From: Vicinamibacterales bacterium
GTDB lineage: Bacteria; Acidobacteriota; Vicinamibacteria; Vicinamibacterales; 2-12-FULL-66-21
NCBI GenBank assembly: GCA_040881785.1
Contig: JBBECO010000271.1
Span: 1 to 54,810, forward strand
DNA: 54,810 nt
Direction of reading: 5' to 3'
Numbering within the stretch: position 1 is the first letter of the stretch; every line of letters begins with the position of its first letter. The notes below the pieces were generated by a model that did not search any database, had not been told where the DNA came from, and saw only the letters and a program-made list of their open reading frames with translations. Positions 1-54,810 of this stretch are shown here, in pieces. Both the position numbers and the translations under genes were made by a program.

Positions 1-53
1 GCACCTGACTGGGGGTCAGGGGGTCGCTGGTTCGAATCCAGTCGCCCCGACCA
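1..53 (+). tRNA. 3' portion of a class II (long variable arm) tRNA; identity undetermined (Leu/Tyr/Ser type)
   Basis: GGTTCGAATCC T-arm/loop at 29-39. CTGAC-TGGGG-GTCAG stem-loop at 5-19 fits a long variable arm. The 7-nt acceptor 3' strand is followed by A-CCA ending at 53. The 5' half and anticodon lie outside the window. Confidence 0.6.
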
Positions 54-67
54 ATTCGAGAAGGATG

Positions 68-105
68 AACGGGTGAGCCGGGCACGGCTCACCCGTTTTG
101 TTCTT
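68..105 (+). terminator. Intrinsic terminator downstream of the partial tRNA
   Basis: 12-bp perfect stem AACGGGTGAGCC / GGCTCACCCGTT (68-79 / 86-97) with a 6-nt loop, followed by TTTTGTTCTT. Confidence 0.7.
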
Positions 106-116
106 ATAGGGGGAGC

Positions 117-1010
117 ATGCCTTCCGGCTGGCGACGACGGCCCCGTGGTTTGCCCATCTGCGTGCTGCTCAGCCTGCCATTCTCGGTTGCCGGACTCTCG
201 TCGCAAGGCCCCGATACTTCCACACGTGCGGTCGTCACGGCGGTGGCGCAGTACGTCAGCGACTATCAGCGCGATCTGACGTCGATCCTGGCGGACGAAT
301 CCTACACACAGGACGTCGTCTCGCGGATGCCGAGAGACTCGACCGCCCCTCGAAGCCGCCGCATGGCCAGTGAAGTGTTCTTCATGTTCATGCCCGGGAC
401 GCGTGACTGGATGGCGATCCGGGACGTGATCGCGGTGGACGGCCTACCGGTTGAGGACCGCCCGGACATCAGGCAGGCGCTCGACGATCTGTCATCCACC
501 GAAGTGGCCGCCACACTGAAGCGGCAGAACTCCAGGTTCAACATCGGCCGCATCCTCCGGAATTTCAGCGAGCCGACGCTCAGCCTGCTCGTCTTCGACG
601 CCAACCACCGCGAACGCTTCTCGTTCGCGCGCAAGCGGGTCCGCAGGGAGGGGAATGCCGTCCTGGTGACGCTCGCGTTCACCGAGCGAGAATCGCCGTC
701 GCTGATCACCGATCCGCTGCGCGGCCGGATCCTCTCGACGGGAGAGGTCATCGTCGAGGCGGGGATCGGGCGGGTGCGCCGGACGGTCCTGCGGGCCAAC
801 TCCGGCGAGATCAAGGTCGAACTGACAACGGACTACACGCGCGACGAGAAACTCGCTCTGTGGGTGCCCGCCGTGTTCCGTGAAAGCTACGAACGCGGCA
901 CGCCGCCCAGGCGCATCGAGGCCGATACCGAATACGCGCACGTCGTAGTCGTATGCGAGGCGCGCTACAGCAATTTCCGCCGATTTCAGACGAGCGCCCG
1001 GATCAAGTAA
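117..1010 (+). CDS. Hypothetical exported protein (no family recognised)
   Basis: 297-aa ORF with a hydrophobic N-terminal segment (LPICVLLSLPFSVAG). TATAGG lies 6 nt upstream of the ATG. The antisense ORFs at 302-814 and 492-941 are rejected. Confidence 0.6.
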   Translation: MPSGWRRRPRGLPICVLLSLPFSVAGLSSQGPDTSTRAVVTAVAQYVSDYQRDLTSILADESYTQDVVSRMPRDSTAPRSRRMASEVFFMFMPGTRDWMAIRDVIAVDGLPVEDRPDIRQALDDLSSTEVAATLKRQNSRFNIGRILRNFSEPTLSLLVFDANHRERFSFARKRVRREGNAVLVTLAFTERESPSLITDPLRGRILSTGEVIVEAGIGRVRRTVLRANSGEIKVELTTDYTRDEKLALWVPAVFRESYERGTPPRRIEADTEYAHVVVVCEARYSNFRRFQTSARIK

Positions 1011-1049
1011 CGGCCTCGGCCGTCTCGATCGCAGGCCCGGCGGCCGCGC

Positions 1050-1271
1050 TCAGTTGCAGCCGCAGCGGCCGCCGCGGGCGCCGCACATCGCGGCCGGGGC
1101 GGCGCAGTCCTCCGCGCCGGCCGGCCCGCTGGCGCCGACCATCCCGGGTGTGGACAACAGCTTGAGCAGGTTCGCGCCGCCGCAGGACGGGCACGCCGGC
1201 TTCCGGTCCGCGGTGACGAACAGCTCGAAGGGCCGGTCGCAATCGCGGCACTGATATTCGAAAATGGGCAT
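1050..1271 (-). CDS. FmdB-family (CxxC_CxxC_SSSS) zinc-ribbon protein
   Basis: MPIFEYQCRDCDRPFE...CPSCGG is the typical N-terminal double-CxxC zinc ribbon of this family. The tail is Cys/Gly-rich. TACACT lies 6 nt upstream of the ATG. Confidence 0.8.
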   Translation of the reverse strand: MPIFEYQCRDCDRPFELFVTADRKPACPSCGGANLLKLLSTPGMVGASGPAGAEDCAAPAAMCGARGGRCGCN

Positions 1272-1358
1272 GGCTTCAGTGTAGCTCGTCTACAATCCGG
1301 CATACCCCTGGAGACCTTCGCCCGCGAACTCGAGTCGCGCGATACCCCGGCACCTGAG

Positions 1359-1607
1359 ATGGCAGGGGAGATCTGTGCGTGCATCTCCCGCCTCGCCGAC
1401 ACGCTCAAACCGGAATACGCGGACGCCCTGAAGTCAGTCGAAGTGGACGGCGTGCCGGTGAAGACCTACGCGGAGCGGAAGGGGCTCTCGGCGAGCAACG
1501 CCGGCGTCCGCGTGTTCCGCGCCCGCGAGGCACTCCGCAAGCGTGTCGTGCAGTCGTGCGGCACGTGTGCGGAACACGGCTGCGTGAACTGCACGTGCCA
1601 GGGGTAG
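1359..1607 (+). CDS. Sigma-70 region 4-like fragment with a Cys-rich C-terminal tail; probably a 5'-truncated ECF sigma remnant
   Basis: 82 aa. EYADALKSVEVDGVPVKTYAERKGLSASNAGVRVFRAREALRKRV resembles a region 4 HTH. The tail is SCGTCAEHGCVNCTCQG. No region 2 is present, and only 87 nt separate it from the divergent FmdB gene. Confidence 0.45.
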   Translation: MAGEICACISRLADTLKPEYADALKSVEVDGVPVKTYAERKGLSASNAGVRVFRAREALRKRVVQSCGTCAEHGCVNCTCQG

Positions 1608-1677
1608 GGTCCGGACGGTCCGAGGGTCCCTGGGACCTTTCGGACTATCCGGACCCTCCGGTCCTTTCGGACCTCTG

Positions 1678-2856
1678 TTACTTCTTGCCCACCGTCAGCT
1701 GGTTGACGACGCGCTTCACACCTTCGGTGTCGCGCGCGATCTTCTCGGCTTCCGTCTTCTGCTGGGCGGTCTCGACGGACCCGGTCAGCGTCACCACGCC
1801 GTTGCGTGTGTCGACGTCGATCCGGTGGCCCTTGACGTCCGCATCCAGGAAGTACTTGGCCTGGACCTTCGTCGTCAGCCACGCATCGGGCCGCTCGACC
1901 TCTGCGATGGCGCGTTCCGCCTGGCGCGCGGCCCCCTGCATGCCGCTGCGCGCCGATTCCGTCAGGCTCGGGTCTGCGGTCTTGTCGATCGTGAGCCGGT
2001 CGGTCACGTCCCGCACGCCGTTGGTGTTCCGCGCGAGCGCGAGCGCCTGACGCCGCTCCGCCTCAGTGGCGACCGTGCCGTTCAGCGTGACATGCCCGTC
2101 GTTGGTATCGACGTCGATGTTGCGGGCCTTCACTTCGTCATCGATGAAGTACTTGGCCTGGATCTTCGCCGTGACCCATCCGTCCGGCGTATCCATGCCC
2201 GTCCTGGCGGCCGGCCTGTCGGCGCGGCGTTCCGTTTCGCCCTCCTCGGCCTGAAGGCGCAGCCGATCCTCGACCCGCGTCACACCTTCGGTCTCACGGG
2301 CGATTCTGACGGCCTCGGTCTTGTCGTTGGCTTCCTCGACGACCCCTTCCAGGATCACGACGCCGTCGCTGTTGGTCGTGACGTCGATGTTCCACGGCTT
2401 GATCTCCGGGTTGACGAAGTACTGCGCCTGGATCTTCGTGGTGATCCATCCGGGCGTCCGGCCGTCTTCGCGGCCGGCGGTGCCGACGGTATCGGCGCTG
2501 CCGGGCCTCGATTCGGCTGTGGTGGCGCCTACTCGAAGCTCGTCGTTGACGGCGGTCACGCCCTCAACGCTTCTGGCGAGCGCGACGGCCTGCTGCCGCG
2601 CCTGTTCTGTTTCAACGACGCCGCGCAGCGTCACGGCTCCGCCGTTTGCGTCGACGGCAATGCTCCGGCCCCGCACGGAGTCATCGTCGTAGTACTTCGC
2701 CTGAACGGCGGTCTCGATCCAGGAATCGTCCCGCTGAACTGACGTCTGCTGGGCTGGCGTGTCCGTCTGTGTGACAGTCGGTTCCTCCCGATTGCATCCC
2801 GCGACACCTGCCGCCAGCGTCGCGATGGCGAGCCACTGAAATCCTCGAATAAACAC
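1678..2856 (-). CDS. Multi-BON-domain lipoprotein (OsmY-like)
   Basis: Five repeats of the BON pattern (V.AKY...V....I.VD...G.VTL.G.V....Q...A..IAR...GV..V.N.L). Lipobox-like LAAGVAGC. GTG start at 2856 lies 7 nt after AGGAGG. The ORF-track start at 2898 is probably too long. Confidence 0.85.
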   Translation of the reverse strand: MFIRGFQWLAIATLAAGVAGCNREEPTVTQTDTPAQQTSVQRDDSWIETAVQAKYYDDDSVRGRSIAVDANGGAVTLRGVVETEQARQQAVALARSVEGVTAVNDELRVGATTAESRPGSADTVGTAGREDGRTPGWITTKIQAQYFVNPEIKPWNIDVTTNSDGVVILEGVVEEANDKTEAVRIARETEGVTRVEDRLRLQAEEGETERRADRPAARTGMDTPDGWVTAKIQAKYFIDDEVKARNIDVDTNDGHVTLNGTVATEAERRQALALARNTNGVRDVTDRLTIDKTADPSLTESARSGMQGAARQAERAIAEVERPDAWLTTKVQAKYFLDADVKGHRIDVDTRNGVVTLTGSVETAQQKTEAEKIARDTEGVKRVVNQLTVGKK

Positions 2857-2948
2857 TGATTCACCTCCTTCGGTTCCGACAAACCATGACCTTTGCAAAG
2901 ATGACGCCCACCGCGGCGCGCACGGGCGCGGGCGGGAAGGCCTCTATA

Positions 2949-4571
2949 ATGGAGAGCTTGACATCCCCCGAATCCGCCACCGACATCGCTCACGCGGCCG
3001 ACGTCCAGCGCGAAGCCGAACGCCGGCGCACGTTCGCGATCATCGCGCATCCCGACGCCGGTAAGACGACGCTCACCGAGAAGCTGCTGCTGTACGGCGG
3101 CGCGATCGAGATCGCCGGCGCGGTCCGCGGACGCAAGACGCAGCGCGCGGTCACCTCCGACTGGATGGAGATCGAGCGCACCCGCGGGATCTCCGTCACC
3201 TCGTCGGCCCTCCAGTTCGAGTACGGCGGCTGCGTCATCAACCTCCTCGACACCCCGGGGCACGAGGACTTCAGCGAAGACACCTATCGCACGCTCATGG
3301 CCGTGGACTGCGCCGTCATGGTCCTCGACGCCGCCAAGGGAGTCGAGGCGCAGACACGGCGCCTCTTCGAGGTCTGCCGGCTTCGGCAGACGCCGATCCT
3401 GACGTTCATCAACAAATTCGATCAGCCCGGCCGCGCGCCGCTCGAGCTGCTCGACGAGATCGAGCGCACGCTGTCGATTCCCGCGATCCCGCACAACTGG
3501 CCGATCGGCACCGGGCCGACCTTCCAGGGGGTGTACGACCACCGCACGCACCGCGTCCTGCGCTTCGAGCGCTCGTCGAAAGGACGCCGGGCGCCGATGG
3601 TCGAGATGCCCCTCGAGAGCGAGGCGCTGCGCCAGATGCTCGGTGACACGGCCGCCTCCGAGCTGCGCGAGGACGTCGCGCTCCTCCAAGGCACGCTGCC
3701 GCCCCCCGACGTCGCCGCCTTTCTGGCCGGACGCCAGACTCCCGTCTTCTTCGGGAGCGCGCTGCACGACGTCGGCGTCGAGCCGTTCCTCGAAGCGCTC
3801 GTGCATCTGGCGCCGCCGCCCCAGGAGATGGAGACGGTCGATGGACGGCTGATTCCGCCCGCCGCGCCGTTCTCCGCCTTTGTCTTCAAGATCCAGGCGA
3901 ACATGGACCGGCAGCACCGCGACCGCATGGCGTTCCTCCGGATCTGCTCCGGCCGGTTCACGAAGGACATGATCGTGCACCACGCGCGGCTCGAGCGCGA
4001 GCTGCGCATGACCCGATCGCATCGGCTCTTCGGCCGCGATCGCGAGACCGTCGAGAGCGCGTACCCCGGCGATGTCGTCGGCGTGATCAACCCGGGGTTG
4101 TTCCTGATCGGCGACACGTTGTCGGAGGTGCCCGGCATCGCCTATCCGCCGATGCCCGCCTTCCAGCCGTCGGAGTTCGCGCGACTGCGCTGCGTCGATG
4201 TCGCGCGGCGAAAACAGTTCGACCGCGGCCTGGCACAGCTGCAGGAGGAAGGCGTCATCCGCGTCTTCACGGCGGTGTCGGGGAGCCGGGACCCGATCCT
4301 CGCCGCCGCCGGCGCCCTGCAGTTCAACATCGTCGAGAGCCGCCTGCAGAACGAGTACGGCGTGCGCGCCGAGGTTGCCACACTGCCGCACCGCGCCGCG
4401 CGCTGGGCGGGCGCCACGAAAATCGAGTCGCGCTGGCTGGCACAGTTGCCCGCGAGCACCATCGTCTGCCTCGACGCGGACGACCGCCACGTGCTGCTGT
4501 TCGAAGGGGAGTGGGAGCTGCGCTTCGCGGAAGAGCGCGTCCCCGAGCTCCAGCTCGAAAGCCTCGCGTAA
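2949..4571 (+). CDS. prfC: Peptide chain release factor 3 (GTPase)
   Basis: RRTFAIIAHPDAGKTTLTEKLL, DTPGHEDF and NKFD GTPase motifs, with RF3-like sequence throughout. The start is uncertain: in-frame ATGs at 2886, 2901 and 2949. 2949 gives the N-terminal length closest to known RF3. Confidence 0.9.
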   Translation: MESLTSPESATDIAHAADVQREAERRRTFAIIAHPDAGKTTLTEKLLLYGGAIEIAGAVRGRKTQRAVTSDWMEIERTRGISVTSSALQFEYGGCVINLLDTPGHEDFSEDTYRTLMAVDCAVMVLDAAKGVEAQTRRLFEVCRLRQTPILTFINKFDQPGRAPLELLDEIERTLSIPAIPHNWPIGTGPTFQGVYDHRTHRVLRFERSSKGRRAPMVEMPLESEALRQMLGDTAASELREDVALLQGTLPPPDVAAFLAGRQTPVFFGSALHDVGVEPFLEALVHLAPPPQEMETVDGRLIPPAAPFSAFVFKIQANMDRQHRDRMAFLRICSGRFTKDMIVHHARLERELRMTRSHRLFGRDRETVESAYPGDVVGVINPGLFLIGDTLSEVPGIAYPPMPAFQPSEFARLRCVDVARRKQFDRGLAQLQEEGVIRVFTAVSGSRDPILAAAGALQFNIVESRLQNEYGVRAEVATLPHRAARWAGATKIESRWLAQLPASTIVCLDADDRHVLLFEGEWELRFAEERVPELQLESLA

Positions 4572-4607
4572 CACCCACCTTCAGGTCGGGCGATTGGCGT
4601 CCGGCCG

Positions 4608-4613
4608 TATAAT
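4608..4613 (+). promoter_or_regulatory. Candidate -10 box (TATAAT), 7 nt upstream of the ATG at 4621
   Basis: Perfect TATAAT in a GC-rich context. No Shine-Dalgarno between it and the ATG. No convincing -35 was seen. Confidence 0.4.
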
Positions 4614-4620
4614 CCCGCCG

Positions 4621-6276
4621 ATGAAGCTGGCGCCCTGGATGCTCATGGCCCTTCTCGCCGCCCCGCAGCAGCAAACGGCTCCGCCGCGCGACGCTGCCGG
4701 CCCACTGCAGGCGCCGGCCACCGCCATCGTCCGCGGCCGGATCACCGCGGCCGTCAACGACCGTCCGCTTCACCGGGTCCGCGTCACTCTTGACGGCGGG
4801 ATTCCAAACGCTCCGTCTGCCGTCACCGATACGCGGGGTGAGTTCGAAATCAGCGACGTCCCCGCGGGTGCCTACCGGCTGACGGCGACCCGAGCCGGGT
4901 ATCTCACCATTCAGTACGGCCAGCGCCGACCGCGCGAGGCCGGGCGTACGATTGAGGTCGAGGCCGGAGCGGTCATCGAAGGGCTGGTGATGGCGTTGCC
5001 GCGCGGTGCTGTGCTCGCCGGCCGCATCACCGATGAACTGGGCGAACCGGCTCCCGCTGTCACCGTCGAGGCGCTCGAGTATCGGTACATTCGCGGTCGC
5101 CGCGTGCTCGTGCCCGCCCGCATCACCCGGACGAACGACGCCGGCGACTACCGGCTGAGCGGTCTCGAACCCGGGACCTTCCAACTCCGCGCCCGAAGCC
5201 GGGAGATCTGGGAATCCGACGACGGAGAGACGACGCACGTCTACGCGATGACCTATTTCCCCGGTGTGCCCGTGGTCGAGCGTCCGCAGACAGTCGACGT
5301 GAAGGTCGGGCAGGAAGTCGGCGGTCTCGATTTCCCGCTGCTGCCCGCCCACGCCGCTCGGATCACCGGCATCGTGGAGGATGCCACCGGGCAGCCGCTC
5401 GCCGATCAGCAGGTACATCTTTCGGAGCTTACGCGCACCATCGGCGGCCGCATTCTGTCGAGCGGGCAGGGGGCGAGCCCGGTAACGACCGACGCGCGCG
5501 GCGCCTTCGAGTTCTCCCGTATGCCGTCGGGCGAGTACATCGTGTCATCCGGCGGGCCTGACGACAGGGCGAGCGCGACGATCATCCTCGAGGAAGGTGC
5601 CGTCGAACACGTGGTGCTCAGTCCGAAAGCGCAAGCGCGGGTCTCCGGCATCGTTACGACCGACGACGGCCAGCCGCCGCCGTTTCTCGCCTCACGCATT
5701 CGTCTCCTGGCAGTCTCGGCCGACCCTCGGAAGGTGCTGCCCGGCTGGGGAGAAGGCTCCGGAGACACGGTCCGGGCCGATTGGTCCTTCAACCTGGTGA
5801 ATCTCGAGGGCCCATATCTGTTCCGGCTCATGAATCTGCCGGACGGCTGGATGGTTTCGACGGTCCGGGCCGGCGGTCGCGACATCACGGACACGCCGCT
5901 TTCCATCTCGCACGGCAGCGTCGTCAGCGGTCTGGAGATCGTCATGTCCCGCAAGGGCGGCCGCATCAGCGGCGCAGTCGTGACCGCCGCCAGCGCCCCG
6001 GCGCCCGATGCGACCGTTGTTGCCTTCGCGGAGCAGCCGGCGCACTGGATCCCGGGCTCGCGGTTCGTCCGTGCCACGCGGCCCGACAACGAGGGCCGCT
6101 TCTCACTCGCAGGACTTCCCGCGGGCGCGTACCGCCTGATCGCGCGGGACCTCGTGATGGACGGCCAGTGGGACGACCCCGAATTCCTCCGGAGCCTGCT
6201 GCAGGAGTCGGTCCGCGTCGACCTCGCAGCGTCCGGGATGGAAACGGTCAGACTCACTATGGGGGAAGGCCGGTGA
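4621..6276 (+). CDS. Secreted CarboxypepD_reg-like (Ig-like beta-sandwich repeat) protein, paralogue 1
   Basis: Signal peptide MKLAPWMLMALLAAP. Repeated modules of the type I(V)RGR(I/V)T......P......V.L. Clear paralogy to the next gene. The ORF-track start at 4198 overlaps prfC and is rejected. Confidence 0.75.
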   Translation: MKLAPWMLMALLAAPQQQTAPPRDAAGPLQAPATAIVRGRITAAVNDRPLHRVRVTLDGGIPNAPSAVTDTRGEFEISDVPAGAYRLTATRAGYLTIQYGQRRPREAGRTIEVEAGAVIEGLVMALPRGAVLAGRITDELGEPAPAVTVEALEYRYIRGRRVLVPARITRTNDAGDYRLSGLEPGTFQLRARSREIWESDDGETTHVYAMTYFPGVPVVERPQTVDVKVGQEVGGLDFPLLPAHAARITGIVEDATGQPLADQQVHLSELTRTIGGRILSSGQGASPVTTDARGAFEFSRMPSGEYIVSSGGPDDRASATIILEEGAVEHVVLSPKAQARVSGIVTTDDGQPPPFLASRIRLLAVSADPRKVLPGWGEGSGDTVRADWSFNLVNLEGPYLFRLMNLPDGWMVSTVRAGGRDITDTPLSISHGSVVSGLEIVMSRKGGRISGAVVTAASAPAPDATVVAFAEQPAHWIPGSRFVRATRPDNEGRFSLAGLPAGAYRLIARDLVMDGQWDDPEFLRSLLQESVRVDLAASGMETVRLTMGEGR

Positions 6277-6281
6277 TCGCG

Positions 6282-7913
6282 ATGCGCCTGGCAATCGCCT
6301 GCGCACTTCTCGTCCTTCCCACGGCGCCCCGGGCAGACCAGGCACCCGGACGTCCTGCGCAGGCACAGAACGCTGAGGACACCGCTGGCGTCATCCGCGG
6401 AATCGTGACCGACGCCGCGACTGGCAAGCCACTTCGGCGCGCCAGGATTCGGGTGTTCCCGGATGGTCCGGACTTCAGAGTGCGCCAGATCGTGGCCAAC
6501 ACCAACTCACGCGGTCAGTTCGAAGTCAAAGACGTCCCGCCCGGCTTCTACCTCGTGTCTGGCGCCCGCGCCGGGTACATCGATATGCAGTACGGTCAGC
6601 GTCGTCCGCAGGAACGCGGCGTCGCCGTGGAGGTGCGGGGCGGGCAGACCGTCGAGCGCATCGACCTCGCGCTGCCGCGCGGAGGCATCCTCGCGGGACG
6701 GGTCACCGATGATCTTGGCGAAGCTTATCCGGGCGTGCGCGTGGATGCCCTCGGCACACGGTACGACCGCGGGAAGCGGCAGATGTTCCCGGCGGGTACG
6801 GCAACGACCGACGACCTCGGCCAGTTCCGCTTGAGCGGCCTGCAGCCGGGAAGCTACTACGTCGCGGCGACGTCCACTGAGACGTGGCGCAACGAGAAGA
6901 AAGAGACGATCGGATACGCGTCCACCTATTACCCGGGCGGGCCGCTGGACCAGGCTCAATTGATCACGCTCGCGCCCTCGGAACACAAGGGAGAGCTGCA
7001 CCTGAGCCTGCACGCCGGCCGCGCCGCCCGCATCTCCGGCCGCGTCGTGCGGGCGTCCGGCGAACCGGTGCCCGGCGCCGGCGTCAGCATGGCTTACAGC
7101 TATCCCGGTGTGATCATGGTGGCGGGCATGCGGTCCGTCCGCGCGGGAGGCGACGGCACCTTCGCGATCAAGGACGTCCCCGGCGGCGTCTACAACATCT
7201 CGTCAGGCGGCGACAGCGCGATCCTCACGGTCACGGGCGCTGATGTGAACGACGTGGTGCTGACGCAGCGCGTGGGCAGCACGGTGAAGGGAGTCGTGCT
7301 GACCGACGAGGCTACGCCGCCGCCGTTCCCGACATCCGGCGTCCGCGTGTTCATCGACACGCCAGGCGGAAAAGTGCTGCCGACGGTCAGGGTCGTCGAC
7401 GTGGCCGCCGACTGGACGTTCAGGATGCAGAGCCTCGGCGGCCCGTTCCTGTTCCGCATGACGGGGCTTCCGGACGACTGGATGCTCGCGCACGCGGAAC
7501 TGGACGAGAAGAACGTCAGCGACGAGCCGTGGGACGTGCCGACCGGCGGGCGCGAGTTCAGCGGCCTGAAGATGGTGCTGACGCGAAAGATCGGACGCTT
7601 CACCGGCACGGTGGTCGATGCCGATGGCCGCGCGACGTCCGCGGCGACGGTCGTGCTCTTCCCGGACGACGACGCGACGTGGATGCCGGCCTCGCGTCTG
7701 ATCCGTTCGACGCGACCGGGGAGTGACGGGCGTTTCTCGATCTCGCAACTGCCGGCGGGCACGTACCGCGCCGCGGCGCTGGAGTTCGTCGAGAACGGGC
7801 AGTGGGAGGATCCGGCATTTCTGTCGACGCTGCGCGACACGGCAGAACGGTTCGTCCTCACAGGGGGTGGGTCGCAGGTCCTCACGCTGAAGCTGCCGGC
7901 ACCTTCTCGGTAA
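6282..7913 (+). CDS. Secreted CarboxypepD_reg-like protein, paralogue 2
   Basis: Signal peptide MRLAIACALLVLPTAP. Collinear similarity to 4621-6276 (for example GYIDMQYGQRRPQERG... versus GYLTIQYGQRRPREAG...). It starts 5 nt after the upstream stop. The ORF-track start at 5781 is rejected. Confidence 0.75.
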   Translation: MRLAIACALLVLPTAPRADQAPGRPAQAQNAEDTAGVIRGIVTDAATGKPLRRARIRVFPDGPDFRVRQIVANTNSRGQFEVKDVPPGFYLVSGARAGYIDMQYGQRRPQERGVAVEVRGGQTVERIDLALPRGGILAGRVTDDLGEAYPGVRVDALGTRYDRGKRQMFPAGTATTDDLGQFRLSGLQPGSYYVAATSTETWRNEKKETIGYASTYYPGGPLDQAQLITLAPSEHKGELHLSLHAGRAARISGRVVRASGEPVPGAGVSMAYSYPGVIMVAGMRSVRAGGDGTFAIKDVPGGVYNISSGGDSAILTVTGADVNDVVLTQRVGSTVKGVVLTDEATPPPFPTSGVRVFIDTPGGKVLPTVRVVDVAADWTFRMQSLGGPFLFRMTGLPDDWMLAHAELDEKNVSDEPWDVPTGGREFSGLKMVLTRKIGRFTGTVVDADGRATSAATVVLFPDDDATWMPASRLIRSTRPGSDGRFSISQLPAGTYRAAALEFVENGQWEDPAFLSTLRDTAERFVLTGGGSQVLTLKLPAPSR

Positions 7914-7984
7914 CCTGCCGCAACCCTCGTGGGGAGAGGCCGCCTTCACGTCGGGCGCACGAGCACGCCGGTCCCAACCTGAAA

Positions 7985-8073
7985 ACGCCCGACCTGACAA
8001 ACGCCCGACCTGAAGGTCGGGCCTACGAGAAGCGCGCCTGTTCCACCGTGTAGGCCCAACCTTCAGGTCGGGC
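7985..8073. repeat. REP-like hairpin cluster (ACGCCCGACCTGAAGGTCGGGCCTAC family): one partial and two full copies, the full copies in inverted orientation
   Basis: Partial copy at 7985-7997. Full copy at 8001-8027 (stem GCCCGACC / GGTCGGGC, loop TGAA). Inverted copy at 8047-8073. Related copies at 4574-4592 and 14827-14853. Confidence 0.8.
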
Positions 8074-8815
8074 GCCCGGCCGGCAAGTCATACGGCACGA
8101 CGCGCCTGAAGACTTCGAGGTCGTCGTGCGCCACGAGCCCGTAGAGATGCCGGAGCAGGCCTGCGATCATCCGATCCTCGACGCAGACGATCCGGTAGGC
8201 TCCCGTGGGCGTCAGCACGACTGTCCCTGTCGTCCAGCCCTCCTTGCGTCTCGAGGACACGACGACAAGTGCCGCGCCGGGCACGCCGGCTTCGGCGCCG
8301 GTGCGCACGCGGTCCGCAACGTCAGGCCCCTGCCGAGTGGCGAGCTCCACCGCCGCGCGCCTGGCCCGGCGGCGAACGCGAGACGTCCGAAGTCCCTTGT
8401 CGATCGCGGTGAGCAGCGGATCGCCGAGCGGGGAGTCCGAGGCGGCGCCGATCGCGCGCAAGGAACCCGAGGCGACAAGATATGTGGAGATCCACCCCGC
8501 GGGCGTGAGCAGGATGAAGGTCAACCACGACAGTCCACTCGCCGCCGCCAGCGTGGTCGTGCTCACCTGAAGGTGTTGCGGGGTCGTGGCCGGATCCTGT
8601 TTTGCCGCCGCCGCGAGCAGGGCCCGGTTGTTCCGGACGGACACGTCCTCGGCGTGCGCGAAGAAACCGGGTATGCCAATAGCGGCGCCGGCCAGGATCG
8701 TCACGATGGCACCGGCGGCGACCTGCGGAGAAACCTGATCTTCGAAGCGGGACCAGTAATACCGCGGAAGGATGCCCACGAAGACCCCGGCGATGAAGCG
8801 CAGTGCTTCGCGCAC
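8063..8815 (-). CDS. Hypothetical membrane protein
   Basis: 250-aa ORF with several hydrophobic segments in the N-terminal half (GAIVTILAGAAIGIPGFF, LSWLTFILLTPAGWISTYLVASG) and a soluble-looking C-terminal half. No family recognised. Confidence 0.6.
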   Translation of the reverse strand: MREALRFIAGVFVGILPRYYWSRFEDQVSPQVAAGAIVTILAGAAIGIPGFFAHAEDVSVRNNRALLAAAAKQDPATTPQHLQVSTTTLAAASGLSWLTFILLTPAGWISTYLVASGSLRAIGAASDSPLGDPLLTAIDKGLRTSRVRRRARRAAVELATRQGPDVADRVRTGAEAGVPGAALVVVSSRRKEGWTTGTVVLTPTGAYRIVCVEDRMIAGLLRHLYGLVAHDDLEVFRRVVPYDLPAGRPT

Positions 8816-8840
8816 GGGGTCAGCATAGCTGAAGGCGCCG

Positions 8841-8927
8841 CTATCTGTTGACGAGCATCAGCGCAATGCCCACCATGACGATCAGGATCGCCACCACCCA
8901 CCACGACAAACCCGCGACTTTGTTCAT
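8841..8927 (-). CDS. Candidate 28-aa single-TM micropeptide (MNKVAGLSWWVVAILIVMVGIALMLVNR)
   Basis: ATG preceded by GGGGAG about 9 nt upstream. It ends 25 nt upstream of, and on the same strand as, the membrane protein gene. It falls below the ORF-track size cutoff. Confidence 0.3.
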   Translation of the reverse strand: MNKVAGLSWWVVAILIVMVGIALMLVNR

Positions 8928-9060
8928 ACCCGACGCTCCCCCAGCAGGGATGAGTTGCAACCCGCTGGCCGCTTACAAAAGTTGAGGTTGACGGGGAAGG
9001 CCCGTTCGTCCGACACTCTGCCTACTCCCCAGGTTCTTCCGTGCGAAAGGTACGCCCCGC

Positions 9061-9303
9061 GTGTCTGTGCTCCCCGTCCATCCAGACGGTCGTCTGCTGT
9101 GGCGTCTGCGTCGCCGGTCATCGGACGTCAGCTGCGTGCTGTTCGCGGCCTCGCTGCCCGTCGAGGTGCAGGTGCTGCAGGACCGGGACGTCGTGCTGTC
9201 AGAGGTGTTTCCCGAGGAAGTGCTGGCGATGCGGTGGGCAACGGTTTACGGGGAGCGCCTCCGGCAGCAGGGCTGGCGGGAGGCGCCCGGGGAAGTGGCC
9301 TGA
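9061..9303 (+). CDS. Hypothetical small protein (80 aa)
   Basis: GTG start 10 nt after AAAGG. The translation looks protein-like (VLFAASLPVEVQVLQDRDVVLSEVFPEEVLAMRWATVYGERLRQQGW). No family recognised. Confidence 0.45.
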   Translation: MSVLPVHPDGRLLWRLRRRSSDVSCVLFAASLPVEVQVLQDRDVVLSEVFPEEVLAMRWATVYGERLRQQGWREAPGEVA

Positions 9304-9308
9304 CGGCC

Positions 9309-9488
9309 TCAGGCGAAGACGAGCGCGGCGGCGCCCCACAGCACGAGCGCGACGATGGAGGCCAGCGTCAGGTCCTTCCACAGCGGCGGGTTCTGTTCCG
9401 ACTCGTCGAGATCGACGTCGAGCGCGCGCAGTCTCGGTTCGATTCGCCAGCTCTCGATCGTCCAGTCGTCATAATGCCTGGATCCCAC
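9309..9488 (-). CDS. Hypothetical 59-aa tail-anchored membrane protein
   Basis: GTG start 5 nt after GGAGGAGG. C-terminal TM segment LTLASIVALVLWGAAALVFA. It is the only plausible part of the 341-aa ORF-track entry 9309-10334. Confidence 0.45.
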   Translation of the reverse strand: MGSRHYDDWTIESWRIEPRLRALDVDLDESEQNPPLWKDLTLASIVALVLWGAAALVFA

Positions 9489-9747
9489 AGACACCTCCTC
9501 CGGGAAAGACAGGGCCGAGGACGCAAGCGGCCTGCCAGCCCGGCGCGGCCTGGACCTGGCCGGATTCCGAGGAAATCGGCGTCTCAGTCGTCCGGATCCG
9601 GCGGGATTCCGCCCGCCGCGTCGCAAAAAGATGCACACCGGCGCCGGAGATCTGACGTAGACTGCTCGGTGCCAGCCAGCCTGCCCGCCGGACCGGACGT
9701 CCGGTAGCCGCCGGACCGCCGATCCGGCCACAGGAGCGGGGCGCGTC

Positions 9748-11799
9748 ATGTCCAGTCGCAGTGCAGTTGTCGTCACCGGCCTGTGTGCCGCCACGCTCTC
9801 GCTCGTCGCGCAGTCCGCGCCGCCGGCCGCCGCCCAGGATCCGCAGCGCCCGCGTTTCCGCACCGAGGCGAACTTCGTGCGCGTGGATGTGTTCCCGACG
9901 CGCAACGGCGCACCCGTGAAGGACCTGACGGCGGCGGATTTCGACGTGCTCGAAGACGGTGTGCCGCAGAAGATCGAGACCTTCGAGTTCGTGCAGGTCC
10001 GAACCGGCGCGCCTCTGAACGAACGGCGGGAGCCGAATACGATCGGGGAGATGCGCGAGGCGATGCGGGACCCGCGCGCGCGTGTGTTCGTCCTGTTCCT
10101 CGATGTGCCGCACGTGGGGATCGGCAATTCGATGGTCATGCGCGAGCCGCTCGTCCGCCTGATCGATCGCGTCCTCGGACCGGACGATCTCGTCGGTATC
10201 ATGACGCCGATGATGGCGTCCTCCGACGTGGTGTTTGCGCGGAAGACGCAGGTCATGGCCGGCGGCCTGCGCGACAAGTGGCCCTGGGGTGAGCGCTTCT
10301 CGCTCGCCGAAGACGAGCGGGAGATCCTGTACAAGGCGTGCTACCCGTGGGAAGCGACCAAGGACGTGGTCGCGGAGATGATCGCCCGCCGCCGGGAACG
10401 TTACACGCTCGACTCCCTGTACGACCTGGTCAACTGGCTGCGTGACGAGCGGGAAGAGCGCAAGGCGGTGCTCACCGTCTCGGAGGGATGGGCACTCTTC
10501 CGTCCCAACACGGACCTGACGCGCCCCCGCGTGATCGCTCCTGGCGTGACGGAGCCGATCCCCGGGCCGGAGCCGATCGGCACCGGGTCGGATGGCCGCC
10601 TGCGGATCGGCCACGAGAACAGTCGAGGCAGCGGAACGAAGACGGAATGCGATCGCGATCGCCTGTACCTGTCGCTCACGGACAACGACCTCTACTTCAG
10701 GGACATCATCGGGGCGGCCAATCGCGCCAACGCCAGCTTCTACACGGTCGATCCCCGCGGACTGGACGTCTTCGATGCGCCGATCGGTCCGGCAAAGCCG
10801 CCGCCGCTGGCGGTCGACATGGCCAATCTCCGCCACCGCATCGAGACGCTGCAGACCCTGGCGGAAGCGACCGACGGCCTGGCCGCGGTCAACAGCAATG
10901 ACATCGACAAGGGGCTGCGGCGCATCACCGACGACCTGTCGTCCTACTACCTGCTCGGGTACTACTCGACAAACACGAAACTGGACGGCCAGTTCCGCAG
11001 GATTCAGGTCAAGGTGACACAGCCCGGCATCGATCTGCGCGCGCGACGAGGGTACAAGGCCGCGACGGAACGCGAGGTGACCGAAGCGCGCGACGCGGCC
11101 TCCGCTCCCGTGCCCGAGCATGTCAAGGTCGCCCACGACGCACTCGAGGGGCTCGGACGGATTCGCCCGGCCTGGACGTTCAGCGCGCACGCCATTGCCG
11201 TCCAGGGGGACGAGACGACGGTGTGGGTGGCGGGGGAGATGAAGGGTGCGGCAGCGGCAGCCGCCACGGCCGAGATCACCGTGAGCGTGGGAGGCGAGAC
11301 ATCGGTTGCGTCGGCCGTGCTGGCGGCCGGACAGCGCGGCTTCGTCGTTCCCGTTACCTTGCAGAAACGCGTGACCGACACCTTGACCGTGCGCGTGCGC
11401 GTTCCCCAGGGACCAGGGCAGGCATCGCTCACCGACATGCTCAGAATCGATGCCGTCGAGGGGCTCCCGCACGCATTGCTGTACCGCCGCGGGCCATCGA
11501 CCGGCAACCGCATGCAGCCGGCAGGATCGCCCGCCTTCAGCCGTACCGAGCGCGCGCGGCTGGAGATCCCCGTCGAGGCGGACGCGAAACTCACCGGCAG
11601 CCGCGTCCTCGATCGCAACGGCGGCGTGATCGAGCTCCCGGTGACACTCGCCGAGCGCACCGACGAGGCGGGACAGCGCTGGCTGACCGCGGAACTCGTC
11701 CTGGCGCCCCTGGCCGCCGGCGATTACATCGTGGAGTTGAGTGGAACCGTGGGCGGGGCGGAGCACAAGGTGCTCACGGCGATCCGCGTCACGCGGTAG
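9748..11799 (+). CDS. VWFA-related domain protein (acidobacterial type, TIGR03436-like)
   Basis: Signal peptide, then FRTEANFVRVDVFPT..G.PV.DLTAADFDVLEDGVPQKIETFEF, the characteristic N-terminus of this family. AGGAGCGGGG Shine-Dalgarno upstream. Confidence 0.7.
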   Translation: MSSRSAVVVTGLCAATLSLVAQSAPPAAAQDPQRPRFRTEANFVRVDVFPTRNGAPVKDLTAADFDVLEDGVPQKIETFEFVQVRTGAPLNERREPNTIGEMREAMRDPRARVFVLFLDVPHVGIGNSMVMREPLVRLIDRVLGPDDLVGIMTPMMASSDVVFARKTQVMAGGLRDKWPWGERFSLAEDEREILYKACYPWEATKDVVAEMIARRRERYTLDSLYDLVNWLRDEREERKAVLTVSEGWALFRPNTDLTRPRVIAPGVTEPIPGPEPIGTGSDGRLRIGHENSRGSGTKTECDRDRLYLSLTDNDLYFRDIIGAANRANASFYTVDPRGLDVFDAPIGPAKPPPLAVDMANLRHRIETLQTLAEATDGLAAVNSNDIDKGLRRITDDLSSYYLLGYYSTNTKLDGQFRRIQVKVTQPGIDLRARRGYKAATEREVTEARDAASAPVPEHVKVAHDALEGLGRIRPAWTFSAHAIAVQGDETTVWVAGEMKGAAAAAATAEITVSVGGETSVASAVLAAGQRGFVVPVTLQKRVTDTLTVRVRVPQGPGQASLTDMLRIDAVEGLPHALLYRRGPSTGNRMQPAGSPAFSRTERARLEIPVEADAKLTGSRVLDRNGGVIELPVTLAERTDEAGQRWLTAELVLAPLAAGDYIVELSGTVGGAEHKVLTAIRVTR

Positions 11800-11803
11800 G
11801 ACG

Positions 11804-11958
11804 TTTCCTTCCGCCAAAAGGCGGAAGCCACGGGGACCCGAGATTGACTCCCTTGAGTGCCAAGTGGCTTCCACCTTTAGGTGGAAGGAGACAGGCTAGA
11901 TTCGCCCCCAACCGTAATAGTGGCTTCCACCTTTAGGTGGAAGAAGACCCGCTAGATC
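11804..11958. repeat. REP-like family 2 (GTGGCTTCCRCCTTTWGGYGGAAG): three copies, one inverted
   Basis: Hairpin CTTCCGCC-AAAA-GGCGGAAG at 11808-11827 (inverted copy). Two about 39-bp direct copies AGTGGCTTCCACCTTTAGGTGGAAG(G/A)AGAC..GCTAGAT at 11863-11900 and 11919-11958. The last copy contains the stop codon of the histidine kinase gene. Confidence 0.8.
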
Positions 11959-14627
11959 AACGCCGGAAGCAGAGCCGACAGGCGGTCGACTTCCTGCTCG
12001 AGCAGCGGGAGCGTCTCCCGGGCGGCGGCGACGTCGCCGTCATACCCGATCGCCTCCATGCGCGTCGCCACGCCGCGGGCGGATCCCTGGGGGAAGTTGC
12101 TGATCGTCCCCTTGAGCGCGTGCGCCGCGCGGCGCAGCGCGATCATGTCTTCCGCCGCAAGGGCCGTCCGGATCTGATCCATCAGCCTGGGACTCTGCTC
12201 CAGGAAAATATCCACCAGCTTCCTCGCCAGCTCCACGTCGTCGTCCAGACCTGCGAGGAACGCGGGACGTCCGGCGAGCTCCGGCGGCACGCTGCTCGGT
12301 GTGCCGTTGACGCTCAACTCTTCGACGGCGCGGAACAGCGCGTCGCGTGAGATCGGCTTCGAGACGAACAGGTCCATGCCGGCCGCCCGGCAGCGCGCCT
12401 GATCGTCGGAGAGCGCGGAGGCCGACATCCCGACGATCGGGATATGGCCGGAGGTCGCGTTCTCCCAGGCGCGGATCGTCGCCGCGGCCTGCAGGCCGTC
12501 GATCTCGGGCATCTGCAGGTCCATCAGCACGAGATCCACCGGCGTGCGCGCCAGCTCCTGCAGCGCCTCGCGGCCGTTCCGGGCGGTGACCACGCGGTGT
12601 CCCCTGCCCGAGAGCACGGCGTCGAGCAGCTCGCGGTGGACGTCTTCGTCTTCGACGACGAGCAGGGTGAGCGCGCGCTGATGCTCCTCGGCACCCGCCG
12701 CCTCGGACACCGGCGATGCCGCCGGCTCTGCCGCCTCGGCGGTGGCGAACGTCGCCGTGAAACGGAACGTGGATCCTTCTCCGGCGTCGCTCTCGACCCA
12801 GAGGTCGCCGCGCATCATCTCCACGAGGCGCATCGAAATCGACAACCCGAGGCCGGTGCCGCCGTAGCGGCGCGTGGCCGAGCCGTCGGCCTGCGAGAAG
12901 GCCTGGAACACCACGTCCTGTTTGTCGCGGGGAATCCCGATACCGGTATCGATCACGCCGAAATGCAGGCACACCTCACCCGGCAGCGCGCCGGCGACGC
13001 CGACCCGCAGGCGCACCTCGCCGCGGTCGGTGAACTTCAAGGCATTGCCGAGCAGGTTGATCAGCACCTGCCGGAGCCGCATTGCGTCGCCCACGAGGGC
13101 GTCGGGGGCCTCGTCGGCCACCTCGAGACTGAGCCGCAGCTGCTTCTCGGAGGCCCGGACGCGCAGCGTCTCCACGGCGTCGTGCACGGTGGCGCGCAGC
13201 GTGAACGGGGAATGGTCGAGGGTGAGCTTCCGCGATTCGATCTTCGAGAAGTCGAGGATGTCATTGATGATGGCCATCAGCGCTTCGGCCGTCGTCCGGA
13301 TGCGCCGCACCATGTTCTCGCGCAGCCCGCTCTCTTCCATGTGCTGCGCCATCCCGATGATCGCGCTGAGCGGCGTGCGGATCTCGTGGCTGACGTTGGC
13401 CAGGAATTCCCCTTTCGCGCGATTGGCGTCTTCCGATTTGGCGCGGGCGTCCTCGACGAGGCGCGACTTGTCTTCGAGCTGCCGCACGAGATCGCGCGGA
13501 CGGGTGACATCCTGGAAGCTGAAGGTCAGCCCGGCGATCTCGCCGTTGACGTCGCGGGCGGGCTGCGCGCTCCAGTGAAGGATCCGGCCGCTCGACGGCT
13601 GCTGCAGGTCCCCCTGGCCGGCGGCCCAGGGGTCTTCGAGCAGCGTGTGCAGCGTGGGCAGGAAGCTGTCGCCGTCGCCGACGGAGTAGAGCCGCGACAC
13701 CAGCCGCGAGAGCTCCGCGCCGATGACGTTGACCGGATCGAAGCCGAGGAGGTCTCCCGCGCGGACGTTGGCCGCGTCGATCCGGCCGTCGCGGCGGACG
13801 AAGATGATCCCGTCGGACGTCGAGTTGAAGATCTGCTGCTGCCGCGTGCGGTCCCGCTGCGCCGAGGCGTAGAGCATGGCGTTCTCGTTGGCCAGCCGGG
13901 ACTGGGTATCGACTGACTGCCGCAGCTCACGGGAGGAGCTCTCGAGGGCCTCGGACTTCTGACCGAGCTCGCTCACCAGCTGCCGCGCCAGCCGGATGAC
14001 GTGCGACGTCCGCTGCGTGCGGCGGTCCGCATTCCGCGCGACCATCGCGGCGTAGAGGCTCCCCGTGTAGAGCACCGTGATCTTGGCCAGTTCCGGCCCC
14101 AGCGGGATGTCCCGGCCGTCGAGCAGGATGATGTACGCCACCACGCCCGCATAGGTGAGCGGCGCCAGGTGCGCGAAGAACAGCGCGCGGCGGACGGAAA
14201 TGGGCGTCTGGTCCACGACCCGGAAGATCGGCAGGAGGAACAGCCAGCTCTTGTCACCGCCGCTGGCATAGATGGCCAGCCCGTCGATCCAGAGATCGAA
14301 GATCAGGAAGGCGACCCCGAGATCGAAGTACTTCCGCAGGTCGGCGTAGAAGAGATGCAGCAGGTACCACGAGACGGCGCAGTACAGCGCGAAGGCCAGG
14401 TTCAGGCGCTGCCACTCCGCCCAGTTGACCGACCCGTTGACGAAGTAGTTGTGGAGGAGGACGGTCAGCGAGACGAGCGCGTAGCCCAGCACACGGAGCT
14501 TCGGCACCGTGACGGTGTTGAGGCGTACTACGCGCTCACGCTTGCGCCGTTCGGCATCCTGGGCGTCGACATAGAGTTCCCAGGAGTCAGGCGAAGTCGC
14601 GGCACGCTTGAACAAGCGCGCAAACAT
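11952..14627 (-). CDS. Hybrid sensor histidine kinase / response regulator (multi-TM, PAS, HisKA, HATPase_c, REC, HPt)
   Basis: H-box VSHEIRTPL. G-boxes DTGIGIP and GGTGLGLSI. REC segment LLVVEDEDV...VLMDLQMPEIDG. C-terminal HPt AAHALKGTISNF. Preferred start MFARLFK at 14627. The ORF-track start at 14714 abuts the tRNA gene. Confidence 0.9.
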   Translation of the reverse strand: MFARLFKRAATSPDSWELYVDAQDAERRKRERVVRLNTVTVPKLRVLGYALVSLTVLLHNYFVNGSVNWAEWQRLNLAFALYCAVSWYLLHLFYADLRKYFDLGVAFLIFDLWIDGLAIYASGGDKSWLFLLPIFRVVDQTPISVRRALFFAHLAPLTYAGVVAYIILLDGRDIPLGPELAKITVLYTGSLYAAMVARNADRRTQRTSHVIRLARQLVSELGQKSEALESSSRELRQSVDTQSRLANENAMLYASAQRDRTRQQQIFNSTSDGIIFVRRDGRIDAANVRAGDLLGFDPVNVIGAELSRLVSRLYSVGDGDSFLPTLHTLLEDPWAAGQGDLQQPSSGRILHWSAQPARDVNGEIAGLTFSFQDVTRPRDLVRQLEDKSRLVEDARAKSEDANRAKGEFLANVSHEIRTPLSAIIGMAQHMEESGLRENMVRRIRTTAEALMAIINDILDFSKIESRKLTLDHSPFTLRATVHDAVETLRVRASEKQLRLSLEVADEAPDALVGDAMRLRQVLINLLGNALKFTDRGEVRLRVGVAGALPGEVCLHFGVIDTGIGIPRDKQDVVFQAFSQADGSATRRYGGTGLGLSISMRLVEMMRGDLWVESDAGEGSTFRFTATFATAEAAEPAASPVSEAAGAEEHQRALTLLVVEDEDVHRELLDAVLSGRGHRVVTARNGREALQELARTPVDLVLMDLQMPEIDGLQAAATIRAWENATSGHIPIVGMSASALSDDQARCRAAGMDLFVSKPISRDALFRAVEELSVNGTPSSVPPELAGRPAFLAGLDDDVELARKLVDIFLEQSPRLMDQIRTALAAEDMIALRRAAHALKGTISNFPQGSARGVATRMEAIGYDGDVAAARETLPLLEQEVDRLSALLPALI

Positions 14628-14648
14628 AAGGGCTTTACGGAGGATGGG

Positions 14649-14654
14649 ATTGTA
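14649..14654 (-). promoter_or_regulatory. Candidate -10 box (TACAAT on the minus strand) upstream of the histidine kinase gene
   Basis: The minus strand reads CTACAATCCC, 21 nt upstream of the ATG at 14627. It shares the TAYAATCC form seen at other starts. Confidence 0.3.
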
Positions 14655-14689
14655 GCAGAAGTGGGCTCGCGCGAGTGAGCGAGTCGGGG

Positions 14690-14712
14690 GTCTGGGGGCG
14701 AAGCCCCCAGAC
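14690..14712. repeat. Perfect 10-bp-stem hairpin GTCTGGGGGC-GAA-GCCCCCAGAC (REP-like, family 3)
   Basis: Seen directly. Lies between tRNA-Gly and the histidine kinase gene. It is preceded by GAGTGAGCGAGTCGGGGG, a motif that recurs at 17885-17963. Confidence 0.75.
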
Positions 14713-14718
14713 AAATAT

Positions 14719-14792
14719 TGGAGCGGGCTACGGGGATCGAACCCGTCTGACTGGCTTGGGAAGCCAGGACATTACCACTATGCTAAGCCCGC
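14719..14792 (-). tRNA. tRNA-Gly (anticodon CCC)
   Basis: The reverse complement reads GCGGGCTTAGCATAGTGGTAATGTCCTGGCTTCCCAAGCCAGTCAGACGGGTTCGATCCCCGTAGCCCGCTCCA. It folds as a cloverleaf with anticodon loop TTCCCAA, T-loop GGTTCGATCC and an encoded CCA. Confidence 0.9.
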
Positions 14793-14826
14793 TCAGGTGA
14801 GGCCCATTTTACCATGACGCCGCAGG

Positions 14827-14853
14827 ACGCCCGGCCTGAAGGCCGGGCCTACG
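14827..14853. repeat. REP-like hairpin, family 1 variant (ACGCCCGGCCTGAAGGCCGGGCCTACG)
   Basis: Stem GCCCGGCC / GGCCGGGC with loop TGAA. It overlaps the stop codon (14849-14851) of the phosphomannomutase gene. Confidence 0.75.
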
Positions 14854-16204
14854 AACGGATGAACGCCAGGACCTCGTCGCGCTTCTCTTCCATCAGCGCC
14901 TGCGTCGTGGCCTCCAGATTCAACCTCAGCATCGGCTCGGTGTTCGACGCACGCACGTTGAAGTGCCAGTCGGGGTATTCGACCGAGGTGCCGTCCATGG
15001 CATAGACCCGGCCGTCCTGGTACTTCGCCGACAACGCGTCGAGCTTCGCCGGGATCAGGCTCATGTCTTTCAGCTTGGTGTTGATCTCCCCGGAGATGAA
15101 GTACTTCTCCCGCAGCGGCTCCAGCAGCTCTCGCAGTGTCTGGCCCTTGATCGACATCAGCTCGAGGATCAGCAGCGCCGGGATGAACCCGTTGTCGGCG
15201 TAGAAATAGTCGCGGAAGTAGTAGTGCCCGGTCACCTCACCGCCGAAGATGGCCCCCTCCTCGCGCATCCGCTGCTTGAAGAAAGCGTGGCCGACCCGGT
15301 TCATCAGGGCTGTGCCGCCGTATTTCGCGACCGTGTCTTTCACCGCGTAGCTGGCGCGGACGTCGTAGACGATTTTTGCGCCCGGGTGTTTCAGCAGGAA
15401 GGCCTCCGCGAGCAGCGCCGTCACGAAGTCGCCCGCGATGAACTCGCCGCTGCCGTCGATGAAGAAGACCCGGTCCGCGTCGCCGTCCCACGCGATGCCG
15501 ATGTCGGCCTTGTCGCGCACGACGCGCTCGACGATGTCGCGGCGGTTCTCCTCGATGAGCGGATTCGCTTCGTGGTTGGGGAACGTCCCATCCACCTCGA
15601 AGCACATCGTCGTCACCTTGCACGGGAGCCCGGCGAACAGCTTCGGCGCGACGAGACCGGCCATGCCGTTGCCGGCGTCGAGCACGACATGAAAGGGCTT
15701 GATCGTGTCGGTATCGATGAACGACAGGACGAGCTTCACGTAGTCGTCCACGACGTTCTTGGTCGTCACCGTGCCGCGTCCGGCCGGCGGTGCCGGCAGT
15801 TTCCCCTGCGCGATCATGTCGCGAATGTCGCCGATGCCCGCGTCGCCGCTGAGCGGGAAGGCTTCCTTCCGCACCATCTTGATGCCGTTGTATTCCTTGG
15901 GGTTGTGAGAGGCGGTGATCTGCACGCCGCCGTCGAGCCCGTCGCGGGCCACGGCGAAGTACATCATGTCGGTGCCCATCATCCCGTAGTCGACGACGTC
16001 GGCTCCCTGTTCGGTTGCCCCCTCGATGAACGCCGCCGCCACCGATGGGGACGACAGGCGCATGTCGCGCGACACGGCAATGCGCGCGGCGCCGAGGTAG
16101 GCGACAAAGCCGCGGCCGATGAGGCGCGCCGCCTCCTCGTTGATCTCGGACGGGTAGAGGCCCCGGATGTCGTAGGCCTTGAAAATCGCGGGATTGATGC
16201 TCAT
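14849..16204 (-). CDS. Phosphomannomutase / phosphoglucomutase
   Basis: MSINPAIFKAYDIRG start. Active-site TASHNP motif (ITASHNPKEYNG). DGDADR metal loop. The start overlaps the upstream stop (ATGA). The ORF-track start at 16333 is rejected. Confidence 0.9.
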   Translation of the reverse strand: MSINPAIFKAYDIRGLYPSEINEEAARLIGRGFVAYLGAARIAVSRDMRLSSPSVAAAFIEGATEQGADVVDYGMMGTDMMYFAVARDGLDGGVQITASHNPKEYNGIKMVRKEAFPLSGDAGIGDIRDMIAQGKLPAPPAGRGTVTTKNVVDDYVKLVLSFIDTDTIKPFHVVLDAGNGMAGLVAPKLFAGLPCKVTTMCFEVDGTFPNHEANPLIEENRRDIVERVVRDKADIGIAWDGDADRVFFIDGSGEFIAGDFVTALLAEAFLLKHPGAKIVYDVRASYAVKDTVAKYGGTALMNRVGHAFFKQRMREEGAIFGGEVTGHYYFRDYFYADNGFIPALLILELMSIKGQTLRELLEPLREKYFISGEINTKLKDMSLIPAKLDALSAKYQDGRVYAMDGTSVEYPDWHFNVRASNTEPMLRLNLEATTQALMEEKRDEVLAFIRS

Positions 16205-17259
16205 AGCTTGCTGTAATCGGTCAAAACGGTCTTGTCGCCGAGTACCACGGGGCTCTCGACGACGGTGTTGCGGCCGACGTGGCAGTTGCGGCCGAGAATG
16301 GAGCCGCGGACGATGGCCTCCCGGCCGATCCACCCGTTGGGCCAGATGATGGAGCCGTCGATGACCGCCCCTTCTTCGACGTGCGTTTGCCGCCCCACCA
16401 CGGAGTGGGGAAGCACGCGCGCGCCGGCCTTCAGGACGACCCCCTCATCGATGAAGCAGGGGCCGTGAAGCTCCACGCCCTCTTCGACTTTCACGTCTGG
16501 TGCCACCCACGGCGCCCCGGGGGGCAGGCCCGCGAACGGCGGAGCCGCGTAGCGGCCGTCCATGATGTCGCGATGCACGTCGAGGTATTTCGCGGGGGTG
16601 CCGATATCGATCCAGTAGCCGCTGTCCGTGTACGCGACGAAGGTCTCGCCGCGCTCGATCAGGGACGGGAAGTAGCTGCGTTCGATCGACCAGGCCGTGT
16701 CCTTCGGGATGCGGTCGAACGTGTCGGGCTCGAGGATGTAAATGCCCGCATTGATGGTGTTGCAGGTGATCTCGCTGTCGCCCGGCTTCTCGAGAAAGCG
16801 CTGGATGTTGCCGGACGCGTCCGTTTCGACGAGACCGTACGCGCGCGGATTCTCGACCGGCGTGAGCACGATCGTCGCCTTCGCCTTGCGCGTGCGGTGC
16901 AGCGCCAGCACGGCGTTGACGTCCACCTGCGTCAGCACGTCGCCGTTGAAGACGATGACCGACTCGGTGAGCTGGTCTCCCGCGTACCGGATCGCGCCGC
17001 CGGTGCCGAGCGGCATCGGCTCGACGACATACCGGACGCGCAGCCCCAGGCCTTCGCCCTCGCCGAACACTTCCTCGATCCGCCGGGGCTGGTAGTTGAG
17101 GCTGAGGATGACCTCGTCCACCTCGGGCACCTGCCGCAGCTGGTCGATCTGGTAATGGAGGAACGGCCGATTGAAGATCGGCACGATCGGTTTCGGCGTG
17201 TGGACGGTGAGCGGTCTCAGGCGGGTGCCCTTGCCGCCGGCGAGAAGAATGGCCTTCAT
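16201..17259 (-). CDS. Mannose-1-phosphate guanylyltransferase-type NDP-sugar pyrophosphorylase with a C-terminal left-handed beta-helix
   Basis: MKAILLAGGKGTRLRPLT nucleotidyltransferase signature. Hexapeptide-repeat C-terminus. Preferred start at 17259. Confidence 0.85.
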   Translation of the reverse strand: MKAILLAGGKGTRLRPLTVHTPKPIVPIFNRPFLHYQIDQLRQVPEVDEVILSLNYQPRRIEEVFGEGEGLGLRVRYVVEPMPLGTGGAIRYAGDQLTESVIVFNGDVLTQVDVNAVLALHRTRKAKATIVLTPVENPRAYGLVETDASGNIQRFLEKPGDSEITCNTINAGIYILEPDTFDRIPKDTAWSIERSYFPSLIERGETFVAYTDSGYWIDIGTPAKYLDVHRDIMDGRYAAPPFAGLPPGAPWVAPDVKVEEGVELHGPCFIDEGVVLKAGARVLPHSVVGRQTHVEEGAVIDGSIIWPNGWIGREAIVRGSILGRNCHVGRNTVVESPVVLGDKTVLTDYSKL

Positions 17260-17270
17260 GTCAGCCCGCA

Positions 17271-17276
17271 ATTGTA
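17271..17276 (-). promoter_or_regulatory. Candidate -10 box (TACAAT on the minus strand), 11 nt upstream of the ATG at 17259
   Basis: The minus strand reads GGTACAATTGCGGGCTGACATG. No Shine-Dalgarno in between. Confidence 0.35.
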
Positions 17277-17309
17277 CCGCGGGGCTGAAGTAAAGTGTTC
17301 AGCAGATCG

Positions 17310-17867
17310 ATGAATCTGCCGAATGCGATCACCCTCGCCCGGATCTTCCTCGTGCCGCTGCTCGTGGTCGTGCTGCTGACCAAGTTCGAAGGAAAACTCA
17401 TTTTCGGCGTGCGCAAGGAGCTCGTGGGGGCGGCGATCTTCGGGATCGCCTCGCTGACCGACTGGCTCGACGGTTACCTGGCCCGCCGTCGGGGACAGGT
17501 AACCACCTTCGGACAGCTCATGGACCCGCTGGCCGACAAGCTCCTCATCACGGCCGCGCTGCTGTCGCTGATTCAAATGGGGCTGGCGCCGGCGTGGATG
17601 GTGGCGGTGATCCTGGGTCGCGAGTTCGCCGTGACGGTGCTGCGCAGCCTGGCTCACGCCCGGGGCGTAACCATCCCGGCCTCACCGCTCGGCAAACTGA
17701 AAATGGCGGCCGAGGTCACCGCCATCCTCGCGCTCATCCTCGGTCACGATCACCTGCAGCAGTTCTTCTGGCTCGGCATCGTCGCGCTCTGGGTCGCCCT
17801 GATCACGGCCGTCGTCTCGGGGATCGAGTACTACCGGAAGTTCAACTACGTACTGGCGCAGAAATAA
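17310..17867 (+). CDS. pgsA: CDP-diacylglycerol--glycerol-3-phosphate 3-phosphatidyltransferase
   Basis: MNLPNAITLARIFLVPLL start typical of PgsA. CDP-alcohol phosphatidyltransferase motif DWLDGYLARR....FGQLMDPLADK. An alternative GTG start exists at 17295. Confidence 0.9.
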   Translation: MNLPNAITLARIFLVPLLVVVLLTKFEGKLIFGVRKELVGAAIFGIASLTDWLDGYLARRRGQVTTFGQLMDPLADKLLITAALLSLIQMGLAPAWMVAVILGREFAVTVLRSLAHARGVTIPASPLGKLKMAAEVTAILALILGHDHLQQFFWLGIVALWVALITAVVSGIEYYRKFNYVLAQK

Positions 17868-17963
17868 TACGAGGATCGGCCCGAGCGAGAGCGAGGGCTG
17901 GCAGGCGCTGGGGGTGGAGCCCGAGGCTATACCGTCGGCGCGAACGATGAGTGAGCGCTGGCA

Positions 17964-17989
17964 GGGGGGGGGGGGGGGGGCCCCCCCCC
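17964..17989. repeat. Homopolymer junction G17 followed directly by C9
   Basis: 17 G (17964-17980) immediately followed by 9 C (17981-17989) in the intergenic region between the convergent pgsA and 17999-18820 genes. TTAATTAA palindrome at 17995-18002. Confidence 0.9.
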
Positions 17990-17998
17990 GCAACTTAA

Positions 17999-18820
17999 TT
18001 AACGATGAATCGCCACCAGGTCCCCGACCTGGATCTCTTCGCGCGTGTCGCCGATCCGCACCAGCGACGTCTCGTGCTGCGTGGACGCGACCACCGCCTC
18101 GCCGAGCGTCAGCACCGGTCCGCGGCCCTTCAGCGTTTCACGGAACAGCGTCAGACGCTGGCCCGGCCGGAGGCCGTGATCCGAGCCGCGGTCGATCACC
18201 ATGAGCGAGCCCGCGGTGCCGAGCTGACGCCGTTCCCCGCCGAGAATCACCCGCGCGGGCCGGGCATAATCGGCTTCCCCCGGGGCCTGCGCCTCGTGCG
18301 CAGCCGGCAGCACGAGTGGCTCGAGATAGTCCCCTTCCGAGATGCCGTCACAGGACTCCGAGATGGTGGCGACCGACACCTCGGCCTGCGTCTCCACGAT
18401 CGTCAGCCATCCGGCGGTGTGGATACTGAACGGCCGTGTATCGCCGATCGGCCCCGCGAAACTGTCCGCGACAATGCGGCGGATGTAGAAGTGCTGCCCG
18501 GTGCGCAGCCCCTGCGACGTGCCGGCGTTGATCAGGACGGCGTCGCCGGCCGCGAAGAGGTTCTTCGCCGGCTCGGGGCCCCCCGCGATCCGGAGGGTCT
18601 GCGGCGGCATGACGAGGGCCGCCTGCGCGCCGCAGATCAGGTCCAGCGCCACGCTCCGCGCGATCAGGGGCCGCTGCGACTGGGCCGAGAGGGCGAGGGG
18701 GCCGCTGACGACCAAGGCCACCGCGATGGCCAGTCGCCACAGGGGCGACACCCCGAAAACACTGTGTTGCAGTCTGTGTTGCATGGTGTGGCTCTTTTCG
18801 GTCGAGGTCCTGCCGTTCAT
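17999..18820 (-). CDS. Hypothetical exported protein
   Basis: 273-aa ORF with a signal-like segment (WRLAIAVALVVSGPLALSAQ). Its start overlaps the bamD stop by 1 nt (TAATG). An alternative start exists at M13. No family recognised. Confidence 0.65.
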   Translation of the reverse strand: MNGRTSTEKSHTMQHRLQHSVFGVSPLWRLAIAVALVVSGPLALSAQSQRPLIARSVALDLICGAQAALVMPPQTLRIAGGPEPAKNLFAAGDAVLINAGTSQGLRTGQHFYIRRIVADSFAGPIGDTRPFSIHTAGWLTIVETQAEVSVATISESCDGISEGDYLEPLVLPAAHEAQAPGEADYARPARVILGGERRQLGTAGSLMVIDRGSDHGLRPGQRLTLFRETLKGRGPVLTLGEAVVASTQHETSLVRIGDTREEIQVGDLVAIHR

Positions 18821-19641
18821 TACTTCTTGATCTGGGCCTGCATCTGGGCTTTCAGCTCCTCGAGCTGAATGCGTGCCTTTTCGAGATATTCGCTCTGCTC
18901 GAACTCCGTCACCAGCTTGTCGAGGTACGGGATCGCGGCGGCCGGCTGCCCGACCACCACCAGCGCCTGCGCCATCTGGTAGTAGACCGCGTCGCGGTGC
19001 GTGTACTCCGGGTCGTTCTTCAGGATGCCGGCGAACCGGTCGATGGCGCCCGGGATGGACATCCGCGAGCGCAGGTAGAAGAACCCGACGTTGTACTCCG
19101 ATTCGCTGAGCCGGTCCTTGGCCTCGCGCAGCCGCTGCCGGGCCTCCCCGATGAGGGCGCCATTCGGATAGCGCTGCACGTAGGTCGAGAACTCCGTGAT
19201 CGCTTCCCTGGTATCGGTCTGGTCCCGCGCCGGTCCGCGCATTTGCTTGAAATGCGCTGTGCCCAGTTGGAACTGGGCATAGTGCGCCCGGCTATGGGTG
19301 GGGAAGTGGGCGAGGAACTCCTTGTACTCGTTGATCCCCATGACCTGCCCCTCGATCGTCCCTTCGCCGAGGTACGTGTCACCGATCCCGAGCTTGGCGT
19401 CCGCGCGGAAGTTGCTCTGCGGATAGCTGTCCACGAGCTGCCGGAAATATTCACGCGCCACGTACCACCGGCGGTTGTTGAGCGCCTCGGTCCCGTTCTC
19501 AAAAAGGAACTTGTCCGGCTCCTCGGCGCCGACCGGCGGTTTCTTGGGTCCAGACGCGCCGCACGCGCTGGACGTGGCGACGAGCGCGAGGAGACACAAA
19601 CAGCGCGCGATCACGCGCGCACGGGTGCTGACGAAAGCCAT
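18820..19641 (-). CDS. bamD: Outer membrane protein assembly factor BamD (TPR lipoprotein)
   Basis: Lipoprotein signal ...LVATSSAC. FENGTEALNNRRWYVAREYFRQLVDSYPQSNFRADAKLGIGDTYL is typical of BamD/YfiO. An alternative GTG start at 19614 would give a GTGA overlap with the upstream stop. Confidence 0.85.
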   Translation of the reverse strand: MAFVSTRARVIARCLCLLALVATSSACGASGPKKPPVGAEEPDKFLFENGTEALNNRRWYVAREYFRQLVDSYPQSNFRADAKLGIGDTYLGEGTIEGQVMGINEYKEFLAHFPTHSRAHYAQFQLGTAHFKQMRGPARDQTDTREAITEFSTYVQRYPNGALIGEARQRLREAKDRLSESEYNVGFFYLRSRMSIPGAIDRFAGILKNDPEYTHRDAVYYQMAQALVVVGQPAAAIPYLDKLVTEFEQSEYLEKARIQLEELKAQMQAQIKK

Positions 19642-20558
19642 CGATACTCCGCTTCGATTCCCTGTTCCAGTGTGACGCTCGGCGCAAACCCCAGGTCGGC
19701 GCGCGCAAGCGTGGTATCGGCATACGTGTCGCGCATGTCCCCCTTCTGGGCCGGCTCCCGCCGGACCTCCAGAGGACGCCCGGCGATCCGGCCGATGATC
19801 TCGACGACCTGATTCATGGAGACTCGCGAGCCTCCGCCGACGTTGTAGGCGCGCCCCGGCACGCCGCGATCGCCGGCCGCCATGGTCGCGGCCACGGCGT
19901 CGGCGACGAACGTGAAGTCGCGCGTCTGTTCGCCGTCACCATAGAGCGTGACCGGCCGGCCCTCGAGCGACGCGCGAATGAACCGGTTGAACGCCATGTC
20001 CGGCCGCTGACGCGGACCGTAGACCGTGAAGTAGCGCAGCGACGTCGTGGGCACGCCGTAGTTGACGTGATAGAGGTGACACAGCTGCTCGGCGGCCAGC
20101 TTCGTGACGCCGTACGGCGAGACCGGCTGCGGCAGCGCATCTTCACGCATCGGGATGGGCACGCTGTCGCCGTAGAGCGAGGAGCTCGACGCGTACACGA
20201 ACCGATGCAGCCGGCGGTCCACGCAGGCCTCGAGCAATTGCTGCGACGCGTCCACGTTGTTCGACGTGTAGATGCGGAAGTCGGATCCCCAGCTCTTGCG
20301 CACGCCGGCCTGCGCCGCCAGATGGAACACGTGGGTCGCGCCGTCGAGAAGCGCCGGGAGGTCGGCCTCCTGCAGCCGGACCTCGAGAAAGCTGAATCCG
20401 TTCCGCGAGCGGTTCACCTCGAGGTTCGCTTCCTTGATCGGCCGCGGATAGTAGTCGGTGAAGCAGTCCACGCCCAGCACCTCGAAGCCGCGATCGAGGA
20501 GCGCGCTCGAGAGATGGGACCCGATGAATCCGGCGGCGCCGGTGACGACCGCCTTCAT
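19611..20558 (-). CDS. NAD-dependent epimerase/dehydratase (extended SDR, nucleotide-sugar modifying)
   Basis: MKAVVTGAAGFIGSHL Rossmann motif. YGVTK catalytic YxxxK. SSSSLYG. Confidence 0.85.
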   Translation of the reverse strand: MKAVVTGAAGFIGSHLSSALLDRGFEVLGVDCFTDYYPRPIKEANLEVNRSRNGFSFLEVRLQEADLPALLDGATHVFHLAAQAGVRKSWGSDFRIYTSNNVDASQQLLEACVDRRLHRFVYASSSSLYGDSVPIPMREDALPQPVSPYGVTKLAAEQLCHLYHVNYGVPTTSLRYFTVYGPRQRPDMAFNRFIRASLEGRPVTLYGDGEQTRDFTFVADAVAATMAAGDRGVPGRAYNVGGGSRVSMNQVVEIIGRIAGRPLEVRREPAQKGDMRDTYADTTLARADLGFAPSVTLEQGIEAEYRWLSSAPVRA

Positions 20559-20950
20559 GCGAACGCCTGCCGGATCCGCGCGGGCAGGCGGCAGGGCCGC
20601 CCGGAGGGATCCACGGCGGCGTGGACGGTGTAGCCGGCCGCCGCCACCTGCTGGTCCTCTCGCCGCACGACGGTGTAGGTGAACTGCATCCTCACGGCTG
20701 ACAGCATCTGACCTTCTGTCCTCACGTCGATCTCGTCGTCATAGCGCGCAGGCCGCTGGTATTCGCAGTGCGCTTCGATGACCGGCAGACTCACGCCGGC
20801 CGCTTCCATCTCCCGGTACGTCCACCCGAGCGAGCGCAGCAGGTCGGTGCGCGCCACCTCGAACCAGACGAGGAAGTTCGCGTAGTACACGACTCCCATC
20901 TTGTCGGTTTCGGCATACCGGACCCGCAACGTCGTGACCGAAGCCGGCAC
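20555..20950 (-). CDS. Acyl-CoA thioesterase, YbgC / 4HBT family
   Basis: RVRYAETDKMGVVYYANFLVWFEVARTDLLR hotdog-fold signature. GTG start at 20950 lies directly after the rpe stop. The ORF-track start at 21133 overlaps rpe and is rejected. Confidence 0.8.
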   Translation of the reverse strand: MPASVTTLRVRYAETDKMGVVYYANFLVWFEVARTDLLRSLGWTYREMEAAGVSLPVIEAHCEYQRPARYDDEIDVRTEGQMLSAVRMQFTYTVVRREDQQVAAAGYTVHAAVDPSGRPCRLPARIRQAFA

Positions 20951-20951
20951 G

Positions 20952-21629
20952 TCAGCGCTTCGCCCCTGCCAGCGCGGCCGCCCGCAGCTCCCGGGTGGCC
21001 GCGGCCGGATCCGGCGCCCCGAAAATCGCCGCACCGGCCACGAAAATCGACGCGCCGGCGGCGACGAGGCGGCCCACATTGCTGCTGTCCACGCCCCCAT
21101 CGACCTCGATCGGGGCGGAATTGCCCGCCGCATCGAGCATCGCGCGGATCGCTCGAATCTTAGACTCGCTGCGGGGGATGAAGGTCTGCCCGCCGAATCC
21201 CGGGTTCACCGACATGACCAGCACGTGGTCGAGATCTCCGGCCACCTCTTCGAGCGCCGACACAGGCGTGGAGGGGTTGATGGCCACTCCCGCTTTCGCG
21301 CCGAGCGACTTGATGAACTGAAGCGACCGGTGCAGGTGGGGGAGCACCTCCACGTGCACCGACAGCCGCGCCGCCCCGGCGGCGACGAACGCCTCGGCAA
21401 ACCGATCGGGGTCCTCGATCATCAGGTGCACGTCCAGCGGGACCTTCGCGACCTTCTTGAGCGAGGCGACGACGGGGATGCCGACGGTGAGGTTCGGGAC
21501 GAAGTGGCCGTCCATGACGTCCACGTGGATCAGGTCCGCGCCGCCGGCCTCGCCAAGCGCGATCGCCTCGCCGAGGGCGGCAAAGTTGGCGGCGAGAATC
21601 GACGGAGCGATCAGGATCGGTCTGGACAT
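20952..21629 (-). CDS. rpe: Ribulose-phosphate 3-epimerase
   Basis: IAPSILAANFAALGEA...GADLIHVDVMDGHFVPNLT and VMSVNPGFGGQ motifs. Confidence 0.95.
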   Translation of the reverse strand: MSRPILIAPSILAANFAALGEAIALGEAGGADLIHVDVMDGHFVPNLTVGIPVVASLKKVAKVPLDVHLMIEDPDRFAEAFVAAGAARLSVHVEVLPHLHRSLQFIKSLGAKAGVAINPSTPVSALEEVAGDLDHVLVMSVNPGFGGQTFIPRSESKIRAIRAMLDAAGNSAPIEVDGGVDSSNVGRLVAAGASIFVAGAAIFGAPDPAAATRELRAAALAGAKR

Positions 21630-21632
21630 ACG

Positions 21633-22355
21633 CTAGCGGCTGACCTCGAGCGAAATGGTTTCCCCGGGCGAGATCTGGAATCCCGCCTGCGGGTTCTGCC
21701 GCAGCACGATGCCCCCCGGGACGCCCGGATAGGGATGATCGCCGACGACGGCGATCCGGAAGCCGCGCGCGCGCAGCAGGTCCGCGGCGCGGTCGCCATT
21801 CACGCCGATCAGGTCCGGCATCACATACGTCAGCGCGCGCTCGCCGCGGTTGATCAACAGGGCGACGCCGGCGGCGCTGGTTTTCGGCGGCGGCGTCTGC
21901 GCCACCACGGCTCCAGAGGCATACTCCGCCGAGCGGATCTCCGATGCGGCCGTCAGCCCGAGCCCCTCCTGCTGCAGCCGCAGTTGCGCGGTGCGCTCCG
22001 ATTCGCCAATCAGAGAGGGAATGACCATCGCGCGCGGTCCGGAGCTGATCCAGACCTTCACGGTGCGTTCCTTGCGCGTGCGCTGCCCGGGCGCCGGATC
22101 CTGCGAGAGCACCTGGCCGGCCGGCACCTTCGGGTCCACGCGCCCGCCTTCCTCGACCCGCAGGTTGAGCCCGGCGTCGGCGACCAGCGTGCGGGCGTCG
22201 TTCACCGTCCGGCCGGCAAGGGCCGGGACCTCGACCTCGCGGGTCTTGAGGGCAAGGCGCATCGCGGCGGCGGCGAAGAGCACGTACGTGAGCAACAGGG
22301 CGCCGCCCAGGAGCAGCAACTTGCCTGCGCTCCAGACGCGCGTCTTGAAGGGCAT
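21633..22355 (-). CDS. Membrane-anchored protein with three PASTA domains and no kinase or transpeptidase domain
   Basis: N-terminal TM segment (GKLLLLGGALLLTYVLFAAAA), then three repeats of the PASTA pattern (VP.L.G........L...GL.........P.G.V..Q.P..G........V.L). Confidence 0.8.
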   Translation of the reverse strand: MPFKTRVWSAGKLLLLGGALLLTYVLFAAAAMRLALKTREVEVPALAGRTVNDARTLVADAGLNLRVEEGGRVDPKVPAGQVLSQDPAPGQRTRKERTVKVWISSGPRAMVIPSLIGESERTAQLRLQQEGLGLTAASEIRSAEYASGAVVAQTPPPKTSAAGVALLINRGERALTYVMPDLIGVNGDRAADLLRARGFRIAVVGDHPYPGVPGGIVLRQNPQAGFQISPGETISLEVSR

Positions 22356-22368
22356 GGACCTCGAAAGT

Positions 22369-23688
22369 TTAGCGCAAGTCCTTAGTTTTCACCAGCATGG
22401 CGGCAAAGAAGGCCTCCAGCCCGTCGCGGAATGGCAGCGTGCGAAGCGGCGCGCCGTCCTGCTGGAATTCCGGGTGCCGATCGAGAAACGCCTCGACGAC
22501 CCGGTCATTTTCCTCCGGCTCCGACGAGCAGGTGGCATAGATGAGGCGTCCGCCGTCCGCCACGACCGCTCCCGCATGCTCGAGCATCGTCAGCTGCCCT
22601 CGAGCCAGGCCCGCGAGCTCCTCTTCCGATCGCCGCCACTTGATGTCTGGATCCCGGCGCACGGTGCCCAGACCCGAGCACGGCGCGTCGAGCAACACGC
22701 GGTCGAAACGATCGCCGAAGGGCAGCGGCAGGGCGGCGTCCGCCTGGACAAGGCGGACGTTGCCGGCCCCGGAGCGACGGACCGTCTGGGCGAGCAGCTC
22801 GATCCGCCGCGCGCGGACGTCGCTGGCGACCACGGAACCCTCGCCCCTCATGGCGCCTGCCATGGCGACGGTCTTCCCACCCGGCGACGCGCAGGCGTCG
22901 AGGACCCGCTCGCCAGGCCGCGCCCGCGCAAAAGCCCCGACCAGCTGCGATGCCTCGTCCTGCACGAAAAACAGCCCCTCCTCGTGAAGCGCTGTCTGGA
23001 GCGGATTTCCCCGGCGGACGATCAGTCCCTCGGCGGCGTGGACGGCCGGTTCGGTCTCGATCCCCGCCTCGCGCAGGCGCACGGCCAGGTCGTCCCGCGA
23101 GACCTTCAGCGTGTTCGCGCGAATCGTCAGCGGCGCGGGCGCATTGTTGAACCGCGCCCAGGCCTCGGCCTCGGCAAAGCCATGCCGATCCAGCCAGCGC
23201 GCCACGAGCCACTCGGGATGCGACAGTGTGATCGACAGGTAGGCGAGCGCCGCGGCGCGGTCGCTCGCGTCGGCCGGTCTCGCCGGCAGGGGCAGCCGTC
23301 CGCGCTCCCGCGCCACGCGCCGGAGCACCGCGTTCACGAGCCCCGCCGCGCTGCGCTTGCCGGCCTTGCCCGCCATGTCCACGGCGTCCTTGACCGCGGC
23401 CGAGGCCGGGACGCGATCGAGGTGAAGCAGTTGAAAAATCGTCAGCCGCAGGATCTCGATGACTTCGGGATCCAGCTTCCGGAGGGGACGCCCGGCGAAC
23501 GCCGCAATGACGTGATCGAAGGCCCCCTGCCAGCGAAGCGTGCCGGTCGCGATCTCGCCGGCGAGCGCGCGATCGCGTTCGTCCTCGAGGCGGCTGCGCT
23601 GCCGCGCGAGCGCAGATGCCAGGTCGGTCCTGCCGCTGCCGACCTCGCGCAGGACCTCGTACGCCACCGTTCGAGCGGGTGCGATCAT
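22369..23688 (-). CDS. rsmB: 16S rRNA (cytosine967-C5)-methyltransferase
   Basis: NusB-like N-terminal domain. SAM-binding DACASPGGKT. Catalytic DAPCSG and TCS motifs. ATGA overlap with the fmt stop. The 809-aa ORF-track entry is an over-extension. Confidence 0.9.
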   Translation of the reverse strand: MIAPARTVAYEVLREVGSGRTDLASALARQRSRLEDERDRALAGEIATGTLRWQGAFDHVIAAFAGRPLRKLDPEVIEILRLTIFQLLHLDRVPASAAVKDAVDMAGKAGKRSAAGLVNAVLRRVARERGRLPLPARPADASDRAAALAYLSITLSHPEWLVARWLDRHGFAEAEAWARFNNAPAPLTIRANTLKVSRDDLAVRLREAGIETEPAVHAAEGLIVRRGNPLQTALHEEGLFFVQDEASQLVGAFARARPGERVLDACASPGGKTVAMAGAMRGEGSVVASDVRARRIELLAQTVRRSGAGNVRLVQADAALPLPFGDRFDRVLLDAPCSGLGTVRRDPDIKWRRSEEELAGLARGQLTMLEHAGAVVADGGRLIYATCSSEPEENDRVVEAFLDRHPEFQQDGAPLRTLPFRDGLEAFFAAMLVKTKDLR

Positions 23689-24662
23689 TCTTGATCGGCG
23701 GGGCTTCCGGGCGCGTTCAGGCGCGCGCCCGGAGCGAGCGCACGGCCCGCGAGAAAGTCGCGTGCCGACATCACGCGTTTGCCTTCCGGCTGGATCTCGA
23801 GGACCCGCAGCACCGCTCCGTCGCCGGCGGCGACCGCCAGCACCCCGTTCGACGCCGCCGTCACCGTGCCGGGCGCCGCGGTCGTCCTCTCTCCGGTCAA
23901 CGCGGTCCTGTGGAGCAGACAGCGGACGCCGTCCACGCGGACGGCCACGAGCGGCCATGGCTGCAGGCCGCGGACCAGGTCGTGGATCCGCGCGGCCGGC
24001 AGCGTCCAGTCGATCGTCCCCTCGTGGCGCTCGATCTTCGGCGCAAACGTCGCGGCGGCGTGATTCTGTTCGATGGGGACCGGGGCGCCTTCCGCAAGCC
24101 GATCGACAACGGTCAGCGCCAGCGACGCCCCCAGCGCCGCGAGCGCGCGCTCGACGTCCGGCGTCGTGTCGTCGGCACCGATCGACCGGTGCGCCGTCGC
24201 GAAAACAGGCCCCGCATCGAGCTCCGTGACGACCCGCATGATCGAGACGCCGGTGTCGCGCGCCCCGTCGATGACGGCCCGGTGCACGGGCGCCGCGCCG
24301 CGGTACTGCGGCAGCAGCGACGCGTGGATGTTGATCATCCCCAGCCGCGGGATCGCGAGGACCGCGTCCGGGATCAGCCGGCCGTACGCGGCGACGACAC
24401 CGAGGTCCGGTGCAAGCGCGGCGAGCGCGGCGTGAAACGCGGGATCCTTGACTTTCGTCGGCTGCAGGACGGGAACGCCGGCGGCCTCCGCGGCACGTCT
24501 GGTCGGCGTCGGCTGGAGCTTCTGCCCGCGCCCCCTCGGCCGATCCGGCTGCGAGACGAGCGCCACGACGTGGTGCCGGGACGCGATGAGCGTCTGGAGT
24601 CCGGGGACGGCGAACTCGGGCGTGCCGAAGTAGACGATGCGCAGGGGCGGCACCGGCGTCAC
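23685..24662 (-). CDS. fmt: Methionyl-tRNA formyltransferase
   Basis: RIVYFGTPEFAVP, HASLLPQYRGAAPV(H)RA motifs. GTG start overlapping the def stop (GTGA). Confidence 0.9.
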   Translation of the reverse strand: MTPVPPLRIVYFGTPEFAVPGLQTLIASRHHVVALVSQPDRPRGRGQKLQPTPTRRAAEAAGVPVLQPTKVKDPAFHAALAALAPDLGVVAAYGRLIPDAVLAIPRLGMINIHASLLPQYRGAAPVHRAVIDGARDTGVSIMRVVTELDAGPVFATAHRSIGADDTTPDVERALAALGASLALTVVDRLAEGAPVPIEQNHAAATFAPKIERHEGTIDWTLPAARIHDLVRGLQPWPLVAVRVDGVRCLLHRTALTGERTTAAPGTVTAASNGVLAVAAGDGAVLRVLEIQPEGKRVMSARDFLAGRALAPGARLNAPGSPADQE

Positions 24663-25168
24663 CACTTGCCCGTGCGTTTGAGCTTCTGAACCTTGCGCAC
24701 GATGAGATCGCGCCGGATACCGCGCAGCCGGTCCACGAACAGCGAGCCCTCCAGGTGGTCCATCTCGTGCTGGAGTGCGCGGGCGAGCAGCCCGGCACCC
24801 TCGACCGTTTTCTCGACGCCGTCCCGATCGAAGCCGCGCACGACTGCGCGCGAGGGGCGCACGACAGTCGCCTCGAAGCCGGGCAGACTCAAACAGCCCT
24901 CTTCTTCGAGCTGCAGGCCTTCGCAGGTGACGAACTCGGGATTGACCAGCTCGATCAACTCCCCGTGCAGTTTCCCCACGGACAGGTCGATCACGAACAC
25001 CCGCAGGGGCACGCCGATCTGCGGCGCCGCCAGGCCGACACCTGGCGCGGCATACATCGTTTCCGTCATGTCCCGCAGGAGTGCGTGCAGGGAGGCGTCG
25101 AAGCGCTCGACGGGGGCGGCCGGCGCGTGCAGGACGCCATCCCCGTACCGCAGGATCGGCCGGATCAT
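24659..25168 (-). CDS. def: Peptide deformylase
   Basis: GVGLAAPQIG, EGCLS and HEMDH motifs. ATGA overlap with the aroC stop. Confidence 0.95.
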   Translation of the reverse strand: MIRPILRYGDGVLHAPAAPVERFDASLHALLRDMTETMYAAPGVGLAAPQIGVPLRVFVIDLSVGKLHGELIELVNPEFVTCEGLQLEEEGCLSLPGFEATVVRPSRAVVRGFDRDGVEKTVEGAGLLARALQHEMDHLEGSLFVDRLRGIRRDLIVRKVQKLKRTGKW

Positions 25169-26391
25169 TGCCCGCCGGCGACGGGGGGCGCGCTCGGCTG
25201 AAAGCGCGCCCGCGTGCGCGCGGCCGCCGCGGACATCGCGCCCAGCAGCTCCGCCATGGAATCGCCGCCGAATTTCTCCACGAGCGCGTCGGCGAGCACG
25301 AGCGCGACCATCGCTTCGCCGACGACCGCGGCCGCCGGGACGGCACACACGTCGCTGCGCTCGATCGCCGCCGGCGCCTCCTTCATCGTCGTCACGTCGA
25401 CGGACCGGAGCGGCTTCATGAGCGTCGAGATCGGCTTCATCCACGCCGAGACCCGCAGGTCTTCGCCGTTGGTGACGCCGCCTTCGAGCCCCCCCGCGTT
25501 GTTGGTCGGGCGGGCGATCCCGGTGGCGCGCGCGCCGGAGCGGTCGGGAAGGATCTCGTCGTGGACGCGAGAGCCCGGGCGAAACGCCACCTCCGGGCCG
25601 AGACCGATGCCGACGGCCTTGATGGCGGGGATCGACATCAGCGCTTGCGCCAACCGGCCGTCCAGCTTGCGGTCCCACTGAATGTAGCTGCCGAGACCCG
25701 GCGGCACGCCGGTCGCGATGACCTCGAAGGCGCCGCCGCGGGTATCGCCGGCTTCGCGCGCGGCATCGACCTCGGCGATCATGCGCGTCTCGACCTGGGG
25801 GTCCACGCACCGCATCGGTCCGTCATCGGGGAGCGCGGCGGCGAGGTCGAAGGTGACCACCGTCTCTTCGGGGAGGCGCGTGGCGCCGATCGCGAACACG
25901 TGGCTCGTGATGCGGATGCCGGCGGCGTGGAGCAGCTGCTTCGCGAACGCACCGGCGGCGACCCGCGCGGCGGTCTCGCGCGCGCTGGCGCGTTCGAGGA
26001 CGTCGCGGATGTCCGCCCGGTCGAACTTCGCCGCACCGGCGAGATCGGCGTGCCCCGGGCGCGGGCGCGTCACGGCGGGCCGGTGCGCGCCGCCCGCGTC
26101 GGCCGCCGGTGCCTCGTCGAGGCTCATGGTGTGCTGCCAGTTCGCCCAGTCGTGGTTCTGGATCATCACGGCGATCGGTCCGCCGATCGTCTGGCCACGC
26201 CGCACGCCCGACAGGATCTCGGGCGTGTCGGATTCGATCGCCATCCGGCGGCCGCGTCCGTAGCCCCCCTGGCGCCGCTTCAGTTCGTTGTCGATCCGCC
26301 CGAAGTCGAGCGCGAGACCGGCGGGAATGCCTTCGAGGATGACGACGAGGGCGCGCCCATGCGACTCGCCCGCAGTGAGGTAGCGGACCAT
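25165..26391 (-). CDS. aroC: Chorismate synthase
   Basis: MVRYLTAGESHG start, RRQGGYGRGRRM motif, chorismate synthase-like throughout. Confidence 0.95.
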   Translation of the reverse strand: MVRYLTAGESHGRALVVILEGIPAGLALDFGRIDNELKRRQGGYGRGRRMAIESDTPEILSGVRRGQTIGGPIAVMIQNHDWANWQHTMSLDEAPAADAGGAHRPAVTRPRPGHADLAGAAKFDRADIRDVLERASARETAARVAAGAFAKQLLHAAGIRITSHVFAIGATRLPEETVVTFDLAAALPDDGPMRCVDPQVETRMIAEVDAAREAGDTRGGAFEVIATGVPPGLGSYIQWDRKLDGRLAQALMSIPAIKAVGIGLGPEVAFRPGSRVHDEILPDRSGARATGIARPTNNAGGLEGGVTNGEDLRVSAWMKPISTLMKPLRSVDVTTMKEAPAAIERSDVCAVPAAAVVGEAMVALVLADALVEKFGGDSMAELLGAMSAAAARTRARFQPSAPPVAGGQ

Positions 26392-27209
26392 CAGGGGCGT
26401 TTCTTCTTCCAGGCGTCGTAACGCATCCGGAGCGTCTTGACGGGATTGGCGTCTTCCTTCGGCGTGATGTCACGGTCGGTCACGCTGATGTACATGTCGT
26501 ACTGGCCGTCGTTGTACGACTCGCCCGGCGTGTCGGTCTCGAGCGCCTGCAGGATGTAGGCGACGTGGGCGGTCTTGGCCGAACACGGCGCGTCGATCTT
26601 CGGCTCGCGCTCGCAGGAGCAGCGCTTGTCGCCCCCTTTCGCATCAGCGGCTTCCATGGCGGCCATCACGCGATCGGTCAGCTCGCCGCGGGCCGCGGCA
26701 AACGCCTCGATCGCATCGGTGACCACCGCGTCGCTGGCGAGGATGTTTCCCTGGATCGAGTAATAGATCTGCGTGCCGGCCACCTGCCCCTGCCGGTCGA
26801 GCGACACCGCCTGGTTGCCCGTCCCGGAAAAGCCGGCCATCCGTCCCTGGCGATCGACGATCGCGAACTGCCGGCCGGCGAGCTGCGGGTCCTCTTTCAA
26901 CAGGCTCAGAATCTGTTCGGGCGCGGTGCCTTTCTGCAGCTCCGCGTAGATCAGCCGCTGGTTGGCGCGCGTCCTGTCCACCGCCGCCTGGGCGGCGGCC
27001 ACGCCCTTCCCGGGTACGACGATCGCCTGGACGTCGCGCAGGTCTTTCGCGGGAAAGCGCTCGAAGTTCTGTTGCGCCACGCAGGTGGCCGACGCGATGA
27101 CCACCCGGCCCGTGGCGCGATCGACCGCAATCACCGACCAGGTGGCCGACGCGGTCTGCGCCACCAGCAGGAACGCCGCCAGAAAGAGGGGAGTGCGAAA
27201 ACGGCTCAT
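26391..27209 (-). CDS. DUF1028-family (Ntn-hydrolase-like) exported protein
   Basis: Signal peptide, then TWSVIAVDRATG (family-typical T(F/W)S(I/V) N-terminal nucleophile region) and GGDKR near the C-terminal part. Its stop overlaps the aroC start by 1 nt. Confidence 0.7.
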   Translation of the reverse strand: MSRFRTPLFLAAFLLVAQTASATWSVIAVDRATGRVVIASATCVAQQNFERFPAKDLRDVQAIVVPGKGVAAAQAAVDRTRANQRLIYAELQKGTAPEQILSLLKEDPQLAGRQFAIVDRQGRMAGFSGTGNQAVSLDRQGQVAGTQIYYSIQGNILASDAVVTDAIEAFAAARGELTDRVMAAMEAADAKGGDKRCSCEREPKIDAPCSAKTAHVAYILQALETDTPGESYNDGQYDMYISVTDRDITPKEDANPVKTLRMRYDAWKKKRP

Positions 27210-27218
27210 TGAGCCCAG

Positions 27219-27224
27219 ATTGTA
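27219..27224 (-). promoter_or_regulatory. Candidate -10 box (TACAAT on the minus strand), 9 nt upstream of the ATG at 27209
   Basis: The minus strand reads CGTATACAATCTGGGCTCAATG. No Shine-Dalgarno. This would drive the 11-gene minus-strand string. Confidence 0.35.
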
Positions 27225-27331
27225 TACGAAGAAACTGCAACGTCCCGGAGGGGTTCGTCGCGTTTCAGGCCTGAAAACGCGTCACGCCCCGCGGTTGCCC
27301 GCTTGCACTTGACCGGATCGGGGGTGCCGCG

Positions 27332-30300
27332 ATGCAATGGATCGGTGACCGCTTCTTCAACGCGCACGGTGCGTGGATCGATGCCGCCACGGGCCGGCCC
27401 GTTCGCCTGCATGTCGGCGCGTCGGGCGAGGGACACGATCTCGACTGGGATGAGCAGTGCGCGCGGCTCGCCAATCTGCGGCATCCGCTGCTGAACCCGC
27501 TGCTCGACTACGGGGCCGCGACGGCCGGCACCCGCTTCGAGGCCTACGCGCACGGGGGAGCCGCGGCGACGCCCGGAGACTCCGCCGAAGCGGCGCTGGA
27601 GCACGTGGCGCAGTTCGTGCGCGCGGCCGGCATCGCGATGCCGCCGCCCCGGTCCGCGTGTGCCATGCGGGCGGTGACCGCGGCACGCGACGGCTGCGCG
27701 CGTCTCGTCGGGCTCACCTTGCAGGGGCGGCCGGCGCTCGAGGCGGTCGAGGAAGCCCTCGACGCGATGGCGCCCGCCGGCCCGGCCCTGGTCCATGTGA
27801 CCGGCGCCGAGGGCGCAGGGCTTCAGACCCTGCGGATGCTGACGGCCCGCTCCGCCCGCATCCGCGGGTTCATCCCCGTGTCGCCGTCCGCGATCGCGCG
27901 TTTCCCAGCGATCCTCGATGCCCTGCGCGATCGCCACGTCTGCATCCTGGATGATGGTGAGGATCCTGCGCGGTCCGCGGCAGGCGTCGCGCGACTGATC
28001 GCCGCGCTCGCGGACTGCAGCGCCCGCCGTCATGTCGTCGTCCGCTTTCATCGTCAGCCCTGCCGGGTGGCTGGCGGGATCGAGCTCGAGCCGCTGCCGT
28101 TGCGAGCGCTGGTCGGGATGGTCTTCCTCCCGGCCGGCGCGGCTCACGGTACCCCGCCTGGCGGTCTCCGCCCCCTCACGGAGGCGGAACTGTTCGAGGC
28201 GGCGCGGCACGCCGGAGGCTTGCCGGGGATCTTTCTGTCGCGCCTGCGCGGTGACTATCCCGCGCCGTCGCGGCCGATGGTGGTGCACGAGACCTCGCCG
28301 CGGTATGTGGTGGAGGCGCCGGCGGCGATCCTGCCGCCGGTGGTCGGCGGCCGCGTGCTCGGATCGGCACTTCGCGCTGTGCCGCGCGCAGCGGCGCTCG
28401 CACGCGCCGGACGGCATGGCGCTGCCGCGCGGGTACTGACGCGGGGCCTGCGCGTCCTGCAGGGACGTGACCGAAGACGCGAGGCGGCCGAATGCGCGCT
28501 GCAACTCGGCTGGCTGGCACTTCACCGCGGCGATCCGGGAGGTGCCGCGCCGCATTTCGCGGCGGCGCGGGACCTGGCCGGCGATTCCGCCCGTGCCGTG
28601 CTCGGCAGCGTCGGCCTCGGGGTGGCGCTGACCGACGAGCACCGGTTGCTCGAAGCCGAGGCGGCCCTGCGCGGCGCGCTGGCGTCGGCCGCCACGCTGC
28701 AGGATCCCGAGGCGCACACGGCGGCTGCCGCCGCGCTGACGCGCTGCCTGTACTGGCAGCGCCGGTGGCACGACGGGATCGCGACGGCGGAGCGGCATCC
28801 TGCGGCGGCGGCTTCAGATGCCTCGCGCGCCCGGCTCGTCGCGGCACACGCCCGATGCCTGGCGCGCGCGGGCCGGACGGCGCGGGCCGTGACGCTGGCC
28901 CGCGAAGCGCAGTCGCTGGCCGGTACGGCCGCCGATTCGGCGACGCTCGCGTCTGCGGAGCTCGCGCTTGCCGAGGCCCTGAGGCTGGCAGGCGACGTCG
29001 AAGGCGCGCGCGTGTCGCTCACACGCACGGATCGCCTGGCGCGAGCCGCGCATCTGCCCCTCATGCGGGCGCGGGCGCTGCTGCTGCAACCGTCCGCGGT
29101 CACGCGCGATCCCGCCCGCGCGCTGCGCGCGCTCGCCCGTGTTCGGCTGCCGCCGCTGCTGGCCGCGCGAGTCCGCGAGGCGCTCGCAACCCCCGGGTCC
29201 GGCACGGCCCTGAGACTCGAACCGGTCGCGCAGCTCGAGTCACTGCTCGATCTGTCGCAGAAAGCGTCCGATGACGAGGGGGCGCTCGGGCGCGTGGCCG
29301 CCGAGGTCCTGGCGCGCCTCGGGGCGGCCGCGGTCGCGGTTGTCTCCGCCGACGAGCGTGTGCTGAGCCTCGAAGGGCGGGCGTGGCCGGGGGTCCCGCG
29401 CGCCGTCAGGCAGGCTCTGGCGTGCGGGCAGGCGGTCCCGCCGGAGTGCCGCCGCGAGCCGCAGGACGCCGCGGAGCCGGTACGGTTCGGCGGGGACGTG
29501 ATCGCCGTGCTTGGCTGCCGCTGGACGGCGGGGGCCGCGATCGATCTCGAAGGGACGGCCGTGCTGCTGCGTGCCGCGGCGCTCTCGATCGCGCCGCACG
29601 TGCGGGCGATCCTCGACCGCCGCGTCCCCGAGCCTCCGGCCGCCTGGGCGGACCTTCTCGGCGAGAGCGCCGCCGCCGTCGCGCTGCGAGAGGCGGTCCT
29701 GCGCGCGGCGCGCGCGCCTTTCCCGGTACTGGTCGAAGGGGAGAGCGGCTGCGGCAAGGAGCTCGTCGCGAGAGCCATGCACCGCCTCGGGCCGCGACGC
29801 ACCCGGCGCTTCTGCGCGCTCAACTGCGCCGCGCTGACCGACGACCTGGTCGAGGCCGAGCTCTTTGGTCACACGCGCGGCGCGTTTACCGGCGCCGCGA
29901 CCGAACGGGCCGGACTCTTCGAAGAAGCCGACGGCGGCACCCTGCTGCTCGACGAAGTGGGGGAGCTGTCGCCCCGGGCCCAGGCAAAGCTGCTGCGCGT
30001 GCTGCAGGAGGGGGAAGTGCGCCGGGTCGGCGAGAACATGCCCCGCCACGTCGACGTCCGCGTCGTCGCGGCCACGAACCGGAATCTCGCCGACGAAGTG
30101 CACGCGGGCCGGTTCCGCACCGATCTGCGCTTCCGCCTCGACGTCGTGCGCATCGCCGTACCGCCCCTGCGGGAGCGCGCATCCGACGTGCCGCTGCTGG
30201 CGGCGCACTTCTGGCGTGACGCCGCCGCGCGCGTCGGGTCGCAGGCGACCCTCTCGGCGGAAGCGCTCGCGGCGCTCGCGCGGTACGACTGGCCGGGGAA

Positions 30301-30568
30301 CGTTCGCGAGCTGCAGAACGTCATCGCGTGGATCGCGGTGCAATCGCCGCGGCGGGGCCGGATCGGGCCCTCTGCGCTGCCGCGGCACGTGGCGCAGGCC
30401 GCGATCAGCACGCCATGTACCTTCGAGGCCGCGCGCGAGGAGTTCGAGCGCCGGTTCATCCGTGCGGCGCTGGCGGGCGCCGGCGGCCAGCGCGCCCGCG
30501 CGGCCGAGGCCATCGGCGTGAGCCGTCAGGGACTGTCGAAGATGATGCGGCGCCTGCGAATATCGTAG
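27332..30568 (+). CDS. Sigma54-dependent transcriptional activator (bEBP) with a roughly 720-aa N-terminal sensory extension (degenerate P-loop / TPR-like / GAF-like)
   Basis: C-terminal third: Walker [15 protein letters not shown] sigma54-contact loop, Walker [10 protein letters not shown]-finger region, Fis-type [22 protein letters not shown]. See the findings for the N-terminal region. Confidence 0.9.
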
Positions 30569-30591
30569 GGGCGGGGTATTCTCATGGGCGA

Positions 30592-31512
30592 ATGGCCCGT
30601 TACCTGGTCCGACGGCTGCTGCTGACCATCCCGGTGCTGCTCGGGGTCGCCACGCTCGTGTTTGCGCTGATTCATCTGGTGCCTGGCGATCCCGCGCAGG
30701 CGATGCTCGGGGAAGGGGCATCGCAGGAAGAGGTGCAGCGCCTGCGCACCTCGCTCGGCCTCGACCGCCCGCTGCTTGCGCAGTACACGGCCTTTCTCAG
30801 CGGGCTCGTGCGGGGAGACCTCGGCACGTCGTTCCGCTACAACACGCCGGTCACCACGCAGATCACGGCGCGGCTCGGTAACACGGCGAAGCTGGCGCTG
30901 GCGGCCATGGCGGTGGCGATCCTCTTCGCGATCCCGCTGGGGATCATCGCGGCGGTCTTCCAGGGGCGCGCGCCGGACCACGCCGCCATGACGCTCGCCC
31001 TCGCCGGCATCTCGATGCCGAACTTCTGGTTGGGGCCCCTCCTCGCGATCCTGTTCGCGGTGTACCTGGGCTGGCTGCCGGTGTCGGGCACCGGGTCGCT
31101 CGCCCACCTGGTGCTGCCGGCCGTAACGCTCGGCGCGGCGCTCTCGGCGATCCTGGCGCGCATGACGCGCGCCAGCCTGCTCGAGGAGCTGCGGGAGCTC
31201 TACGTGCTGGCCGCCCGCGCGCGGGGGCTGTCCGGCGCCCGCGCCGTCCTGCGCCATGCGTTCCGCAACAGCCTGATTCCGGTGGTCACGATCATCGGCC
31301 TGCAGTTCGGTGCCGTCCTCACCGGCACGATCATCACCGAGACGATCTTCGCGTGGCCGGGCCTCGGCCGCCTGCTGATCCAGGCGATCAACTTCCGCGA
31401 CTATCCGCTCGTGCAGGGCTGCATTCTGTTCATCTCGGTGACCTACGTCGTGATGAACCTGCTCACCGACCTCACCTACGGGCTGCTCGATCCGCGGATC
31501 CGCTACGAATGA
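30592..31512 (+). CDS. ABC transporter permease (Dpp/Opp B-type)
   Basis: MARYLVRRLLLTIPVLLGVATLVFALIHLVPGDP is the typical OppB/DppB N-terminus. EAA-like loop. The ORF-track start at 30328 overlaps the bEBP gene and is rejected. Confidence 0.85.
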   Translation: MARYLVRRLLLTIPVLLGVATLVFALIHLVPGDPAQAMLGEGASQEEVQRLRTSLGLDRPLLAQYTAFLSGLVRGDLGTSFRYNTPVTTQITARLGNTAKLALAAMAVAILFAIPLGIIAAVFQGRAPDHAAMTLALAGISMPNFWLGPLLAILFAVYLGWLPVSGTGSLAHLVLPAVTLGAALSAILARMTRASLLEELRELYVLAARARGLSGARAVLRHAFRNSLIPVVTIIGLQFGAVLTGTIITETIFAWPGLGRLLIQAINFRDYPLVQGCILFISVTYVVMNLLTDLTYGLLDPRIRYE

Positions 31513-32306
31513 TGGTCAAGGCCGGCGGTGTCATCGTGGCGCTGGCGATCGCGCTCGCCCTTGTCGGGCCCGCACTCTCGCCCTACGATCCATCGCACCA
31601 GGACCTCCCGCGCCGGCTGGAGGGGCCCAGCCTTCAGCATCCGTTCGGTCTCGACGAGCTCGGGCGTGACATTCTCACGCGGATCGCCGCGGGGGCGCGG
31701 ATCTCACTGCTCGTCGGACTCGCGGTCGTCTCCGTGTCGTCGCTCGCCGGGATGTTCTTCGGCTCGATCGCCGGCTACTTCGGCGGGCGCGTGGACGACG
31801 TGATCAGCCGGGTGATCGATGTGCTGATGGCGTTCCCGGGGATTCTGCTGGCTATCGCGCTGGTGGCCGTCCTGGGGCCCAGTCTGGTGAACGTCGTTTT
31901 GGCGCTCTCGGTGATCGGGTGGGTCGGCTACGCCCGGCTCGTGCGGGGCCAGGCGCTGCGCGCCCGGGAGTTCGAGTTCGTGCAGGCGGCGCGTGCGCTC
32001 GGCGCGGGCTCGCCCCGCATCGTGCTGCGGCACGTACTGCCCACGGCCCTCCCGTCAGTGGTCGTGCAGGCGACGCTCGGCATGGCGGGGGCGATCATCG
32101 CCGAGGCGTCGCTGAGTTTCCTGGGCCTGGGCGTCCAGCCGCCGACGCCGAGCTGGGGCACGATGCTCGATGCCGGGCGCGCCCACCTCTTCGATGCGCC
32201 GCACCTGACGATCTTTCCTGGCAGCGCGATCGCGCTGCTCGTGCTCGGCTTCAACTTCCTGGGGGACGGATTGCGGGATCGCGTCGACCCGAAGATGCAG
32301 CGCTGA
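31509..32306 (+). CDS. ABC transporter permease (Dpp/Opp C-type)
   Basis: HPFGLDELGRDILTRI is the typical OppC/DppC N-terminal motif. ATGA overlap with the upstream gene. Confidence 0.85.
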   Translation: MMVKAGGVIVALAIALALVGPALSPYDPSHQDLPRRLEGPSLQHPFGLDELGRDILTRIAAGARISLLVGLAVVSVSSLAGMFFGSIAGYFGGRVDDVISRVIDVLMAFPGILLAIALVAVLGPSLVNVVLALSVIGWVGYARLVRGQALRAREFEFVQAARALGAGSPRIVLRHVLPTALPSVVVQATLGMAGAIIAEASLSFLGLGVQPPTPSWGTMLDAGRAHLFDAPHLTIFPGSAIALLVLGFNFLGDGLRDRVDPKMQR

Positions 32307-32340
32307 CCCCTGTCACGCCTCACGCCCCGACGGGGCCCGT

Positions 32341-32447
32341 CACCAAGGGCACCAAGACCACGAAGAGCACCAAGAAGAACACTAATAAATTGGTTTCTTC
32401 TTTTGGTTTTCTTCTTTGAGTTCTTGGTGGCCTTGGTGTGCTTCGCG
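32341..32447. repeat. Inverted arrays of a 9-bp periodic repeat (CACCAAGNN)n flanking an AT-rich centre
   Basis: Left array CACCAAGGG CACCAAGAC CACGAAGAG CACCAAGAA (32341-32376). Right array in the opposite orientation TTCTTGGTG GCCTTGGTG TGCTTCGCG (32421-32447). T-rich periodic centre at 32391-32420. Lies between convergent genes. Confidence 0.75.
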
Positions 32448-32496
32448 ACAGGAGCCGTCGGCCCGTGCAGCGTGACGGGAGAAATTGTTCGTCGTG

Positions 32497-33789
32497 TTAC
32501 CGCAAGCGCCCCTTCAACCCCAGCGCAAGCCGGTTCGTGGGGTCCTTCGCAAGCGCTCCTTCGATCGAACGCCGCGCGCTCTCCATGTCGCCGCGGCGCA
32601 TGTGCGCTTCGCCGACCCGCGCGAGGATCGATGCACTGAGCGTCTCCGTGCGCACGAGCGCGGCATAGTCGAGCAGGGCGCGCTGGGCGACCTGCAGCTG
32701 CCCGCGGCGCTCGGCGGCTTCCGAGAGCACCCGGAACGCCTCCGGATCCACGGGGAACTGCGCGGCCGCCCGCTCCAGCACCTCCTGCGCGCGGGGCAGG
32801 TCGCCAGCGAGCAGCAGCGCGCGCCCAAACAGCGTGAGCGCCTCGCTGTTGCTGTCGCTCCCGACGGCGCCTTGCAGGGCTTCGAGCGCCTTGCCGAGCT
32901 CGACCCGGCCTCCACGGGCGGCGCGTTCGAGCCAGACGCGTCCGACCGCGACGTAGGTATCCCGGTCATCCGGGTATCGCTGGACGGCGTGGCTCAACTG
33001 GCCCACGGCCCGATCCAGCTGTCCGGCCCGGGCATAGCCCAGCCCGAGCGCCCGCTCGCGCGCGGCGCCAGGCTGCAGCGCCACCAGCGCTTCGAGATGG
33101 GTGAGGCGCGCCTCGTGCCGGCCGAGCGCCGCGTAGAAATCGGCCAGTTCCTCCCGCGCCGGCAGCAGCATCGGCGCCAGTGACACCGCCCGCTCGAGCG
33201 ACGCGATCGCCTCGTCGGTCCGCTGATCCGCGCGAAGGCAGACACCCAGCGCGTAGTGCGCTTCGGCGAACCGTGGATCGAGGTGAATCGCCTGCCGCAG
33301 CGCGGGGATCGCGGCCGGCAATTGTCCGGCGCGGTAGGACGCCAGGCCGAGCTTGTACTGCGCGCGCGCCGACCGGTCGTCCAACTCCACGTATTCCCGG
33401 TACCGCTCGACCGCCCGAAGAAAGAGGGGGGGCGCCCACGACCCGTCGGTGAGCGCCCGGGCGTAATGGACGTCCCCGAGTAGTTCGCGCGGATGGGTGG
33501 CGAGGGGATCCAGCTCCGCGGCCTGCCGGAGGTCGCGGAGCGCCTCGTCGAACTGATTGCGCCGGCGGTAGGCCTCACCCCGTTTCAGGTGGGCGGCCAT
33601 CGAATCGGGATTCTTGTCGATCGCGACGCTGAAGGCCTCGATGGCCGCGTAGGTGTCGTCACGGGCCAGGGCGGCATCGCCGCGCTCGATGAACTCCCGG
33701 TACGAGGCCTCCCGGCGCGTGACCGCGAGGCCATACGCGAGGCCGGCGGCCAGCGCCGCCAGCAATCCGAGGGCGAACAACCGTTTCAC
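32497..33789 (-). CDS. Tetratricopeptide repeat protein with an N-terminal membrane anchor
   Basis: Multiple TPR units (A...F..AI..(D/N)P....A...(R/L)G.(A/C)Y). Preferred GTG start at 33789, 9 nt after AGGA (VKRLFALGLLAALAAGLAYGLAV). The ORF-track start at 33912 would overlap the sigma gene start. Confidence 0.8.
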   Translation of the reverse strand: MKRLFALGLLAALAAGLAYGLAVTRREASYREFIERGDAALARDDTYAAIEAFSVAIDKNPDSMAAHLKRGEAYRRRNQFDEALRDLRQAAELDPLATHPRELLGDVHYARALTDGSWAPPLFLRAVERYREYVELDDRSARAQYKLGLASYRAGQLPAAIPALRQAIHLDPRFAEAHYALGVCLRADQRTDEAIASLERAVSLAPMLLPAREELADFYAALGRHEARLTHLEALVALQPGAARERALGLGYARAGQLDRAVGQLSHAVQRYPDDRDTYVAVGRVWLERAARGGRVELGKALEALQGAVGSDSNSEALTLFGRALLLAGDLPRAQEVLERAAAQFPVDPEAFRVLSEAAERRGQLQVAQRALLDYAALVRTETLSASILARVGEAHMRRGDMESARRSIEGALAKDPTNRLALGLKGRLR

Positions 33790-33814
33790 GCTCAAAATCC
33801 TAGCATTTCCGGGT

Positions 33815-33842
33815 GGAACCTTTACCACTTCCCGGTTTCTAA
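33815..33842 (+). promoter_or_regulatory. Candidate ECF-type autoregulatory promoter (GGAACCT-N16-TCTAA)
   Basis: GGAAC at 33815-33819 and TCTAA at 33838-33842, about 43 nt upstream of the ECF sigma ATG. Resembles the RpoE-like GGAACTT-N16-TCTRA consensus. Confidence 0.4.
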
Positions 33843-33884
33843 GTAGGAAGGGCAGCGCGGCCCCGGGCCGCTTCGGGTGGTAAC

Positions 33885-34502
33885 ATGGCTGAAGGTTTAT
33901 CCGTGAAGCCAATTCCCTCCATTACCTGGACGGAGGTCGGTGGCCGTGAGGCGGCGCTCATCCAGCGCTGTGCCGCGCGCGACGAGGACGCGTGCGCGGA
34001 ACTGGTCAGCGAGCATCAGCGGATGGTCTACCAGCTCTCCCTGAACCTGCTCGGCGACCACAACGAAGCGCTCGATCTCTCGCAGGAGGTGTTTCTGCGG
34101 GTGTTTCGCACCATTCACACCTTCCGCGGCGCCTCGCAGCTGCGCACCTGGATCTATCGCATCGTCGTCAACCAGGCGCGGAACCGTCAGCGGTGGTGGC
34201 GGCGGCGGCACAAGGCCCAGCAGGTGTCGCTCGATCAGCACATTCTCGAGCACGGGGAGCTGCCCGAAGCCGGCAACGGCGGGTCGCCCGACCGTGTGCT
34301 GGGGCAGAAGCAGCTGGCCGAACGGATCAGCGCCGCACTCGATCATCTGCCATTCGATCAGAAGACCGCGCTCGTGCTGCGCGAGATCGACGGTCTCAGC
34401 TACGAAGAGATCGGCTTCTCGCTGGGGATCGCCGTGGGCACCGTGAAATCACGACTGGCGCGCGCGCGCGAGGCGCTTCGCGGCCAGCTGAGGGACGCAT
34501 GA
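33885..34502 (+). CDS. ECF-subfamily RNA polymerase sigma factor
   Basis: Region 2 (DLSQEVFLRVFRTIHTFRG.SQLRTWIYRIVVNQARN) and region 4 (ALVLREIDGLSYEEIGFSLGIAVGTVKSRLARAREAL). Confidence 0.9.
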   Translation: MAEGLSVKPIPSITWTEVGGREAALIQRCAARDEDACAELVSEHQRMVYQLSLNLLGDHNEALDLSQEVFLRVFRTIHTFRGASQLRTWIYRIVVNQARNRQRWWRRRHKAQQVSLDQHILEHGELPEAGNGGSPDRVLGQKQLAERISAALDHLPFDQKTALVLREIDGLSYEEIGFSLGIAVGTVKSRLARAREALRGQLRDA

Positions 34503-35266
34503 CACTGATGACCTGTTCGTCGGTTCGGCGGCGCCTCAACGCGTTTTGCGATCGGGAACTGCCCGTTCGCGAATTGATCGCCATCGAACACCATGTGGGG
34601 TCCTGTCCCCCCTGCGCCCGGGAACTGCGTGAGATCCGCGCCGTCGGCGACGGCCTGCGCCTGGCCGCGGCGCCGGGTCCCGCCGATGACTGGACCGGCC
34701 TCCAGCCGGGCGTCATCAGCCGCATGCGCGCCGAACAGCACGCGTCGTTCGCCGCGCGCGCGCAGCGCGTGATCGACGATGTGCACCTGGTGTGGATCGG
34801 ACTGGCGTCGGCGGCCGCCACACTGGTACTCGCGGGATCGATCCTGAGCATCGTGCACTCGGCGCCTGGCCGCAGCGACTCGCTGGCCGCGATGTTCGCG
34901 ATGATGGGGGCTGAAGCCGGCTCCGATCTGAATCCGGCGTCGCTCGACGGCCGCGGGCTCAACCTCGGGCCCACTCCGGTACTGGTGCCGACCGTGCCCG
35001 AATACGGCGTTGTCTACGCGACGCTGCTGGAGCGCTCCACGCTGCGTGACGACGTCATCGTGCCGTTCTCGGCGCGGGTGACGAAGGAAGGCCGCGTCGA
35101 AGGCATCCAGATGCTGGGCGGGGACGTCGGCGCGCAGGAGATCCAGGACATCGTGGACGCGCTCTCCCGCGGACGGCTCGAGCCGGCTCAGTACGGCGGC
35201 GCCCCCGTCGCCGTGAACCTGGTGTGGCTCCTCGCCAACACCACGGTGAAACCAGGCAAGACGTAG
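34499..35266 (+). CDS. Anti-sigma factor (zf-HC2) with one TM segment and a TonB_C-like periplasmic domain
   Basis: ATGA overlap with the sigma gene. HHVGSCPPCARE zinc-finger motif. TM segment VWIGLASAAATLVLAGSIL. The C-terminus VIVPFSARVTKEGRVEGIQML....LEPAQYGGAPVAVNLVW resembles TonB C-terminal domains. Confidence 0.8.
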   Translation: MTLMTCSSVRRRLNAFCDRELPVRELIAIEHHVGSCPPCARELREIRAVGDGLRLAAAPGPADDWTGLQPGVISRMRAEQHASFAARAQRVIDDVHLVWIGLASAAATLVLAGSILSIVHSAPGRSDSLAAMFAMMGAEAGSDLNPASLDGRGLNLGPTPVLVPTVPEYGVVYATLLERSTLRDDVIVPFSARVTKEGRVEGIQMLGGDVGAQEIQDIVDALSRGRLEPAQYGGAPVAVNLVWLLANTTVKPGKT

Positions 35267-35274
35267 GGAACTTA

Positions 35275-35376
35275 CGCTGAGGGTGCGGGCGGCTGCGCCT
35301 GAGGGTGCGGGCGCTTCACTGAAGGTGCGGGCGCTTCGCTGAGAGTGCCTCAACCTCCCGCACTTCCAGCGTCAGT
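35275..35376. repeat. Tandem array (about 20-22 bp period, 3-4 copies) of CTGARGGTGCGGGCG units plus one inverted copy
   Basis: Units start at 35277, 35299, 35319 and 35339. An inverted copy CCCGCACTTCCAGCGTCAG at 35358-35376 overlaps the stop codon (35372-35374) of the propeller gene. The sequence is related to REP family 1. Confidence 0.8.
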
Positions 35377-37591
35377 TCTTTTTGATCTCCGCGACCGCCG
35401 TTGCGACATTGTTCATCGCGTCAGTCACGCGAATGATGACGCTCCGCGCGGCGTCCCCCTCATCCAGCAGCACCTCGAAATCCTCGCGGCGGGAGTCCGG
35501 GATGCCGTCTTTCGGGTGCACCAGGCGCCAGCGGCTGGCGTCGAGGGAATACTCCACGCGGTGGACCGCGGACTGCTCGTCGCGGACGGTGAAGGTGATG
35601 CTCGTGCGCGCGCCGCTGCGCGCCGGCGGCTGGATCTCCACGCGCGGTGGCGTGTTGTCGATATCGAAGCTCGCGCTTTCGAGCTCGCCCGTGAGCGCGT
35701 TGCCCGGAGCATTCGACGGCGCGTCGCTCGCGGTGATCTTCACCAGGTAGGTGCCGTCCGGCACCGACGTCGTGTCCCACACGAAGATGGGATCCCAGGC
35801 CCCGCGGTGCAGCACGCGCCAGGCGGTTTCCCCCTCGCGGCGATACGACACATCGAACTGGAGCCGGTCGTCGTTGCCATCCTCGGCTTTCCAGACGAAG
35901 GTCTGCAGGCCTTTCTGGTACAGCCGCCGTCCGAGAGCCGGCGCGGCGCTCTGGCGCGGCTCCGCGGACGCATTGGGTTGCCGGCCGTCGGCCGTCGTGT
36001 CCTGGAGCCCCGCGATTTCCGGATCGCCCGTCGAGAAGGGACGCTGGAACACCGTGCCGGGCGGGTGGACGGTAATGGACGCCAGCACCGGCCGCAGGTT
36101 CCGCGGCAGGTACGCCGCGGTGACCGACGTCAGCACGGGGCTCGCGCTCCCCGCACGGGTCATGGTCAGGCGCCACTGCAGGTATCGCGCGTTCGGACTC
36201 GAGATCTGCTCGCCGGCGGCGTTCGTGTACGGCGCCGACCAGGGGCTCCACGTCTCATCGGGTGATGACGTGTTGCCGGTGCGCGTGGCGACGTCGATGC
36301 GGCCGCCGTTGAGCGCGGCGCGCCACCGGATCACGCCCCAGGTGGCCACCGTGCCGGCATCACGCACTTCCGACTCGTAGGTGCCGCGCCGGGCCGGTTC
36401 GGGGGAGAGCGCGAACAGCTTTCCGGGATTGCTCGCGGCACCGATGATGCGGCCCGAGGTCTCGCGGACGAGGGCGGTGACCTGCCGCGCGCCCGCACGA
36501 GCGAGGAGGGTGGCGCGGGCCGGCTCGCCGGCGATGCGGAAGATCTTCCCCTCGGTCCCGGTCCCGACGAGCAGACTGCCGTCCGGCTCGATCACGAGAT
36601 CGAAGGGGGCATCCTCGCCGGTGTCCCACACCAGGTCCCACAGGCCATCGGGCTGGATCTTGTAGATCGCGCCACGCCCGGGCCGGCGGCTCGAGCGCGG
36701 CGGCGAGGGAGGCGCGGCGCCCGTGATCGGGCTCTCGATGGCAGCGACGCCGGTGATCTCGGCCGAGACGGTGCCGACCGGCGGACGCGGCGGTTCCGAC
36801 GCCGACGGCTCGGGGGGCGCGGAGGCGCCGCCGACGCCGTTGACCGCAGCGGCGTAGATCGTGCCGTCGCCGGCCACCTTCAGGGCGTGGATCTCGCGGT
36901 ACGGGGAGTCGAGCAGGACGAACGCCTTGCCGGCGGCGTCGATGCGGAACACGCGGCCGGGCGATTCGGTGCCGGCGAGCAGCTCGCCGGTCCGCGTGAA
37001 GGCGAGGCTGATGACGTTGGTCGCGTTGGTGCGATAGAAGGGGACGCCCTTGCCGTCGGGGGTGATCTTGTAGATGACCCCTTTGTCACCGGTGGCCGCG
37101 AACACGGTGCCGGCGCGGTCGGTCGCCAGCGACCAGATGTACTTGTCGTCCGGATCGAAGAACGTGCGCGACGTGCCGCCGGCCGACACGTGATAGATGC
37201 GGCCGTCGGGGGAGGTGCCGACGTACAGCCCGCCGTCCGGCGCCGGCGCGACGGCATGCACCTCGAGCTCGGCCGCATCGAACAAGGTCGACACCGCGCC
37301 ATCCTTGGCAACCCGCAGCAGCTTGCCTTCGTTGCCGCTCCCGGTCCACAGCGTGCCGTCAGTGCCGGCGTGCAGGGTCCAGAGGAACGGGGCCGAGGTG
37401 TCGGCGACGAGGGAAGCTGGCGGCCCGAGGAACATGCGGCCGTCGCTGTCGATCGACAGGTCCTGGACGTCCCCCTTGAGGAAATCGGCCTGCGTGCCGA
37501 CGGTCCAGAACGTCGGGGCGGCGGCCGACACCGCGACCCAGAAGCCGGCCACGACCGCCAGGGCGGCCGCGGCGGCGCGAAGATTCAACAT
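35372..37591 (-). CDS. Secreted beta-propeller repeat protein with C-terminal Ig/FlgD-like domains
   Basis: Signal peptide. More than 8 repeats of the type DG.(L/I)(Y/F).(G/A)T...G.(I/V)(Y/F)(R/K)(I/V). The C-terminal beta-sandwich-like region contains DIDNTPPRVEI. Confidence 0.75.
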   Translation of the reverse strand: MLNLRAAAAALAVVAGFWVAVSAAAPTFWTVGTQADFLKGDVQDLSIDSDGRMFLGPPASLVADTSAPFLWTLHAGTDGTLWTGSGNEGKLLRVAKDGAVSTLFDAAELEVHAVAPAPDGGLYVGTSPDGRIYHVSAGGTSRTFFDPDDKYIWSLATDRAGTVFAATGDKGVIYKITPDGKGVPFYRTNATNVISLAFTRTGELLAGTESPGRVFRIDAAGKAFVLLDSPYREIHALKVAGDGTIYAAAVNGVGGASAPPEPSASEPPRPPVGTVSAEITGVAAIESPITGAAPPSPPRSSRRPGRGAIYKIQPDGLWDLVWDTGEDAPFDLVIEPDGSLLVGTGTEGKIFRIAGEPARATLLARAGARQVTALVRETSGRIIGAASNPGKLFALSPEPARRGTYESEVRDAGTVATWGVIRWRAALNGGRIDVATRTGNTSSPDETWSPWSAPYTNAAGEQISSPNARYLQWRLTMTRAGSASPVLTSVTAAYLPRNLRPVLASITVHPPGTVFQRPFSTGDPEIAGLQDTTADGRQPNASAEPRQSAAPALGRRLYQKGLQTFVWKAEDGNDDRLQFDVSYRREGETAWRVLHRGAWDPIFVWDTTSVPDGTYLVKITASDAPSNAPGNALTGELESASFDIDNTPPRVEIQPPARSGARTSITFTVRDEQSAVHRVEYSLDASRWRLVHPKDGIPDSRREDFEVLLDEGDAARSVIIRVTDAMNNVATAVAEIKKN

Positions 37592-37615
37592 CAGATGAAC
37601 TTAGCAGAAAAGACG

Positions 37616-39502
37616 TCAGCGCCCGGCGGCCGGCCGGGTCTCGACATCGACGGTCAGCGTGCGCGTGCCCGACACGGCGACGTTCATCGGGATCTCGTAT
37701 TCCCCGACGGCGGCGCTGCGGATCGGGCTGAAGCTGCCCCCATTCCGGTCGGCTTCGAGCACGGAGAGCACCGACGGCGGGAGGGCCGTCAACGCCTCGC
37801 CATGCACGACGGCGCCGGCGGCCCCCGTCAGGACGCGGACGTAGATGCGATTGTTCCGGCGCGTCTCGTTGAGGACGCGGATCATCTGCGCGACGCTCTG
37901 CGGCTGCAGCGTGCGGCGCATCTCGCGCTGCTCGATCGCATTCAACTGCCGTCCGTCGGTCACCGTGACGGTCAGCGGGCCGGTCGTATTGGCGGGGATC
38001 ATCAGGTCCACGGTGGAGATCGTCTCCTCGCCGCGATAGCTGCGCGTGAGCACCTTCAGCGGGACGGTGCGGCCGGCGCGCGGCCGGAGCTCGTCGATCC
38101 ACACACGCTCGATCGTCGCGATCAGCGGCGTTTCGCTCGCGTCGATGGTGAAGTCGAGCCCGTCGAGCGTCACCGCCTCGCGGTCGTTCGACATCAGCAT
38201 GGCGAGCGGTCCGCCGACCGACGTCGCCGCGGCCAGCGTCTGCGACTCGCCGGCATACACGTCCTCGAACGTCACGTCCGCGTGGCCTCGGATCTTCACG
38301 CGTCCCTTCAGCGCGAACGTCGCGACGCCGAAGCCCCGCTCATAACCCGAGAGCGCGTTGAACAGCGTGATGTAGGAGAGCAGCGGCGTGAACGTCTCGT
38401 CGGCGCCGATGTCGAAGCGGAACGTGCGGGTCGTCGCCTCGCCGCCGCGCCGGGAGTTCAGCGTCACGGTCATCGGAATCGTCGCGGGCCCCTTCCCGAG
38501 CGTGCCGGCGATGGCGGTCGCGCGATCCTGCCGCATGGTGCCGATCACGTCGCCCAGCGTCGAGATCTTGAACGAGGACATCAGGCTCGGCAGCATCGCA
38601 TAGACATAGGCGCGTGTCATCGGCAGCGCGGCCGGTCCCATGTTGAAGAAGGGATGGCCGAACGCGTAGACCCGGTCGCCGTCGATGTGCGTGATCGTGC
38701 CGGTGGCGCCCATCTCGACGTCACCGCCGACGAGAGACACGCCGACGGCGTCCCCTTCGCGCAACGGCCCGGTCATCGCCGCACGCTCTGCGGCAGACGC
38801 GCGGCCGCCGACCGCGCCGCCGGCCATCGGGGTGAACCCGGCACCGCCGAACATCGACGTCACGAGCGCCATCGTCTCGGGCTCGAAGCCGCTCATCAAC
38901 AGCGGCGTCGCGATCGGCCTGAGCATCGTCCCGAGCTGCCCGCCTTCGGACGCCGGCAGGCCGAGCGAGCGGACGTCGGCGGCGCGGCTGGCAAACGGCG
39001 CGAGGCGCTGATACGACTGCCGCATGGCGGCCGCCAGTGATTCCGGCGTAATCGGCAGCTCGATTCGCGCGGCCTCATGCGTGCGCCGCGCGGCGGCCGC
39101 CGTCGCGTCCGTCATTTCCTCGATCGGCGTGATGCCCGCAATGGCCTCGGTGGGGAAACTCCCGATCGAGTAGGCCACGGCACCGATGAGCCGGCCGTCC
39201 ACGTAGACCGGGCTTCCGCTCATGCCAGCCGCCACGCCCGTCTTCGCGAGCGGACCGCCTTCCAGCCTCGCCAGGATCAGATCGCGTTTGGGCCCCTGGA
39301 TGTTCCGGAGCACGCCGATGATGTGCACCGTGAATTCGCTCAGCTCGCTTCCCTCGAAGACCGTGCGGCCGACACCGACCATGCCCGGCTTGACCTCGGC
39401 CACGGGCATCAACCGGGCCCGGGCCTGCCGGGCCGAGACGTCGAGCGAGACAAGGGGCAGGGCGGCGAGCAGCAGCGCCGCGGCGGCAGTTCTGTAAGTC
39501 AT
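37616..39502 (-). CDS. S55 (SpoIVB-like) / trypsin-fold serine peptidase family protein
   Basis: Signal peptide. N-terminal region MPVAEVKPGMVGVGRTVFEGSELSEFTVHIIGVL...GPLAKTGVAAGMSGSPVYVDGRLIGAVAY with a GMSGSPVY catalytic-serine motif, as in peptidase S55. Confidence 0.7.
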   Translation of the reverse strand: MTYRTAAAALLLAALPLVSLDVSARQARARLMPVAEVKPGMVGVGRTVFEGSELSEFTVHIIGVLRNIQGPKRDLILARLEGGPLAKTGVAAGMSGSPVYVDGRLIGAVAYSIGSFPTEAIAGITPIEEMTDATAAAARRTHEAARIELPITPESLAAAMRQSYQRLAPFASRAADVRSLGLPASEGGQLGTMLRPIATPLLMSGFEPETMALVTSMFGGAGFTPMAGGAVGGRASAAERAAMTGPLREGDAVGVSLVGGDVEMGATGTITHIDGDRVYAFGHPFFNMGPAALPMTRAYVYAMLPSLMSSFKISTLGDVIGTMRQDRATAIAGTLGKGPATIPMTVTLNSRRGGEATTRTFRFDIGADETFTPLLSYITLFNALSGYERGFGVATFALKGRVKIRGHADVTFEDVYAGESQTLAAATSVGGPLAMLMSNDREAVTLDGLDFTIDASETPLIATIERVWIDELRPRAGRTVPLKVLTRSYRGEETISTVDLMIPANTTGPLTVTVTDGRQLNAIEQREMRRTLQPQSVAQMIRVLNETRRNNRIYVRVLTGAAGAVVHGEALTALPPSVLSVLEADRNGGSFSPIRSAAVGEYEIPMNVAVSGTRTLTVDVETRPAAGR

Positions 39503-39516
39503 AATGGAATCATCTA

Positions 39517-39522
39517 GTTATA
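39517..39522 (-). promoter_or_regulatory. Candidate -10 box (TATAAC on the minus strand) for the S55 peptidase operon
   Basis: The plus strand reads GTTATAAG. The minus-strand TATAAC lies 14 nt upstream of the ATG at 39502. Confidence 0.3.
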
Positions 39523-39524
39523 AG
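39519..39524 (+). promoter_or_regulatory. Candidate -10 box (TATAAG) for the aro/trp leader transcript
   Basis: It overlaps the divergent minus-strand -10 within GTTATAAG, in the most AT-rich stretch of the 380-nt divergent region. Confidence 0.3.
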
Positions 39525-39576
39525 GATCATCGGCTCTGGAATCAAGGCAAAAGCCACGGCAGAGCCACGAATTCCG

Positions 39577-39663
39577 GGGTCAGAAGTTGATTCTTGCGCG
39601 ATTGTCCGCCACCGGGGACAGTCGTGCGATGAGGACAATCGCGCAAGAATCAAGATCTGACCC
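39577..39663. repeat. Long inverted repeat: 21-bp perfect stem plus an 8-bp outer extension, with a 25-nt loop
   Basis: TTGATTCTTGCGCGATTGTCC (39587-39607) is the exact reverse complement of GGACAATCGCGCAAGAATCAA (39633-39653). The outer arms GGGTCAGA (39577-39584) and TCTGACCC (39656-39663) pair after a 2x2 mismatch. Confidence 0.85.
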
Positions 39664-39704
39664 ACTTGCAGTTCCTCGGCGCCTCTGTTAAGGTCACAAA
39701 CGTT

Positions 39705-39791
39705 TTGACGCAGAACGTCCTCAGCCGGTCGAGCCGCTATGACCAGTCCTATTGGTGGTGGCACGTCTGTGCTGGGGGTGCGAACTGTTAG
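39705..39791 (+). CDS. Candidate trp leader peptide, (M)TQNVLSRSSRYDQSYWWWHVCAGGANC
   Basis: Three consecutive TGG codons at 39753-39761, preceded by two Tyr codons. Stop TAG at 39789-39791. In-frame TTG starts at 39705 (AAGG 11 nt upstream) or 39666; there is no in-frame ATG or GTG. It sits 33 nt upstream of an intrinsic terminator and in front of the trp genes. Confidence 0.5.
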   Translation: MTQNVLSRSSRYDQSYWWWHVCAGGANC

Positions 39792-39823
39792 CCGTCTAAC
39801 GACACGACGGCGCCGGATCCAAG

Positions 39824-39860
39824 CCTCCCAGCCCTGCGGCTGAGGAGGTTTTTTTATTTT
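39824..39860 (+). terminator. Intrinsic terminator in the 5' leader (attenuator) of the aro/trp supraoperon
   Basis: Stem CCTCCCAGCC / GGCTGAGGAGG (11 bp with one bulged A), loop CTGC, followed by TTTTTTTATTTT. No plus-strand gene lies upstream for it to terminate. Confidence 0.75.
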
Positions 39861-39883
39861 GACGTGTAGCGCAGCCCTTTATG

Positions 39884-39931
39884 GGCTGCCGGATCGGCTG
39901 CCGGATCGGCTGCCTGATGGGCTGCCTGAGA
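39884..39931 (+). repeat. Four tandem 12-bp repeats GGCTGCC(G/T)GAT(C/G)
   Basis: Units at 39884-39895, 39896-39907, 39908-39919 and 39920-39931, between the terminator and the aroDE start. A 7-bp hairpin GCAGCCC-TTTAT-GGGCTGC (39871-39889) overlaps the first unit. Confidence 0.85.
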
Positions 39932-39934
39932 ACG

Positions 39935-41401
39935 ATGACTCAACTCTGCGCGACGGTCACGGGACGGACGATGGAGGAGGTGCGGCGTGCGCGGGACGCC
40001 GCGGCCGGCGCCGACATCATCGAGGTCCGCCTGGACGGCGTCGCGGATCCCGACCCGGCTGCCGCGCTCGAAGGACGGCTGCGGCCTGTGATCGTGACCT
40101 GCCGTCCCCGGTGGGAAGGCGGCGGCTTCGACGGATCCGAGGAGGAGCGCCGACGGGTGCTGGTCGGGGCGATGGACGCCGGGGCGGAGTACGTGGACGT
40201 CGAGCTGCGGGCCGGATTCGCGGGGGACCTTCTGCGCCTTCGGCGCGGCCGCGGTGTCGTCGTGTCGATGCACCAGTTCGGCCCGCGCTCCGGCGATCTG
40301 GACGGCCAGATGCGCGCACTCCGGTCCACCGGCGCGGACGTCGTCAAGCTGGCCGTGGAGGTGGACTCGCTGGCCGAGACGCTGCCGCTCTACGAGCTCG
40401 GCCTTCGCGCCGGGCAGGAAGGCGGCCGGCAGGGGCACGTGCTGATCGCCATGGGACCGCGCGGCACGCATACCCGCGTGCTCGCCGCCCGGCTGCGCAA
40501 CCGATGGACGTATGCCGGGGAGGCCGTCGCGCCCGGGCAGCTCCCTGCAGATCGTCTGCTCGAGGAATTCAGGTTCCGGCGAATCTCGCCTGATGCGGAT
40601 CTCTACGGTGTGGTCGGCGCTCCCGTCTCGCAGTCCCTGTCGCCGGCGATGCACAACGCCGGGTTCGCGCACGCGGGACTCAACGCGGCCTACCTCGCGC
40701 TCGAGGCGAGGGACGCCGACGACTTCGTCACCTTCGCCCGCGCCATGGGCCTGCGCGGGGCCTCGATCACGGCCCCGCTGAAGGTGGACATGCTGAAACG
40801 GGTGGACGAATGCGATCCGCTCTCGACCCGCGTCGGCGCCATCAATACGCTGATCATCCGGGATGGGCGCTGGATCGGGACGAACACCGACCTTGCCGGA
40901 TTCGTGACGCCGCTCAAAGGGCGGATGGCGCTCCGCGGCACCCGCGCCGCCGTGCTCGGTGCCGGCGGCGCCGCGCGCGCGGTGGCGGTGGCGCTGAAAG
41001 GGGAAGGCGCACGCGTCCGCATCTGCGCGCGGCGCGCGGATCAGGCCAGAGACGTGGCCGCGCAGCTCCGCGTACTCGCAGGCCCCTTCCCGCCACGACC
41101 GGGGACGTGGGACGTCCTCGTGAACGCCACCAGCAGCGGCCGTCAGGCCGGTGACGTGAACCCCATGGCGGGGATGCGACTCGACGGCGAGATCGTCTTC
41201 GACCTGACGTACTCGCCGGAAGTGACGCCGCTGATCGCGCAGGCGCGCGAGGCGGGCTGCTGGACGATCGGCGGGATCGAGATGCTCATCGGCCAGGCGG
41301 AGCGGCAATTCGAGCTCTGGACGGGCGAGGCGCCCCCTCCGGGGTTGTTCCGGGCCGCCGTCGACACCGCCCGGGGATTGCAAACAGGAGTGCGCGCGTG
41401 A
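39935..41401 (+). CDS. aroD/aroE: Bifunctional 3-dehydroquinate dehydratase (type I) / shikimate dehydrogenase fusion
   Basis: N-terminal half LCATVTGRTMEE...ADIIEVRLD...VIVTCR...EYVDVEL... is type I DHQase-like. C-terminal half YGVVGAPVSQSLSPAMHNAGF...GASITAPLK...NTD..GF is AroE-like. Preferred start MTQLCATV at 39935. The ORF-track ATG at 39881 would translate the 12-bp repeats. Confidence 0.85.
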   Translation: MTQLCATVTGRTMEEVRRARDAAAGADIIEVRLDGVADPDPAAALEGRLRPVIVTCRPRWEGGGFDGSEEERRRVLVGAMDAGAEYVDVELRAGFAGDLLRLRRGRGVVVSMHQFGPRSGDLDGQMRALRSTGADVVKLAVEVDSLAETLPLYELGLRAGQEGGRQGHVLIAMGPRGTHTRVLAARLRNRWTYAGEAVAPGQLPADRLLEEFRFRRISPDADLYGVVGAPVSQSLSPAMHNAGFAHAGLNAAYLALEARDADDFVTFARAMGLRGASITAPLKVDMLKRVDECDPLSTRVGAINTLIIRDGRWIGTNTDLAGFVTPLKGRMALRGTRAAVLGAGGAARAVAVALKGEGARVRICARRADQARDVAAQLRVLAGPFPPRPGTWDVLVNATSSGRQAGDVNPMAGMRLDGEIVFDLTYSPEVTPLIAQAREAGCWTIGGIEMLIGQAERQFELWTGEAPPPGLFRAAVDTARGLQTGVRA

Positions 41402-42888
41402 AACAGACGTCGTTCGAAGAGTTCGTGGATCTTTCCCGTCGCGGCACCTTCGTGCCGGTGGTCCGGGAAATCATGGCCGACCTGCTGACGCCGGTCTCGG
41501 CCTTCATCAAGATCGCGGAACACTCCGACTACGCCTTCCTGTTCGAGTCGGTCGAAGGGGGTGAACAGGTCGCGCGGTACTCGTTCCTCGGCAAGGACCC
41601 GTTTCTCGTGCTGCGGGCCCGGGGCAGCCGCAGCGTCATCGACCGGTCCGGCGTCACGAGTGAGCTCGACGAGCCCTTCGTCTCCGTGATGCGCCGGCTG
41701 ATGACCGAATTCCGCGCGCCGTTCGTGCCGGGCCTGCCGCGCTTTACGGGGGGCGCCGTGGGCTTCGTCGGCTACGACGCGGCGGCCGTCTTCGAACCGG
41801 CGCTCGAGGAGGCGTGGCGCGACGCCGGCTGGTCGGGCGACGCGGCCGCCGAAGATGACGCCGGGTTCATGCTGTTCGACACGGTGCTGGCGTTCGATCA
41901 CGTGAAGCACCGCATCCTGATCATCGCCAACGCGCGCGTGACGGCCGACGAAGATCTCGGCGCGCTCTACCAGTTCGCCTGCGCGAAGATCGATTTCCTC
42001 GAACGGGAGCTCGAGCGCGGCCTCTCGCAACCGGAGCGGACGATTGGCGCGGCGCCCGCCGTCTGGTCCAACCTGACGCAGGCGGAGTTCGAGGGCGGCG
42101 TGCGCGCGATCCAGGAACGGATCAACGCCGGGGACATCTACCAGGCCGTCCTTTCGCAGCGCTTCGAGGCGGACGTGACGGCCGATCCGTTCACCGTCTA
42201 CCGGGCCCTGCGCCACGTGAACCCCTCGCCCTACATGTATTTTCTCCGCATGGGCCGGCTCGCCATTGTCGGCTCGAGTCCGGAGATGCTCGTCCGGGTC
42301 GAAGGACGGCGCGTCGAGACCCATCCGATCGCCGGCACGCGTCCCCGCGGCAGCAACGACGAAGACGACCTGCGCCTCGCCGAGGAACTCAGGCGCAGCG
42401 AGAAGGAACGGGCCGAGCATGTCATGCTCGTGGACCTCGGGCGCAACGATCTCGGGCGCGTGAGCGACTTCGGCTCGGTGCGCGTGCCGCAGTACATGAC
42501 GCTCGAGCGCTACTCGCACGTCATGCACCTCGTCTCGACGGTCGAGAGCACGCTGGCCGAGGAGTACGATCACCTCGACGCGCTGGTCGCCTGCTTTCCG
42601 GCAGGCACCGTCTCCGGCGCGCCGAAGATCCGCGCGATGCAGATCCTCGCCGCGCTCGAGCCCACCCGGCGCGACATCTACGCCGGGGCGGTGGGCTACA
42701 TCGACTTTGCCGGCAACCTGGATTTCTGCATCGCGATCCGGACGATCACGATCCGCGACGGGCGCGCGCGGATCCAGGCCGGGGCGGGCATCGTCGCCGA
42801 CTCGAACCCCGCGGGCGAGTACGACGAGACCTGCGACAAGGCGCGCGCCCTGCTGCAGGCGCTCACGATGGCCGAAGCCGGGCTCTGA
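41398..42888 (+). CDS. trpE: Anthranilate synthase component I
   Basis: LLTPVSAF, LFESVEGGE..ARYSF and GAVGY..F.GNLDFCIAIRT motifs. GTGA overlap with aroDE. Confidence 0.95.
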   Translation: MKQTSFEEFVDLSRRGTFVPVVREIMADLLTPVSAFIKIAEHSDYAFLFESVEGGEQVARYSFLGKDPFLVLRARGSRSVIDRSGVTSELDEPFVSVMRRLMTEFRAPFVPGLPRFTGGAVGFVGYDAAAVFEPALEEAWRDAGWSGDAAAEDDAGFMLFDTVLAFDHVKHRILIIANARVTADEDLGALYQFACAKIDFLERELERGLSQPERTIGAAPAVWSNLTQAEFEGGVRAIQERINAGDIYQAVLSQRFEADVTADPFTVYRALRHVNPSPYMYFLRMGRLAIVGSSPEMLVRVEGRRVETHPIAGTRPRGSNDEDDLRLAEELRRSEKERAEHVMLVDLGRNDLGRVSDFGSVRVPQYMTLERYSHVMHLVSTVESTLAEEYDHLDALVACFPAGTVSGAPKIRAMQILAALEPTRRDIYAGAVGYIDFAGNLDFCIAIRTITIRDGRARIQAGAGIVADSNPAGEYDETCDKARALLQALTMAEAGL

Positions 42889-42897
42889 GGTGCCGCC

Positions 42898-43458
42898 GTG
42901 CTCCTGCTGATCGACAACTACGATTCGTTCACCTGGAACCTCGCCCAGTATTTCGGCGAGCTCGGTGCGCCGCCGCTCGTCAAGCGAAACGACGAGCTGA
43001 CGCTCGACGAGGTCGCGGCGCTGCATCCCGAGCGGATCGTGATCTCCCCGGGGCCCGGGCGTCCCGAGCAGGCGGGCATCTCGATCGACCTCATTCGGCG
43101 CTTCGGCCCGACCACGCCGGTCCTGGGCGTCTGTCTCGGCCATCAGGCTATCGGCATGGCGTTTGGCGGCGAGGTCGTCCGCGCGACGAGTCTCATGCAC
43201 GGGAAGGTGTCGTCGGTCGGGCACGACGGCAAAGGCGTGTTCAAGGGAATCTCGCAGCCGTTTACAGCAGCCCGCTATCACTCCCTCATCGTCGCCGATC
43301 CGCTGCCGCCGGATCTCGAAGCCAGCGCGCACGCCGACGACGGCACGCTGATGGGGCTGCGGCATCGCCGCCTGCCGATCCACGGCGTCCAGTTCCATCC
43401 CGAGTCGGTGCTCACGACGGAAGGGCACCAGCTGCTGCGCAATTTCCTGGAGCTCTGA
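42898..43458 (+). CDS. trpG: Anthranilate synthase component II (glutamine amidotransferase)
   Basis: LLIDNYDSFTWNL, GVCLGHQ catalytic Cys, and the GVQFHPES triad region. Confidence 0.95.
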   Translation: MLLLIDNYDSFTWNLAQYFGELGAPPLVKRNDELTLDEVAALHPERIVISPGPGRPEQAGISIDLIRRFGPTTPVLGVCLGHQAIGMAFGGEVVRATSLMHGKVSSVGHDGKGVFKGISQPFTAARYHSLIVADPLPPDLEASAHADDGTLMGLRHRRLPIHGVQFHPESVLTTEGHQLLRNFLEL

Positions 43459-44483
43459 TGTTCGCCCCGCTACTCGAAAAGCTGCACCGCCGAGAGGACC
43501 TCACGACCGACGAAGCCGCGGCGGCGATGGGGGAGATCATGGAAGGCCGCGCGCAGCCGGCGCAGATCGCCGGCCTGCTCGTCGCCCTGCGGATGAAAGG
43601 CGAGCGGCCGGCCGAGATCGTCGGGCTCGCCCGGACGATGCGGGCGCGCGCCACGAAGCTGTCGCGCGCGTTCGCCCCGGCGTTCGATACGTGCGGCACG
43701 GGCGGCGACAGCGCGCACACGTTCAACGTCTCGACCGTCGCCGCGCTCGTGCTCGCCGCGTGCGGCGTGCGGGTCGCCAAACACGGCAACCGATCCGTCT
43801 CGAGCCGCTGCGGCAGCGCCGATCTGTTCGAGGCGCTGGGCGTGAAGATCACGGCGCCCCCCGACATTGTCGAGCGCTGCCTGGACGAGGCCGGCCTGGC
43901 CTTCTTCTTTGCGCCGACGTTCCATCCGTCCATGCGCCACGCCGCCGCCACGCGCCGCGAGCTCGGGATCCGGACGGCGTTCAACCTGTTGGGCCCCTTG
44001 ACCAACCCCGCCGGGGCGTCGCGACAGCTCGTCGGAGTGCCGCGCCCTGAGCTGACGGAGCTCGTGGCCCGGTCGCTGGCGCTCCTGGGCTCGGAACGCG
44101 CCTGGGTCGTGCACGGCGCCGACGGCCTCGACGAGATCTCGACGACCGGCTACACGAAGGTGTCGGAATGCCGCGCCGGGTCGGTCAACACGTTCTACGT
44201 GCATCCCGCGGATTTCCAGTTGCCCAAGGCGGCGCCCGACGCGTTGAAGGGCGGGGATGCGGCCGAGAACGCCGTCATCGCGCAGCGCATTCTCTCGGGT
44301 GAGCGGGGCGCGCCGCGCGACATCGTGCTGCTGAACGCCGCGGTCTCGCTGTTCATTGCGGGGACCGTGGCGACGGTACCCGAGGGCATCGCGCGCGCCG
44401 CGGCGGCCATTGACAGCGGCGCGGCGGCCGGGGTCCTCGATCGCCTGGTGGCGGTGTCGAACGCCGGGGGCACCGGCTCATGA
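43458..44483 (+). CDS. trpD: Anthranilate phosphoribosyltransferase
   Basis: DTCGTGGDSAHTFNVST and KHGNRSVSS motifs. 1-nt TGATG overlap with trpG. Confidence 0.95.
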   Translation: MFAPLLEKLHRREDLTTDEAAAAMGEIMEGRAQPAQIAGLLVALRMKGERPAEIVGLARTMRARATKLSRAFAPAFDTCGTGGDSAHTFNVSTVAALVLAACGVRVAKHGNRSVSSRCGSADLFEALGVKITAPPDIVERCLDEAGLAFFFAPTFHPSMRHAAATRRELGIRTAFNLLGPLTNPAGASRQLVGVPRPELTELVARSLALLGSERAWVVHGADGLDEISTTGYTKVSECRAGSVNTFYVHPADFQLPKAAPDALKGGDAAENAVIAQRILSGERGAPRDIVLLNAAVSLFIAGTVATVPEGIARAAAAIDSGAAAGVLDRLVAVSNAGGTGS

Positions 44484-45280
44484 CGGCGACCGCTTCGACG
44501 CCCGACCTGCTGGGTGCGATCGTCGCGGCGGCGCGTGCCGCCGTGGCGGACCGCGCCGTCCTGTGCCCGATCGAGCGGCTCGTCGAAGAACAGACCTACA
44601 CGCCGCGCGGGGACGCGTTCGCGGCGGCCCTGCGGACGAGCGCCGCCCCGCGCATCATCGCCGAGTGCAAGCGGCGGTCGCCGTCGCGCGGCATCCTGCG
44701 CCAGCAGTACCGCCCTGTCGCGCACGCGCGCGCATACGCCGCGGCGGGCGCCGCCGCGATCTCGGTCCTCACCGAGCCGACGTTCTTCGACGGTGAACCT
44801 GCGCACCTGGCCGCTGTGAGAGCCGCCGTCCCGACACCCCTGCTGCGCAAGGACTTCATCGTGACGGAGTACCAGGTGCACGAATCCGCCGTGCTCGGCG
44901 CCGACGCCGTGCTGCTGATTGCGGCGGCGCTCTCCGATGGCGAGCTGCGGCGTCTGCGCCAGTGTGCCGTCTCCCTTGGGCTGGCCGCGCTCGTCGAGGT
45001 CCACAGCCGGGCGGAGCTCGATCGCGCCCTGGCGGCCGGCGCGGAGGTCATCGGCGTGAACCGCAGAAATCTGCGGACGCTGGAGGTGGATCTCGACGTG
45101 GTCGTCACGCTGGCAGCCGCCATCCCGGACGCCATCGTCTCGGTGGCCGAAAGCGGCATCCGCACGGCCGACGACATCCGCCGCTTGACGGCCCTCGGCT
45201 ACGACGCGTTCCTGATCGGCGAGCGTCTCATCACACAGCCCGATCCCGGCGCCGCGCTGGAGGCGCTGCGCGCGCCATGA
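44480..45280 (+). CDS. trpC: Indole-3-glycerol phosphate synthase
   Basis: IAECKRRSPS.G, ISVLTEPTFF.G and LRKDFI motifs. ATGA overlap with trpD. Confidence 0.95.
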   Translation: MTATASTPDLLGAIVAAARAAVADRAVLCPIERLVEEQTYTPRGDAFAAALRTSAAPRIIAECKRRSPSRGILRQQYRPVAHARAYAAAGAAAISVLTEPTFFDGEPAHLAAVRAAVPTPLLRKDFIVTEYQVHESAVLGADAVLLIAAALSDGELRRLRQCAVSLGLAALVEVHSRAELDRALAAGAEVIGVNRRNLRTLEVDLDVVVTLAAAIPDAIVSVAESGIRTADDIRRLTALGYDAFLIGERLITQPDPGAALEALRAP

Positions 45281-45909
45281 CCCTCGTGAAGATCTGCGGC
45301 ATCACGCGGCTCGACGATGCACAGCTGGCGGTGGAGCTCGGGGCCTCCGCCATCGGGTTCGTCTTCTGGCCCTCGAGCCCGCGGTACATTCCTCCGTCGC
45401 GCGCGGCCGAGATCGTCGAAGCGCTGCCGCCGCGCGTGGCCTTCATCGGGGTCTTCGTGGACCAGACACGCAATTTCGTGTGGAACGCGGCCGAACAGGT
45501 GGGGCTGACCGCCCTGCAGCTTCACGGTGAGGAGACGCTGGCGTTCGCGGCGACACTGCCCCGGCCTGTCATCAAGGCGGTGCCGGTCGCCACCGACTTC
45601 TCGCTCGAGGCGGTCATGGACATTCCGCGGTCGATCACGGTGCTGCTCGATGCCCACGATCCGGTCAGGCGCGGGGGAACCGGTGAAACGATCGACTGGT
45701 CGGCCGCCGCCGCGGTCGCCTGGCGCCGCCCGATCTTCCTGTCGGGGGGCTTGCACGCCGGGAACATCCGCGAGGCCATCGCCCGCGTGAATCCCCATGC
45801 CGTCGATATCTCATCGGGGGTGGAATCGGCACCGGGGATCAAGGATCCCGCGAAGCTGCGCGCGCTCTTCGCCGCACTCGATCGAGAGGAGGAGGCCGAT
45901 GACGATTGA
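45277..45909 (+). CDS. trpF: Phosphoribosylanthranilate isomerase
   Basis: [15 protein letters not shown] start, [23 protein letters not shown] overlap with trpC. Confidence 0.9.
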
Positions 45910-47119
45910 CGCCGCGCCGTCGTTCGGCAGGCGGGATCCCGATGCGCGCGGCTACTTCGGCGCCTACGGAGGGCGCTTCGTCCCCGAGACGCTCGTCGCG
46001 CCGGTACAGGAGCTCGAACGCGCCTACTTCGAGGCGCGCCGCGATCCAGCCTTCCGCGACGAGCTGGTGCGGCTGCTGCGCGACTACGTCGGCCGCGCGA
46101 CGCCGCTCTACGAGGCGCGCCGGCTCTCCACCGCCCTCGGCGGCGCGCGCATCTTCCTGAAGCGGGAGGATCTCGCGCACACCGGCGCTCACAAGATCAA
46201 CAACGCGCTCGGCCAGGCCCTGCTGGCGCAGCGCATGGGCAAGCGCCGCATCGTCGCCGAGACCGGCGCCGGGCAGCACGGGGTCGCGACCGCGACCGTC
46301 TGCGCGTTGCTCGGGCTCGAGTGTCACGTCTATATGGGCGTCGAGGACATGGAGCGGCAGGCGCTCAACGTCTTCCGCATGCGCCTGCTCGGCGCGACCG
46401 TGCGCCCGGTGGACGCCGGCAGCCGCACGCTCAAGGACGCGATCAACGAGGCCATGCGTGACTGGGTCACCCATGTCGCCGACACGTACTACCTCCTGGG
46501 GTCGGTGCTCGGACCGCACCCGTATCCCCTCATGGTGCGCGAGTTCCAGTCGGTCATCGGGCAGGAAGCGCGCGCCCAGATCCTCGACGCCACTGGACGA
46601 CTGCCGGAGGCCGTGGTGGCCTGCATCGGCGGCGGCAGCAACGCGATGGGGATCTTCGACGCGTTCATCGACGACGCGTCGGTCCGCCTGATCGGCGTCG
46701 AGGCCGGCGGACGCGGCATCCGCCCGGGCCAGCATGCGGCGCGTTTCGCCGGCGGAGCGGCCGGTGTCCTTCAAGGCACGCGCAGCTACGTCCTGCAGGA
46801 CGACGACGGCAACATCGAATTGACGCATTCCATCTCTGCCGGCCTCGACTACGCCGCGATCGGCCCCGAACACGCTTCGCTTCACGAATCCGGACGAGCG
46901 GAATACACCTGGATCGATGACGAGGACGCGCTGGCGGCGTTCGAGCGTCTGGGCCGCGAGGAGGGGATCCTGCCGGCGCTGGAGTCGTCGCACGCCGTGG
47001 CCCACGCGTGCCGGCTGGCGCCGGAACTCGGTGCCGGCGCCGTGCTGATCGTCAACCTCTCCGGCCGCGGCGACAAGGACGTCCAGACCGTCCAGAAAGT
47101 GCTGGAGGGACGCGGCTGA
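45899..47119 (+). CDS. trpB: Tryptophan synthase beta chain
   Basis: [14 protein letters not shown], the [12 protein letters not shown]-lysine motif, and ETGAGQHG. It overlaps the trpF end by 11 nt. Confidence 0.95.
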
Positions 47120-47907
47120 TGGGACGTCTGGCCACCACGTTCGACGAGCTGCGGAAGGCTGGCCGCGGCGGACTCGTGGCGTATGTGACGGCCGGTGACC
47201 CTGACGCCGAGACGTCGCAGGAAATCCTCATCGCTCTGGCCGACGGGGGCGCCGACGTCATCGAGGTCGGCGTGCCGTTCTCGGATCCGCTCGCCGACGG
47301 TCCGGTGATTCAGCGCGCCAGCGAACGTGCCCTGGCGGCCGGCATGACGCTGCGCGGCGCGCTCGCGCTCGTGAAGGCCGTGCGACAGCAGGTCGCGACG
47401 CCGATCGTGCTCTTCACGTATGCCAATCCGGTCGTCCGGATGGATCCGCAGGCCTTCGCGCAGGCCGCGAGCGACGCCGGCGTGGACGGCGTGCTGATTC
47501 TCGACTATCCGGTGGAGGAGGCTGAACCGCTGCGCGGACCGCTCGTGGACGCCGGACTGGACCCGATCTTCCTCATCAGCCCGACCACCAGCGACGAGCG
47601 GATCCGTCGGGCATCCGCGCTCGGCGCGGGATTTCTGTATGTGATCTCCCGGCTCGGTGTCACGGGCGCGCGCGACGAGATGGCCGGCGACGCCGGCGCG
47701 CTGGTCGCACGCATCCGGCGGCACGCGACCCTCCCGGTGGCGCTCGGTTTCGGGATCTCCCGCCCGGAGCACGTGGCTGAAGCCTGCCGCCACGCCGACG
47801 CCGCCGTCGTCGGGAGCGCAATCGTGAACGTGATCGCGAAGCACGGCCGGAACGGGGCCGGAGAGGCGGTGCGCGAGTATGTGCGATGGCTGAAAAGCGC
47901 CCTGTGA
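47119..47907 (+). CDS. trpA: Tryptophan synthase alpha chain
   Basis: GADVIEVGVPFSDPLADGPVIQ motif. 1-nt TGATG overlap with trpB. Confidence 0.95.
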   Translation: MGRLATTFDELRKAGRGGLVAYVTAGDPDAETSQEILIALADGGADVIEVGVPFSDPLADGPVIQRASERALAAGMTLRGALALVKAVRQQVATPIVLFTYANPVVRMDPQAFAQAASDAGVDGVLILDYPVEEAEPLRGPLVDAGLDPIFLISPTTSDERIRRASALGAGFLYVISRLGVTGARDEMAGDAGALVARIRRHATLPVALGFGISRPEHVAEACRHADAAVVGSAIVNVIAKHGRNGAGEAVREYVRWLKSAL

Positions 47908-48176
47908 TGTCGATCGACGAGCTGCGCCGGCGGATCGACGAGATCGACACCGACCTCGTCGCGTTGCTCAATGCCCGGGCCGAGTGCGCCCTGGCGATCG
48001 GCCAGGCCAAGAAAGCCGCCGGGCTGGACCTCTACCAGCCGGCGCGGGAATCGGACGTCCTGCACCACGTGCAGCACATCAACGGCGGTCCGCTGGACGA
48101 CGAGGCCGTGAAGCGCCTGTTCGAACGGATCATCGACGAGGCCAGACGCCTGGAGCGACTGGCGGACTTAGAATAG
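47907..48176 (+). CDS. Chorismate mutase (AroQ class)
   Basis: MSIDELRRRIDEIDTDLVALLNARAECALAIGQAKK is typical of AroQ CM. The preferred start gives a 1-nt TGATG overlap with trpA. An alternative ATG exists at 47886. Confidence 0.85.
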   Translation: MSIDELRRRIDEIDTDLVALLNARAECALAIGQAKKAAGLDLYQPARESDVLHHVQHINGGPLDDEAVKRLFERIIDEARRLERLADLE

Positions 48177-48216
48177 AGAGTGAGCATCCGGCACTCCGAA
48201 AGCAGCATTGCTTCTT

Positions 48217-49263
48217 ATGGTTATCGTCATGCAGGAACGCGCGACCGGCGAGCAGGTCGAGCGCGTCATCGCCCAGCTGGTTGAAATGGGGTTCGACATC
48301 CACCGGTCCACCGGCGCCCTGCGCACGGTGATCGGGGCGGTCGGCGGCAAAACGGCGGATCCGCGGCTCATCGAACTGCTCGATGGCGTCCAGGAAGTGC
48401 TGCGCATCACCGAGCCGTACAAGCTCGCGAGCCGCAGCTTCAAACCCGAGAACACGGTCATCAGCGTCGGCGACGTCCGCATCGGCGGGGATGAAGTCAT
48501 CGTGATGGCCGGACCGTGCTCGGCTGAAACGCCGGAACAGGTGGACGCGGCGGCGGCCGCGGTCAAGCGGGCGGGCGCCAAAATCCTGCGGGGGGGTGCG
48601 TACAAACCGCGCAGTTCGCCGTACAGCTTCCAGGGCCTCGGCGAGGAGGGCCTGCGGATGCTCCGCGGCGCGGCAGACCGTCACCACCTCAAGCTGATCT
48701 CCGAGGTCATGGACATCAGCCAGATCGAGACGATCGAGAAGTACGCGGACATCCTGCAGGTCGGCGCGCGGAACATGCAGAACTACACGCTGCTGCGCGA
48801 GCTGGGCAAGTCGAAAGCGCCGGTGATGCTGAAGCGCGGGATCTCGGCGACGATCGAGGAGTGGCTGCTCTCGGCCGAGTACATCCTGGCCGGCGGCAAC
48901 ATGAACGTGACGCTCTGCGAGCGCGGCATCCGGACGTTCGAGAGCTACACCCGCAACACGCTGGATATTTCCGCCATCCCGGTCGTCCAGCAGTTGAGCC
49001 ATCTGCCGATCATCGTGGACCCGAGTCATGGCACCGGACGGCGGGACAAGGTTGCCTCGATGGCGCGTGCGGCGGTGGCGGCCGGCGCGGACGGCCTGAT
49101 CATCGAGGTGCACTGTGATCCGGATCACGCGATGAGTGACGGGGCGCAGTCGATGTTCCCGGCGCAGTTCGACCGCCTGATGGCGGAGCTGCGGATCATC
49201 GCGCCGGCCATCGGCCGCAGCATCTGCCTCGAGCCGGTGGCGCGCCGCGGCTGGAGCCGCTAG
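48217..49263 (+). CDS. 3-deoxy-7-phosphoheptulonate (DAHP) synthase, type I-beta, with an N-terminal ferredoxin-like regulatory domain
   Basis: Collinear with Thermotoga-type DAHPS as recalled from memory: MVIVMQ...RTVIGAVGG regulatory domain, then [49 protein letters not shown] and DPSH. Confidence 0.9.
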
Positions 49264-49266
49264 GGC

Positions 49267-50061
49267 GTGCGACGGGTCGCGATCGTCGGCCGCGGGCTCA
49301 TCGGCGGTTCGATCGAGCGCGCGGCGCGCGAGCGCCTTCCCGGCCTCGAGCTGATCGTCCTCGACCGCGGTGACGCCCTGACTGCGGCGGCGAACGCCGA
49401 CCTCATCGTGCTGTCGGCGCCGATCGGGGAGATCGTCGGCCTCCTCGGCGCGCTGCGACCGATTGTCACGCCCGCCACCCTCATCACGGATACCGGGAGC
49501 ACGAAGGCCGCGATCGTATCGGCCGCCTCCGGCCTGCGCTTCATTGGTGGACACCCGATCGCCGGAGCGGCCGCGTCGGGCCTGGCGGCGGCGCGCGCGG
49601 ACCTCTTCGCCGGCCGTCCGTGGGTCCTGACGCCCGCGGCCGGTAGTGATCCCGGTGACCTGGAGCGCCTGCGGGCGTTCGTCAGCAGCCTCGGCGCCCG
49701 CCCGTACACGCTGGACGCCGCCGAGCACGATCGCCTCTTTGCCTACGTCAGTCACCTGCCGCAGCTCGTCGTCAGCGCGCTGATGGATGTCGTGGGGACG
49801 GCTGTGGGCGCGGAGGGGCTGGCGCTCGCCGGATCAGGCTTGCGCGACAGCACCCGCCTCGCGAGCAGCCCGCCGGCGATCTGGCGGGACATAGCGAGTA
49901 CCAACCAGGCCCACATCGGTCCCGCCATTGACGCGCTCATCGAAGCACTCGAGACCCTGCGGTCCGACAACGCCGCCTCGCTGACCGCCACCTTCGAGCG
50001 GGCGGCGCGGTGGCGGGCTGCCCTGGAGGGGGCGGAGCCTCGTGGGGTCAGCTCGATATAA
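49267..50061 (+). CDS. tyrA: Prephenate dehydrogenase
   Basis: [12 protein letters not shown] Rossmann motif, GGHPIAG, and the SHLPQLV motif typical of TyrA. Confidence 0.85.
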
Positions 50062-50062
50062 T
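50057..50062 (+). promoter_or_regulatory. Candidate -10 box (TATAAT), 10 nt upstream of the ATG at 50073
   Basis: Perfect TATAAT overlapping the tyrA stop codon (50059-50061). No Shine-Dalgarno before the acetoacetyl-CoA synthetase ATG. Confidence 0.4.
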
Positions 50063-50072
50063 TCGAAAGCAG

Positions 50073-52013
50073 ATGCCCCCTCTGTGGTCTCCCTCTCCCG
50101 AGCGTATCGCCCGCGCGCGGCTCACGCACTTCATGCGGCACGTCGAGCGGCAGTGGACAGTGCAGGCGGCCGACTACGACGCGCTCTACGCGTTCTCCAT
50201 CACACGGCCGCAGGATTTCTGGCGGTCGGTCTGGGACTTCTGCGGCATCATCGGCACGCCCGGCGAGCGCGCGGCCATCCACCTCGAGCGGATGCCGGGC
50301 GCGGAATTCTTCCCCGATGCGCGCCTGAACTTTGCGGAGAACGTGCTGCGGCAGCGGGGGAGCGGGCCGGCGATCATCTTCAACGGCGAAAACCAGCGCA
50401 GACGGACGCTCAGCCACGACGAGCTGCGCGACGAGGTCGGACGCGTCGCGTCGGCGCTGCGCGCGGCGGGCATCGGCCCCGGCGACCGCGTCGCGGCCTA
50501 CATCCCCAACATGCCGGAGGCGATCATCGGCGCGCTCGCCGCCGCCTCGATCGGGGCCGTGTGGTCGTCGTGCTCACCGGACTTCGGGGTGCAGGGACTG
50601 CTCGACCGCTTCGGACAGATCGAACCCCGCGTCCTCATTGCCGCCGACGGCTACTTCTACGGCGGCAAGACCCATGACACCCGCCCGAGGATCGCCGCCG
50701 CCCTCGCGCAGCTGCCGACGGTCGAAAAGGTCGTCATCGTGCCGTATGTCGAAGCCGAGCCCTCGCTCGATGGCATCCGGGACGCGGTGACCTGGGACCA
50801 CTTCATCGAAGGACAGTCGACGACGCTGGACTTCGCGCCCCTGCCGTTCAACCATCCGCTGTACATCCTCTATTCGTCCGGCACCACCGGCATTCCGAAG
50901 TGCATCGTCCATGGGGCCGGCGGCACGCTGATCCAGCACCTCAAGGAACATCAGCTCCACTGTGACGTCCAGCCCGGAGACCGTGTTTTCTATTTCACGA
51001 CGTGCGGCTGGATGATGTGGAACTGGCTCGTGACGGCGCTGGCCTCCGAGGCCACGCTGTTGTTGTACGACGGCTCCCCGTTTCACCCCGACGGCCGGGT
51101 GCTCTTCGACTTCGCCGACGAGACCTCGATGACGCTCTTCGGGACGTCGGCGAAATTCATCGACGCCGTCAACAAGGCGGGGCTGGCGCCGATCGACACG
51201 CACGCGCTCGCGAGCGTGAGGACGATGACCTCGACGGGGTCGCCGCTCGCGCCCGAGAGCTTCGACTTCGTGTATGCGCGGATCAAGACAGACCTTCACC
51301 TGGCCTCGATCTCAGGCGGCACCGACATCGTGAGCTGTTTCGTCGGCGGCAATCCGATCGGACCGGTGTGGCGCGGCGAGATTCAGTGCCGCGCGCTCGG
51401 CATGAAGGTCGAGGTCTTCGACGAGGACGGCCGCGCGGTCGTCGGCGAGAAAGGAGAGCTCGTCTGCACGATGCCGTTTCCATCGATGCCGGTGGGCTTC
51501 TGGAACGACCCCGACGGCCGCAAGTACCACGCGGCCTATTTCGACACATACCCCGGCGTCTGGCGCCATGGCGACTGGGTCGAGCTGACGGAACACGGCG
51601 GCGTGATCATTTACGGCCGCTCCGACGCCGTCCTGAACCCCGGCGGCGTCCGCATCGGCACCGCGGAGATCTACCGCCAGGTCGAACAGCTCGATGAGAT
51701 CGTGGAAAGCGTCGTGATCGGCCAGCAGTGGGACGGCGACGAGCGCATCGTGCTCTTCGTGAAGCTCAGGGACGGCGCGGCGCTGACCGGCGGGCTGCAG
51801 GATCGCATCCGCCGCCGCATCCGCGAGCACACCTCGCCGCGCCACGTGCCGGCAAAGATCCTGCAGATCACCGACGTGCCGCGGACGAAGAGCGGCAAGG
51901 TCGTCGAACTGGCCGTTCGCGACGTCGTCCACGGCCGCGACGTGAAGAACCGCGAGGCGCTCGCGAATCCCGAAGCGCTCGAACAATACAGGAATCGTCC
52001 GGAGCTCATATGA
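50073..52013 (+). CDS. Acetoacetate--CoA ligase (acetoacetyl-CoA synthetase)
   Basis: N-terminus [19 protein letters not shown] typical of AACS. AMP-binding [15 protein letters not shown]-terminal PRTKSGK. The ORF-track start at 50010 overlaps tyrA. Confidence 0.9.
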
Positions 52014-53191
52014 CCAACGCTGTGATTCTCTCTGCCTGCCGAACGCCGATCGGCGCCTTCGGGGGCACACTGAAAGACCTCTCGGCCGCCGACCTTGGCG
52101 CCATCGTGATCCGCGAGGCCATTGCGCGCGCCGGCATCGACGCCGCCGACCTCGGTGACGTCATCCTGGGCTGCGTGCTGCAGGGGGGCGCCGGCATGAA
52201 CGTGGCCCGGCAGGCCGCCCTCAAGGCCGGCGTGCCGGTGGAAGTGCCGGCTGAGACCATCAACCGCGTCTGCGGTTCGGGGCTCCAGGCCGTGGTGCAC
52301 GCGGTCGAGGCCGTCAAGGCCGGATACGTGGATCTGATCCTCGCCGGCGGCACCGAGTCGATGAGCAACGCTCCCTACATCATGCGCGGCGCACGCTGGG
52401 GCTACAGAATGGGCAATGGCGAGCTGATCGACTCGCTGGTTGCCGAAGGGCTGACGTGCGCGATCAAGGGCTGTCACATGGGCAACACCGCCGAAGAGAT
52501 CGTGAAGCGCTTCGACGTGGCACGGACGGACCAGGACGCCTTCGCCGCAGAGAGCCAGCGTCGCGCCCGGCAGGCGATCAGCGGCGGTGCGTTCACCGCC
52601 GAGATCGTGGCCGTCGAGATCCCGCAGAAGAAGGGGCCGGCGATCCGCCTGGACACGGACGAATATCCGCGCGCCGGCACGACCGCTGAAACGCTGGCGG
52701 CCCTGAGGCCGGCGTTCGCGAAGGAGGGGACGGTCACCGCGGGCAATGCGTCGGGAATCAACGACGGCGCCGCTGCGCTCGTCGTGTCCACCGAGGAGCG
52801 GGCCGCCGCGCTCGGCAGGCGGCCGCTGGCCCGCATCCTGTCGTACTGCACGACCGGGGTGGATCCGATGATCATGGGCATGGGCCCGGTCGAGGCGCTG
52901 AAACGGGCCGCACAGCGGGCGAATCTGTCGCTCGAGCAGCTCGACCTGCTCGAGTTGAACGAAGCGTTCGCCTCGCAGTCACTCGCCGTGGTTCGCGAAT
53001 TGAAGCTGGACCCGTCGAAGGTCAACGTCCACGGCGGCGCCATCGCGCTGGGCCACCCCCTGGGTGCCAGCGGCGCACGGATTCTGACGACGCTGGTGCA
53101 TGCGTTGAAGGCGCGCGGGGGCGGACGTGGAGCCGCGGCGCTCTGCGTCGGCGGCGGCATGGGCACGGCGATGGTCGTCGAGGCGATGTAG
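52010..53191 (+). CDS. Acetyl-CoA C-acetyltransferase (thiolase II)
   Basis: [12 protein letters not shown] active-site Cys, [21 protein letters not shown] and CVGGGMG motifs. ATGA overlap with the upstream gene. Confidence 0.95.
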
Positions 53192-53587
53192 ATGCGGATC
53201 CGCCGCGCGGTCATCGACGCGGTGGTCGGCCACGCACGGCGGGAGGACCCGATGGAATGCTGCGGCCTGCTGATCGGCGCAGGGGACGATGTGCTCGAGA
53301 GCCGCCCGGCGCGGAATCTGCGTCAGAGCCGGACCGCCTACCTCGTGGACCCGGAGGATCATTTCGCCGCGATCCGTGCGGCCCGCGCCGCCGGCCTGGC
53401 GGTAGTGGGCGGGTACCACTCGCACCCGAGGTCGATACCGGTGCCGTCGGTTACCGACATCGCCGAGGCCACCGACCCGGAGTTCCTATACGTGATCGTC
53501 TCGCTCGCGGCCACCGAACCGGAGATCGCCGCCTACCGAATCAGGAGTGGGGTGGCTTTCCCATTTCCCATTTCCCATTTCCCATAG
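53192..53587 (+). CDS. JAMM/MPN+ (Mov34) family metalloprotease
   Basis: ECCGLL (Glu) and HSHPRSIPVPSVTD (HxHx7Sx2D) motifs. The ATG immediately follows the thiolase stop. Confidence 0.85.
   Translation: MRIRRAVIDAVVGHARREDPMECCGLLIGAGDDVLESRPARNLRQSRTAYLVDPEDHFAAIRAARAAGLAVVGGYHSHPRSIPVPSVTDIAEATDPEFLYVIVSLAATEPEIAAYRIRSGVAFPFPISHFP
53557..53584 (+). repeat. Four tandem 7-bp repeats (TTTCCCA)4 at the 3' end of the JAMM gene
   Basis: Units at 53557-53563, 53564-53570, 53571-53577 and 53578-53584, followed directly by the TAG stop. They encode FPFPISHFP. Confidence 0.9.
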
Positions 53588-53597
53588 GTCCGGCCCG

Positions 53598-54020
53598 CTA
53601 CCGGTCGCCGCCGCCATCCCGCAGGCCGGGCCTGACGGTGATCCTCGTGCTGTTCGACACCACGACCTTGTCCTTCTGCTTCAGCCGGAACTCGACCTTC
53701 ATGTCGCCGGGGATCTGAAAGATGCGGGTGGTCGTATAGCGGCGCCGGATCTTGCTCTTGCCAGGTTCGTACGGATCACAGTCGGCGGTGGATTCCGCGC
53801 GGGTGTCGTCCCCCCAGACCCATTCCACGGTCGGGCAGTAAAAGCCGGCGAAATCATCGTCGCCCCCCTTGAGCTCGGCTGTAAGCACGACTCTCAAAGG
53901 GGTGAATCCGGCCGATGGACTGGCGCGGAGGGTGAGGGACGGCTTCTTCTTTTCCGCGTCCTGGGCTCCGGCAATGGCCACGCTGCCCGCCACGAGAATT
54001 GCACACACCAGTGTTTTCAT
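53598..54020 (-). CDS. Hypothetical small secreted protein (beta-sandwich-like)
   Basis: Preferred start MKTLVCAILVAGSVAIAGAQ (signal peptide), 8 nt after AGGAG. No family recognised. Confidence 0.6.
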   Translation of the reverse strand: MKTLVCAILVAGSVAIAGAQDAEKKKPSLTLRASPSAGFTPLRVVLTAELKGGDDDFAGFYCPTVEWVWGDDTRAESTADCDPYEPGKSKIRRRYTTTRIFQIPGDMKVEFRLKQKDKVVVSNSTRITVRPGLRDGGGDR

Positions 54021-54054
54021 TGGTAGAACTCCTAACTCCGAGGCAGGGCTGGCC

Positions 54055-54060
54055 ATTATA
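54055..54060 (-). promoter_or_regulatory. Candidate -10 box (TATAAT on the minus strand) for the gene at 53598-54020
   Basis: The plus strand reads ATTATAAT, which contains TATAAT on both strands. The minus-strand box lies 34 nt upstream of the ATG at 54020, with an AGGAG Shine-Dalgarno in between. Confidence 0.35.
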
Positions 54061-54062
54061 AT
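54057..54062 (+). promoter_or_regulatory. Candidate -10 box (TATAAT), 9 nt upstream of the pepA ATG
   Basis: Perfect TATAAT followed by CCCCTGCGC and the ATG at 54072. No Shine-Dalgarno. Confidence 0.4.
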
Positions 54063-54071
54063 CCCCTGCGC

Positions 54072-54810
54072 ATGCTCCCCACGCCTGTCAGCCCGACCTT
54101 TGCCTTGTCCACAACCACCGCCGCCGAGGTCGCAACCGATCTGCTGGTGGTTCCTGTCTTTGACGCTGATTCCTTAGACGACATCCCCGGCCTCGAGGCT
54201 GGGTCGGACGGCCACATTTCGAAGGCCCTCGCCTCGCGGGAATTCCAGGGACGTCCGTACGAGCTCTTCCTGACGCCCTTGCGCGGCTGGAAGGCAGCCC
54301 GGGTGGCCCTGATTGGCGCCGGCAAGCGCGGCGAGTTCAGTACCGAGCGATTGCGGCGCGTCGCGGCGGCCGCGGCGCTGGCCGCCCGTCACCGCCGGGT
54401 CACGCGCATCGCCTGGCTCGTGCGCGGCGACAACCCCGTCGCGGCAGCCGTGCAGGCGTCCGCGGAAGGGCTCGGTCTCTCAGCCTTCAGCATCGACGGT
54501 TACAAGACCGGGGAGCGAGGCGGCCCGCCGGCCGAGGAGATCGTCATCGCGGTGCCGGGCGGCGCGGCAGCGGAACTCCAGTCCGCGCTCGACCGGGGGA
54601 GGGTCCTCGCCGAGTCGTGCAATATGGCCCGCGAGCTCTGCAACGAACCGCCGAACGTGCTGACGCCTCAGGTGCTCGCCGACCGGGCCGCGGCCGTCGC
54701 GCGAGACGTCGGCCTCGACGTCGAGGTCTTCGACGAGAAGGCCATCGCGCGGCTGGGTATGGGGCTGCTGCTCGGCGTCGGTCAGGGGAGCGTCAACCCG
54801 CCCCGCCTGG
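54072..54810 (+). CDS. pepA: Leucyl aminopeptidase (M17), N-terminal part; runs off the window end
   Basis: Hand translation of the open frame from the ATG at 54072: MLPTPVSPTFALSTTTAAEVATDLLVVPVF...NMARELCNEPPNVLTP...GMGLLLGVGQGS. The last two segments match conserved M17 motifs. It is absent from the ORF track because no stop codon is reached. Confidence 0.8.
   Translation, partial: MLPTPVSPTFALSTTTAAEVATDLLVVPVFDADSLDDIPGLEAGSDGHISKALASREFQGRPYELFLTPLRGWKAARVALIGAGKRGEFSTERLRRVAAAAALAARHRRVTRIAWLVRGDNPVAAAVQASAEGLGLSAFSIDGYKTGERGGPPAEEIVIAVPGGAAAELQSALDRGRVLAESCNMARELCNEPPNVLTPQVLADRAAAVARDVGLDVEVFDEKAIARLGMGLLLGVGQGSVNPPRL

Follow-up and report, generated by a model that had tools for sequence, protein, structure and literature searches.

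The intergenic region in front of a long run of aromatic amino-acid genes holds a strong intrinsic terminator, which raises the question of what this terminator controls and in answer to which signal. In the window (the whole analysed stretch of 54,810 nucleotides, contig JBBECO010000271.1 of a Vicinamibacterales bacterium), it follows a short open reading frame with three consecutive Trp codons (TGG TGG TGG, 39753-39761) that stops at 39789-39791. Both had been located correctly by the first-pass annotation of this DNA, which proposed ribosome-mediated Trp attenuation ahead of an aro/trp supraoperon. The upstream neighbour gene (37616-39502, window ORFs) is on the minus strand, divergent from the leader, so that the terminator ends no upstream gene, as had also been pointed out. 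Conservation and covariation give this class assignment strong support, and the element is considered here, with a probability of about 0.85, to be a ribosome-mediated Trp attenuator of the classical 2:3/3:4 type controlling the aromatic supraoperon in Vicinamibacterales. The elements, their conservation, the covariation of both helices and the geometry are results of computation; a response of the leader to Trp is predicted.

The genes that follow are aroDE-trpEGDCFBA, as had been read from the ORFs alone; NCBIfam and Pfam assignments agree, and three more genes end the series (Table 1). The aromatic amino-acid operon behind the leader is a 12-gene one from which a Phe-branch gene is absent. 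Its ORFs overlap or abut one another and the genes from aroDE to tyrA are probably co-transcribed. Between 39800 and 54810 a terminator scanner reports three plus-strand sites that resemble terminators, and they are not counted as internal terminators; its total for both strands of this interval, four sites, is below the shuffle mean of 4.8.

Table 1. Positions in the window of the leader elements and of the genes behind them
Feature	Position	Strand	Basis or remark
-35-like promoter hexamer TTGCAG	39666-39671	+	Same position as the conserved TTGACA of relatives; 17-nt spacer to the -10
Extended -10 element TGT-TAAGGT	39686-39694 (-10 hexamer 39689-39694)	+	Aligns with TGn-TATNGT of relatives
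Putative leader ORF, TTG start, 28 codons, TAG stop; (M)TQNVLSRSSRYDQSYWWWHVCAGGANC	39705-39791	+	Start 10 nt past the -10; homologous frames
Region 1 (CCUCAGCCGG), possible anti-antiterminator partner of region 2, role uncertain	39718-39727	+	Paired with 39768-39778 when the free leader is folded at minimum energy
Regulatory codons UAU UGG UGG UGG (Tyr-Trp-Trp-Trp)	39750-39761	+	First W in all 119 leaders, later positions variable
Region 2 (R2, GCUGGGGGUGC), antiterminator 5' strand	39771-39781	+	8-bp helix, 39771-39778 with 39825-39832
Small hairpin GCCGUC-N9-GACGGC, begins at the stop codon, within the antiterminator loop	39791-39811	+	Present in every window fold
Region 3 (R3), terminator 5' arm and antiterminator 3' strand	39823-39833	+	Fold, covariation
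Region 4 (R4), terminator 3' arm	39838-39848	+	Pairing and covariation with R3
U-tract TTTTTTTATTTT (T7AT4)	39849-39860	+	Sequence; T-run after the hairpin in 34/34 relatives
Supraoperon: aroD/E fusion, trpE, trpG, trpD, trpC, trpF, trpB, trpA, then three more genes	39935-50061	+	NCBIfam, Pfam, ORF reading
aroD/E fusion, first gene	Probable start ATG 39935	+	NCBIfam/Pfam
Chorismate mutase-like ORF (aroQ), 96 aa	47886-48176	+	NCBIfam/Pfam, ORF reading
DAHP synthase (aroF)	48208-49263	+	NCBIfam/Pfam, ORF reading
Prephenate dehydrogenase (tyrA)	49267-50061	+	NCBIfam/Pfam, ORF reading

It should first be asked whether such an arrangement could have arisen by chance. The motif TGGTGGTGG is expected 0.29 times across the whole window, and its single other copy (18954, minus strand) was set aside since it is intragenic and, in a non-Trp frame, reads L-V-V-V. 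Loci retrieved by AroDE protein homology alone (42-71% identity, a search that yields close relatives) contain the same element in 34 of 36 cases, all 34 from Vicinamibacterales or other Acidobacteriota: a WWW or WWYW frame lies 95-100 nt ahead of a hairpin with a T-run, just 5' of aroDE. The alignment of orthologous leaders that had been called for thus finds the Trp codons, the terminator and the covarying arms conserved in these 34 loci. Given the rarity of the motif and its recurrence 5' of aroDE, a chance origin of the leader arrangement can be regarded as excluded.

A DNA pattern scan of GTDB representative genomes extends this distribution. It gave at least 120 matches, and among the matches listed 92 have both R4 and a T-run; those of the 92 with a scorable downstream region are followed by aroDE on the same strand or, in one locus, by trpE. 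The 28 listed matches that failed the R4 and T-run test lack an aro or trp gene in 24 cases; three others, with aroDE behind them, are apparently members that the test missed, and one runs off its contig. Overall, the element occurs in at least 92 pattern-found loci beyond the 34 found by homology, and the genomes of related soil Acidobacteriota that carry it number more than 120; all genomes compared are MAGs. Each member combines a W-W-W or W-W-Y-W frame, a terminator and, about 9 nt past the last W, an R2. A larger alignment (A2) brings together at least 119 distinct leaders.

Upstream of the leader frame, the window carries what appears to be a sigma-70-type promoter, with transcription presumably starting a few nucleotides downstream. 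This promoter is non-consensus and a strict consensus promoter scanner did not detect it in the window. Its position is nevertheless that of a conserved promoter in relatives, where TTGACA and TATNGT (TGnTATNGT in the extended form) are separated by 17 or 18 nt and where 91 of 115 loci match at least 10 of the 12 hexamer positions. Past the -10, the first possible in-frame start comes at 6-16 nt in 74 of these 91 relatives, most commonly at 9 nt (TTG in 28 loci, ATG in 28 and GTG in 18). Since the starts fall so close to the promoter, the leader mRNA is probably leaderless or nearly so; its 5' UTR would not exceed a few nucleotides, and it has no Shine-Dalgarno sequence. This largely settles what had been seen as the weak point of the attenuator proposal, namely that TTG 39705 and TTG 39666 were the only in-frame start codons: the former aligns with the TTG, ATG or GTG starts of relatives, and the latter is the -35 element itself. 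An out-of-frame ATG ORF (39739-39843, 34 aa) was rejected as leader ORF, its ATG not being kept in relatives.

The peptides encoded in relatives have 22-41 aa. At the core positions of the 119 leaders, the first W is present in all and the second in 116; the third position codes for W in 74 leaders and for Y in 35, whereas at the fourth Y (71 leaders) is commoner than W (24), and 94 leaders have three W in the seven-codon core. The conserved Tyr positions use both TAT and TAC among these leaders, and this synonymous variation speaks for a frame that is read codon by codon. The leader ORF is thus probably translated, with a putative initiation at the 5'-proximal UUG.

The terminator of the window has a 10-bp G/C-rich stem (C39824-C39833/G39838-G39848) with one bulged A (39843) and a CUGC loop, and this stem can be extended into the tail through G-U and A-U pairs. 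Folded alone it reaches -21.1 kcal/mol (z = -3.8; 0/200 shuffles as stable), which bears out the strong intrinsic terminator with T tail initially recognized at 39824-39848. A simple terminator scanner did not detect it in the window because of its bulge.

Covariation supports both helices in which R3 could engage. In A1, the 35-sequence set obtained by protein homology, which provides the only unbiased covariation test, the terminator helix 3:4 is paired at 98.1%, with six pairs changed on both sides, a value reached by 0/500 shuffles and compared with 34-56% for slid-partner controls; it is paired at 97.9% in the 119 leaders. In the same way, 90.7% of the cells of the antiterminator helix 2:3 are paired in A1 and five pairs are changed on both sides, 0/500 shuffles reaching either the percentage paired or the covariation score (slid-partner controls, 43-56%). 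This helix is paired at 91.5% in A2, a set for which the scan pattern already required purine/pyrimidine compatibility of R2 and R3. One column shared by the three strands R2/R3/R4 illustrates this double constraint: among the 119 leaders it reads A/U/A in 67, G/C/G in 28 and G/U/A in 19, while combinations breaking one pair (once, both) occur in five. The alignments therefore designate R2:R3, which the first-pass annotation had named as a side observation, as the probable conserved antiterminator. The small hairpin enclosed in its loop has equivalents of other sequence in close relatives (CCUGC/GCAGG, CCGCG/CGCGG) and is not universal in the WWYW clade; it may act as a spacer or in the nucleation of 2:3.

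The spacing of these elements fits a ribosome-controlled switch. In the window, R2 lies inside the leader ORF, 9 nt past the last Trp codon and 8 nt ahead of the stop, and the same spacing is the commonest one in A1 (21/35 leaders), the gap between W and R2 being 6-18 nt in the remaining leaders. When a W codon occupies the A site, the ribosome covers the RNA only to about 39765-39771, and R2 is therefore free during a stall at the Trp codons. In folds of the window, the terminator has a probability of 0.54 in the free RNA, 0.00 with a ribosome at W1-W3 (2:3 being at 0.76-0.89) and 0.96 once the ribosome is placed on the stop codon. In full leaders of relatives, equilibrium folding lets the terminator win in nearly all cases whatever the position of the ribosome, so that equilibrium folding cannot demonstrate the switch and the antiterminator must act kinetically, 2:3 and 3:4 presumably competing as the RNA emerges. 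Folding the nascent RNA up to R3 is more informative: with a ribosome at W, 2:3 forms in 27-28 of 35 loci, and it is lost in 31 of 35 with a ribosome at the stop. In silico, the geometry is thus one in which a stall at W would expose R2 and a ribosome at the stop codon would mask it, as attenuation predicts.

According to the proposed mechanism, transcription would start a few nucleotides past the promoter, leaving essentially no 5' UTR, and a ribosome would initiate at TTG 39705 on the nascent RNA. If charged tRNA-Trp is scarce, this ribosome would stall at UGG UGG UGG with its leading edge just short of R2, which could then pair with R3 as soon as the latter is transcribed. The terminator would be blocked and RNA polymerase would read into aroDE-trpEGDCFBA-aroQ-aroF-tyrA. 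If Trp is plentiful, the ribosome would reach the stop codon and cover R2; R3 would then pair with R4 and transcription would end in the U-tract.

It could be proposed, tentatively, that the element goes beyond Trp and is a multivalent Trp and Tyr attenuator matched to the content of the operon (Trp branch, tyrA, chorismate mutase and common pathway). Its peptide would be made from an mRNA with little or no 5' leader, in many cases from a UUG at its start. Of the 119 leaders, 114 have Tyr codons beside or between the Trp codons (Y-W-W-W-Y, W-W-Y-W or W-W-Y-Y), and Phe codons are rare in the leader core (17/119). In that case, a stall at either Trp or Tyr codons would leave R2 free, and the loading of ribosomes at the 5' end would be part of the timing device, replacing a 1:2 pause hairpin.

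The wiring suggested by the first-pass annotation was different: the ribosome stalled at the Trp codons would mask R2 and free 39718-39726, which would then sequester the terminator 3' arm (39838-39846) in a 1:4 antiterminator. The pairings on which it was built do exist in the window. Those of 39718-39726 with 39771-39778 and of 39771-39778 with 39824-39832 both appear in predicted folds, and the match to the 3' arm is even longer than described, 13 of 14 positions between 39714-39727 and 39837-39850. Its duplex energy (-26.3 kcal/mol) exceeds, in the window alone, that of the terminator arms (-22.0 kcal/mol) and, with a ribosome at W, 1:4 nests with 2:3 with a probability close to 1. However, R2 is free during a stall at W, and when the mask proposed at the outset (39741-39775) is applied, the terminator still forms at 0.94 and 1:4 alone at 0.06. 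Furthermore, 1:4 is weaker than 3:4 in 34 of 34 relatives and negligible in several of them. The complementarity of 1 and 4 follows automatically when 1:2, 2:3 and 3:4 pair in the same register; it is strong in the window because segment 1 resembles segment 3 and segment 2 resembles segment 4. A helix closed around a stalled ribosome with linkers of 11 and 3-6 nt also appears sterically doubtful. A 1:4 antiterminator is accordingly rejected as a conserved mechanism on the duplex energies of relatives and on the masked fold, and this wiring is very unlikely. As for the pairing of region 1 with R2, a classical 1:2 anti-antiterminator or pause hairpin is weakly supported by the models: region 1 varies in position among relatives, 1:2 was judged by duplex energy, and its energies across relatives are no better than those of shuffles (z mostly from -1.5 to +0.6), while R2 pairs upstream in 13 of 35 untranslated nascent RNAs.

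More distant readings deny that the leader acts in cis or that it counts codons. A promoter, a transcript of about 155 nt and a strong terminator are also the format of an sRNA, and the leader could be an independent small gene, encoding a trans-acting sRNA or a Trp-rich small protein; in Sinorhizobium meliloti, rnTrpL and peTrpL, products of the same kind of element, have proven trans functions (PMC6614838, PMC7298713). The weak Rfam resemblance of 39742-39855 to RcsR1/rnTrpL (RF02552; 13.2 bits, E = 7.1) points in this direction, the score being so far below the gathering score of 60 bits that the leader is not a member of that family. This reading is highly improbable: aroDE or trpE lies directly downstream on the same strand in every scorable member, the R2:R3 covariation would be purposeless in a free-standing gene, and no separate aroDE promoter is evident to a consensus scanner in the 75 nt past the terminator. 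A trans role could exist beside attenuation, not instead of it. The S-Y-W-W-W-Y context, more conserved than bare Trp codons require, might rather suggest that something other than codon starvation for tRNA-Trp is sensed, by a TnaC-like nascent peptide or by a protein or tRNA binding the UGG-rich RNA. Yet the operon is biosynthetic, the RNA pairing of R2 accounts for the A-E-G/E-A conservation past the W codons, and the swaps between WWW, WWYW and WWYY are easier to reconcile with codon counting than with a fixed peptide or RNA motif. T-box features are lacking, with no Rfam match in 39400-40000 and no GGUGGNACC core in the leader. The same is true for TRAP-type repeats, the leader having six scattered (G/U)AG triplets whose longest correctly spaced chain is 1, whereas the class needs 9-11 spaced by 2-3 nt. 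Sensing of this other kind is thus extremely improbable.

The attenuator reading remains, and four features of this class are found together in the leader: a tandem-codon ORF, an intrinsic terminator, a covarying antiterminator and, in silico, the stall/stop geometry. No Rfam family fits the leader, whether 39400-40000 is searched permissively (E <= 10) or the whole window at gathering threshold; in particular, Trp_leader (RF00513) gave no match in either search. Matches to mir-315 were rejected, as they correspond to a neighbouring palindrome.

Compared with known systems, the leader resembles E. coli trpL by its short ORF with tandem Trp codons and by its exclusive 2:3 and 3:4 helices, between which a ribosome at the Trp codons or at the stop codon selects. 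In E. coli, too, thermodynamics favour the terminator of the trp attenuator and the switch must be kinetic, as it would be in this leader. However, the two share no sequence or structure similarity. E. coli trpL has two Trp codons and this leader three with flanking Tyr codons; region 1 contains these codons in E. coli, whereas here it lies upstream of them and is poorly supported. Unlike trpL, the leader has a TTG start with no room for a Shine-Dalgarno sequence, and it also controls common-pathway and Tyr-branch genes. The latter content recalls the B. subtilis aro supraoperon (aroFBH-trpEDCFBA-hisC-tyrA-aroE), where trp genes also lie within an aromatic supraoperon with tyrA and common-pathway genes and where Trp-dependent termination occurs before trpE. 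There, TRAP acts on 11 (G/U)AG repeats, which are absent here, at an internal site, whereas this attenuator fronts the whole supraoperon.

The format of the leader is closest to two elements from other lineages. The trpE leader of Streptomyces (S. venezuelae; S. lividans TrpL1, MFAHSTRNWWWTAHPAAH) is leaderless with three consecutive Trp codons (PMC8079986); high GC, WWW and hairpins with a U-stretch before trpE complete the likeness. It belongs to another phylum and shows no detectable sequence relationship, it starts with ATG whereas this leader family uses TTG, ATG or GTG, and it precedes a monocistronic trpE whereas this leader heads a 12-gene aro-trp-tyr operon. In the same way, trpL/rnTrpL (RcsR1) of S. 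meliloti is a leaderless mRNA beginning at the start codon of a WWW peptide, with an antiterminator SL2, a terminator SL3 and a terminated RNA of about 110 nt. It controls trpE(G) only, against a whole supraoperon here, and its trans functions have no known counterpart for this leader.

The novelty that had been claimed therefore concerns mainly the lineage: no paper on a trp leader of Acidobacteria or Vicinamibacteria was found in the literature, where an earlier in-silico prediction may exist, whereas the mechanism is known from elsewhere, and Streptomyces and Sinorhizobium already provide leaderless WWW trp leaders. The understanding of attenuation is unchanged. Acidobacteriota are among the most abundant soil bacteria and, to our knowledge, almost nothing is known about their gene regulation. 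According to one survey, the attenuators predicted in Acidobacteria have, with very few exceptions, no associated function (PMC2965389). The leader provides a clean case of a regulatory RNA that is conserved in the lineage, with at least 119 distinct covariation-supported leaders, enough for an Rfam family, and for Vicinamibacteria it marks where the whole aromatic amino-acid supraoperon would be controlled. A local promoter consensus, TTGACA-N17/18-TGnTATNGT, emerges as well, and the leaders suggest that this lineage uses TTG, GTG and ATG starts with a very short 5' UTR or none.

The leader element is intergenic, flanked by a minus-strand gene and by the plus-strand gene of an aroD/E fusion (aroDE). 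All the parts described by the first-pass annotation are present there: a short frame with three consecutive TGG codons, its stop codon and, 33 nt further on, a terminator hairpin. The motif TGGTGGTGG has an expected count of 0.29 per window, and its sole other copy in the window is within a gene, in a different frame. Folded alone, the hairpin reaches -21.1 kcal/mol (z = -3.8 against shuffles); a simple terminator scanner missed it because of its bulge. Comparison with relatives indicates that the element is very probably (about 0.85) a ribosome-mediated attenuator with predicted UUG initiation, in which an antiterminator formed by regions 2 and 3 (2:3) competes with the terminator formed by regions 3 and 4 (3:4).

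Features of the leader region, its surroundings and other matches in the window
Feature	Position	Strand	Description
Leader ORF	39705-39791	+	TTG 39705 to TAG 39789-39791; reads (M)TQNVLSRSSRYDQSYWWWHVCAGGANC
Trp codons	39753-39761	+	TGG TGG TGG, within leader ORF
Region 1	39718-39726 (or to 39727)	+	
Region 2	39771-39781	+	
Terminator hairpin	39824-39848	+	C39824-C39833 with G39838-G39848; one bulged A, CUGC loop, then T7AT4
-35 element	39666-39671	+	TTGCAG
-10 element	39686-39694	+	TGT-TAAGGT; 17-nt spacer from -35
Overlapping ORF	39739-39843		34 codons from ATG (MTSPIGGGTSVLGVRTVSRLTTRRRRIQASQPCG)
Tandem repeat	39881-39928		12-nt unit GGCTGCCGGATC, about 4 copies
aroDE start	39935	+	ATG, probable
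Upstream gene	37616-39502	-	weak SpoIVB/S55 peptidase match
96-aa ORF	47886-48176	+	MSIDELRRRIDEIDTDLVALLNARAE...
tyrA	49267-50061	+	prephenate dehydrogenase
Palindrome	39577-39663		87 nt, near-perfect
tRNA gene	14722-14792	-	complete
tRNA gene	1-50	+	partial, cut by window start

A search with the AroDE protein alone, using no nucleotide information and one genome per GTDB species, gave 36 loci (31-71% identity), nearly all labelled Vicinamibacterales or Acidobacteriota. In 34 of them, a Trp-rich frame (WWW, WWYW, WRWYW or similar) is found directly 5' of aroDE, 95-100 nt before a strong hairpin and T-run; the element is missing from two loci, in Desulfocapsa and in an unclassified MAG, both outgroups. 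The conserved pieces were then combined into a DNA pattern, which matched at least 120 stretches. Among the matches listed, at least 92 have the 3' arm and T-run, and all those with scorable downstream sequence are followed by aroDE on the same strand or, in one case (L115), directly by trpE. The 28 listed matches failing this test include 24 without any aro/trp gene, which are noise; three others (L044, L045, L050) precede aroDE and thus look like members missed by the test, and L150 has the 3' arm but is cut off by the contig end. With duplicates removed, the leaders number at least 119.

Some of these loci are unusual. The L115 member (1838-1961), on a contig labelled Longimicrobiales, is the sole trpE-adjacent case among the matches listed, with no intervening aroDE; its TrpE is 69% identical to that of the window, and its Gemmatimonadota label may be due to binning error or transfer. 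Typical Vicinamibacteria-type leaders with aroDE/trpE also occur on contigs of MAGs labelled Bifidobacteriaceae, Bifidobacterium breve, Actinomycetota and Solibacteraceae (L022, L054, L109 and L042), which are probably mis-binned. In L027 and L028 (Vicinamibacteraceae and Luteitalea MAGs), the gap between the leader and the start of the AroDE match is 210-260 nt longer than elsewhere, which may reflect an insertion or a late start of the protein match.

Aligned with MAFFT, the 35 protein-anchored leaders reveal three conserved blocks: region 2 (GCUGAGGRGGC, most commonly starting 9 nt downstream of the last Trp codon and ending 8 nt short of the stop), region 3 (GCCUCCUCAGC) and region 4 (GCUGAGGAGGC, then U's). 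The terminator helix is 98.1% paired with both-sided changes at six pairs; no shuffle equalled this value, and shifting the partners by 1-3 columns lowered it to 34-56%. In the same way, regions 2 and 3 are 90.7% paired with both-sided changes at five pairs, no shuffle equalling either the percentage or the covariation score (shifted partners 43-56%). The 119-leader alignment gives the same picture; since its members were chosen by a pattern partly enforcing compatibility of regions 2 and 3, the smaller alignment is the fair test. One column shows joint change of all three strands across the 119 leaders (A/U/A in 67, G/C/G in 28, G/U/A in 19), pair-breaking combinations occurring in 5, with both pairs broken in one case. 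Such covariation is the hallmark of a terminator and an antiterminator that compete for one shared strand. The conservation of Trp codons and terminator and the covariation of the arms anticipated for related genomes are thus both found, and support for the element, which is real, goes well beyond single-sequence evidence.

The class proposed by the first-pass annotation, a ribosome-mediated Trp attenuator, therefore holds, but not its wiring, in which a stalled ribosome masks region 2 and frees 39718-39726 to sequester the terminator 3' arm. The complementarity behind this proposal is real and even longer than described (13/14 between 39714-39727 and 39837-39850), and the 1:4 duplex of the window is unusually strong (-26.3 kcal/mol versus -22.0 for its own bulged terminator). 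Under the proposed mask (39741-39775), the terminator nevertheless persists at 0.94, with only 0.06 for 1:4. Furthermore, 3:4 is stronger than 1:4 in 34/34 relatives, often by much, and 1:4 complementarity follows automatically from 1:2, 2:3 and 3:4 pairing in one register. What region 1 does is uncertain: in the window's minimum-energy fold it is paired with region 2, and close relatives display by eye a few consistent changes (A-U, G-U, G-C); its duplex energies with region 2 are no better than shuffles, and region 2 is paired upstream in only 13/35 untranslated nascent RNAs.

The classical 2:3 / 3:4 wiring agrees with partition-function folding constrained by ribosome position. The ribosome was taken to cover -15 to +12 nt relative to the first base of the codon in its A site. 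Placed at any of the three UGG codons, it then reaches at most 39771, leaving region 2 exposed; placed at the stop codon, it spans 39774-39801, including most of region 2. In the window transcript, terminator and 2:3 have probabilities of 0.54 and 0.42 in free RNA, 0.00 and 0.76-0.89 with the ribosome at the Trp codons, and 0.96 and 0.00 with the ribosome at the stop codon. In nascent RNAs ending at region 3, 2:3 forms in 27-28/35 loci with the ribosome at the Trp codons and is abolished in 31/35 with the ribosome at the stop codon. As full-length RNAs of relatives almost always prefer the terminator at equilibrium, the antiterminator would act only by forming first, in line with the E. coli paradigm.

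The availability of TTG starts only, 39666 or 39705, had been seen as a weak point. Most relatives have a TTGACA, a 17-18 nt spacer and TGn-TATNGT, and by this promoter homology TTG 39666 is part of the -35 element. TTG 39705 stands as the predicted start, being homologous to the ATG/GTG starts of relatives (TTGACGC, cf. ATGACCC, ATGAGCC) and 10 nt from the -10 element. Among the 91 loci whose promoter is clear, 74 have their first in-frame start (TTG 28, ATG 28, GTG 18) 6-16 nt past the -10 hexamer, the commonest distance being 9 nt. This distance suggests a leaderless mRNA or a 5' UTR of a few nt, without space for a Shine-Dalgarno. The promoter-proximal start keeps a fixed relation to the Trp codons despite varying spacer length (peptides of 22-41 aa), and conserved Tyr positions use both TAT and TAC, which supports reading the frame as codons. 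Another ORF overlaps the leader out of frame and runs into the terminator, where it stops; relatives do not share its ATG.

Downstream, adjoining or overlapping plus-strand genes encode the AroD/E fusion, TrpE, G, D, C, F, B and A, a 96-aa chorismate-mutase-like protein, DAHP synthase and prephenate dehydrogenase. The 96-aa ORF, located between trpA and the DAHP synthase gene, looks from its sequence like an AroQ-type chorismate mutase; with tyrA, the operon would thus span the common pathway and the Trp and Tyr branches, with no Phe-specific gene. Tyr codons occur inside the Trp cluster in 114/119 leaders and Phe codons in 17/119, a bias matching this gene content, which suggests, without proving it, that the leader senses both Trp and Tyr. 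Between terminator and aroDE, the window has a tandem repeat, which an upstream ATG (39881) places in frame with aroDE, reading MGCRIGCRIGCLMGCL; it is missing in relatives, where 20-45 nt separate the T-run from the start codon.

The element shares its functional class with leader-peptide attenuators but does not belong to Rfam Trp_leader, unmatched in a permissive scan of the leader region, or to RcsR1, whose match at 39742-39855 (13.2 bits, E = 7.1) is non-significant against a gathering score of 60. RcsR1 corresponds to rnTrpL, the analogous trp attenuator RNA of Sinorhizobium. T-box and TRAP features were absent from the leader by Rfam scan and motif search. The leaderless WWW format is not new: the 5' end of S. 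meliloti rnTrpL is the AUG of trpL, which encodes a 14-aa WWW peptide (PMC6614838, PMC7298713), and S. lividans TrpL1 (MFAHSTRNWWWTAHPAAH) has a leaderless transcript in which hairpins and a U-stretch precede trpE (PMC8079986). What is particular here is the lineage, the frequent TTG start, the position heading a whole aro-trp-tyr supraoperon and the consistent Tyr codons in the Trp cluster. The literature search, whose coverage did not extend to the 2008 review of Merino and colleagues, found no paper on trp leaders of Acidobacteria or Vicinamibacteria. The element is a promising candidate for a new RNA family and opens a useful way into gene regulation in a poorly known phylum, but it would not surprise a specialist.

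Directly upstream of the leader promoter lies a palindrome with 31-nt arms of 94% complementarity (-35.6 kcal/mol, z = -8.6 folded as single-stranded DNA), which accounts for the Rfam mir-315 matches near the leader. A homologous palindrome in the relative L005 (2911-2994) shares the termini (GGGGTCAGATCTTG...CAAGATCTGACCCC), and its two arms carry matched changes. It sits elsewhere, between aroDE and the attenuator terminator of that locus. The palindrome resembles a small mobile palindromic (MITE/REP-like) element. The only window matches at the Rfam gathering threshold are the two tRNA genes.
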